Shown piece after piece: positions 1-64,000 of a stretch of DNA of 64,000 nucleotides (positions within the stretch are counted from its first letter, which is position 1; every line of letters begins with the position of its first letter). The position numbers and the translations under genes are program-made. Under the pieces are notes generated by a model that ran no database searches, was not told where the DNA came from, and saw only the letters and a program-made list of their open reading frames with translations. The stretch is from Fimbriosthenelais zetlandica (Eukaryota): NCBI GenBank assembly GCA_977030845.1, contig OZ365112.1:16120001-16184000 (forward strand), in the 5' to 3' direction.

Positions 1-768
1 TCCGAATGGCTACAATAAGGCTATGACACGCCACCGGATCTGCTACTGTTCGACATAAGATGAATGACCTGACTTTTGCTATAGGTCCAAATACAACAGG
101 CACACATTTAACATTGGAGCCATTATTCTGCACATAATGCCAGCTGAATGCAATTTAAAGCGCACGAGCTTTTCCAACTGTATGCATATGTTATCTGCAT
201 AAGAATCTCGCCAACCAGGTATATTGCAGTCATATTCCCACTAAATAACTACCCTCCAGCTAATTTTACCCTATTTTAACAGAGACGGAGCACAATATTG
301 ACAGTTGTTTGTTCATAAGTGGACAGTTTCTATCACTTTGGCCGAGAGTGACAGAAGTTTACCCTTCTGCTCGTTTGCTCAGAGGAACACAAAGGCGACC
401 GAACTGTAATTGACAGCAATCCAACTGCGACTTAAGTGCTCGAGCCATATACTGACATAGGTTTACTCTGGTTATGGGCTTTAAATACAATGTGTGTTTT
501 AACTTGCTTCTATAAGAACACCTGCTTACTATCCAGACAAATTTCATCTCAAACTTCACTGAGCTATGGTATTTCTGATGGCCACCTTTCAAATGTTTTG
601 TGTGTTTTACACACTACGTGTTATATGGGGAAATTATGATTTACTACATGTTGAATTGAGGGTCGACATTGTGTATAGAAGGGATGTGAGATAAGGACAC
701 TTATAGGCTATTCAGGTAGAAGTATATGAAAAGGCTTGAAAGAGACCACTGTAATTATGTCTACTCAC

Positions 769-2200
769 ACGCACAATATGAACATCAAGCGCTACTGTAA
801 GGTATGAGAAATAACACTAGCACTATAGCACTGTACATATAGTTCCACTGACCTGTAGTACTGGTATTAAACTTAAACTAGTACTAATTAATAGTAGTTC
901 AATCAACTATTAGTATTAGTAGGCCTAGAGTTACTAGTACGAGTATAAGGCCTAATTTACTTAAACATAAAGCTGCGGTTGATTGCGGTGAAAAGCCCTT
1001 GTAAAGGCACTGCAAAGGACATGCCCAGAAACACATCCCTGATACCATGTAGCACCTTCATGTACTCACAATCACATCGTAAAAACATCCTGAGAACCAG
1101 AAAGATATGAAAGTATAGATTCTCCTAGTCTGCAAACAGATCCTGAAGACATGGCCACGGACACATCGCAAAGGGCCCGCAAAACTTAGATCGTCTTCCA
1201 AGACACTGTATAAGCTGTTGCTGTTGAAAGGCACCGCGACTAATTTATCACACATTTGAGACTATATATAGTAAACCAATAGTTATCATTCCATTAAATA
1301 GACAGAGAATAATGATTGCAGTGATCGTCATGGTCTCATTTGCAAGGCATGTCACAATTTATAAAAAGAAGAACTTAATGGCCAATGATGAAAAAAAATT
1401 AGACTGGCGAATAATTCAGATCAACTCAAGGAGGCGTTGTTCCGAAACTGCCATATGACAAAGTCGATAAAGAACAAAAATCTTTGCCCCAATTCATTAT
1501 TTATGTCTCGAATTAACACAAGATTTACACGGTGTAATTACTGATTAGACGAGTAGCATAAAAACAACCTGAAGAAAGAAGTTGAGAAATTGGTGCATGG
1601 TTAAAGGCTTCAAATATGATATACATGGTTGCTTTCCCTCCCATCCAGCCCCTGCCTGCGGTAGACAAGCATACCAGATCCGCCATGAAAGCGTCGCCAT
1701 GTTGAGGGTGGCACGAGCCCGGATCACCAAGCGTGATCTGTTGATCCCCAATCTCCATTAACCAATTGATGGCTGTTTGGGCTCATGCTTAAAAAATTAG
1801 CTTTTCCTCTTACCCGACTGCTCAGTGAGTATATATACTGTGGGACCCGAGGGCCCATATCCGTGCAGGTAAATACATTCACAAGCTTGTAGGACTGAGG
1901 CTCTGATCCCAAAAAGCCATGAAGGCAAGGCTATATGGCTTCTGCTGTTTTCTGGGGTAGCACTCGTTGGAAAAGGGTAAAAGTATGGAAGCATAAAGAG
2001 CACAAAAGGCAGCAATGACATGGTCACTGATGCTCAGTGAGCCTCATAGACTTGCTCTAGTCAACATCAATGTAGGCCGCCATGTTTGGCGCCTCCATGC
2101 TCAGATCCACACGAGTTGGGATCCAAGTCTCTCCTCACACATCAGCAGACGACATTTTCATTCCTCGCTGCGCCGATCGCGCGCGCCAATGTTCGTGCTC
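769..2200 (-). other. Possible 5' end of an unidentified spliced transcript running toward the left edge
   Basis: CpG cluster near 2165-2190, YY1-like AACATGGCGGC at 2086-2076, donor GTAAGA at 1813-1808, and two micro-exon-like segments (1089-1070 and 794-769), each with a pyrimidine-rich acceptor and a GTGAGT donor. No recognisable product. Confidence 0.3.
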
Positions 2201-5200
2201 TGACACCTACCCACCATAACTCCTGAAAATAAAGACCAATCATCCAAACTGCCAATAATGGATAAATGCAAACATTGCTTACTGAACTCCAGTAGAGGCC
2301 ATACAGTCCATAGAGTTCGATCATTTATTTACGTCTGCAAGGTTATGAAATTCTATCAGACATTTTATATGGTGTGCATGGATACCTCTGAAAGAAGGCA
2401 ATTTTCAAGTCAATGCATTATAGCCCATTGCTTGTAAGCCTTTTCATCAGTTTATTAAAGGTCCATCATCCTTTTTGCGGCCAGAAACAGTCCGCGATTT
2501 TATTCCCAAATCATAATAAGGCACTGTATAATGAACTCGGTGATAAATGCCGCCGAGATGCCCCTTTAAGAGGAGTCTTGGACTGGCAGCTGAGGCAGCC
2601 GATCGCCTCATGTTCTCCCGAGCGAGATGTGTCGAGTGTCATTCCCTGAGGGGCAGGGAGAAACTATAAGAAAGGGAAAAAATCAGCAGGCTACAACACC
2701 AAAAATGTCAGCTAATGGTCTCTATGTGACATATTCCCCACATAGGTGTAGGTGGAAACGAGCAGCAGGTTCTACAAGGTTTTTGTAGGCCTATATTTCT
2801 TCATCTATGTCTTCTAAACTAAAAAGGATCTGAGATTGCCCCTCCTAAACTGGCATACTGGCATTTTCAAATGAAGTTATGATCCTGTTCCAAGATATTC
2901 AGATTTATCAAGAGGTGATATTTTCTGTATAAAATTAACACTATTCCCCGCTTCAAAACCGTGATGGTTATGACTAAGCTGCGTTTGTATCTATATATAG
3001 GCAACCAAAGCCAATTACAAGCAATCCCTGTAAACATCTTAAATCACGGAGATCTGACAGAACCTCACAGTCACATCACCATGGTTACCATTGTCATCAC
3101 AACCCCACATTAACCCTTCTCCAATAAATAATCTGGACACTGGGGAGTTCTGCGTCAAAGCCTTACAATGAACAGTCCCAGGAACCGTCCGCAGGTCTCA
3201 GCCTACGGAGACATCAAAACTAAGTTTTTAAGGGATGGAATTAAATGTATAAAATGTATCACATTTTGGACGGGTAAATGTCCTTTTGGAAAGAAAGAAT
3301 GTATCAAAATCGAATATTTCACTTCGTGTCTGTGGCAAATGAAAATGAAAATTAGCGCTAGTATGGTTGTGGAAGTCCAGTAACGCCACCTACTGGGATT
3401 TCCCGCAATTACTGCTACCAACTAACAGTGCAACATGAGTGATGAGTAAAAGCCATTTAATGCCTAGAAATGGCAAGCAAGGAGCTGAAAATTCGATTTT
3501 ACTGTAAACTAGTGGTTCATTCTTTATTATTTGTTAATTTGGTATAAGATTGGAGATATTTATTATGGAGATCAGCCTGAATTCTGGCAACCCCCCTGGC
3601 AACCATCCCCAAACGAGCCTGGTTCAGACTCGTTAAGCTATCCTTTTGTATGCCGCCAATGCCATTAGCTTTCTGAGTGCCAGTGTTTCTATGTCTCCTC
3701 TATTCATACAAGTAAAAACATCAGTTGTTTTGTCCATAGAATCCCTATCATCTAGGCCTACTCCCTGATTGCAGTCAGATAATTTTAAACAGTACCATTT
3801 AGTTTCGGACCGCTCTGTACTGAGTTGATTTACAACAGTTTTATTGGGAGTTAAAATTGATGGAACGATAGAAATATGAAGCGACTATGAAACAGCAAAT
3901 GGATGGCAGAAATTGAAAATTACATATATCAGACAACTATATATTATGTATTAATCAAGTGTGGCATGTAATCGGTAATGGTTTCTTTGTATATATGGAC
4001 GGTGGCCTTTAAGATTTAAGTCGTTATGTATAGTCATTCAAAAGAGCAACCAACTAGATCAAACCTGATGTCTAAAGTAGTTCACTCACTGTAGAATTAT
4101 CTGTAAACTGATAGCTTCATCTGAAATACAATAAATCACCTCCTGCCACCCCACCCCACTATTTATTGCTTATCATGCAATTGCCTTTCAGGGCCGGTCC
4201 TTTTCTTGCCTAAGGATCAGTATAACAAATACCTGACCACACGCCTCTCTCAGCCCCCCTCCTCACCATCTCGCCTCTTTAAATCAACCTCTGGCCCTTG
4301 GTCTCAAATTTTCCACCACTTCATGCCTCAGGGAAAAGGGAAACAAAATATCTACCCGTCTTCAGGCTGCATTAAAGAGTACTTTAATTATGTGTTTATA
4401 TTATGTCAGAGGGTGTATAGCATTTCAACTGCTTAAAACGGATTGTATTGTAAAAAAAAAAAGCTAAGGATCTTTGAAAAGAATATGCTATACTTGATAC
4501 ATTTGGGCCAAGCAATCCATATACACAAAATATAGATCCAGTTTAATTGTCCTTGTAGATTTGAATACAATCTAAGACCATGATGCAGGCGGTATAGATT
4601 TCGAACCATGAGTAGAATGAAGCATCAATCATCTAAGCAACTTTGCACTATACATGCCTGCCATGCGCACAGGAGTAATCTATATTTGTGATCAGACTAT
4701 GTTGTCTCATCTGACGTTAAGAGAATACCCTCATCTAGAATCAGTGCCCTTTATTAAATCTAAGTGTTTTAATGACCATTACATGGCTTGTGTGTATCGC
4801 TATATGTCACTAGTGACCTTCCCATGACCGAGCATGAGATGAATGGTGAGTTTAACAATGGTGAGCCACAGACTTTAAAAATAATATTACCCCCACTAAA
4901 TACAGTACTTTTAACTAAACCCATTGTTGCCCCAAACATAATTATAGGCTTACTGGATATATAGCTGTGAATGTTCTCAAGGCCTAAGACAAAATTAATG
5001 TGCATGTCTGTGCTCGGGTTGTGGATCTGGTTTGAACCTATCCAGTCTCACCTATATCATGGGAACCTGCTGACCATTATGTACAAGGTGGACACGATTA
5101 ATAGTGGTCAGTGCATGGGTCTTAACACCCCAATGACCCCATCAATAGCTTAACAATCGCATTTGTTCCCTTCTACATTTATTAGAAGTTGTATATGGCT

Positions 5201-8200
5201 ATGACTCTATGAACTAACCGGACACTCAAACCTGTGAAGGTAATTTTTTATATATAACATGCATGGCATTAGTGACCATAATATACTATACGTTATGGTT
5301 AAAACACACCTGTCACATCTATGTCAATTAGAATTGGCTACTTTTCAATCTGGATTAATTTTTGCTCTGACACCAACCATATCAAAGCAGAGTCCAGACT
5401 TTGATCACTATCTGCACATACATGTTTCTACCACCCACACCAAGTGGAGGGACTCTTAATGGATTCATTTATTTTGATTAGCCACGGGTGTTTGTTGGAG
5501 ATCTGCTTAGATCAAGCCAGCAATCCCATTCCCAGAGATAGATGTGGGTGTTCTGATTTGTGAAATATGGTGCCATCAAGAAGGTAGTGTTTTGTCTCGT
5601 TGATGTAGGTTGATGTCCCACCCCGTGCTTTAATTCATAATCAACTACAGCGATCTTTACCTGTGACAGACTGTATTGTGTTACAGGAACTGCCCATTAA
5701 TTGTTTCTCCTGCATTTCAGGCACCCATCGGGCGGTCCATGGGTTCAAGTTAAAAACCCTCCAGGTTCCAATGATTATCAGGGGATGATATTCCTCTTAC
5801 AGATACAATATGGCCTGGAATTAAAAGGCAGGCCAGAATGGTCGGTATTCGGACTCAGGGGGTGGTGGACCCATCTATTATAACCTTTTGTATAGGCCCC
5901 ACCTGGGTTAGCGTTCTCCGGTGAAAGTTAAAACCCAGACTCTTTGTGGGGCGAAACAAAAGGCTGAAAAGTCAAGCCTGGAAACCAAATTGATCAGACA
6001 TGAAGATAAGTGTCAGACACAAAAGGTAAATGACTGATGCTAGGCGAGACTGTACGGGGTAATGTCAACAGTTTCAGGGCATAACACCAGCACAAGCTGT
6101 ATTAGTGCCTTATGGGAGAAGGTATTCAGTATCATAGCCGCAAAAGCCAAGCTTTTGAGATAACAGTTCTCTAGAGGGAATTGTTTATGGGTTTCTATCA
6201 AACGAATATGTTTTGCCCGGGCCATTTGCTTTTCCCCAGTTCAACTGACATAAAATTATTTTTTCCCTCAGTTTAACCTATACAATGAAGCACAGCTAGG
6301 AAAGATAAAAATCTAAAAACTATATTGATTTCTTTTCAATATTCAAATGTCATTCCAAGATTGGAATTTTTTATGATATTAGAACCCAAGAGTGATGCAT
6401 TCATCCAATGCACAGTAAACCGAAAACCGACAATTCTTCCAGGAATAACATTCTTCATGGGAATGACATCTTTATATCCCATGTGTCAAAGTATGAATAT
6501 CTTTATAGATTTGACTCGTTGATCAAAGGGAGGGAGATGTTTTTACACCTTAGTTATGTACTTTAGAAAGAAAGGGACAGGTGTAAGTTAGATGGTTTGA
6601 GTGAAACCCCTCATCTAATTTTACAATGTTCCCCCAAACTAGGTCCACAGTATGCTATTGACTTGGCCGTTCCCTGGGGCCTCGTATTGTAATATTATAT
6701 CATATCCCATATATACAATAATATACCACGATTTCATCTATTACCCCGCATGGATTTAGCTGCATATGGCTAAAGGTAAAAACATCAACCTAATCACTGT
6801 TAAAAAGTGAACTTCACTATAGAAAACAATCGCAATTCAGGACCCCATATTGATACCAGATGAAACCTCATTATTAGAATGATATTGTTATTCTGTAATT
6901 TGATATAAAGTGAGATACGAAAAGTTAAAACTGCCAGGATATAACATTTTAACTTGAGAGTGACACGTGAAGAAAAATATTTGAAATATGATTTTGTAGC
7001 GGCATGTAGCAGAAAGTATCATTTTACACTGTTGTCCTATGCATAAAGATACTAGTTGGGATGACATCTTTGTACGTTTAAATTACATCATCTGAGATAA
7101 ACTTCTTTTTAACTCAAAAATTGAGAGAGAAAAGATGTCATTTTGCCACAATACCATGTGTGGACATGCATGCAAAATGCATGTTTCACAGGTCACAAAA
7201 CCCGACCCCCGTCTTTTAAAACGGCAATTCTTAAAAGCCGAAGAATAAATTGGTTCTTTGAACCGTTGTGGATGAGCTATACAAAATGTAACATTTATTA
7301 AGTTGTCTGCAGATACCATGGCGTCAGATGATAACGTATGCGTTAGGGTTCGTCAAACCCATCCTAAGAAACAATTACACACTCCATCCTACATAGCCTG
7401 GCACCTTTTCAAGAGAAACTCGGCCTTCGAACAAAAGGTCATTCATGGAAATATATTTTGTTCAGAACATATTCATTGGCAAAGAGTGACCGAGACAAAG
7501 ACTACGTTTTTTTCAATGGAAGATGCAGTCATGCATTGGTTAAAAACGGAGAAAATTGGGTTACAAAAGAAAACTCGGTGGTACCTTCAGACAATAAAAA
7601 TGGTTACATTTATGGTAACTCTATTCCACTAATTCGAGGGACTTTGAAAGGGCGGTACAGACTTTGTGAGAAAGTCTCACACAAAGGTGATCCCCTGATC
7701 AGATGACTGCTCACGAGCCGTCCCATGAGGAACAGTTGAAAAACTCTTGTAATTCGTTCCGGAGTACTGTCCCCGAAAATAAGGGGTAATTCCTGGGACA
7801 GATGGAAGATTCAATATGTTTATGGGTGTGCATCCATCTATGGAGACGGCATGGGGTCCAAGTGTCAACCCCTAAACTGTCCAATGTGCAAATGTGTTTA
7901 TTAATGCCGTATACATAGTCCCCCAAGGAATTTTTAATTTCAAATTAAAAAATGGGGACGTTCTGACCAACCCGCTGCATGGGACAATGCTCGATTTGAT
8001 TAGATGTTCTGAAATAATTTTTCAATTAAAATGACCCATTCCAATGGATATAATAATTGTATGTCCCTAACTAAATCAGTATGACAACCTGATGATATAA
8101 ATTTAAATGGTCCGTCTCACAAAGGGGTCGTGGGAATTTTAAGCTTTAGGGCAAAACTCTGCTTTCTAATTACATCAGATGAGTTATCGAGTTAAGTCTC

Positions 8201-9686
8201 GATTGATTAGAACTCCAAATAACATAATTTTGGCATTTCCAAGCCAGGAAAGGGGAACACGGGCAAGCACATAAACTCAGCTTATAGAGAGATCTAGAAT
8301 TTTCACGTCTTGCGAAACTATTTCTATAGATGCGCAGGAAGGAAGTGGTTATATAATGATGTGATTGTGTACGAAAAAAGGCTTTGGCAAATTATATATA
8401 TCCAATTAGGACAGGTCTTAAAATTAGACACCGTGTAGGGGCTTTTAATGTAGTGCCATGAATTCTTCTCTACCGGAAGTGCGTCTTGTAGTGTAGTGAC
8501 ATGCACATTTCAGACCATGTTTGCCTTGGCTATAAGTACCCATCAATTTACCTTTGGATGGTCTCCAGGAGATATAATGAAAGGGGACAGAGATAACGTG
8601 TTTGACAGATATAAGTGCTCACATTGCAGCTAATTAATTCTGCAATGTCCCTTTTACCCTGAAGCTACAGACCCGGTATACCTGAACACACCCATGGGAA
8701 AATATAACACATCTACTTTAATAATCATAAATGGTGCTTATTATCAACAAAACACCAGAGTTATTTACAATGAGATGTGATTGGGTCATTTGGTTTCATG
8801 GGCGTTTTCTACTATGGGAATTGGTCATGCACATATAAAGGAGCACAGACTTTTCAATATGATTTTTATGAAATTATTTTGTCTTATAATCCAGGGAAAT
8901 AGTTAAATATTTTTAAATGATTAGCTAAATGACCAAGGCATGCAGCTTTTACTCAGAAATAATTTTCTGCAAAGGCCAACCAAGCTTTTTACCAATGCCT
9001 ATTGACAGATTTCTCAGCAAACAATGCTGCTTGTGAAGCTTGTCATGTCAGTCTAACATCTAGGCTATATAATCATGAAATAATCCCCTCTACGTGCTCT
9101 TTTAGACTCAAGGTATTGGCAATGTGAGGAAGGTATAAGCTTGTACCATCAATGACCTTCACCTGGCATTAGATCTGATCATCAGCATCAGTCGTCACTC
9201 ACCCGTGACCATTCACTATTTAATCCCTTCCTCATCCCTGAGATCCTGCATCACTTTTCTTTGATGTCCTCGCCAATCCAAGAGGATTCCCCTCCCTGTC
9301 CTCCTCCCACTCATTTTATTGGCGTTGCTTGCCATGGTATCCTCGTCCAAAGGTCCGAGCCAACAACGTCTGCAGTACTCATAGCTTTTACTAATCGTAC
9401 CTTAATTCCAATCATCCCTCTGACTGCTTTCAGCTCAACAATCAATAGCATGCATATGGAGGCTGAGTGAACCACAGGACATTTAGAGAATGGCACCCGG
9501 CTCTATAATGTGGGAGATGGGGTGGGACTGGGATGGCAGGCAACTGGAGGCAGCCATAAAAAACCGCTTCCAACTTGCAGGGAGTGACAACAAAAGAGGC
9601 ACATTGATCACAATACGTTAATGACAATGTGGCATTTTCCATCAGGTCGTTTCTGAAGAAAGCCCCAATGGTTACGCAGCGTACGG

Positions 9687-9699
9687 CCGCTAGGGGGAC
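9687..9699 (+). promoter_or_regulatory. CTCF-like motif
   Basis: CCGCTAGGGGGAC is close to the CTCF core CC[AG][CG]TAG[AG][GT]GGC; motif match only. Confidence 0.35.
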
Positions 9700-12600
9700 G
9701 ATGTAATCACTGTACGCCCTTGGTGGATTTATATTTTGCGTCAGCAGAATTTTTTTCCTCCTCCCTTGTGCCTTTTTAAGCGCTTCCCACGTTAAAAACT
9801 TAATGCGTTTCAATACACTGGAGGTTTGGTTTTACTTTTAAACGCGCAGAAGCTGTCAGAGAAGCCTAATAACAAGTGTCTTGGGTCTCGGATTCAAATG
9901 TCATGTTGGTCCTGCTGTTGGATAAAATAGCCCGGAAGACAAAAATTAATTGTCGGTGCCTATTAGAAAGCATGTCATCAATTGTAGGAATTGTCAGACA
10001 GACAATCCTGGGTGGCGATAAATAAGCCGCCTGTAATGTGGTCTCAATGGTCATGCATCGGTGGCCAGGATTGTCACGTGCTAGCCAAGCAGAAAGGAAA
10101 TTAAAACCTATAATGAATCGAGTAAATTACCTTATAAATTCAGTGGGATGCTCGTTAATCCCGTTAAACCCCGCACACGCCGAAGGATAATCTGTTTTAT
10201 ACGATGTTAATCTTGGTAGGAATTGTTCCTAACACGAGAAGCAGTGAAGACTCAAACTTGTTAAAATATTACCATGGAAAAACCCCATGTAAAACCGAGG
10301 AAATATTCATTTATCTTGCTCATTTTAATGTGTGGCACTATTCATATTACTGGTAGCCTAGTTATTTTAATTAAAATCATTCTTGGCATTGGCGTAGCCT
10401 AGCTGTTTTGTCAGTGGGATGAGGATACTCAGAAATATATCGTATCTCTTCCTTGGCACAATAATAGGCGACACAATTTTATCTCCTGAGACCTATCCAT
10501 TTTAGAAATAGTTCTAAGATCGTTGACCCGCAGAGGTCAGTGACTAAATTATTCGGACTAAAATTCCAATCCGGGTCTAACAATAATTTGGTAAAGTTGG
10601 GATATTTTGGCCTAAAAGCATTGGACTCAAGACCTCTCACTCTCAGCTTTCAAAGTTTTGCCCTGGATAGTACCAGGCAGATGAACCCCTGGGTTGTTGA
10701 AAGTATTTTTTAAATGTGGGAGATGGTAGCTTTGCCAATTTTCTTTAGGTCACTTCGCTGATGGTGGATAGACTAAACGCTCAATAAGGGATCTCGCGCA
10801 ATCTCGGCATATGCGAGACGTCGACGTCCAATTTCACGGTGTGAAGTCACGTGAGCGAAGTTTGATGACGACTGGGAGTGGGAGAGGTCATGTGATTCAA
10901 ATGAGAAACAAAGGGACTTACATGAAGAAGCCTGGGTGTCAACTTGTAATGGTCTTTCATTATCTCTTTGGGTCAAGGAAGGCCGATGATTATACCTAAC
11001 AAAATGAAACAAAGGGTCAATTTGAATCGTCCAAAAGGAAAATGGCAAGATAAAAAAAAATAATGAAAAAGAAAAGAAACTAATAGTCATCGAACACCTT
11101 ATTATTTTCAATTGTAACGTTAGTTCAACTCAATAGGCCAATACATTGTAATATCAGATTCAGACACCCAGAATCTATGATACACTTAACAGAACATGAA
11201 AATAAGCCTATACCATTTATCTAACAGCTATATGCACATAAACCTACATAAATCTAACCAAAATGTCGATTTGGGTTTTTTGGGTTCTTTTTTGTTTGTT
11301 TGTTGATTTTTAACAGAAGCACTATCATTCTGAGAACGTCAACCGTGGAGGTTGCAAATGAAAGTGAGAACAGATTTTTATGTTACCGTTAGCTTTGAAT
11401 TGACAACTTTCTGATATCTCGAGATCAGTTCGGTATATTGCAATCATTTATCTTAATTATGAACGCGTGTCGTTACAACAATTACTTCTAATCTTTAAGT
11501 CCATAATTCATACAATGTTATTCCCGTCCAATGTCCATTTCCTAAATAATTACAACCAATTTTCATCGAATGAACCCGCCATTATCTGTCAATCTCGACC
11601 CCAGTACCTTCAATATTTGAACTTTGAGTGGTTAATTATTGACGAGATATATCATTCAATAGCTGTGATGTATTAACCAGGGGAGAGTAAATAATTATAT
11701 GATATGTTAATAATCAGGAATCATACAGGTGCGTCTTGTGACTCACCTATGAGTCGCGTGGGGAGTTCAAGATTCTCATCATGCGCTTTCATCATTATAA
11801 ATATAATTTCCATGTCTCATACAAATCATATTTTCGATCAGTAACTTAATTCACATTATCTGTCAATTAATCATAGGTAAATATCCCTTTGTTCTAAGCC
11901 AATATCGTGGCTAAGACAGAAAACACAATTACCCGTTGGACAGAACGTCTTTAGTTTAATTCAACTGTCTCTTTAGTGGCTTTTAAAATTCAACTTTTCT
12001 AGAAACCAGATTTGTATGTCTTGTCCAAAATTATACGAGATACCAAAATAAAGCAGCACAAAGGAATTAGAAAAATAAGGCGGTAGAAACATGTATAACA
12101 TCAGGCACTATAAAAGAAATATTTAATTTAATAGATAATGGGTCGGGGGCAAACAAGTAAGATAATTCCCCTAAACAATTGCAACCGAAGATTGTGAATA
12201 ATGTTGACCTCCGGTGTAAGAGAATGTCAGATCATACAAAAATGAGACTGAGAAGAAAGCGGTCTCTCCAGGGTGCCTCACTGACAGGCGGTGGTTGGGG
12301 GATGGCTAATTACAGGTGTCAAATTAAAGGTGTGTAAGAGTGCCCCAGGAGAAGGCGGCTATCAAGGGCATTCTACATACACCCGTCTACACGCGTTTAT
12401 GGCTGAGAGAACACAAGACCTCTCTCAATCAACAACTTGTGTGATGCTATCATAAAGACAAGATCCTTATCCAAGGTTCTTTGTTATAGAGAATCCTACC
12501 AAGCCCGATAATGTATATAGTTAGGACCATTAAAGACCTTAAGAGTCTTGGAGAGTGGTCTAGGAGGGAGCCAGGCCCCCTGGACTCCACTCAGGCATGT

Positions 12601-13920
12601 GGCACAGGGAGTTAAGATAACCATCTGATCTCTCCATGCCACGAGCCTCCGCCCAATGAAAAAGGGGACAGTGGCTCTTATCTCAAAATATCTGATTGGT
12701 AAATCATAATAAATAGCATTATAATTATTTTTGTTTATTTAAGGAATATACAAAAGATTTTCGCTAACAGATGGGTAAGACTATAATATCACGGTGGGGT
12801 TAAAATACATTTACACAATGTCTAAATTTTACATATTCCATGTATGATATACTCATAACTCTTAGCACAAAATTATGAAGTAAAATTGACACCAAGTCTT
12901 ATGATATAACCAAACAAAGAAATTTGTAATTCTTAATCCAATATACCATCATGAGATGTCAATAAAACTCTAGCTACTACCTAATAATTATAATATTTTG
13001 AACCAACCATAAATGGGGAAGGACATGTTGAAATGTACAAGGTGAATTATTGCAAATAATTGACAGCGAAAGACACCCAATGAGGGAGTTTTACAGCGAA
13101 ACAGGTTTGTACATGAAATAGAGGAGTCATTAAGTGTTCAGATTATTGGGACTTTGTTGATCTATCTTCCTTGCACCTGTGGTGACAAGAATCTAGATGG
13201 ATGCCAGTAAATATGCCTTATATCATCCCATGTGGATCCATTCTATTGTATTCAGACAAAAGCAAGGATTCCACCTGGGACAGACAGAATAGTACCCCTT
13301 AAAATTCATGTCTTCCCAAGCACAACCACTATTCAATGCCTATTCATGCCCTGTATATGTACACAAGTTAATTAATCCACAAAAATGGTTTAATTGATTA
13401 TTCCCTTTTCAATAAACACTCATACATTATCATGAAGGCAAGTTGGAATTATATTATATTTACAGTTAAAATAAATTGTACCGAGAAAAATTCAATTAAA
13501 ACATTAGATTAAAATTCGTTCCTATATTGGCTCTTAAATTCACCGATTGTTTATGATGTCTCTTCAGCAAAGGGTTTGTAAATGGTTCAGAGTAAATTAA
13601 ATACGAGTAATGGCAGACTTGAAAGCAATGTTACGTCAAAGTTCAAACTTAAACTCAACCAGAATATAGAATATTTCAAAGTGTGCCGTTATAAACAAGC
13701 TCATCAAGATGAAACTTTAATGTGTTCTAATTAGGGGGCACCTCAGTTCGTCACGACAGATCTGTCAGTGATAAACACAGCTACTCCACCCTCACCATTG
13801 GAATGTTAATTTATTCAGATTTCTTATTACCAAATTTTTATTTAAAAAAACAGAATGCATATTAGATAACCACCCGCGAAGGCTGGGTGAAATTGCGACA
13901 TGATCCAAGCTATTTATCAT

Positions 13921-13943
13921 TGTATGTATGTATGTATGTATGT
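13921..13943. repeat. (TATG)n microsatellite
   Basis: TGTATGTATGTATGTATGTATGT. Confidence 0.9.
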
Positions 13944-14868
13944 CCTGGTTATTGAATTTGAGATTAGTTAAACACATAGATCACCATTCAAATGGGAGGA
14001 TCAAACAATCCGAAGCAATGATGATTGTCAATTCATTTTGGCATACTGCATTTGAAATGATTCTTAATTTAATTAAACCAGAAAGCTGGAACCAAGCACG
14101 AAAGGGACAACGGAACACACTAGAGACACCATGCGACAAAAGTACGAAGCAATGCTCGCCACTGTAAACCTGGCGGCAAAAACGTGAACCAAGCTTCATT
14201 GGAAAATCACGAGTACGATATGACACATAATGGCAAAATCCCTAATTTTACTTTCTCGAATTGGGAAATGGGACGCCAAGCTAAAAACCGGTTCAGATAT
14301 AAAACCTCTAGAATAAAATCAACATGATTGACCATGTAAAAACCAAAAGACCACTTAGTAATAGTAAACTGTGAATCTAGTATAAAGCAATGATAGAAAC
14401 AATCAGAAACCATACTGTCATCTTCCCAGGAGATTAAAATGACGAACATGAACTAAATATAAAGTAAATACTGTATACAGGAACACTCGTAAAATAATAG
14501 ACTTGGAGGAAAGATAAAGCTACCTAATATATTTACAATCTAAACTCAAGGTAAACACTATTGTGTTATATCACCATATGAATCATGTGAGTGAATTCTG
14601 TATTAAAGGACTCTGGACTCTCTGTAAAAGATAGATCCGAGTCCGTGTTATGAAGGAGTACACCCAGTATATCAGAAGCAATCAGGATGCACTCAGAGCA
14701 GGTGTTCAATCACATAAAGCTATATGAACTGATTTCGAACCTTATCCTGGGTGCAAACTGATTGCGACTCTTTCATACTTTCTGGTACGGTTATTTGGGA
14801 TGTGTTGGGAACTGCATGTATTAAATGTAATGATAGTTAAAGTGTAAAGCTGGGGTGTTGGGGAGGAC

Positions 14869-19971
<5,103 letters not shown>

Positions 19972-20574
19972 TTTAACACATGGACGATATCCCAGTTCTG
20001 AAATAAAGAAATTAGAATAATTTATTTTCTAATTTACACAGATTGTCGTACCAAGGCATTGCACCATATATATCATTTTTTTGTGGGTGGGTGGGGGTAT
20101 TAATTATTAAGTTCTCAATAGACAATATACCGGTAGTCAATAATCAATACAATAGATATCTAGCCTTCTAAGTTCTATGACTATAATCAATTTTTTAATC
20201 TAAGACTAAGTCTAAGTCTCAGAATCTGAACATTCTATTATCCTAATATTAATTCTGATTTATTGGTAACATAATTAAGTTCTCGGTAAATAAAACCATT
20301 TTACACATTGCAGAGAACTCCTGGTTTTTATTTAGATATGAATTTACATGTAAATAATAAATAAAATAAATAGATCCAGCCAAAATTTGAATGGAGCACA
20401 TTGTCATTGATCATGTGTTGTGTACTCTTGAAGTTGGAGCGAACTTTCCCGCAATGCACCCTCACAAATGACCCGACAGCGTACAAAACCCATATATTTT
20501 AAAGAAGAAATGTTCATTCTTTACTTTTAGCTTCAATGACTTGCCATAAAAATATATTTAGTTGAATATCTAAC

Positions 20575-20965
20575 CTTTAAAATCCTCCAAGGTACCGGGT
20601 GTTCTTCACAGTCGATTCAAATATGGCTCCTGCGTGGGCCTCGACCAATCAACAAGCGGCTAACAGGTGCCCGTCACCTGCGCGCCGCGGTGACAAAACC
20701 TGGAACTAAATTAGGATGTCGCAAAATAAAAGTGTGTTTCTCTCCTAAAATATTTTATTCTACCTTTAGACTTGTATAATTAGGTGTTTATTCTTTACTG
20801 AGCATCATTCATTCAGGGTCTGGTCACAAATTGCAATAATTTATTAGCCATATCTATTGCGACAACCGACAATTTTCAAAACATGGCGGACTGTGAGTGG
20901 AATCGCAGACGACATAGCTAAATCGATTATATTAATTCGCCGTTTTCGACGACAAGAAGCCTTCT
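20575..20965. promoter_or_regulatory. Bidirectional MELK/CCZ1 promoter region with CHR and CCAAT elements
   Basis: The head-to-head start codons are about 1 kb apart and the region is CpG-rich. TTTGAA (CHR) on the MELK strand at 20616-20621, CCAAT at 20645-20649, YY1-like AAAACATGGCGG at 20878-20889. A probable MELK non-coding exon donor (GTTAGA) lies at 20574-20569. Confidence 0.7.
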
Positions 20966-23900
20966 ATGATGGGTTCTAAGACGCCTGTATCATTAATCAA
21001 CTTTTTTATCTTCAATTCAAGCTTTGGACCCCGCGAAGGCGAGGTAACTAATATACAATCTGTAAATGAATATCGAGTGCACCCATGAAATTTGACTTAC
21101 CGTAGGCGTAGCCTAGGCCTACCAGTACCAGTGCCAGTGCCAGTACCACAATCCATATCCTGACCGGAGTCCCTGGCCCAGAGTCTACAGAACTTACAGT
21201 AGACAGGCCTACACACCAGAGTCAGTCAGTCTACAAACTAGTTGAGGCTACATGTATTAGGAATTATGTATAATTGATTGCTTTTATTCTGAATAAGGAA
21301 TTAATGTACCGAAGGGCCTACCTAGGCCTACTACCTAGTAACATTTATCAGATAACTAGAGAGCATTTATCAATCTGTGTATGCCAAGACCAAGGGCCTT
21401 CATGGCAAGGGCATATATAGGCCCTAATATCAAGGGCCTTGATTTTAAGTTCACTTAATAAGTCTTTTGATTGTGGATATCTTCTCTCGCAGGAACACCA
21501 AAAGATATTATACTTCCACCCCCAAGACTACGATCTCGATGCAAAAATCAAAGCCGTGGGTCTATGTGAAGCATTTACGAAATTCACTGAGTAAGATCAT
21601 TACGGTATTGTCATTGTATTAAACTTCCTAATTTATTTTCCCTGTCTATATTTTATGGAACTAGTGACTTTCACATTACTTTTTTCAGGAATTTTACTGA
21701 AAAGGCAACGAAGTCAGTTCATACACAGAAGACACGGCAAATATTCTTTCAACCCGAGCCTGAATATTGGATGATAATGGTAGGCCTATACCGTACAGTA
21801 ATATAGTTTAATAATATAAGAGCCTATAATCAAATTCATCTTGGACTTGGGTACCGTACTTGCCGGTGTATAACGCGCAACTTTTTGACCTGGTAATTGG
21901 CCAAAATCGGGGCCTGCGCGTTATACACCGGAGCGCATTATATATGGATTTTTCTCACATGGTGACTGCCAAATTCGGTCTAAGTTCGGCGGGACCATGC
22001 TTGTCAGACTTCAAAGGGACGCATGGTGGGAGGCAGCCGACTATGTCCACGGATTAGTGGTCGGCTAATTAGTCCATACAGAAAAGCTATGTTGCCTTGA
22101 GATGGCTATTGTGTCTGGGAGGACGCTGTCTGGGGTGGGAGAAACGGGTATACAAATTGCGCGTTATACACCGGCGTGACCGGTGCGCACTATATATGGA
22201 TTTTACTTGAGAGGTAGGGGGGTGCGCGTTATAGTCCGGAGCGCGTTATACACCGGCAAGTACGGTATATATATACACGTTAAGTAGACTAGGGTGACGA
22301 CAAATAAAGAAATGTTTTCTGTGCTTGCTATTCTTTCAGACCGTCAGCATTCCGAGTAGTCAAAGAACCAAAGATGGGCAGTTAATTATTGAATACCATG
22401 GGGATGATGTCCAGGATTCCGTCTACTTTTCTGTTCTTGTTCATGCATACAACATGTTCAAGGTTAGTTCCTTTCCAACTTCACTAAATTAATGGAAAGA
22501 TTTTGGGCCATTAAAATACTAATATAATGATTACGAACATTTTTCTTGGATATAAATAACCTGAATTTAGTCATTTTACATTTGTCCTTCATGCCCTACT
22601 CTGATATATCTCTCCAATTTTCAGCTGTTTATGGGTATGTTTATACCTATCTTAGAAAAAAGTGGTGTTCAAGGCATAAAGCAACGATTAGAACATTTTT
22701 TCTCTCGGGTAAGTAGATTTGAATTTAATCGAAATCTCAAAATCTAATTAGGTTTATTTCAATTATGGAAAGTTAGGCTACTTCAATGTCTTTTTTTCTT
22801 TGTTTCTTCAAGTATCTTCTGACTCTCAAGTTACCACAAAGTGATATCCTAGATGTCTTCTCTGGACTACATTTCCTACCACTGGACAAAAATTCTTACC
22901 TCAGAATTCAGTGCTTCATCAATTTATTGGAATCCACATTCAAACAAGTCAAGTACACTGCTTTCCTCTACAATGACCAACTTGTATGGTAAAGGTTCAC
23001 TTATTTTTGTGCTCAATTTTCCAATCAGTATAATCATTATCATATTAAAAGAATATGTGTTATATGAGTGTTCTTTTTTGAAGGAGTGGTTTGGAACAGG
23101 ATGACATGAGAGTTATGTATCGGTACCTTGTGACTAGTCTCTTCCCTTCTCATATGGAGCAGGAGTTCCAAGGGTCCCAAACAAGTAGTTCAACTGCTGG
23201 CGTGCAGCCCACCAAACATTATGGAAAGTGAGTGCCGAAGGTTCTAATCATTCTCACCGGATGAATTCCTGTGCTCGCTGGCGTCTAATATTTTAATGAA
23301 ATGTTAATTTTTCATACAGGTTTGTGACTGGTCCTCCTAATCTTCAAGATGACACCAACTTAGGCAAAGTCCCTAGAGTTTACGTCAACACTGACACCAC
23401 ATATGAAGAATGTCATTTAGTCGTATACAAAGCTCTGAGTGCCAGCATATGCTTACTAGTAGATGGTAATTGTCAGAATTATTTATTGATCATTTGTTTA
23501 AATATTTAATTTCAATTCCCGAAATCACGAAAAAAAATTGAACCCTTTCTATAACTATTCCAGCTTCATTCCAAATGACGGCTGAATTCTTCCGAAGGCT
23601 GGACAACTTCCTTGGCCCCAGTCTCAGTGTGCTTGCCTCTGATATTGGAGAACAATACTCTAAAAGGCCATCAGGGTGGGGAAACGTTTACCAAGTCTCA
23701 AGTTTTTTCCATCTTTAGAGTGAACCGACTTATTAATTCTTATCAATAATTTTTCTAAGAATCCATAATATAAGCCGTCGTATTATTTCGAGCCACTCTT
23801 TATATCTTTCATTTTTTTTTAGATCGAGTGAAGTTCAGTTTAAATATGTATACTTCAACCACATGAACCTAGCACAGAAGACTACGGTTCATACAGATGG

Positions 23901-24571
23901 AAAGAAGTCATCGAGTGTGAGCGTGGGTGCAGATACATTAAGATTGCTGGCCGATCTCAACCACGATCTCAACACGTAAGTCATTCACTATGTACTATTC
24001 ATTTTTTATTTCCAATCAAATAATAATACAAGAAATGAATTATATATGAAATGAATTACCTAAGAATAAAATGAATTACATAAAGAATAAAATAAAAAGA
24101 TTAAAATACATCAGTTAATATCTGTTAAGTTTTAAATATACCGAGTACATTGGTTCAAATTTCAGGCTAACCGCCGTAGAGGATGGTGAAACTATTGTTA
24201 AAACATTGTCCGACTGTTGGGTGGTAGGAAAAAAGTCTGACCAACGGGAATTCTATGTCGTACTCAATCAGAAAAATGCCAACCTCATTGAAATCAATGG
24301 TAAGCTTTTTGAGCTAAAATATGGAACTAAGAACATAGTAAAAAATAATTATTAATCACTAGGCCTACTGTATAGAATTCTATGTTGTATATAATTCATA
24401 TTCTCGAATTTTTTAATCTTTACAATATTTTATTTCTCCATTTTTGTCAGAGACCTACACAGAATTCTTGAATTTTTGCATCCTTACAATATTTTATTTC
24501 TCCATTTTTTTTCAGAGGAAGTCAAGAAACTGTGCGCAAGTCACTTTAGTAACATATTTTTCCTTGATTAA
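20966..24571 (+). CDS. CCZ1: Vacuolar fusion protein CCZ1 (Mon1-Ccz1 Rab7 GEF subunit, longin domains); 12 coding exons, about 464 aa
   Basis: Exons: 20966-21043, 21493-21590, 21689-21779, 22340-22462, 22625-22708, 22813-22988, 23084-23227, 23320-23465, 23564-23675, 23823-23975, 24166-24299, 24516-24571. Total 1395 nt, phases consistent. Motifs FFIFNSSFGPREGE, VGLCEAF, KYTAFLYNDQLVWSGLEQDDMR, YFNHMNLAQK, WVVGKKSDQREFYVVLNQKNANLIEINEEVKKLCASHFSNIFFLD* match CCZ1. Confidence 0.97.
21854..22265. mobile_element. Non-autonomous DNA transposon (MITE), Tc1/mariner-pogo (Tc2-like) type, in CCZ1 intron 3
   Basis: Perfect 25-bp terminal inverted repeats CCGTACTTGCCGGTGTATAACGCGC (21854-21878 and 22241-22265), TA on both sides, internal copies of GCGCGTTATACACCGG, 412 bp, no coding capacity. 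CCGTA termini with a TA target site are typical of Tc2-like elements. Confidence 0.88.
24401..24517 (+). repeat. Tandem duplication of the last CCZ1 3' splice site
   Basis: 24401-24452 and 24465-24517 are near-identical copies of about 52 bp (...TACAATATTTTATTTCTCCATTTTT..TCAGAG), each ending in a CAG acceptor. Confidence 0.9.
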
Positions 24572-24820
24572 GGACACCAAAGGATCAATTTCTCACCATC
24601 AGTTCGCAGTTGTTTTTGTTCAATGGCCATACATTGTATGGGTGCATTTGAGATTTCTTTGTTTGATATACATGCATATTATATTATGATTGAAAGTGGT
24701 AAATTTGTCTAAGCCTAAGCCTACGTACCGCGAAAATCCTAGTGCATTTAATCATTTTATTCATTAGAAATTTAGTAGGCCTGCCCTTATGAAAAACTGA
24801 TTCTGTAACTGCGATTAAAT

Positions 24821-24826
24821 AATAAA
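24821..24826 (+). terminator. Probable CCZ1 polyadenylation signal
   Basis: AATAAA about 250 nt after the CCZ1 stop codon and before the next promoter. Confidence 0.5.
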
Positions 24827-25099
24827 AGAAAGAATATAATATTAGCCTATATTTCCTGCATTTTAAAATGGGATATTGTTTTAAAAAAGTATTTTTATTT
24901 TATCCATATACCTATTTGAAGACTGGAAAACGCAATCATCCCAGGGATGAAAATCTTTTTCTTTTTTCTAGGGGATGGGGTTGGTGGTGGTTAGGGGTTG
25001 ACCGAGAAAAGTGTCCAGAAATTCTGATCAAAAGCCTTCAAAAGCTGACAAAACATGAGCTGGTGGCCCCCAGACACTCTGCCATTTTTTTTTATTCTC

Positions 25100-25376
25100 A
25101 TCTGAGGCGGTAGCCTGACAACCAAGCCTCACGGGCTCCCCCCAGCGAGACTACGGGGGAGGGACGAATGCTCTGTCTACTGAGGCGGGAGACGTTATCC
25201 GGGCGCCAGTAACGTTAGTTTCAAGTTTTGCCACAGGAAGTGTGGTGGCGACACGGGTTCTACCGGTCACGTGTGATCGGTGAAACTTCCGGTACAGAAG
25301 GAGAAAGAGTTCTTCGCGGGACTTACAATAGGAAAACGCATTGCCATTGTCGACACCGTAATAAAAGTGTATGAAA
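25100..25376 (+). promoter_or_regulatory. CpG-rich promoter and probable non-coding first exon of the RRM-RRM-RING gene
   Basis: CpG cluster with ETS motifs (CAGGAAGTG near 25234; ACTTCCGGT near 25285), E-box GTCACGTG at 25266, and donor AAA|GTGAGT at 25377. A matching acceptor lies at 26992. Confidence 0.6.
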
Positions 25377-26171
25377 GTGAGTATATCTATTATTCTAAAG
25401 ACAGTTTATCATATTGTGATTGATAAAGGGTGAATATTAACGAATTACTTGTTTGAATTGGAGGTAATTAAGAGGTCCGAGACCGGGTCAGAGTGACCTG
25501 ACGGGGTGAACCCTCAGGACACGCTGCTTGTTCAATGTTGTTATCTGGTGGATGTTTGTCGTGGACTTACGCGAGTTACATGTGGGGTTATTGGACTATT
25601 TTGATTCAGTATTCACAATATTTGAATTTTGTGACTTCTGATGTCAGTTTTGTGAGTTTCAGTGAGCGTATTAAACGCCGAGCCCAGGGCCAGGCCTCAA
25701 CCGTCCGGCAACCGTCTCGGGTCTCGGGACAAGTAAAAAATGGCCGGCCTCCGCTTGGCCCACGCCAAGGGCAAGACCAAGGCTGCCCCTCTCAGCCCCG
25801 GCTTTGAATATGTCATTAATTATTGCATGATTATTGGGAGCTGTTATGACACTGTATACCGGTAGATGAACTTGACGACTCTCTGGATGTTGTCATCTTA
25901 TCTTGAATGGAATTGTCTAAACTCACAACGAGTGAAGTACGGTACAACTAAATTTATTGCTGGCTATTATTAATAATAGCCTAGGCCCTTTTGCTTCTCC
26001 CCGCAAACACTGACTGTAGACAGTATTGTTTATATTCTGGTTAATCCATGATAAAGTTGATAAATATGATTAAGATTAGTAAATAAGAAAGGACGTGTAG
26101 TCTGTTTGTTGTTCTGAAGTTGAGTGTCTAGGACGCTTGGGAAGCCTCCTGTTGCTTTATTGTTGATGGAC

Positions 26172-26948
26172 AGGAACAGATGTAGGGGAAGGCAACTCAA
26201 GATATAAACATCATCCCCTTCCCCTCTGAATGAGTTACAACTTAAGGTATTTTACAGAAAAAAGTTGTAGCTAAATACAGTAAAAGACATAATCTTGAAC
26301 ACCAAAATTAAACATTTAGCATGAGTGAAAAGCTACTCTGTTTCTGAAGACTCTAGTCTAAGTTCTTAGTTATTAAAAAGATTGAAGAGGCAGTTTCGAA
26401 ATCAACCAATAGATTATAATTATATGACACACATCAACGTCAATCCTCACATAAAGAATACCACTGTGACACCAAGATGTCACTCAAATGGATACATCTT
26501 TATAAGATAAAGATAAAGGCATACATGAGATATTATGACAAACTTCATGGTATAAATGGTATTGAATGAAATGCAAGAAATTGAAACATAAACATTTTAC
26601 ATAAATGAAACACATGGCAATGTTATACAAGGAACACATAGGATAAATATGCAAACATCAATATGACAGAAAGACATGTATCTCCCTAATATATATGAAA
26701 GGAGAGAGACATAAATAAATAAACCAAATCACACAAAAATCAAATAGGTGAGAGTTATAATTAAATGGTTCCATGATCAGGTGCAGTCAGTCATATATTT
26801 TGAGACTCAGTCTTCCGGTGTGTGTGGATGGAGTTTAGAGTGAGGATGGAGTAAGAGGGAGAGCAGAACAAAGAGTGGACCACGTGTCTGTCGTAATTGT
26901 ATGTTGAAGGGGAGGAACAGATGTAGGGGAAGGCAACTCAAGATATAA
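26172..26948 (+). repeat. Pair of identical 36-bp direct repeats in intron 1 of the RRM-RING gene
   Basis: AGGAACAGATGTAGGGGAAGGCAACTCAAGATATAA at 26172-26207 and 26913-26948. Confidence 0.88.
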
Positions 26949-27026
26949 CAGTATTATCCTACGGTAATCTTTTCATTTCTCTGTAATCAAAGGTCTGCTT
27001 CTGGTCGACTTCTACCAACTCAGGAG

Positions 27027-29878
27027 ATGGCTTCAAATTCATGGCAGCACCCATCCATGAGCAGTGGTATGACGCCCATTATAATCATATATAACGTAAC
27101 TTATATAACGTTTTCAAAGACATTTTTTTATCAGTAACTATTAAATTTAGAACTACACAAATTAATTCAAATCAATTTATAAAAAGCATCATAGGCCTAC
27201 AACCTATGTAAGCCTATGCCTATAGCTTCGTAACTGCCTAAATAGACTATCTGTCCCTATGTTCCGCTGGGTGGAGCCTGTGTAACCCTAGAAGGGATCG
27301 ATCATATAGGCGAGCCTATAGCCTGCTCAATTTTTTAGTTAAAATGTATGACTTTTCTCTGTTTAATCTAGCTTCCAACTACTTGTTTGTGGGCAATTTG
27401 TGGGCAAGTGTTACCACTGATAATCTGCGCGGCCTCTTCGGAATGTATGGGACTGTACTTAATATTTGGATGAGACAGAACCCCCAAGGGTAAGGAACTT
27501 ATTTCTCTGAAACACGCTTTGCTTATTAAATACTAGCTTGTGGGCATTGAAATCATGAACTAAGATTGTTCCCTTATATTATATTAAGCTTATAACATAA
27601 AAACATGATAGCATTTATTGGTTCTCCAATTTAATGGATTTACTTTCAAATAAAATAGTATTGTGACGGTCAGTACATGTATATTAACTAAATATTTCAT
27701 TATGCATGAAATGACTTATCTCTGATTTTTTTTCTTCATCTTGGCCCACTTTCAGTCGAAATGCCTTGATCCAGTTCTCGAATAAAGAAGCGGTTGAAAA
27801 TATTCAGATTAGTAGACCCCACTATTATATGGGTCTGGAAATCTTAACAAGACGAACCTTTTGTCCGGGACATCATGTAAGTAATACTGTATCTGCAGTA
27901 ATTAACCTACCTCGCATGAATGTAAAATTGTACGAAGTAAACTTCCTTGATGTACATAATTATAATTAATTGCTACTCATTGCTCCTCGCCTGTAAGAAT
28001 AAATTTGATAATGATATAGATCTCATGTTATGCACCTTTCCTGTGCAATAATGTAATACCCCAGGGCCCTTACCTCCAATTACCAAACCACCAAAATAAT
28101 GGACTGAATAATTTTTGTTTTGAAATGTCGATAAATAAATAAATTTTAAATGGAATGATCTCAAAATGTAGCAGAATGTAAGAAATGGGGTAATGACAGA
28201 AACTGGCCTCTGCAGCAAAAGTGACTTATGTCTGTTTAGTTGTTTGGGGTGACGTATAAATGATATTGATCTCGTGTTATGTACCTTTCCTATGAGCTGA
28301 CTCCACATTAAAACAAGTTTTATGATTGCAGTTAGAGCGGGATCTAGACAATGACGGCATCAGTAACACTGTGCACATCAGTGGTTACCCTGCTGGTATC
28401 AGTCGACAGGCCCTCTATACTGACCTCTCAAAATTCGGGAACGTGACTGATTTAAGGCCAATGGCTCCCTATGGAGATTATGGTCACGCCATGGTGATGT
28501 TCTCTGACTGGGATGAAGTCGACTATTTATTCCGTAAGAAAGTATTTTCATTGGAGTTCATGTCAATCATCCCACCCATGAGGAAATCATCTTTTATAAA
28601 AATAAGAATGTGGAAATGGATTAGAAATGCGCTTACTATGATGACATTTCGTGTAAATTATATCATTATAACAAATTCAAAGGACGATTTATTTGCTGTT
28701 TGAATGTTCATCATTGGTTTTCTTTTCCAGTGTTTGATCCTTTGTACTTATGTGGCTTCCCAGTGTGGGTATCGTCTGATGTCATGGAATCATGTGATCG
28801 CTCATGTAAGTAATAGTAAACTCCTTACCCTACTCATGTTTTACATCTGATAGGCTGTGTATGTTATGCATCATATATTAAATAACCGATTGTTGTAATA
28901 CATGTGGGCTTGGTGGATACTAGTCTATCCGTGATTATAACTCATTGAGTACAATAGTATTTTCTGGTGGGAGAATTTAACTAATTTTAACATTAATATT
29001 TTTTCGTAGATGATCCCTACGCGTCGCCGCAATCGAGCCTTGCCAGCACCCGCCCTGCTAATGTCCTACACCCTGTGAACATCAACGTTTTCGCACGACC
29101 CGACCAAAATCTTGGCCGAGCAAGAAAAGCTGCCAAGAGGCTGAAGCGAGCACAGACAATGCCTGAGGTGAAGGTTCCTGTGAACCAGGATATTGACCCT
29201 GTCACAGGTCAGAGCAGGAAGAGGAAGCGAGTCCTCTCATCTAGTGCTGTGGTGTCGGAGGGGGTAAAGCGGGCCAGACTGACCACCGAGGTAAACCGAG
29301 TAACGGCAGGCAAGCGGGACGATCGAGTCCATAAAGTTATGGAATCTATTACTCTCCTCACAAATGCTGAGCAGATGATTACGGAAATGCAACAGACAAT
29401 TGAACGGCTGGAAGAGACTGGAAAGGGACAACTACTTAAATTAACTGCCCTCAAGTCGGTAAAGAGTCCGGTCAAGGCCCAGTCTTCTACTGTGGAAAAT
29501 AGCGAGGAGTCCACTGATGACCATGAAATGTGTGACTTTTGTTTTAGTGTTATCAAAAAGAGGAAAAATCCATCAACGTCTAAAGATTGCAAGACTGCTA
29601 TCACAGAGCTTCAGAATGAAATCGATGAAATAAAGGCGATGAAAAACATGGTAGAAACGAACAAGGTTGGATTGACTAATCGACTGACTGATGCTAAAAA
29701 GCTGCTCACATGTGATATGTGCAAAAAAAGGAAGATCGACTTTGTTACTATGTGTGGCCATAGTGGTTGTAACACTTGTTGTCGGAGTCATGTCATCTGC
29801 AGGAAGTGTAATGCCTCAGTCACCAGTGCCAGAACCATTTCCCTCGTAGAAAAGCTTGAAAAAGTTACCATCGTGTGA
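27027..29878 (+). CDS. Uncharacterised protein with two N-terminal RRMs, basic NLS-like segment, coiled coils and C-terminal C3HC4 RING (putative RNA-binding E3 ligase); 5 coding exons, about 449 aa
   Basis: Exons 27027-27066 (MASNSWQHPSMSS), 27372-27489 (NYLFVGNL = RNP2), 27756-27876 (GRNALIQF = RNP1; RPHYYMGLEILTRR), 28332-28533 (VHISGYP...GHAMVMF = RRM2), 29010-29878 (INVFARP; RKRKR...KRAR; coiled coils; CDMC-x10-CGHSGCNTC-x6-CRKC). Total 1350 nt, phases 1/2/0/1 consistent, GT-AG throughout, good start context GAGATGG. The ORF track shows only fragments of this gene. Confidence 0.87.
28010..28291 (+). repeat. Pair of 33-bp imperfect direct repeats in an intron of the RRM-RING gene
   Basis: AATGATATAGATCTCATGTTATGCACCTTTCCT (28010-28042) versus AATGATATTGATCTCGTGTTATGTACCTTTCCT (28259-28291); 3 mismatches. 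Confidence 0.8.
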
Positions 29879-29973
29879 TTGTGTGAACAAGATACCAAGT
29901 ATTAACCCAGAAGCGGTTACATACTAAAAATTTAAAACATGATCTTTATAAGCCTCATTATTTAGGCCATGAT

Positions 29974-30333
29974 CATATATGATTTTTCGTTCAGCTATAT
30001 TCCTTTATGCGGGAATATTTATTTTGTACGAATTTATAAGAATTCCCTTGCCCTGTGATCAAATGTTGAGGTTTTAGATTCATGCTAAGAAATTTGAACC
30101 ATCCCAAAGTTGAAAACTTAGACTCGTGTATTGATCTTTGTCATAATTCAGTGCACTTTTCATATTTGATTTTTCGTTCACCTTTATTTCTTTATTGGGG
30201 AATATTTTATTTTGTACTTGGAGTATGAATTTCTAAGTTACCCCGTCGCCTGTGATCAAATGTTGACGTTTCAGATTCATGCTAAGAATTTTGAAACCTC
30301 CCAAAGATGAAAACATAAGACTAGTGTATTGAT
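29974..30333 (+). repeat. Diverged tandem duplication (about 190-bp period) just after the RING gene stop codon
   Basis: 29974-30135 aligns with 30161-30333; shared blocks include GATTTTTCGTTCA, CCTGTGATCAAATGTTGA, AGATTCATGCTAAGAA, CCCAAAG, GTGTATTGAT. Confidence 0.87.
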
Positions 30334-32567
30334 AATGTATGTTATCTCTTCGATTAAATGTGGTTTCAGTAATTGGATCTGTGTTTTAATCATCACAGGA
30401 ATATCAAGATATTGTAATGTAAGACATACTGCGCTCAGTTACATATTGAAGTTCTAGATATTAAGGAAACCTTTAAGATTAAGAAACGAAAACAACAGAC
30501 ATCACGAGATGGAGTTTATTTCGTGAAGATGCATAATTAACTGAAGTTGACTAAATGTACATTCTCAGCACCTGAAGGATCTCGCTTTGATATCGTGTCA
30601 CTAAGCAGTACACACAATTTATAATTTACACCTTTAAATAATTTAACATCGCTGAAATGAAGATGATTAAAATTCCTGCGAGATAAAATTTAATGTCAAT
30701 GTCAGGGTATATGCATCATCCTATAATGAAGAGAAGCACAATGTTTGTGGTATTGAGCAGTACAATTTTCTAAACTGTTACCCACAGGTATCTGTAAAAT
30801 AATAAAACACAACCTAACCTTAATTCTGAGGTTATTACGAGAAATTCAAACTGTTACTATGTATAGTCCGATTGTTTCACATGAGTAAATTTATTTTATA
30901 TTAGCAAATGTATTTCTCAACCCTGAATAAAATTCTACTCATGGATATTCTAGATGAGGGATTTCTCAATAATTACTGAAATCAATGTAGCTATCCTACT
31001 TATGCTCTAAGTACTGAAATTGAGGACGATAAATCACCTTGATGTAAATTTTGATGCATCGTAGAATTTACATGCTGAAAAGGAAGCACATAAACCCGAA
31101 TTCATATTGGTGTATAATTAGACCCTCCATTGCAAAGGCGCTCACCAAAAAATTACCATCCTTTTTGAACGAACCATTAACTTTTCTGGTTGACCGGAGA
31201 TAAAGTCAAAGATTCTCCTAACCAATCAAGAATATAGATCTTGAAATATTGCTGAAAGACACTCTGTTCAAATCGGAAGTATCCATTTAAAACTTGTAAA
31301 TCATTTATCCATTAAATAATTTGAGGCTTTCCCAAAAAGATAATAACCTTAAGTAAAAAAACTATTACAGCATATTGCATATTTACATCATAAGAGAGGC
31401 ATATTCCAGAATCCAAAGAATTACGAGGAATTTAACTTCAATGCTATTGAACATACGATTACCACAACTAGTGGCTCATAAATGAATTAGTATATTCTTA
31501 GTCAAAATTGATTCTCAAACCCTAATCAGTAATCTAATCTGTCCATAGGACAGCAGGAAATTAGTGACCATATTTGCCAGGGTATAATGTGGTAGGCGTG
31601 TACTAACTCAGATGCACCTTATACCACGGCAAATACGGTACCCACACACATTCTCGTGTATCAAATTAAAAAAAGGCTGGAAAAAATAAAGTGCATTCAT
31701 TTACAACTTAGGCACACATTCATACAGGCATTCATTCACAGGTGCTAAATCAAGAAACCTCTTGAGACGGGGAAGCAAATTCATCAATGAGGCCTAACGG
31801 CATAATATATATATCCCTGTAATTGAATCTCTCCAGAGATCAGGTGTAAATGATGGGGGAGTCAACTATAATGACATACTGGGTATGGAAGGACAGGTTA
31901 CAGGGTACCTTCCCGGTACTTTCAAAGGTGGAGTATTTGGTGGGATATCCAGAAACGATGTGAGGGAAGTATGGATGAAGGCTTGCTATCACAGGGGCAG
32001 AGAGCCATGGGTCATTATCATCATGGCTTCTCGTCCTCTTCTTTGAAGATATTTTCAAAGTTCCTACTCCAAAGGAAGATAAAACAGAAGAACAAAACAG
32101 GGGTAGGTGGTAGAATCCGTGAGTGACCATGGGTTAACGGCATCATGGTTTTCTCCTCTTCACAATGAATGTAGAGATGTTGGGTATAATTAACAGTCAC
32201 AACCCATCGTACAGCTAACATCTAGTTTTCCAGTTCCATGTCACTTGATTAAAACAGAAATCGTATTCCTGGCGATAACAGTGAAGATTCATGAGCTATG
32301 TCTCTGGTCAAGTCCGTAGAAATGTGAGCGATCTTAACTTAGAGATCAATCACTTGCTATAATGGCAAACACGTAAGCACATAGGTCCATTATTTGAAGA
32401 TAGTATGACACAGTAGTCTATGGTGCAATGATGAGATGCTCAGATAAAACCTTCTCTGTGCGTGGGGAAGAAAAGACTTTATCATCTCAAACGATGGCTG
32501 AGGCCAGGAAACATGAAACCAACCCTAGACGTTGAATAAGATACCCCTCCCCAGAAACTGAATACTT

Positions 32568-35500
32568 TTAATCTCCTTCTATCACACTCATGCTTGCTTT
32601 GCAGTCCACTTTTGACCCATCGGGACTAAGGGTGACACCCATGGAGGTAAGGAGCTCGACACAATCCTTGGTACTGGAGAATACTAATTCGCTCTGGACG
32701 AAGTCAACGGCTATCATGGGGCGATATCTATAGTACACATGGAGGTAACAAAAACATGTTAATTTCATCAATTACAGCAGTTTAACATTACAATAATTAG
32801 CGGTTCGATGACAACATTAAATACTTACCAAGCACCTGAAAGGAATACTTACCAAACCATTTAATTCTACATAAATAATTATAGAGGCATAACTGTACTT
32901 AATATACACGCGAGCAATATTGACTTGGATATTATAATAAATATTAATTATCTACATGTACTGTAAGTGTAACAAAGCTGCAAGAAAATCAATATTAGGA
33001 AAAGCAAACAGAGGACATGGAAAATTATATTTTTTCTTACTACTGTTATACAAAAGACGTTAAATGAAATATGTATAATTAAATTCGTGAATAACGGTTA
33101 TTAGTTTGGGAATAGTGAGAAGTAATACAGCACCTGTAGGATTATAAAGAAGAATTAACATAAACATTTTTTGCCACCAAGCAAGGACAAATACATACGC
33201 TCTAATCATATGACCAGCGGCAGCTTTGCGTTCCCTTTCCATGAACCAGTCAAGGAGGTAGCCAGACATTTTGGGTGCTTGAGAATATAACCTGAAAAAT
33301 CTATGATAGTTGTTAAGAGCCCAAGCAGACCGTATTTTCAAAGCGTGTTGTATACAGACATCTGCCCGATCCCCGGCAGTCAGTGAAGCAATTGCAGTCA
33401 TCATATCTGGGAAGGTAATAAAGGATAAATTTGTACCAATTATTGGATATTTTTGGTTCGAAAAATGGTCGGACTATAAAGAGCATGATAGGTAAGATTA
33501 AGCAACATTGTTTTAAAAGGATACCCATTCCATTTTTGGTGAACATGTAATATAATATCCGGTAGGCCAGGAACTCTTGTTCGTGTCCTTTCATTCCCTC
33601 AGAGTAGAGCAATTTAAGGTTAGTTTGGCATTGGTTGAATTCTTCATGGTCGCCCTGCAAGTAGAAACATTGTAAAAATATTTATCAACTTAAAACCCAG
33701 TCCTAAAGAAGTAGAAATGTTCATGTCACATCTATTGAATTTGAGGTAGTATGTGGAAAGGTAAAGCTTACTTTTTCCATGGCAATTCGGGCATGAGTCT
33801 CATACACATGAACGCAAAATTCGTTCCTAATAGTTTGTACCTGAAATTAAACATTCTATTAGTTATTATAGTAGAAATATTTGTCATATCATCCCCCAAA
33901 AGAATTATACTCAGTTTAATATCTTAACTAAAATGCTGTGATCTACAAACCCAGAAAATATTAAATAATATTGGTTTTATAACGCAGTTATTTTTAGTCA
34001 ATAGTTCAGTTAAAATGGAAAAGATAGGCACTAAGGCTTTGACAATCAGACATACCGTTAAGTCCTGTCGTATAGATTTGAGTTGTTCACACGTGTAATG
34101 GTAATCTTGTTTACTCTGCCACTTGCCCTTCACCATAGTCAATGACTTCTTCAGTACATGGAGTGGTCGGACCGTGGAGGCATCAGGTGCAGAAGTTAAG
34201 CGTAGATATCCCTTCTCCATGTCCTGGCAAGTTCCCACTATTGTAAACTGACTCCAGTCAAGCTCATCTCCATCATTGTTCTAAAGGAAGACAAAAAGGC
34301 ACAAGGAAATTTACAGTATAAATCAGATATCTTACAATAGAGCCTACATGTAAAATTTGTTTCTACTCACATTCTTCATGTTGTTTATTTGAAGAGTGAA
34401 GGGCTTGGAGCGTTTTTTGCCAGACTCTAGTGTCCCTGCAAAGCGGGCTGCTCTCTTTTGTAATTTATGGTTGTCAACTTCTTCATTATAGAAGATTTCC
34501 TTCCCTCTGTAAAAAAAAAAACAGTTTAAATAAGTCGTTAATTATTATTTAATTAAGCTCAATTATTGTTAAATTCACATAACCTTCTTATTCATATAAA
34601 TAACTGAAATCTAAATTAATTTTCAAGGGGATATATTCACCATAATAGAAAACTTACCCCTGCTTTCCTTTGCCCTTTTTCCCTTTCTTCTGAGTGATAT
34701 GTTCTTGGGCCTTTCTCGGGGTGTTTTGCTGCCTAGTCTTATTTTTGCTAGAATTGATATTATTGCGGACCTTGCGAGTGCGAGAGTTATACGACCTACT
34801 ACTGCACGATGAACTGGTTTCAGAGGAACTGTCACTGTTACTGTAACGCCTTGACCGCCGGTCATGTGACCGGTAATGTGGACTGCGGGACCGGGATCTC
34901 GATCTTGACCATGAGCGAGATGAAGATCTTGACCACCGGTTTCTTCTGAAGCCGGGAGGAGACCTGGGTCTCTGGTTAAAGACAGGTCCAGTCTGAGCTG
35001 GTCTTGGTACAGGTCCCGGGGCAGAGGCTGCTGACCCATCCCAACGTGAAGAACGCTCCTTCTTGTACATACCCATCATGTTAGCTTGCTGTAACATACT
35101 TTGTTGTATTCTACTGACTGGAAGTGTGGGCTTGGAAACAGCAACTGACTGGCCTGGCAAAGGTTCAGTTGCCCAGTTGATCTTATCAGCTAGTTTATTG
35201 TTGAACACATGGGTCAGTTTGTTTTTTAGTTTGTTTTCCATTTCATCTTTCTCTGTTTGTGTGCGAGCACTAGAAAATGCTCTTTGAACATATTCCTTCA
35301 GTTCAGGTGACCATTCTTGTGCTGGGGCATCGGCAGCAGCAGCTTGGTTGGCGATGGGTGGAGGTGGGGGAGGGCTTGTCTGAGGTACATTGGCCTTGAC
35401 TGGTGACGTCTGTTCTGTTTGTTGAGGGGCTGGCATCTGTTTGTAGTTGTTGTAGGGGTTATAATTCTGGAAAGCATTTCCTTGTTGAACATTATTTCTT

Positions 35501-37342
35501 TTGGAAAGTTGGAAGCGGATTGATGAGCCAGGAGCAGCTGAAATGTGAAATCAAGAAACATTCAATGGTTTATTTGAGATATTTCAGGACTGTTGTAATA
35601 TATTTAATTAGGTTCAGGATAGTCATCTTTCTTATTCTCAAGAGACCTATAAATTTACTTGTGCATTGTGCTATTCTGAGAAGAATTTGATGAATTTTAC
35701 CTTTGGATTTGAAATTTCCCTGAGGTCCATACATTCTGTACATACTGGGAGGAGAGTTCGGTGAAACATTAGGATTGATTGGAGGACTGCCAGAGTTGTC
35801 TTTATCTCCAAGATTGTTTTCCTCTGAGTTGTCATTTCCTGGTTGGTGCGGTGGTGGCGGGGGCGGCCCACGAGGCCTGGGACCGTAAGGACCTCTAGGT
35901 CCATACATGCGAGGTGGTCCACCATATGGACCAGGAGGTCCATACATTCCCGGGCCTGGTCCGTATGGGCCTGGTGGAGGGGGTCCATTATAGTACCTGA
36001 AGTAAAACAAGACATTTCATTATATACTTTGACATGGAAACACACATTCTGTGACATAAAGTTGGAAGGACTTTAGAAAAAGAATTTAGAAACCTAAGAA
36101 ATCACCTCATAAGAGTTAAGCCATGAAATTATGACATTGTTTATATACAAACTTAGATCATCATATATAGAAATTACGATATCTATTATCTCGCTCTGTT
36201 ATCATTAATGGGATAATATACAAGTGTCTTATCACTTACCCGTATGGGCCTGGGTACTGCTGGTTGTACATAGTATTGTACTGTTGCTGTTGGTAGTACT
36301 GCTGTTGCTGTTGATAGTTGTATTGCTGATGCTGCATTTGATGAGAACTCTGATCCGTGGCTGCTGGGGTCTCGATACTTTCCGTCGTCTTCTGCTTTTT
36401 CTGCTGTTGGACCTAGATATAGAAATCACAGATTATTACCTCATAAAAAATATCAGCATCAGGTAGCCTATAACATCGTCCCTAACATCATCAACATTAC
36501 CAGTAAATCCCTTCTCTGTGACTTTTCTTACCTGTTTTGCCTTAGCGTCTGCCTGAATAGCTTCCAAAGCTTTCTTGGCTTTTTCCCATTCTGGGGGTGG
36601 ATTAGCACCTCCTGCAGCTGGTGAACTCCCACTGAACTGTTGTGACCTATATACAAAAGACCATGGCATTAGTTGGCTTAAAAGTTAGATGCATAGACCA
36701 TAGTATAGGTGTCTGATATTGTTCCAACATGTTACATTTAATGCCATAGAATGATAGAATCTAGATAACATAGCTACTGCAATTTAATTATATAATTTAT
36801 TATAATCATATAATTTAAACACTAAAGTAAGGTTTAAACTTAAGTAAGCCCCCGCACGAATTATAGTAATATTAGCCTACATATTAAAATTATTACTTCA
36901 TAATTCATATTCAAACATTTAATAATGATTTACAATACAAATAGACTGCCCCATCCCCCATGGCCATGCCATTGCATGGGCCTACTATTTGTTTCCTAGG
37001 CAATCATTCGAAGTTGAGATTTCAAACGTGTATTACCAAAAATTACCGCAACATTACAGTTACCAGTGTACAATAAAGTGTTAAAATTTGGACCATTTTA
37101 AATCTCTATTTCTGCCATTTATTATTGGGGGGGGGGGGGGGGGACCCCCTCCCCTCCCGTGTTGAAGTTGAACCATAACAGAAAATGGCGTCACAATATC
37201 CTACATTAAGATACTGATTGAAGACAAATAAGACGTCAAATCTCTAGTATATCTCAGCCCCATAATAAATAAAACGTTCCTCTTACCATTGAGCTATTTG
37301 TGTTGCCTGATTACCAGCACTACTCCATTGTAAAGCTGCCAT
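32568..37342 (-). CDS. LENG8: Leukocyte receptor cluster member 8 homolog (SAC3/GANP-PCI domain protein, Thp3-like); 11 coding exons, about 815 aa
   Basis: Exons (minus strand): 37342-37287, 36646-36532, 36412-36240, 35996-35701, 35537-34658, 34506-34371, 34280-34056, 33840-33772, 33654-33525, 33406-33199, 32727-32568. Total 2448 nt. Motifs [112 protein letters not shown] match LENG8. Confidence 0.96.
33407..33524 (-). other. U12-type (minor spliceosome) GT-AG intron in LENG8
   Basis: 5' splice site reads G|GTATCCTTTT, the U12 consensus. The 3' end reads TTTATCCTTTATTACCTTCCCAG, with a TCCTTTAT branch-like motif about 12-19 nt from the AG and little pyrimidine tract. Confidence 0.75.
37127..37143. 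repeat. G17 homopolymer in LENG8 intron 1
   Basis: Run of 17 G followed by ACCCCCTCCCCTCCC. Confidence 0.95.
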
Positions 37343-37690
37343 TTTCGTCGCCTTTCCTTCGAGGTAGAAAATAGTGGACGTCCAAGATGGCGAAGGCTCG
37401 CTGTTTACCGAAAAACGCGGCACAGCTAACATGTAAACGGAATGTGACCCTTGATCTGAATAAAACACATCTCTTAATATTCAATGTATAGCTGAAGATA
37501 CTTGAACTTAATTTAATTTCTAATTGTTATGATCATTTAACGCGAAAACCTACTTTATTTTCTTAAAATGAAACAAATTATTCCGCCTCTTTCCTTTTGG
37601 CGCGGTTAGTGTTTTCCATGCCATCCAGGGATTTTCATCCAATCACAGAGCTCCTTGCATCAGTACACGCGCAGGCTGCCCACCGTCAAG
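37343..37690. promoter_or_regulatory. Compact bidirectional LENG8/PRKAR1 promoter
   Basis: Only 348 bp between divergent ATGs. YY1 motif CAAGATGGCG at 37383-37392; E2F-like CGCGAAA at 37541 and TTTGGCGCG at 37596-37604; CCAAT at 37639-37643. Confidence 0.8.
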
Positions 37691-37855
37691 ATGGCCTCGA
37701 ACACGGAGGAAGAGCACAGCCTTAAAGAAGTGGAAGCGTATGTCAAGAAACATGACATTCAGCAGATTCTAAAGGAATGTATTGTGCAGCTATGCATCAG
37801 CCGACCGGACAATCCCTTCAGTTTCTTGCGGGACTACTTCGACCGACTGGAAAAG
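37691..37855 (+). CDS. PRKAR1: cAMP-dependent protein kinase type I regulatory subunit, first coding exon (dimerisation/docking domain); remaining exons lie beyond the window
   Basis: [55 protein letters not shown] followed by phase-0 donor AAG|GTGAGT. The residue pattern and exon end match the RI D/D exon. No hinge (RRGAIS) or cNMP-binding exon was found by eye in 37856-64000. Confidence 0.94.
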
Positions 37856-40228
37856 GTGAGTTGAATGTTGCATGTGTGCTCCCAGGCCCAGCATCCACCT
37901 CATACTTTCATTGCTGCCGCGCTATAGCTGCCGATACAATGTTTGTAAATATCCCCCGATGATCTATTTCCCACAGTGACACTTCCCTTACTATAATATA
38001 AAGGATCTTTACATTTAACCCTAATTAAGTTCAGTTTTTTTAGTGATCAATTGGGATTAAAACTGTCGTCTCCAGACACGCCCCCTTGTCCTTTTTAATT
38101 GGCTTTAAAAATCAAAGTGGTATTGGCTATTGACGTAGTATTGTGTATTGAGTAATATTTTTGCCCTGAAAGCATGATTAACTGAAAATATGATATATAT
38201 TATCATGTATATTTCGGTAATTAGTGACACCGTCCTCTCTTTGGTGCGACAGTACAGTTGAGCTTTATTAATATAAAACCCCAGGCCCAGGCCCAGGGAT
38301 GTCCTGCTAATCATGTGTCAAGGATACATGTGTACATGAAGCTGCTGTGTAGGTAATGCTTGTATGTGGATCAATACTAGCCCTGGACATCATTTTGTAA
38401 TATGTATCATTATATTTATCATTTTGCGGTGTCCACAAAACAAATATTGGTTGTGTATCAAATATTTCTGAATGTCAAAATTCACTTTAATTTGTAGCTG
38501 TTCCTTTTCTCCCAGTTTGAATCGTGCAATTTCAATCATTCTTGGCATGTCCGAAACCTAATACAGCCTAATAAATGGCCTCCTTTCAAGCCAGAGTCGC
38601 CCGTCTCCAAAAGGAAATTGCATTTTAAATGGCTTAGCCAGATGAGGTGGTGGTAGGAGCAGGCACTTGTTGGGCAGAGAGTGTTGGTAAATGCTCATAA
38701 ATCAAACATAAACTAATTATATGGAGAAAAAAGGATGGAGTGTGGTATGACACTGACCAAGGTGTGGCATTCTGGGGTTAACACACCAAGTTACTACCAG
38801 AGTTATTCCAGAGTGCTTTATTGTTATTGGAAGATATTCAGTTAGGCTATAATAATCAAAATGTAAAATGGCCCTCCAGGAATAGACTTTAGAGTAAAGT
38901 GATTTTACTGTAAACTCGAGGGACTATCATATCAATGATAGTAGAAGTCTACTATCCTTGGGAATATCTTCTATTGTCCACCCACACCTTCTCCAGGAAG
39001 CCCTTACTTTCACCAACTTTCTATACTCGTTGCTTTCACCCCTTACTCCAAATCTGTTTATCATGGGTATAGATAACCTGTTGTGTATTGGACCATCTTG
39101 GTTAGTCTATTTGATGGCCCATCTTTCACGTGTTTGAGGTTTGAGTTCCTCGACCTACTTTACCCCCCTGATCTCCCCAGCTTGTGGGTTCCTCCAAACC
39201 TGCGGATTAAGATTAGCTTTCTCCACTGACAAGCTCAACATTTCCGGCTCCGTCTGACAACTTGAACTCAGGTAGTAGGCTGCTACTCGCTGAGCCTATT
39301 CCTACTCTAACTGTTGGAATTGGAGCCTGGCAGCCCGAAGCATCTATGTGTGTATACTCTACTCAGACCGCTTCAAGGCAAACAACTCTAACTGTAAACT
39401 GGAAATACCTGAGACTCACTGTAGAAAACAGCTGGGGAAATGTCAGTTTATACATGTGTAATGTTGGACGTCACTGCTTTATATTGATCCCATTTCTTTA
39501 ATCTTAAACTTTTCTGGAAATCTATAAATTCACATACGGTGAAAGATATTCTCAAAATTAATTTGTGTAGTGTTCCCCTTGAATGGGAGCCCATGCAAAC
39601 ATCTAAATATCAAGTATTAAATATGCTTTCAATCTTCTGTGGTGTGAGGAATGGCCGCGTTTATATTATTAACCTCATTTAAATAGGGTTATTCTAGTGC
39701 CGGTCTTAAATAGTTTATTTTTATCCATATGGTAGAGCTCTATGAAACAAAATATCCTATATTCACTAAGTACCAATCAATATGCAAAAGAGTGGCCTAA
39801 TTCATCCACCAATATGGCACTGCCTTCCTATGTAATATAACATTCAATCTTTGGTCTCATCTATGGCATCAGCCTCGTGTAAAATCACCTAGATTATCCC
39901 CAGTAATGAGACCTATAAAGTATGGTTACATTGCCATTCGGTATCTCTGATCATCCCATCTCCATGCTTAAAATTAGCTGGTCAGAAATCATTACTGGGT
40001 ATCATTGGACCTTGAGATCTAAGCTAAATATAATAGTGAAAATGACTCGTTTACTATAAATTCTGAGTAGCTTATTGTTGCTTCCCTGAGTTATTCTGGT
40101 CGTTTTCTAAAATGTTTTGGCGGTACCTTTTAGTGGAGTGTCCTCTTATGGCTTTAATACATGATCGCTTCCATGAATACTGGAGTAGCCTTTTATTTAT
40201 TGTACCATGTCAGTGTTTGTAACAGTAT

Positions 40229-40236
40229 TGACGTCA
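40229..40236. promoter_or_regulatory. Full palindromic cAMP-response element
   Basis: TGACGTCA in PRKAR1 intron 1; motif match only. Confidence 0.35.
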
Positions 40237-43177
40237 ATTCACTGATGGATCAGAACCGTTACAGATCGAAATACCCAGGCTTATCACACATTATTCAAGA
40301 TAAGCCAAAATGAAACAGATTTCTAGGAACCGATGACCTGAAGAAGGCCATGTTGCTTTGGAATTTCTAATATAATTGAGATGTTTTCTCCAAAGCCGAA
40401 CCTTCCATATAGTTTATATCATGTAAACGCATCCTATATGTGAATTTAGAAGGTCTGGGCTCATTGCCAGAGTTTAGGTTTACAAAGTTATGGTTGTTTG
40501 TGTCTGTAAAGTGAACACCAGAGCCAAATATAACCGTTGTAAACATAAATATTATGTGTCGTTTCTAAACGTTTGGGGAATTTAATTTCCAACATCTGTT
40601 TACAGTTTTGACATGTTGATTATTTCCAATCACTTCAATGAGACTGTGAGATATGAATGATTGGTGCATAAGGCCTAGTGTAACGAGATAAATGTCACTT
40701 CTCACATGATATCATGCCATCTATATTGTAGTTCCCGGTATATATAATATTTCCTATAGTACTGGCGAGTATGGTAACTGAATCCTCCTACTGTCTGAAA
40801 AGATATTCACAATCAATAATGTAAGCGTTGTTTTTTTAATTTTCAAATTCATCCATATAATTATTTATTAAAGTCAATTTGAATGAGGGTATCAGCTGGG
40901 GTAAAATGGGTCCATTAGCTTGATGAACAGGCCTCATGTTTTGATTCTATTCTGGCGGAATGAGAACCAATACACACTTGAGCTTGATGCCAGACAGTGA
41001 TTGAGCAGTTTGGCCCTGAACCGATTTACTTGCTGAAATGGCTATATAGACAAGTCCAAGCCCCGCTCAAAATATACCACTTTCAAGAGGAAATCAACAA
41101 TTATGTCTGGATTCATTGAGCTTCGCTTTACCTTCTATAAAGTCCAGAAGATAATGTCTTAATTTATATTTTCTGATAATTTCCATATTCTAGAATATCG
41201 TAGATTGCATTGAATTGTGTGTGTGTGTTCCGCAACACAAGTGGTTTAAATTGGTTTGTAGTACATAAAACCTGGTGAGGGGAGGACGTGACTCTGCATG
41301 TTAGAACTATGTTTCCTGCTTCAGTATTAGGCATCACTTCATTCAACCTGATGTTGCCCCCTCCCAATGATCCTAAACTGAGTTCTGGTACCCAGGCACA
41401 TGAATATCAAGGGGGTGGGTGGGTGGGGGAGTGTAGAGGAGGAGGAGTGTGGGTAGAGAAGATGGAGTAAATGGTTGAAGGATAGAGAGACGTTTTATTC
41501 ACTGCTTTCCTCGTGGGTGTTCCCACTCGCACCAAGTACTATTTGCCCCACCCTGACCAGAAAACTGAACCAAACACTCACGTTTGATGTTGGAATTATC
41601 CCACCGGTCCTGTACTCGGCAAACATCGTTCCTGCCATTCCCCTAACAAGTGTGCCACTACACAAGACTGTCTCTTGAACTCCTCACCTGTAGTTTTAAG
41701 CTTTGATGAGATCTTCATCTTATTATGAAAGGCTGGTTCTTCTGTTTCTGGGATTATCTTTCAACAGTAATTCACTATTCATTATTTGGGATGTCATATT
41801 TGTTTTTGACCTATGGCGAACTTGCCCCGTCCATAGATGGAACCCACTTCTTCTTTAGTAGTTTATTTAAAATGCCAGAGTTAAAGATTTCAATATAAAA
41901 TTTATTAGATATTTTGCCGAAGTTATAAAATGAAACTAAGTCTTTGGCAAGTCAATAATACTATGGTCCAGTGGTACGGTACTTTTTCATAGAATGCCTC
42001 TAGTGACTCTGAGCAGTCCCTGAGCAAGTTTCACAATAACAAGTGGTTTTTATGTTTTTTTTGTGTGCGACTTTTTGCTCCGGCCGAGCCCTGAGGGGAA
42101 TTTTCAGAACATAGAGACATGTCATCAGGCATCGTTGGGATTGACGTAGCAGGGTTTCACCTGTGTCTGAGCTAAATAACTGAGTTACACATTCTACCAA
42201 TACACATAAGACGGTATAAGTTTCAGCCAGCTGAGCTCGATATTACTGGTGAATTGTGTAATAAACCTGTCCGTGTTCCTTCGGGGGCTAGGTTATATAG
42301 TTTTTGATCAAAATGTCCAATTACATGCCATCCGCCATTTTATTAACCGTAAATTGAATATTATTCTTATTCAGAATACCTGTATGAATGAATGCAAAAT
42401 GCACTGCCCCACCCCGTCATGATGCATTCCCGCCTATTTGTTCTCTGTTGAAAAAGAATACCCTGGCTCTGCAGTGTCGTGGCTCGATTAGTGAAGAAGA
42501 AGTAGACCTGTACAGGACCAGAAGCTGGGCCTGTTCTTGAATGACCTTTCTAATCCTATATTATTCACTTAAGTCATCGTTGATAAGGGCATGGGCATGG
42601 ACATTCGTACTTATTTCCTAGCATTTCATGAAGACTAGAATCTTTAGTGAAGAGAATTATTTTCCTTAAAGCCACTTATTGCGGGCAACTATTTGTTGCG
42701 AGGAACGGCCATTACACTGTAATTTCCTCTTGTCAATTGACACTCTTCTCCCACTCGTTTTCTTCATCACTTCCTTAATATTTGATTTGATTTTGATTAC
42801 TACTATCATTAAAATGGTACATTTGAACACACCTGCCTTTTTGCTCTCAATGTTGGCTTGCTCACTACACTGTTGAAGTGTTAGCATTTTAATGCCATCC
42901 CACCTGCTCAGCTTTCTGTTATAAAGGCTGTTCACATTATGTTCACAAAGCTTCAGACATCGGCTTGGTTCAAAAAAACCTGCTGGATCTGTAAGAAAGA
43001 GCTGCTCCTCGCCTGCTCTGAATGAAGTTGCATTGGCGGAGCAAATCACATCTATATTTGAGCGGGCGCCTCACGTAAAGGAGTAACGAGTTTTACGATC
43101 CTCTCCTGCCCTGCCTACCTCACAGCATCCAGCAAGTGAATGGGGCCTAGGGGACTCAGAAATATGGACCTAGCTCT

Positions 43178-43390
43178 ATGAATTGGACCTGTCCAGATTG
43201 TGGAATATGTTGCTCTATATATATTCATGATGTGTGCCAATACTCCATGGCCGGGCATTTAAATAATACAAACAATCAACAAGTCTTTTTTGCTGAACAT
43301 TCTTTCACGTTTCCTTTTATTGATGTTCTTTGTCATGGCCGTGTTATTCTTGTCAAGGCACTGTTTTTGACGCACGTTCAAGCTTATTTT
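43178..43390 (+). mobile_element. Degenerate PHD finger, probably a CR1/L2-type LINE remnant
   Basis: One frame gives WTCPDC..C-x4-H-x2-C (CSIYIHDVC); a shifted frame gives SWPCYSC...SSLF. Together they fit a frameshifted C4HC3 PHD of the kind carried by CR1/L2 elements. No intact ORF. Confidence 0.35.
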
Positions 43391-46300
43391 CTAATAGAGC
43401 ATCTGACCTTATATTGTTGCGTGGGTGTCACGATGAAAAAGTCCACGACCAAAGGCTGTCCTCTGATCAAAGTGACAATGGCAATAACCAATGGTGTGGC
43501 CAGTGTAATTCAATGTAACTGGTAATTAGCTTCCACCATTTCCCCCTCCTTGCTTAAGTAAATTACGTAAGAATGAAAGATAAGTCATCACACGTATTAC
43601 CGAATGGAATTTAACATATGCCAATTAGACGTACCAAGTACCAAATTTAATTAGTTTAACATTATTAGTTGTCATTTTAATTATAGAATTTTCAATTTCC
43701 TTTCACTGTCAGAGCTAGGTCAATTGCCTTCCTCTTTGTTATTAGCCTGTGGTTGACGTTTATAATGTAATTCAATCCAGATTATTTTCTTAATACTGAG
43801 ACAGCGAGGTTGGAGGTTTCTAATGATGAACTGTTTTAAGAACACAACACTGTTACACAGCTCCTGTGATCTGGATTATGAACCTGTGTTGAAGGAGAGC
43901 TTGATATCTATCTTTTTTGAGGAGCATCCATTATTGTGTTGAATCACTGAATCCTAATATTATGTCTCTCGCCTTAAGTCTGTCTCCTCGATGCATCATA
44001 TGAAAATAATGTTGGCTGTGTAGTACTATCAAAGAACCTATTAATATCATGCAGAGAGACCAGGGTTATGAAAGCCTGTAATATTGATTTTCCCCAAAAC
44101 GTCTTTATATCGATTGACCATTCCTGATAAGACACAGCTGCTGGTACCTTCTAAAAATACATTGATCCTTTCTGTGGTACTGCCCCTTGGGCGCTGATCT
44201 AACCCTGCAGGGTTTGTGCTACTTTTGCAGTAAATCAGCCCAACTAGACCATCCCCTCGCCTCACTGAGGTTCTCAATGCCATAGTAAGCCCAACTATAT
44301 TACCCATCATTCTGCCACAGGTGCCCTACCCCCTGGTAACACTGCTGCTTTTTGGATTTTTTTTATCTCCTTGGCACTTTAAGTCTGGAGATCATTCCAC
44401 CCTACTATCTGCTGCCTGCTATCTGGAGCTTGGCTATCTGTTTTCAATACTTTCCTAGACGTCATTGATATTTACCAGAAATAGCCTGTCAGAAATAAAC
44501 CTTGTCCGTATCAGCCATGCATTTTGCTATGTTTAATCCCTACCCTTAGAAGTGCCTTTATCTGACATGAATTTTGCACCAAATTGATGAGGCAGAGCTG
44601 TGTGTTCCTCTTGAGAGAGAAACAACGAGAACTTTGTGTGCCACAGAATCCCCCCAAGTGCCAGTAATCTTCCCAAATACCACTTCATTCTTTCACCTGA
44701 AACATGGCAACACCTGGGCCAGCCCAATCTAGGTTTATTACCATGGACTTGGCCCTTCTCTTACCCCTCCCCTCCCACCCACTCCTGGTCCGGAATGTCG
44801 GAGAAGCGTTCCAATGTTCAACTTCAACAGCTAAAATGTATATGTGTGATGCTCCTAGGAATATATCTCCCAGACCAGACCTGCTGGTGTCATAAATTAA
44901 CGTCTTGCCCTTGACCCTCTTTTCATATATATATAATGCTAGAGTTGAACCCAGCTTGTTATTATTTAAATTTCCTTCTTCCCCCGACCCTAAATGGGAT
45001 GCAGCCCCCCTCAATACCACAACCTGCTTTAATCATTATTGAGTACAATCTTTTATCTCATTTACTATGTAACATGAGAGCGTAGGATCATGTATATGTT
45101 ACCGTGACGGTGTTTTGTCTAACTAGTGTTTGAGATCAGTATCAAGTTTCATATTTCATTTTTCATTATGATTCACCAAGAATATCCAATTTTATGTTAT
45201 TTTTTATTCTTAGAACTGCTTCTCAAATTCTTCATACACTGGTTCTACTATTTCCAATTTGGCTGATGTTAAGGTGTGAGGAATATCTGATATCATCCTT
45301 TCTGTTTTCAATCTTATAACAGCTTGGACAGATACAGGACTGACCTACAAACCTTTAGATCTTCCATGCTTGATTCTACTTTACTTATAAGTACTACATA
45401 TGTTCTCATTGACAACCCCCTTTCAATTAAGGTTTATCCACTAATTGACACCCTCAGGTTGCATTACTAGTGTGTTTGGGCTCATGTAAGTGGTATAGAT
45501 TATATGTTATTTGTCCTTTCTAAGTTCTAACAGAGGTAGAACAGCCACTATACATGTAAAGTACTTCAGGACTTTTACTCTAACACAGGCTAGCTGGAGA
45601 CCCTGGAGGTTTATACCACACATCTCCGTTTACAGCCAAGTTGCTATATAAGGTTACTTGTTACTCCCAACGAGAGTAAAATACTCTCGTTATTATTCCT
45701 AACTCGGGAAATCGAACAGGTATGAAGTGTTGTGGTTTTCCCTGCTGGAGATTAGTTCATGATGAGAAGTCAGAAACGATCATAAATTTACTCCATCATT
45801 AGAATACTAAATTTTATAAGGGGACTATATCGCCTCTTATTCCCTAATAATTTTCCTAATTTTCTGGGTAGTTGATTTACTTTTTATTATATTTATTTTT
45901 ACGTTATGTATCCAGTTGAAGTGGTCATAGAATATACTGTACATTAATTTTGGGATAAGCACTTAGGCCTTGTATAAGAGGTTTGTAGACTGTAGCCATG
46001 TAGACTAAGCTAATGGAAGTATCCCTCATGTTTACCAGGTTATTAATGTAAAGCTTTTCACTTGCTCATGTGCTGCTTCTAAACACTCCTAAATCACTCG
46101 GTGGGGAATAGATGTATAGTATAGGGAAGGCCAACCTACACTATTACACATTCAGCCCTAGAGCTTCATGTACCTCTGGTACAAACACAGTGAAGTGTCA
46201 TCACTGTATACCAACCTAACATTATTTACACGAGTTTTACTAGCAGCTAGTCCGGCCATGATACAATGCTGTCATGTCCTGTCATCTTAGGTAATTACAG

Positions 46301-46595
46301 CTTCATGGGTAAAACATAACGTCCTAATTAACACTCATTATATTATCTTATGTAAGTTTTGAGTAGATCGGATGTAGTACTTAAATTACTTGTCAAACGA
46401 TGAATGACAGCTGTCATTTTTTAATCACATATCCGGTGTTTTAACAAACTTCTGTCTTGCTTTTCTTTTCCCTTTCGTCTTTACGTTCTACATTACACGT
46501 ATAGGTTTTGTTCTTTTCTGCAAATCTATGCCTCGAGTCAAACTGTCCTTTTGCTTATACTCTGTCCATAAAATGATGCTCAATATTCTATGTTC

Positions 46596-46603
46596 TGACG
46601 TCA
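46596..46603. promoter_or_regulatory. Full palindromic cAMP-response element
   Basis: TGACGTCA in PRKAR1 intron 1; motif match only. Confidence 0.35.
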
Positions 46604-49600
46604 CTCAAGCCTCTTTATCCAGGTGAGAGGTTATTTCTTCCTGGACTCAATATTTATGATATGGCAGTTGAGAAAGGAAAAAATTTAAAAGCTTTCTCAC
46701 ATGTGCTTTGCTTTCTCATCTATCCCTCAGCACTCCCAGGCATCCTCACTCTAACTGCTGGGGATGCCTGCCCCGGCAGAGTAGTGTTATATACATGTGG
46801 GCTTCTCACTCCATGCCATTATCTTATTAGGATCTGATAAATATTAAAGTTACAACGCTGAAAGCTAAAACAAGCTCTCATGCGATTTAACATTTAATGT
46901 CTAGAACTATTCAATGAAGAATAACTGGTGTAACTGTAAGGGAAATTGCTTCGAGAAAAGCTTTATATTCCAACATTAACATTCCGAGATTGGGGAGTAT
47001 TCCTATATAGTGCACCATTATAGTAGATTACCTCCGGTTTATTTAGTGTTATAAGTTTTTTTACACATTGCCCATTCTAGACACGTATATAGAGAAGGCA
47101 ATTGCTGGCCATATCTGTGACTTTCAGTCTTGACTTATGAGGATTCACTGCCCTGATAATCGTCCTCTCAATATATAATTCTTTATCACGCCAGTGACCC
47201 AGCTTATCCGGGCAAATATACTCATACAATGGCTTATCTGGTCCGCTTTTACAACCTTGTTTTACTGATTGTCAGAAAAGGCGTACATTTTGTTTGTCAG
47301 ATACATTGAATAACACTTCGTTTTTTTTCATCCTGCAAATACATACGTGTACACAATCTAAAAGTTTTAGCTGTTGACTAATGACGATTGGGGAATATCG
47401 TCATTTATTTTCTTTCTGGGTCACATTGAAAATCTTTTCTGTTTAAAAACAGTTGAGGCAGAGAATGTAAGAGAAGGGGTCTTTTATTGAGTGGAGATTT
47501 CACGGTCACTGAACTGATGGAAGGTGGTGGCTAAACATAGCTTAATCCCTCTATTCTTTTGAAATAGGATTACCGTCTATTTTTACGTTCAGTATTTCTA
47601 AGAAGCTCACTCTCTCTTAATTCACTTCAGTTCATGCCATTTTATAATTAGTGTTCAATAATCATTGAATAAAAAATATAATAACACAAGTGCATTGCAG
47701 GTGTATGATAGAGAACGTGGGTATAATATATCATTTACTTTATGGTTTTTACTGAATTTCTTGTTTGATAAGAGATGATTTATTGTGGCTGATGTGATCA
47801 GAAAATGCTACTCAAATATACATGATCTCCAAATATGTCAAGAACGTTGATTTGAATAATGATATCAGACATTTTAGACACTTAGAAATACATCTCTGAC
47901 CACGATTTACATTTATGTTAGGTTGCATGATGACCTTCAAGTTTGAAGCCAATATCTGCTGCTAGATATTCTCTACTCCTTGGTTTGAGAATGAGTTCAG
48001 AGATGGCAGCACGGTTCTTCCAGGCTGGTTTTCAAGATTTGAGTCGATGTTGTTTCTCTGCACATCACTAGATGTCAGAGCTAGCTCCCTCACCCACCTC
48101 TCACTTTAACATGCTGCATATCTTCATAGATCAGTGAGCTTCACGCTTTATACACTGTATAAAGTTTATGAAATTTCCCAACCAACCAGATACACCATCA
48201 CAGAAATCCTGCCAATGAAACCCTCCTCAAATTTGTATCTTGAGGGCAATGCTAAATTTCTTTCTTTCTAGTCCTTTGGGTAATTAAATTGCTGGTTTAG
48301 GTATTTTGTTCTAATTTGATGGAAAATGATCTTGGCTTGCTGCCAATTATGACATAACCTGAATTGAGCATGGATTGCTTTGGTTTCCTCTGCTAATCTG
48401 CCATAGATTCTTTGACCAGTAATGAAGCCCCTAATGAATACATGTACGGAGTTGAATTATCATTAGGTGTAGGTAGTCCTGTCCCTGGTCACTTACCTGT
48501 CCATGTCTGTCTCCTGAGACTATGACTGATTCTCAGTAGACATCCACTACGTCCACCGTACTTCATTTATTAGCTCCAAACCTGGCCAAAGTTACTTAGT
48601 GTAGTCTAACGGGAGGGCTGGCAAAAATATGCCTGCACTATTCATGTGTTTATAAGTACTTTACTTTTTATAGGCAAAGTGTAATCCAATCTATTTCTAT
48701 TCTGATTTGGTAATATTAACCCAAACGATTTACAACAAATATCGTTGATAAACGGGCTTTTAATGTCCAAAACGGTTTTCCATTTGGGTTTACCAGGCAT
48801 CCGGTTTCCGTAACCATTCACATAAAAGCCAGATTCAATTATGGCAACCGTAATGCGTCCAACTGTCGTGGAAATGCCATGAAAATAACCGGCAGTCTGT
48901 TTAAGTGTGGGCGTATTTTCCCTGAAGGCAAATCAAAGATGGACGTGGTCTGGACCATGATTATTAAACAAGACTAGCCTGACTACTCAGATATTCTGAT
49001 CGCCCACTGAGAGATTCTCTTTTAGCTGCTGTTTGTTGGCCCATCAACTCCATCCAACCTTGCAATACTTTCCTTCAGTTTAGCACAGCCAAAGTAAAGT
49101 CCGAAACTATTTATGCGGAAGCCTTGATAGTGTTCATTTTGAAGTCGAGTGATGGCCACTCAGCTAAGTCACAGGCATTGGGCAGCATGTCTCTGGCACC
49201 TTGATAATGAGTGTGCTGAGAGTTAACATCTGTATGGATTCCTTGTTCGTTTTCCTGTGCCTAGCACCGGGCAGAATCCTAAATACCACTTGTTTGTGAG
49301 GCCTGGAATCGTGCTCAGCCACCCTGGGGCTACATCATCTTGTTGTGAATGAGGACAAGATGTAAGTCTGTGGAATAAACCTGGTGGTAGGACAAGTGTA
49401 TGCACGGAAAGCAAGAGAGTCCCCGTCTTATCTGTTTGACTTTTTCATTGGCATCAGTTTTATCAGTATTATAGAAGACATCCTGCATGTGGCCCTACAG
49501 GGAAGTTTAGAACCTGTCTGACACATTGGCAAATGTGTTGGTGAAGCATGAATATGATAGCCACCCTGGGTAATCGCACATATGGGACTTGGCTGTGGCC

Positions 49601-52099
49601 ACCGTTCCTCTGTCGATATACAATGTATATTTATATGCAGGACCACGTCAGCGTGCTAGTTGTGGTGATGTAACCTCCAACCAGGAAAGAGAGGCTAACC
49701 GGAAAACAGCAGCAGATAGTTGTAGAAGAGTTCACCACATATAACTATGCTCGTGGTTTACTATGGGTAATAAATGAAATATAAGTGTCAGCATAAATCA
49801 TATAAATTTTACATTGTCCCTGATTTTTGCCTGGGTATTGTGTTGTTCATATTTCCTGCGGGTGCATAAATAATGGCTATCATATTGTAAATTAGCTGTA
49901 AGGCTTGAGCATCTCTTCATGCATTTGGATAGCACTCGTGTCACTAACACACTCAGGCTTTTATTTGAATATAGGAACCATTTATCACTTCACAAGTGTT
50001 CTTCCTTCATACGTGGCCACATTTCATGCTTGCATAAAATCAATATGTTATTGCATTGCGGGAGAATCCCCTATGAATGGGAAGCTTGCCTTATCTAAAT
50101 AAAAGCCAGTTTGTACATGTTTATTTATGTCCAAGCTGTTATAAAATAAATTGAGGAATCTGAAACGGCCTATTTGCATGGAAAGTACTGTACTTTTTAA
50201 TATCCTCCAAAGTTCTGCCATATAATTGTGGTCATGTTAACAGGTAATTTTCATTGAGAATTCCTGTAAGTCTAGGACATTGAGTTCTTCTGTAATTTTG
50301 TAATTAATACAGGTCTGCCATAATTGCACTCCACAGGTGCGAATATTACATCCGATGTCCTGAGGCTGAGCAGCTGTTCATCCCACAGGGGAACAGGCCT
50401 CCACATATAACACGATTAATCTTGGCTTCAAATTTAGCCCATCTTTCAGTTTGAGACCTTGACTCCAAAGGCAGATTCCACGAGGAGCGGTTGGAATGCC
50501 TGTGGTAGTCACTGGTGGCTGATTGCAGAGAGTGGGAGGAGCGCCTCTGCTGGTGATGTTAGTGGTAGTCAGTCTACCGACCTGTGGTGAAGTGTGTCAT
50601 TGCTGACTTGGTACCCAGTGGTTCCCAGTTCCTCTCCTTCCTTTTAGTACTCCACCAGAAACCACCAGTGGAGTAAGTGGTGTATGGAAAGTTTCCTCTG
50701 GACCTGGCTCTTGTATATTTGCATCTATTTTCGCATTGAAACCATGCACCAGCAGCTTTCTTTCTGTGAAGCTTTCAATAGGCTGATCATATGTCGTGTT
50801 GATCAACTTGGGATTGAGCTTTTATTGGATCTATTTGACGCTAGTCTACTGACGCGTCTCTGCCTCTTTCAGAGGAAGTAGGGAGTTATTATAAACAGAA
50901 CTTTGTGGAACCTCAATGCCTTGACTACTTTCATGGATTTACAGCATTATGTAATTTGATCTGAACTGTTTTTATGCTTTCTTGATATCATTTTCGTCAA
51001 TTCAAAGTCGGATCTATATAGGGGAAAGAACTTATAGATATGGACACTATTTATTTTCATGTGGAAATACTATAGCATCCCCTACTCATAGTAACCCGTG
51101 TACACTAATTCATTATTACTAATGCGCTTTATCACTGGGTTAAGTATACTGGTCATTGACCGGCGATTGATTTGGCCTTCTTGATGTAATTAGTGCAGAG
51201 TTTACATCATATATGACCCTCTGCAGGCTGCAAGTATTATCCAGTTCATGTTCTGAGGGGTCCAGTCAACTAAGTGCCTTCACCCAAGTATCCATTAAGC
51301 TCTGTACTTACTACCTAAAGTGTAGAGGAAAGTACGTGGAGTTGGTTGCCCTCTCAGACTCACGGATGTTATAGTTTCCTAATTAAAAACGCTGTAATTT
51401 AACTTGACTTGGAGGATATATCCACTGTCAGCAATTATACATTAATGAGCAGTCTCTCTGACAACTGTATTGATAAGGAAAATTGGTCTTAATTCATCAG
51501 ACATGGAGGTACGTATAGATTGCTACATCTCCCATTCAATATCCCTCGGAATTGCAATAAATATCCTTAATATGATGTTGGATACAAAATAAGGCCAACT
51601 GTAAGCCTTTCCTGTTTGCATATCTATTCCATTTACTCGTGTGAATCGCTTTTATCACAATCCAAGTGGCTTGTTCTTATCAGCACACATTTAGATAGTT
51701 TGATTTCCAAACCTGGTTTGACCTCGTGCAGGCTCTTTGTTTCTGTGTAAATGGAGTATAGATTTATCATGTTGATAAACTTCTGTAATGGAGGTAAATA
51801 AGGTGCGTTTTATCACACTTTACAGGAGTGAGCTATAACTTTCACTTTTGCCTGCTGTATAACAGGTGTGTTGATTTAGTTGTAATTTTGTCCACTTCCT
51901 CTTGTTATCTTCCACCTACCTTGACCCCACGTGCCAGCCACCCTTCTAATTTACCAGAACAAAAACTGCAGCGGCTCCCAATTATCTGAAAGTTGTGTTG
52001 ATGTTGTATGTGCAGAGGTACTGAAGGACGGGCCTATGTCTCAGGTCTTGTTGGTGTGTTCTCTCTCACCTTGAGCGTGCATAACGATCTATAATCATT

Positions 52100-52760
52100 A
52101 CTTTAAGTGTCCCTGTTATTTCGTTGCTGAAGTCAGTGTGATATAAAGATGATATTTGTTCATGAAGAGCGACTTTTTGTGCCCACTTTGCCATATCACT
52201 TTGATGTATTCATGTGAGCTTCAGCAAGCCCTCTTCTGTAGTATGTACATACTTTCATGGACAGAAAGGACACCTGGGAGTGGACTCCTATATATATCCG
52301 ATAGATCGTAGTATTTTTGAGCATGTATGATGGTATTAACATATTCAGTCCCTTTCATTAAGTGTCCTTCTATGAATGGTTACAAACTACCTGAACAGGT
52401 ATCTCAGTGAAATACAATCCCTGGGCTCGTGTATCTTGATAACTGACATAGCATAACATAATCCCATGCCTATCATTCTCATATATCTACATTGTTGTAA
52501 TGTTATCTGGTAGATACATTCCTATAGGATACTGTTACATTCAGTAAGTGTATGAAGGATTGCTGTTGATGGAGTCAGCCTTTACTTGTATTGGACTTCT
52601 ATATGGCCGCTGGTCGTACTGCAAACTCATCCTATCGTATCAAAAAACCAACATTTATCATGTGATGGCCGATTAACTCCCTTCTTTATATGTGTGATAT
52701 TTCCCATTGGAGACTATTAGTTACAGACTATTATAGAATTTTGATCTAAATGTAGCCTTT
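52100..52760 (-). mobile_element. Highly decayed non-LTR reverse transcriptase fragment (RTE-X/L2-like)
   Basis: The broken minus-strand translation retains a weak YxxPGIVF (compare YKYLGIxF) and flanking RT-like spacing, with many stops and frameshifts. Confidence 0.25.
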
Positions 52761-55700
52761 GTTAGGTTTGGTAACATGTCTGCTGTAGGACTCAACTATT
52801 CCATTAAAGCCAAATTGATGTTGATGACTGCTCGTTTATTTAGCTATAAACATATTATTTATGGGTCTTTATTACTTGCCGAGAACAATAACATTGACAT
52901 AAACATCATGTGTAGCCATGTTGCGGGTGATTACATAGTCAGTGAGAGCCACCGGCTACAAATTGTCCTGCCACTGAATGCACATTGAGTATAAGCCTTT
53001 AGACTGTAGGGGCAGCCACTCTGTGACTCCTTAACACAGTCTTGCCAAAGTACTGGTCTTGTAGGGTCACAAGAGTCCTCCATTTGCCATGGCAATGAGA
53101 TGGTATTTCCCAAGTTACTGTGGAGAGGCGTGAAATGCCTAGAGAACACCCATACGGTATGTCTCGTGAAGGCATCACCTATTACAATAGCCCACACGGT
53201 GGTGTTTGTATTTCTGCCAGCCACCGACGAGGGATACAATTAATTAGTGAGAATTTTGCTGAACTGATTCCATGTCCAAATTACTTAATCATGACACACG
53301 ACCCCTAATGTGCAATGTGATCACCTGCGAGCATAATTATCTGGGCAGCAGGCACTTTTTATCTTATCCCAAGGGCGGTAAGAGAGGCTGCCATTCAAAA
53401 TGCTCATTTTGCATGAAATCCCTGCAAATAAAAAGAATTGTAACTAAACATTTGGCTCTGGTACTGGTATTATGGGCAGAATATCCTGGCTGAATTGATA
53501 TACTCATATAGATCTACTGAACAATTTTCACTGAATCTGAATCTAGCGAAGTCTGATGTGTGGAGCTTTATTGAAATAATAAGTATCGCTCAGTATGAGT
53601 TGTGCCACTTATCTTTTAAATGATTTTTAATGAATTTTTATATGAGTTTTCAAATGGTTGTATGCTAGAATCATTTGCTGTCTTGAGGTATTTTGAGCCT
53701 TTCTGGATGTCATTGACAACCATCGGTATCATCTTGCTCAGTTGCTTTGTTTGCATAAGTAGCTGATGGGCTACATGCTTCCATCTCACACATAAATACT
53801 TCCATTTCTGATTCATGGAAGAGCCGTGCCACTCATGACAGTGGGGTGGCACACAATTTGTTTTTATCACTTTCAGTTTTTTAACTAACTTAAACTAGCC
53901 ACAATTTTCTTCTGTTTCACCTATCTTACCAAGGTGAGGTAAATATTCGTGTATCTTATGTATACTATTATTGACCACAAGTTCCCCTTACTAGATAATG
54001 CTATAGATAATAGCTTCCAATACAAGTGGAAACACTCCAGACATCAGCCTAATGTAATAGGTATTTACCATGCTATTGTTCTGGATTAGTCAATGATAAT
54101 CAGTACCACCTCGTGGACTATTTGCGGACGTACTCACTATGTCAATGATTCCCATATTTAAAAGTTTGTTTTTAAAAGTTTGTAAATATAACTATTGGAT
54201 CACATTGGAAATCTATTTCAATATGGTCCTTAAAATGTTATTAAATGGAACATCTCACTAGGAGTTGCTTGGGGAGTGACCTAGAAAATGTACACACCTG
54301 ACTGGGAGGCCATAGAAGGACATGACATAACGGTATCGGACGTTTCTGTGTGACTAGCTGTAAGTATTACTGGAATTACCCTGATTTCAGGTCAGCAGTT
54401 AGGATGTCTGTATATGGGGAGGACGGGTCACCGAGGCCAGCCATGGTAGAGGTGGATCTTAATGAGAGTGCCTCAGACCATCTAAGGATTGAGAGGATAA
54501 TGTGCACTCCAGAGGGTGAAAGGTGTGTTTCTAAAATAACAAGGGTTGACTATATGATGGACATGACAAATACATCTCCTCAGTCTGGGATGGATGGCAC
54601 GTTGACATTGAATCACATTATACACTTGTATTCTCTCAGTTCAGTGTGCTCTAGCTGGACTAAGATGGCTTGATGGGATTGCTTGCCTCCAGGAAAGGAT
54701 GCCCATATGTCCATTCATTCCTTTAACGGGCAAAAAGCCATGAGATTCTGCAGCCTCGAATCTATAGAGATATAAATGGGTCAAATCGTTATTCCACCCT
54801 AAGTCTGTCATTTGCAATTTGAGTAGCTCGCCAGAGCCTTTTAATGGGTATACTTGCTCATGAATCCCATGTAAAGTAGCTTATAAGCCCACATCACTTT
54901 ATGGTCAGCCCAACTACTTTGGTTTTAAAACCGCTTTGGCACTTAAGCCAAGAACTTTTATCACCAATTCTATATTTTATAAAGGAGGAGTTAATAGGTT
55001 CCGTGTAATATTCAACAAGTTGTACTCTCACGGTGGGAGTCATTACCTAGGTCCAGCCTCTGCAGGTTTTGTGATTTATTTATTGGGATTACCTGTCCTC
55101 TATGGAGTGTCCGTGCTGGGCTGAAATCTGCAGTTAAACATTGATTAACGAGGCTGGGAAATCATGTTATTTGTTGGACAAGAGGCCTTGAGTAGTTCGC
55201 CCTGTGGATCCTGAAAATCCTGCTCTTGGAGAAACACAGACAATGACATGGCATATTTGTGGACTCATAATGTCATGAGACAGTGAAGTACATTTAACAC
55301 ATTTGAGTTACTTCCCTCCCACACAAAAAAGGATCATTGTAACAATGAATCTGATCCAGTTATTGATCTTCATCTGTGGGCCCTTTCCAAACATTAATAC
55401 CATTTGACTATATCTCATAGCCAGTTCTCGTGTAATAGAGAGATGTATCTTTTACAAAGAGAATCACTTCCTAAATGCCATATATACGCTGGTACAGTAG
55501 GAAAATGGTATACATTCGTTACTTATGAATACTCTGAATATATATGAATAACATATTTCTTCCAAGTGTCCACTGTGCAGGGCTTTGCCTTCTGGCCTAC
55601 ATTTTATGTAGGGCCATTGCCATGTATGAAAGGCACGCTTATTTTGACCTGTGCAGGAAATTAGTTGTCACTGAGCATATTTGTACAGGCATCGGGTGTA

Positions 55701-55829
55701 ATAACATGGATGCAAGAATAAGCAAGCTGGAATGAAGATGTAAAAGTTGGGGCCTCTCCCAAAAACCAAAAAGGTTCATAGATATTGATATAGGCACTAA
55801 ATAGCTATATACAGCAGAATCAGATCAGA

Positions 55830-56050
55830 TTTGATAAGTTATTTTTCTTCTGAATAACGTTGCCCAGATTTGTACTATAGGAATTAGTCTTTGAATTACT
55901 AGGACAAATAATTCCTTCTGTTCAAAAGTCGAAGATATTAGACTGCAAATTGGAAACAAATAGTTCTTTATCTTCAAAAACCCCAGCAAATGTATGATTG
56001 AGAGTTTGGTTGATTGGGTAAGACACATTACCTTTGGTTGAATTGATGTA
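55830..56050 (-). mobile_element. Possible decayed LINE ORF2 C-terminal fragment
   Basis: GVFEDKELF resembles the degenerate VEDExHFL zinc-knuckle region at LINE ORF2 ends; weak. Confidence 0.2.
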
Positions 56051-57922
56051 TCCTGACATACTACTAATGATGATAGATAGTAAAGGAGGGCAGGTGTTGG
56101 TGGCATGGCACAGGTGAAACACCTCCAGCAAGTGGCATGAGTCCAGGAATATATATAAAAGGGTCAAGTCAACCTTGACTTACCTGTCCTTGGTCTCACG
56201 TCTCCTCGCCTCAATTTTTTATTGCAAGTTGCTCAGACGGATAACCATTGGCTTTATGCATTAGACCGTAAAATGATTAGAAACTTGTGAAAATCTCTGC
56301 TTATCTTTTTAAAAAGTTTTCTGTCGTATCAGATTTTCGTCTAGTTATGATGCAGCATCAAATGGAACCAATTGTATCACATGAAAGGTGTAAGAGATTC
56401 GGTGAATAGCTGTTGATCACTGCGAGATTGATTCTTATGTTAGATCCTGGTACCATTTGTTTATAAATCACTATTCTCATCCACTCACCCTGCACCCTAA
56501 ACCAAGAAGTAGGCAGTGAATCATTTACCCCTGGAAAGATGTATAATTCTTGGAAGGTTTACATTTGCCCCAGTAGGTTTGCTATGAAGTATTTGGAGAG
56601 ACATTAAGTATTGCTGAATCGGGATCCATGGGCAAGCCATGATGTGGTTGAAGAGTGACAGATATCTCCCTGCCTTCCCACTCCTGGCACTTGAGGAGGA
56701 GGAGGTAGGGTAAGTGGGTCTCTGGCCTTGTGTTTGGCCTGGAGAAACCTCCAGTGGCCTCCAGGCAGTTGTCTGGGACCTGGAGAAGGAGGGTGTGACA
56801 TATTGGTGTTAAGGTGTTGTTGAGGATTGTACAGCTGAACCCTGAATGAGGAGACTATAGATGAGCTGAACTCGCTGTGTGTGTGGCCATCACCTTCACC
56901 ATTCACATGTGTTATTGAATGTTTGTAAGGGAAGCTGCCCCTTGTTTGGTGTTTCCATGTATTCACCTGATTGCGCATTCTCATGCCATTCTATAATTAC
57001 TCCACCAACCTTCCTAAAGTATCTCAAGCCTTGAAAACTCGATCCTAATCAACTCAAAGGGCCGGACTAAGGAGTTACCCACAGGACAAAAGATACCAGA
57101 GCAAAGCAAGGTCAGACTGTCAAAACAAGAACACTGCACATGTAGAGAAAAAATAATTAACTCTGCACGAATTGGCATATGGGATTTAATAACCTCGATA
57201 TGGCAGGATCTTCATGGATTGTCAGTGTCATTTGTTCACATGAATGCGCCTCTGATCAAGTATATCGACTTTATTATTAATCATACTAAGTCAGAGCATG
57301 AGTTGTGTTATATATTTGTGACTCTCTTTGAGAAGCCCTGAGCTATTAGCCTTAGAACAACTCCCCTTGAAGGCTCCTTCTCTATCTCTCCATCCTGCCC
57401 CTCCACTTGGTATCGATCAAAAGTCTAGAGAGAGGAGAGACAAAAGCCCCAAGCTCTGGGTAATAAACCGTGATCGCTGTACAGCCAGCCTTCTACCATT
57501 TATCACACTGTTTGAATACATTGGGATCAAGGACGCAATGGATGGGTTAGATTACACTCTGGTATGTAAGCATGTTCACATTTAACGAGTAGTTGATCCT
57601 GCATTATGGAATCATTATGTAAGGCCATCTTGTAAGCTGAATGATAACTCTGGTAAACTGATGCAGGTTCAAACAACTTGGTTTTGTATCCACCTGTTTG
57701 GTTTTACAATTATGTAGTCTTTGAATTTTCATCTCTCATCACTACCATCATTAGTTTGTATATATAACCTAAAATCAATATGTACAAGTATGTTATCTGA
57801 TTACCATATCCAATTCATTCCATCATTATCAATCATCTTTTTCATTCCGAGGCAATTAACCTTAATATTATATTATCATGTTTCTATGGCATGTGTGCAG
57901 TGTGTGTAATTCTGTTATAAAA

Positions 57923-58030
57923 TATAACTGTAGTTAGCAGTAACCGGGTATAACTGTAGTTAGCAGTAACCGGGTATAACTGTAGTTAGCAGTAACCGGG
58001 TATAACTGTAGTTAGCAGTAACCGGGTATA
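57923..58030. repeat. Perfect minisatellite, 26 bp x 4
   Basis: TATAACTGTAGTTAGCAGTAACCGGG repeated four times identically, plus TATA; no spacers. Confidence 0.97.
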
Positions 58031-59241
58031 TTTTACTAAACGATCCAGCCCATGTCTGCCTATGAATGCTGAGGTCTTGCATATCATCATCATCTTAGAC
58101 AAACATGAGAGAGTGTAGAAGAAGCCGGCTTGTGGTGTCATCAGTGAGCTCGCCCACCAGTTTGACTCCCGTCTAACCCTACATGATTGTTATCTTAGTC
58201 GCTCACTGCCACCTTCATCCTTAGTTTTCCCCAGTGCTCTCTCTTGTTTTTAAGCATAGAGTAACATATCTACAGGCAAACTCAGAGCTATATTCCATCT
58301 GGCTGTATTCTGCCCTCACCCCAATACTCTTCCAAATACTGAACTGATGACTGTTTATTTGAACTTGAAACTTATAGATCGCATGGCAAGTATTAACCTC
58401 CACGTGCTATGTTAAACTCTATCCGAGAAAGAGAGCTTTTAACTAACGTTCAACTATAGGTGGATCATTAGTGGGGAATGGATCATTGAATGTGATTAGG
58501 AAATTGTGTAATTTCCAAGCCATAGACAAGACCCCCGGCTATTGTATGGAGGGGCTGGCATATGGCTATAGAGGACGAACATTGTATACATGAAGGTCTA
58601 GATGTATACTTTGGCTGTGGCTATGAAATCAGTCATTGCCGAGAGTAAATATGGTAGAAAGACAGCTTTAATTGTAATAAGTGGACACTCTCAGACGATT
58701 AATGGTGTCTGTGTAGGCTGCTCCATATCCTGCCCTAAATACATGTTAGTAGTACATGGAAATGGTTGATAGCGTCTGGTATTATACCAGGTATTGCCAG
58801 GTATTGTCATCTTTGTTTAAATCATCACAGACAGCTCATTGATTAGTCACTGATTAGTGCCAAAAGAATACTTTCACTGTTTGGCTCAAGGAAAACTAGA
58901 TTCGCAGTTATATGACGTTCAGAATTATGTGTGAAAATTACCTTGACCTGGCACGTAATTGGGATTGAAGTGATTTCCGTTGGGAGATGTAATAGTGTTA
59001 GATGAAAGACAGACCAGTTCAAAGGATTCTCGACGTATTTCTTAACCCCATGTCAGGCCAGTTTCCATGGCCTTTTTTACTATAATATATATGATAAAGT
59101 CGCCCAAGGTCGCGTTCACTCACTTCCAAAGCGTTCAGTTCTTGGAGAGTCATTTATTTGTCATCGGACACATACAATCTACCAGTCTTTGATCTTCAGA
59201 TCTTATTTTGCTAACTAATTTTCTTTTCTCTTCTCTTTCAG

Positions 59242-59285
59242 GTGCGTATCGCTTATTGGTACCAAAAAGTGAACTGTAAAACGAA
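59242..59285 (+). other. Orphan short exon (44 nt, no ATG; probably 5' UTR) inside the PRKAR1 first intron
   Basis: Branch-point-like TGCTAAC (59209-59215), long pyrimidine tract ending TTTCAG at 59241, donor AA|GTCAGT at 59286. TATA-like TATAATATAT at 59081 and Inr-like TCACT near 59117 lie upstream. Confidence 0.45.
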
Positions 59286-59889
59286 GTCAGTGGGTTTATG
59301 ATTATCTCTTTTCTATCTATTTTTCATTTTTATTATATTTATTTTCCTACAGAAGTATTTTCTCTGTCGTGTGATCTTGTTCTTCATGTAATGCAGTAAT
59401 CAGGATTTATATCAGTTGATTCTTGTAGACTAGATGTACCTATTCCAGGCAGGTTTTCTCTCAGCCATCTGAATGTGTTTAGTTTGTTAGTTTTGGTATT
59501 GGCTGTGTGAGATGGCTGCCTTCAGTGTGCTAAATAAGCACCAGATGGGGTATGAGTAGGCGGCTCTCTCATCTAAGGCTGGCTGTTAGAATGAATCTCT
59601 TTCTAACACCACCAGGCCCAGTCCATCAACACGAGCAGATGGGAAGAGGGAACCGTACTCACAGCAGATGGGCTTAAAGGTGTTATGATGGCTCTTATAT
59701 GTGCACCTTAACTAGAGAATAGGGCACGGTTTGATATGAGGACTCGTGCTCTATGGGGTCCAGGGTTTGGAGGACGAATGCCAAGTTACTCTTGAGGCCC
59801 GAATGCGATGTGCTTTATTCTCTTAGTAAACGAAATCATAAAATGCATGAAAATCTTAGAATCTTAGGCCTTCCAACCCCAGCAAACCA

Positions 59890-61940
59890 TTTCTAGGTAC
59901 ATATGATATCAACAGTAAGTAAATTATGTCCTGCGAGTGAGGATTTGGTGAATGTGTATGGAGCACAGAAAACGTGATGGGAATGTTCACAGTGTGCAAA
60001 TGTATTTAAATATATCCATTTTCTGTCACTGTCACCATCTCTTAAAGATGAATGATCCAGATTACAGGAGGGAGAGTTCAGCTGTACATCTGTTGAAGCC
60101 ACCTGTAGTTGACATCTACACATACAGGATCTGTTCAGTCTTATATAATACATCACACTCCCAATACATTAACCCTGACCAGCTTGCACTCCCATTCACG
60201 TATCAATATTACTCCTTGAGGCCCGCCTGACCTGCAATGTGTAGGTGTGACACACTGGAGACATTTGGAATCAATAGCCTATTTTTACTGGAGACCACTC
60301 GCCATAACTCCCACATCAATCCCAATCAAAACCTTGGGAATCCTCAAGGACCAGCCTGGCCTCTGGAACCATGCCAATATTGCAGCGAGAATGAAGGAGC
60401 AGTTTAATATTAGTAGGATCTACATGTGTGAAGTAGTACTCTTACAACGATCCATATTTATGATTCTGGGCGTGAAATACTGTTTTTAAGCTGAGCCTGT
60501 CCTTGAGATATACTTAATATAGCTCTGGGACTGCAAATAGAGATTGCTTGCCAAATACCTTTCACCAGTCAGACCAGTGGAGCTGATGGATTTATAAAAT
60601 TCCAGAATTGCTTATTGGTTCAGGAATATCCGAGTATGTCAAAAGAGTTTGGCACTTCTTCTCATCATCGCTCCTCAGCTGAAACTGACCCATTCTCGCT
60701 GTTCGACTTATTGGCACATTCCTAGAATTGAAATTACTGATAGTGCCGGATTCCTCCAGACGATGGTATAATGCCAATATCTGTGCTCACCAAGTAGTAT
60801 GTGGTTGCCATAGTGATACTGCCAAGCAGCACATCAGTGATTGGTTCATTGATTCACAAAGCGATCAATTTGTGGAGTGGGTAATTCAGATAGCGTGCAA
60901 GAGAACCAGGAATTATAGCCATGCTTCATTAAAATTATAGTCTCGCCCATCGCCAGGGAACATCTTATAAACGGCAGTTATCTCCCCTTCAATTTGAGCT
61001 GAGAATATTTATTAAAGGTACTTTGAACATTTCAGAAACATTTTTAGTTTCAAAGGGAAACAGTCCTTTTGTAAATGGTCTATTCGTCTATTAGACGGGA
61101 CTGGGGGAAGCTCTAGGGAACCCTGTTGATCAGGCAATCAGGTTGGCCTTGTTATTGGTGGCCTCTGTCCTGAATCCCCCGAGTAAAGATATAACCTCTA
61201 TACAAGAAGACCCCGCAGGCGAGAATCAGGCCAGGAGGAGCGCCATGAAGAAGATGGGAGGAGGCATGATCACATCCCTCTAACCAACAGCTCCTCCCCT
61301 CCTACTTCTCCACAGCTCAAAAGGATGTTTAAAAACACTTAAGACATTGTGTCAATGTGTGGGTGTGTGAGACAGAAGAGAGAGAAGGAAAGAGAGGGAG
61401 AGGTAAGAGAACGCAGAGCTTCAGAATATATAGTGTCAGCTCTTGTTGCTCAAGCCTGACATGTTTTGATCCATTGATAGGATCCCACTCCTGCCTCTCT
61501 CAGAGCTTTGCTTATGCTGGCTGGTATCGGGACAGTGCTGTTAGTGGTGGTGTTGGTGGTGGCGGTGGTGCAGAGTGAGTGTGGTGGTGGTGGTGGTGGC
61601 AGTAGTGGCGCTGTATCCAGCCTTCATCCACCAGACCACTTTCCCACCTACTCTGGGAAGGCTCCCTGTTTCATACTTTCCCCTCCAGCGGTGGCTTAAA
61701 CCTCGCCATCTCTTCCCACTTTTCAGTCATTGATGTGGTGGGGGAGCGCGGTCTAGTTTATCCCCATCTAACTTCCCTGGAGGAACATAACACTCTTGCA
61801 CTGGAACACACACCGACCATTCCACCATCCCAAACCTCGTCCAGCCTGGATACCACAACCTTACACTGCTCCTACTGCACCTCCTCCTGCTCTTTCCATC
61901 CTCCTGTAGGCAATGCACACCGTGGAGTCTGCACACATTA
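59890..61940 (-). mobile_element. Decayed L1/Tx1-like LINE (ORF1 and endonuclease remnants)
   Basis: VRLWYPGW at about 61850 resembles the RxWYxGQP motif that precedes Tx1 ORF1 zinc knuckles. Downstream, VILIREWEC (compare IIxGDWNC) and YTFTKS...VDII (compare FTW...RIDYI) resemble APE motifs, in the expected order. Heavily interrupted. Confidence 0.33.
61544..61599. repeat. Imperfect (GGT)n microsatellite
   Basis: GTGGTGGTGTTGGTGGTGGCGGTGGTG...GTGGTGGTGGTGGTGGTGG. Confidence 0.85.
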
Positions 61941-62911
61941 AGTCTACATGTTAATGGCAGGTTCTGGCACCAACTGACCGAATGGACCTACATAAAACTG
62001 TGCCCTGGAAGAAGTGTTAGGTCTTATCTAGCGAAAGAACATTACCATAAAGTCGGAGGGCACATTCGGTTCACAAGGTGCAGCCTACAAACAATCTTAC
62101 CAGCTATATACACCCGGTCAGGGAAGGATGTAGGTCCGCAAATCAAATATATCATATAGCATTGATCGAGATAGTCCAGGAATAAGATATCAATCGAAAT
62201 TAGGAAGGGTTGGACGCGCTCTCAGACATCAAACATTGTTGATTGGTGCATATAAAGAGCTGCTCATCAGTCCCCTGCTCTCAGCCTCACTTGCTTTCAG
62301 TGTGAATGTTGCAGTGGAGAGTTACCTTAATGCCAAGGGAGTTTGATGGATTGTGAAGGAAGGTACTGGCGGATGACTAACCATTTGTTGTAGTATTAAC
62401 ACCTCACACTGTCCCTGTTAATGATATCATACATTTTCATGAGAACCTTGACCCTATAATCTCATCATTATTTCTCCCACTCTTGCCATCAATACATTAC
62501 TCCTTCATTGCATAGGGATAAAAAATAGGAAGACTGAGGGATCGTTCCAGGAAATGTATCGGTTAGCCTTGTAGTCTGCTGGACATAGCTCATACTGTCC
62601 AGCGCTGACCACCACTGGCCTTTCCACACAATCATATCAGTCTGACCCTAAAAAACCTCACCATTATCGATCTCAGGCCAGGCTTACTAGCGCTAGAGCA
62701 CTGCTCTTTCTCATTGAGGTTTAATTATATCTGCCACCAGTTGGACCTACATCTGTGTCCCCGTGCTATATATTTATATTCAGCACAGTAATATTATCTC
62801 ATATATTATATCACACATCGAGATAAAAAGCAATCATATCTGGAGATATACTAGTAATCTGTGTAATTTGCCTTTACATCTGAGTATTGGATTACCTATT
62901 AGACGACCACC

Positions 62912-63076
62912 ATGGGAAATAAATTACCAAAGATAAGGAGGCCTGGTTCGGCTAAAGAGAATAGGGAAGAAGATAAAGAAAATAGAGAAGAGGATAAGGA
63001 TAAGGTTGAGTGTAAACCAGAGGAAGGTGGGGAGACAGAGGCTGCTGGAGGAACACCTTCTCCTGAGAAAAATGAG
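62912..63076 (+). CDS. Candidate alternative first coding exon (55 aa, MGNKLPKIRRPGS...), probably of PRKAR1
   Basis: Ideal Kozak context ACCACCATGG; purine-rich, coding-like composition; ends in a strong phase-0 donor GAG|GTAGGT, the same phase as the D/D exon. Assignment to PRKAR1 is inference from position and phase. Confidence 0.55.
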
Positions 63077-64000
63077 GTAGGTTTCTCTCAACAACTCGGG
63101 AGGCCCATTTCTCTCAATGTCAAACTGGTAATGGCAAGCTGCCTTCAGATGTCGACCGACTCTGAGGAGAAGTACTTTATTCCAAATCTCATACACAGGA
63201 AAATATATTGGATGTTTTCTTGTACAGATTCCCCGAATCAATACGTATAGTATATAGTATGGGTATCTATAGTCCATATTCCCACTTCAGCATATTCCCA
63301 CTTCAGATAGTTTGGTTATTTCCTCATATTCCTCTGGCTTGATTTATATATATTAAGTTTATTTATGGCTTCTGCATTGTCACGGCTCATTTGACATGCC
63401 TTGGTGGCACTCTGAATATGACCTTTTATATGTGTGCACTCTTCCCCATTATTGAGAATCAAAAGTTATTGTTATAGATTAATTCTTTAATTAACTTTTT
63501 GGAAAGTAGCCCACGCTGCTTAGCTTATAGGTTGTCCTCATTAAACTCAAACACTCTCTAATTGGTAATCAGTGGGATAACTACTTTGGGTCGATGGTGA
63601 GTAATTAGGTAGGTTTTATCAGTTTCAAATGCAACCGGTTTCAAATGCGGGTAGCTAAAGTTGGCACAAGGAAGTGCTGAAAATGAAGCATTTCTTTTAA
63701 GTTGCCTGGAGATTTTGTGGCTCGCCTCATAACAAGCCCACAGGGATAAGTTGGAGTGTGATTAGGTGCCTGGAAAAATTTCACCTGGAGTAAAGGAATA
63801 AAATCCCCGAAGGAGCACTTCCCTCCCATTTCGACTACAGCTGAGCTGCTCGCTGGCTTCTGTCAGTCACAAATTGAGTTTATGCAGCTTCTAACCTACA
63901 TTATCTAAAGTCTGAAAATTGACTTCATTTATAGCATTTGAATATAATAACCGTGGTTGGTCTTTTAGATTGAGAGGGGAAATATTTCTACATGATATCT

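What the first reader, a model, noticed from the sequence alone, without database searches (positions are those of the whole stretch)
27027..29878. Unnamed gene: tandem RRMs fused to coiled coil and C-terminal RING, a candidate new RNA-binding E3 ubiquitin ligase
Seen: five exons splice in frame into about 449 aa. RRM1 has RNP2 LFVGNL, RNP1 RNALIQF and an hnRNP-A1/Musashi-like RPH motif. RRM2 has VHISGY and GHAMVMF, ending INVFARP. These are followed by a bipartite NLS-like RKRKR-x11-KRAR, heptad-rich helices and a C3HC4 RING (CDMC...CGHSGCNTC...CRKC). Known: the RNA-binding E3 families I recall use other layouts (MEX3 KH-KH-RING, CNOT4 RING-RRM, Roquin, Makorin and Unkempt with CCCH fingers). 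I do not recognise RRM-RRM-CC-RING as a named family. Inference: a lineage-restricted nuclear protein coupling RNA recognition to ubiquitylation. The ORF track splits it into fragments and misses RRM1's first half.
Basis: partly seen in the sequence, partly recalled or inferred. Interest (0 to 1): 0.88.

Follow-up and report, generated by a model that had tools for sequence, protein, structure and literature searches.

The report
Unnamed RRM-RRM-coiled-coil-RING gene family
This is a real, intact gene of an invertebrate animal that joins an hnRNP A1-like pair of RNA-binding domains to a coiled coil and an IAP/MIB-type RING finger; it belongs to a small, unnamed, lineage-restricted family and is probably an RNA-linked ubiquitin ligase, a known kind of protein in a new build.

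Summary
The model misses a 75-nt exon (28731-28805) that encodes the last strand of RRM2, so the protein has 470-474 aa from six exons.

An exhaustive search of 1.84 billion proteins found five related clusters, all unnamed. One relative (P0009, 488 aa) is an uninterrupted ORF on a spliced contig and aligns end to end with the window protein (E 3e-83). A third species carries two copies with the same six exons and intron phases, under purifying selection (dN/dS 0.11).

The two RRMs align together to hnRNP A1 UP1 (E 2e-13, via P0009). The tail profile hits the RINGs of MIB1, ML-IAP, cIAP and XIAP (E 8.5e-9 and weaker), and the AlphaFold2 model gives two long helices plus a RING fold.

Ligase activity and RNA binding are inferred. 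In the window copy both RNP1 motifs lack aromatic residues, the RING has no Pro after its seventh ligand, and the linchpin residue is not conserved. No RNA-seq run was listed for this genome.

Verdict: a new domain build within the known class of RNA-binding RING ligases. Moderate interest.

The parts
27027..27066 (+).
   Evidence: In frame with a GT donor. No counterpart in P0009 or L002/L003, whose start Met lies in the RRM1a exon.
27339..27489 (+). RRM1 first-half exon (RNP2 LFVGNL, helix 1, strand 2). Alternative start ATG at 27344 behind acceptor ttttttag|27339.
   Evidence: Pfam RRM_1 positions 1-33, E 2e-5. PDB Hrp1 RRM1 1.5e-5 plus about 100 other RRM chains. ATG 27344 is in frame and gives 470 aa.
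27756..27876 (+). RRM1 second-half exon: degenerate RNP1 RNALIQF, the RPHYY motif, beta4 ILTRR
   Evidence: Aligns to P0009 and to the L002/L003 exon with the same intron place and phase. Alone it hits nothing in the PDB.
28332..28533 (+). RRM2 exon, beta1 to helix 2 (VHISGY, GHAMVMF, DWDEVD)
   Evidence: Weak RRM hits: TIA-1 0.02, PABP, ZCRB1. Homologous exon in L002/L003 (E 6e-6 and 2e-6). P0009 RRM2 aligns to hnRNP A1 RRM2.
28731..28805 (+).
   Evidence: Strong acceptor and donor, in frame. Matched by FYIEGCEVIL in P0009 and by an 87-nt exon (FAFHGVPVTM) in L002/L003 at the same phase. Raises the BLASTP score against P0009 from 235 to 253 bits.
29010..29878 (+). Last exon: linker, invariant IDPxxGQ motif, bipartite NLS-like motif, two long helices, RING, stop codon
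   Evidence: Open for 298 codons. 42% identical to P0001 (E 2e-45). The acceptor place is confirmed in a relative by comparing the intron-bearing and the spliced contig.
29216..29278 (+). RKRKR-x12-KRAR, bipartite NLS-like; the block around it is the best conserved part of the tail
   Evidence: Invariant columns I61 D62 P63 G66 Q67 R71 R73 K86 R87 in alignment A3. Nuclear import itself is inferred.
29297..29461 (+). Long helix 1 of the tail (exon-5 residues 96-150)
   Evidence: AlphaFold2 with the family alignment; block pLDDT 87-96 over most of the helix.
29531..29554 (+). Conserved CxxCxSVI motif in the turn between the two helices
   Evidence: Kept in window, P0009, P0003 and L002/L003. Lies in the low-confidence segment 152-176 of the model.
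29579..29704 (+). Long helix 2 (exon-5 residues 190-231), running straight into the RING
   Evidence: AlphaFold2 block pLDDT 84-97. Aligns to the helix before MIB1 RING3 and to the RNF8 and Bre1 helix+RING.
29711..29809 (+). C3HC4 RING finger, IAP/MIB type
   Evidence: All eight ligands are kept in every family member that has this region. Family profile without BIR rows hits MIB1 RING3 8.5e-9, ML-IAP 6.8e-7, cIAP1/2 and XIAP. Predicted fold matches BIRC7 (TM 0.74, rmsd 1.6 A), Bre1, cIAP2, IDOL and XIAP.

Best explanation
Shown:
- 27339-29878 (+) holds an intact protein-coding gene of six coding exons, giving 470-474 aa.
- The product has an N-terminal pair of RRMs homologous to the hnRNP A/B-type two-RBD module (UP1-like, with the RPH motif).
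- Then comes a linker with an invariant IDPxxGQ-RKRKR...KRxRL block.
- Then two long helices with a conserved CxxC in the turn between them.
- It ends in a C3HC4 RING of the IAP/MIB1 type.
- It belongs to a small, unnamed family found so far only in a few unannotated assemblies. In another species the family is under purifying selection, and in a further species it is spliced into one mRNA.

Inferred:
- The protein enters the nucleus through the bipartite basic motif.
- It dimerises through the helix that leads into the RING, as MIB1 RING3, RNF8, Bre1 and the IAPs do.
- It recruits a ubiquitin-charged E2 through the RING.
- It is brought to its substrates by the RRM pair, which binds single-stranded RNA or an RNP partner. 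It would then work like MEX3 or CNOT4: ubiquitylation directed by RNA or RNP recognition.
- In the window copy the RRM surface is degenerate, so recognition may be weaker, non-canonical, or of protein.
For: Gene model:
- GT-AG borders and an open frame.
- Exon/intron GC contrast and a 298-codon open stretch.

One product:
- End-to-end alignment with P0009, 35% identity, E 3e-83. The N-terminal module alone gives E 1.6e-33.
- P0009's contig L001 is the spliced form of the intron-bearing contigs L006/L007. They part at a ttacag| acceptor at the same place and phase as window 29010.

Conservation:
- The same six exons and phases in L002/L003.
- dN/dS 0.11 at dS 0.11 over 550 codons between those two copies.

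RRMs:
- Pfam and PDB hits of exon 2.
- P0009 residues 3-161 align to hnRNP A1 residues 17-174, E 2e-13. The next hits are A2/B1, Hrp1, DAZAP1, Hrb27C and hnRNP D.

RING:
- Profile hits, the AlphaFold2 model and Foldseek matches.

Functional analogy:
- RNA-binding ubiquitin ligases are an established class. One example is MEX3C ubiquitylating CNOT7 on RNAs that it binds (PMC5707401).
Against: - No expression data for this species: no run was listed.
- RRM1 of the window copy has RNALIQF where P0009 has AYAYVGF and L002 has GYAFISY. Both stacking aromatics of RNP1 are lost.
- RRM2 has a degenerate RNP1 and RNP2 in all members, and Pfam does not call it.
- Pfam RING models miss most family members, and the window tail reaches only E 0.087.
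- The RING lacks the usual Pro after its seventh ligand.
- The linchpin residue after the eighth ligand is N, S, V or K, so it is not conserved. Intrinsic E3 activity may therefore be low, or depend on a partner.
- The start codon is undecided.
Confidence: 0.55

Rival explanations
1. It is a RING ligase, but the RRM pair is a protein-binding (pseudo-RRM-like) module, not an RNA reader. The ligase would be recruited to hnRNP-type or other partners by protein contacts.
For: The window copy lacks the RNP1 aromatics in both RRMs and has His at RNP2 position 2 of RRM2. RRM2 is degenerate in every member. Pfam does not detect RRM2.
Against: RRM1 of P0009 and L002/L003 keeps canonical RNP2 and RNP1 motifs, so the ancestral module probably bound RNA. 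RNP2 Phe and the last RNP1 Phe are kept in the window copy.
Confidence: 0.22
2. It is an RNA or RNP-binding nuclear protein whose RING is structural or heterodimerising only, like BARD1, MDMX or BMI1. Alone it would have no ligase activity.
For: No Pro after the seventh ligand and a non-conserved linchpin position, N/S/V/K. Weak Pfam RING scores.
Against: All eight zinc ligands and the CGH core are invariant. The closest RINGs (MIB1 RING3, ML-IAP, cIAP, XIAP, IDOL, Bre1) are active dimeric E3s. The position two after the first Cys is hydrophobic in three of four lineages.
Confidence: 0.13
3. The locus is silent or decaying in this species (an unexpressed copy), or the reader's exon-skipped 449-aa form is the main product.
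For: No transcript data here. A diverged paralogue in another species changes frame before its RING. RNP1 of the window copy is eroded.
Against: There are no stops or frameshifts over about 1.4 kb of coding sequence in six exons, all splice sites are canonical, and the RING ligands are intact. Skipping the 75-nt exon would remove beta4 of RRM2, which all relatives keep.
Confidence: 0.08

Closest known systems
hnRNP A/B-type 2xRBD proteins (hnRNP A1 UP1, A2/B1, Hrp1, DAZAP1, Musashi, Hrb27C)
   Same: Two RRMs in tandem with the same spacing. One alignment covers both domains (P0009 3-161 against A1 17-174, E 2e-13). The RPH motif after helix 2 of RRM1 is shared.
   Different: No Gly-rich low-complexity tail or M9 signal; instead a coiled coil and a RING. 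The RNP1 aromatics are lost in the window copy and in RRM2 of all members.
MIB1 RING3 and IAP-type C-terminal RINGs (ML-IAP/BIRC7, cIAP1/2, XIAP, MYLIP/IDOL)
   Same: C3HC4 RING at the very C terminus, preceded by a helix. Best profile hits 8.5e-9 to 1e-4. Predicted fold TM 0.6-0.74. The nearest natural relatives of the RING are small BIR-coiled-coil-RING proteins P0007 and P0008.
   Different: No BIR, MIB/HERC2, ZZ, ankyrin or FERM domains. No Pro after the seventh ligand, no conserved linchpin Arg, and a 10-residue longer C-terminal tail.
MEX3A-D (KH-KH-RING RNA-binding ubiquitin ligases)
   Same: The same logic: two N-terminal RNA-binding domains, a long linker and a C-terminal RING of the zf-C3HC4_3 kind. 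The MEX-3C RING is among the fold matches. RNA-guided ubiquitylation is documented for MEX3C (PMC5707401).
   Different: RRMs instead of KH domains. A coiled coil is present. No sequence homology outside the RING.
CNOT4/Not4
   Same: RING and RRM in one ligase. CNOT4-like clusters are among the nearest Atlas hits, at scores of 0.76 or less (PMC5970261).
   Different: Reversed order (RING first), one RRM plus a C3H1 finger, a C4C4-type RING, and no coiled coil.
RNF8 and Bre1/RNF20-RNF40
   Same: A long helix or coiled coil running into a C-terminal RING that dimerises. About 100 aligned columns with RNF8.
   Different: FHA (RNF8) or very long coiled coils (Bre1) at the N terminus. No RRMs.
BRAP2/IMP/Etp1
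   Same: An RRM-like domain combined with a RING and a coiled coil. This is the top Atlas feature hit, at score 0.80, which is chance level.
   Different: The order is RRM-like, RING, ZnF-UBP, coiled coil. There is no UBP finger here. No sequence match.

Membership tests
RRM superfamily (Pfam RRM_1) | Significant match to the RRM profile or to solved RRMs | tested here: met
   Exon 2: RRM_1 E 2e-5, 24.8 bits against a cut-off of 20.7; Hrp1 1.5e-5. P0009: RRM_1 1.5e-9. RRM2 is matched only through the UP1 alignment and weak PDB hits.
RRM superfamily (Pfam RRM_1) | RNP2 and RNP1 motifs with stacking aromatic residues | tested here: inconclusive
   The RNP2 of RRM1, LFVGNL, is canonical. RNP1 is RNALIQF in the window (aromatics at positions 3 and 5 replaced by N and L), but AYAYVGF and GYAFISY in relatives. 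RRM2 is degenerate in all members.
hnRNP A/B 2xRBD-Gly family | Tandem RRMs homologous to UP1 with the RPH motif | tested here: met
   One alignment spans both RRMs of hnRNP A1, E 2e-13. The window N-terminal module against that of P0009 gives E 1.6e-33.
hnRNP A/B 2xRBD-Gly family | C-terminal glycine-rich low-complexity domain | tested here: not met
   The tail is linker, helices and RING. So it is derived from this module but is not a member of the family.
RING finger, C3HC4 (IAP/MIB-type, zf-C3HC4_3) | Eight zinc ligands with RING spacing | tested here: met
   C-x2-C-x10-C-x-H-x2-C-x2-C-x6-C-x2-C in the window. All ligands are kept in P0009, L002/L003 and P0005.
RING finger, C3HC4 (IAP/MIB-type, zf-C3HC4_3) | Significant profile or fold match to solved RINGs | tested here: met
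   Family profile: MIB1 RING3 8.5e-9, ML-IAP 6.8e-7. Foldseek: BIRC7 TM 0.74. Pfam single-sequence scores are below cut-off: zf-C3HC4 E 0.087.
RING finger, C3HC4 (IAP/MIB-type, zf-C3HC4_3) | E2-binding and linchpin residues; ligase activity | tested here: inconclusive
   Hydrophobic residue two after the first Cys in three of four lineages. No Pro after the seventh ligand. Linchpin N/S/V/K. Activity needs a bench assay.
IAP (BIRC) family | At least one BIR domain | tested here: not met
   No BIR in the window exons or in P0009. BIR is found only in the distant RING relatives P0007 and P0008.
MEX3 family | Two KH domains before the RING | tested here: not met
   Pfam finds RRM_1 and no KH domain.
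CNOT4/Not4 | N-terminal RING followed by RRM and a C3H1 finger | tested here: not met
   The domain order is reversed and there is no C3H1 hit.
RNA-binding ubiquitin ligases (functional class) | An RNA-binding domain and a ligase domain in one polypeptide | tested here: met
   One ORF holds both in P0009, and the window model aligns to it end to end. That both domains are active was not testable.

The most novel reading that the evidence does not exclude
A previously undescribed family of nuclear RNA-guided RING ligases. It would have been made in one invertebrate lineage by fusing an hnRNP A1/UP1-type single-strand-binding module to the coiled-coil-RING cassette of small BIR-RING proteins. 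In this reading the conserved CxxC at the turn of the helical hairpin pairs across two chains, as in a zinc hook, to set the dimer that activates the RING. RNA or RNP binding by the RRMs would then select which nuclear RNP proteins are ubiquitylated.
Probability: 0.3. Interest if true: 0.6.

Novelty: new variant of a known kind. Interest (0 to 1): 0.45.

Why it matters
RNA-binding ubiquitin ligases link RNA recognition to protein modification, and only a handful of builds are known (KH-RING, CCCH-RING, RING-RRM). This is a further, independently assembled build: a UP1-type tandem RRM, a coiled coil and an IAP/MIB-type RING. It is kept under selection in at least three species, yet it is absent from the named entries of the protein databases searched. 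It is a clean natural example of domain shuffling that makes a new ligase. Its members also differ in whether the RNP motifs are intact, which gives a built-in comparison for asking whether RNA binding steers the ligase. It also shows that gene models in this genome can miss short exons that complete a domain.

Tried and rejected
- RNA-seq test: two run searches (whole gene, last exon) listed nothing, so read laying could not be used.
- Word-indexed protein searches found nothing useful with exon 5, with P0009, or with P0009 residues 1-175. Only the exhaustive search found relatives.
- P0004 (a 2141-aa repeat protein) and P0006 (Streptococcus MucBP) are repeat or low-complexity matches, not relatives.
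- AlphaFold2 of exon 5 without an alignment was too poor to use (pLDDT 56, RING below 50).
- The RRM half of the window protein could not be folded or scanned as one piece. It is split by introns, and I did not type long sequences. Its identity therefore rests on exon-wise hits and on the alignment to P0009.
- Exon 3 alone hits nothing in the PDB.
- MAFFT scattered the short exon fragments in alignment A1, so A1 was not used further.
- A tblastn hit suggesting another frame for the beta4 exon of L002 (LRSPSMVY...LSTNY) was rejected. The phase-compatible frame (FAFHGVPVTM) was taken instead.
- Rfam found no RNA family in the window.
- The run and assembly accessions occur in no paper.
- The organism was not identified. 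Other notes of this scan guess a mollusc or a worm; I did not test this.
- Atlas feature hits (BRAP2, CNOT4-like, giant-virus RINGs) score 0.87 or less and are leads only.
Full report
**What is in the sequence**

The window is AT-rich eukaryotic DNA with 39% GC. The named motifs are all there. The last exon is open for 298 codons, where the mean open stretch of the window is 15.7. The exons have 46% GC against 32% in the introns. This is coding sequence and not a chance pattern.

**Correction 1: a missed exon**

It has a strong acceptor (ttttcttttccag) and donor (gtaagt) and keeps the frame. It encodes LFDPLYLCGFPVWVSSDVMESCDRSY.

This is the missing beta4 strand of RRM2:
- The full-length relative P0009 has SPFYIEGCEVILSTNY at that place.
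- The genomic relatives L002/L003 have an 87-nt exon there, in the same phase, encoding FAFHGVPVTMLSEY.
- With this exon the BLASTP score against P0009 rises from 235 to 253 bits.

**Correction 2: the start**

Nothing supports exon 1 (27027-27066). P0009 starts MEFLFVGDL, with an in-frame stop in its 5' leader. L002/L003 start MEGRPSFWMFIGHL in the RRM1a exon, just behind an acceptor. The window has the same arrangement: acceptor ttttttag|27339 and ATG 27344, giving MYDFSLFNLASNYLFVGNL and 470 aa. Both starts give the same domains. Only RNA data can decide between them.

**Relatives**

The word-indexed search found nothing. An exhaustive phmmer of the last exon against 1.84 billion representatives found eight hits:
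- Five real relatives: the clusters of P0001, P0002, P0003 and P0005, plus further cluster members P0009, P0010 and P0011.
- Two BIR-coiled-coil-RING proteins that share only the helix and RING (P0007, P0008).
- Repeat proteins that are not relatives (P0004, P0006).

None of the relatives has a name or an NCBI or UniRef accession.

P0009 (488 aa) is an uninterrupted ORF on a 2105-nt Logan contig, L001. It aligns with the six-exon window protein from residue 17 to 473, at 35% identity and E 3e-83.

Contigs L006/L007 from the same or a very close species match L001 at 99.3%, but only from L001:650 onwards. Upstream of that point they read ...ctcttttacag|. So they carry an intron and L001 is the spliced form. 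The boundary falls at the same codon and phase (x-D/E-P-Y) as window 29010. In at least one species, therefore, the RRM exons and the RING exon are joined in one mRNA.

L002 and L003 are two loci on megabase contigs of another assembly. They hold the same gene with six coding exons at the same positions and phases, giving 552 aa. Between the two copies dS is 0.11 and dN is 0.012, so dN/dS is 0.11 over 550 codons. Their introns are 88-94% identical where they can be aligned. Both copies are under purifying selection.

**Domains**

RRMs:
- Exon 2 matches Pfam RRM_1 (E 2e-5, above the curated cut-off). It also matches about 100 solved RRMs, the best being Hrp1 RRM1 at 1.5e-5.
- Exon 4 gives weak RRM hits (TIA-1 at 0.02).
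- P0009 residues 3-161 align in one piece to hnRNP A1 residues 17-174, that is, to both RRMs of UP1, at E 2e-13. The next hits are A2/B1, Hrp1, DAZAP1, Hrb27C and hnRNP D.
- The N-terminal modules of the window protein and P0009 match at E 1.6e-33.

Tail:
- A family profile without any BIR protein hits only RINGs: MIB1 RING3 8.5e-9 (including the helix before it), ML-IAP 6.8e-7, cIAP1/2, XIAP, COP1, TRIM21 and Bre1.
- AlphaFold2 with the six-row family alignment gives two long helices (residues 96-150 and 190-231 of exon 5, with block pLDDT mostly 84-97) and a RING at block pLDDT 62-87.
- Foldseek matches that RING to BIRC7 (TM 0.74, rmsd 1.6 A), Bre1/RNF20, cIAP2, IDOL, XIAP, RNF8 and MEX-3C. 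In Swiss-Prot models it matches RNF8, MIB1/2, MYLIP, XIAP and RNF34.
- All eight zinc ligands are kept in every member that has this region.
- The best conserved part of the tail is not the RING. It is IDPxxGQ-RKRKR-x12-KRxRL followed by RD (invariant columns). This reads as a bipartite nuclear localisation signal, but it is conserved more strictly than such a signal needs.

**Cautions on function**

- In the window copy RNP1 of RRM1 is RNALIQF, where P0009 has AYAYVGF and L002 has GYAFISY. The two stacking aromatics are replaced by N and L.
- RRM2 has VHISGY and GHAMVMF, and it is degenerate in all members. Pfam does not call it.
- The RING has no Pro after its seventh ligand.
- The linchpin position after the eighth ligand is N, S, V or K.
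- RNA binding and ligase activity are therefore plausible, not shown. I put the full mechanism at about 0.55. By that I mean a nuclear, dimeric RING E3 steered by its RRM pair, working like MEX3 or CNOT4.

**Comparison with what is known**

RNA-binding ubiquitin ligases are an established class. At least 26 human RING-type members fall into five families by RNA-binding domain, RRM among them (PMC5707401). RING/RRM is listed as a standard E3 architecture (PMC2408969; Not4, PMC5970261).

This protein fails the defining features of MEX3 (no KH), CNOT4 (order and finger types), IAPs (no BIR) and hnRNP A/B (no Gly-rich tail). It is a new build made of known parts.

Feature search in the ESM Atlas returns only weak look-alikes that also combine an RRM-like domain and a RING. 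These include BRAP2 at 0.80, CNOT4-like clusters at 0.76, and an oomycete cluster with RRM_1 plus zf-C3HC4_3 at 0.73. That points to convergent builds elsewhere and not to relatives.

**Not achieved**

No sequencing run was listed for this genome, so the junctions are supported by homology only. The organism was not identified; other notes of this scan guess a mollusc or a worm, and I did not test that.

Noticed in passing
window 29531-29554: A CxxCxSVI motif sits in the turn between the two long helices. It is kept in four lineages (window, P0009, P0003, L002/L003) and absent in P0005. No second ligand pair is evident, so it might bind zinc across a dimer, as a zinc hook does.
   Followed up: partly
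window 29973-30317: A tandem duplication of about 190 nt lies just downstream of the stop codon, in the probable 3' UTR (29973-30120 and 30160-30317, 83-85% identical). The first poly(A)-signal-like hexamer, ATTAAA, is at 30353.
   Followed up: partly
window 33060-34238 (- strand), probably extending to about 36000: The neighbouring gene has SAC3_GANP exons (Pfam E 2.9e-5 and 0.0095). By my own recognition it is LENG8/THP3-like. A proline/glycine-rich ORF and an RS-rich ORF lie further along at 34654-36010.
   Followed up: partly
L004:328-1096 and L005 (runs ERR14368249 and ERR14368245): A diverged paralogue (50% identical to P0009) whose tail ORF changes frame before the RING. The change is identical in two runs. 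It is either a truncated RING-less form or a pseudogene. Run ERR14368249 also holds the P0010-type copy (L007).
   Followed up: partly
L002:4661-5471: A minisatellite with a period of about 56 nt lies in intron 2 of the relative's gene. Reverse-transcriptase ORFs lie in intron 1 of both L002 and L003.
   Followed up: no
P0007, P0008 (Logan contigs): Small BIR-coiled-coil-RING proteins (232 and 236 aa) whose helix plus RING is the nearest natural relative of this family's tail. They are possible donors of the cassette.
   Followed up: partly
window 17043-17417 (- strand): A 124-aa open stretch rich in Ser, Pro and Lys (…[16 protein letters not shown]…) with no Pfam hit. It is probably an exon of another gene.
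   Followed up: no
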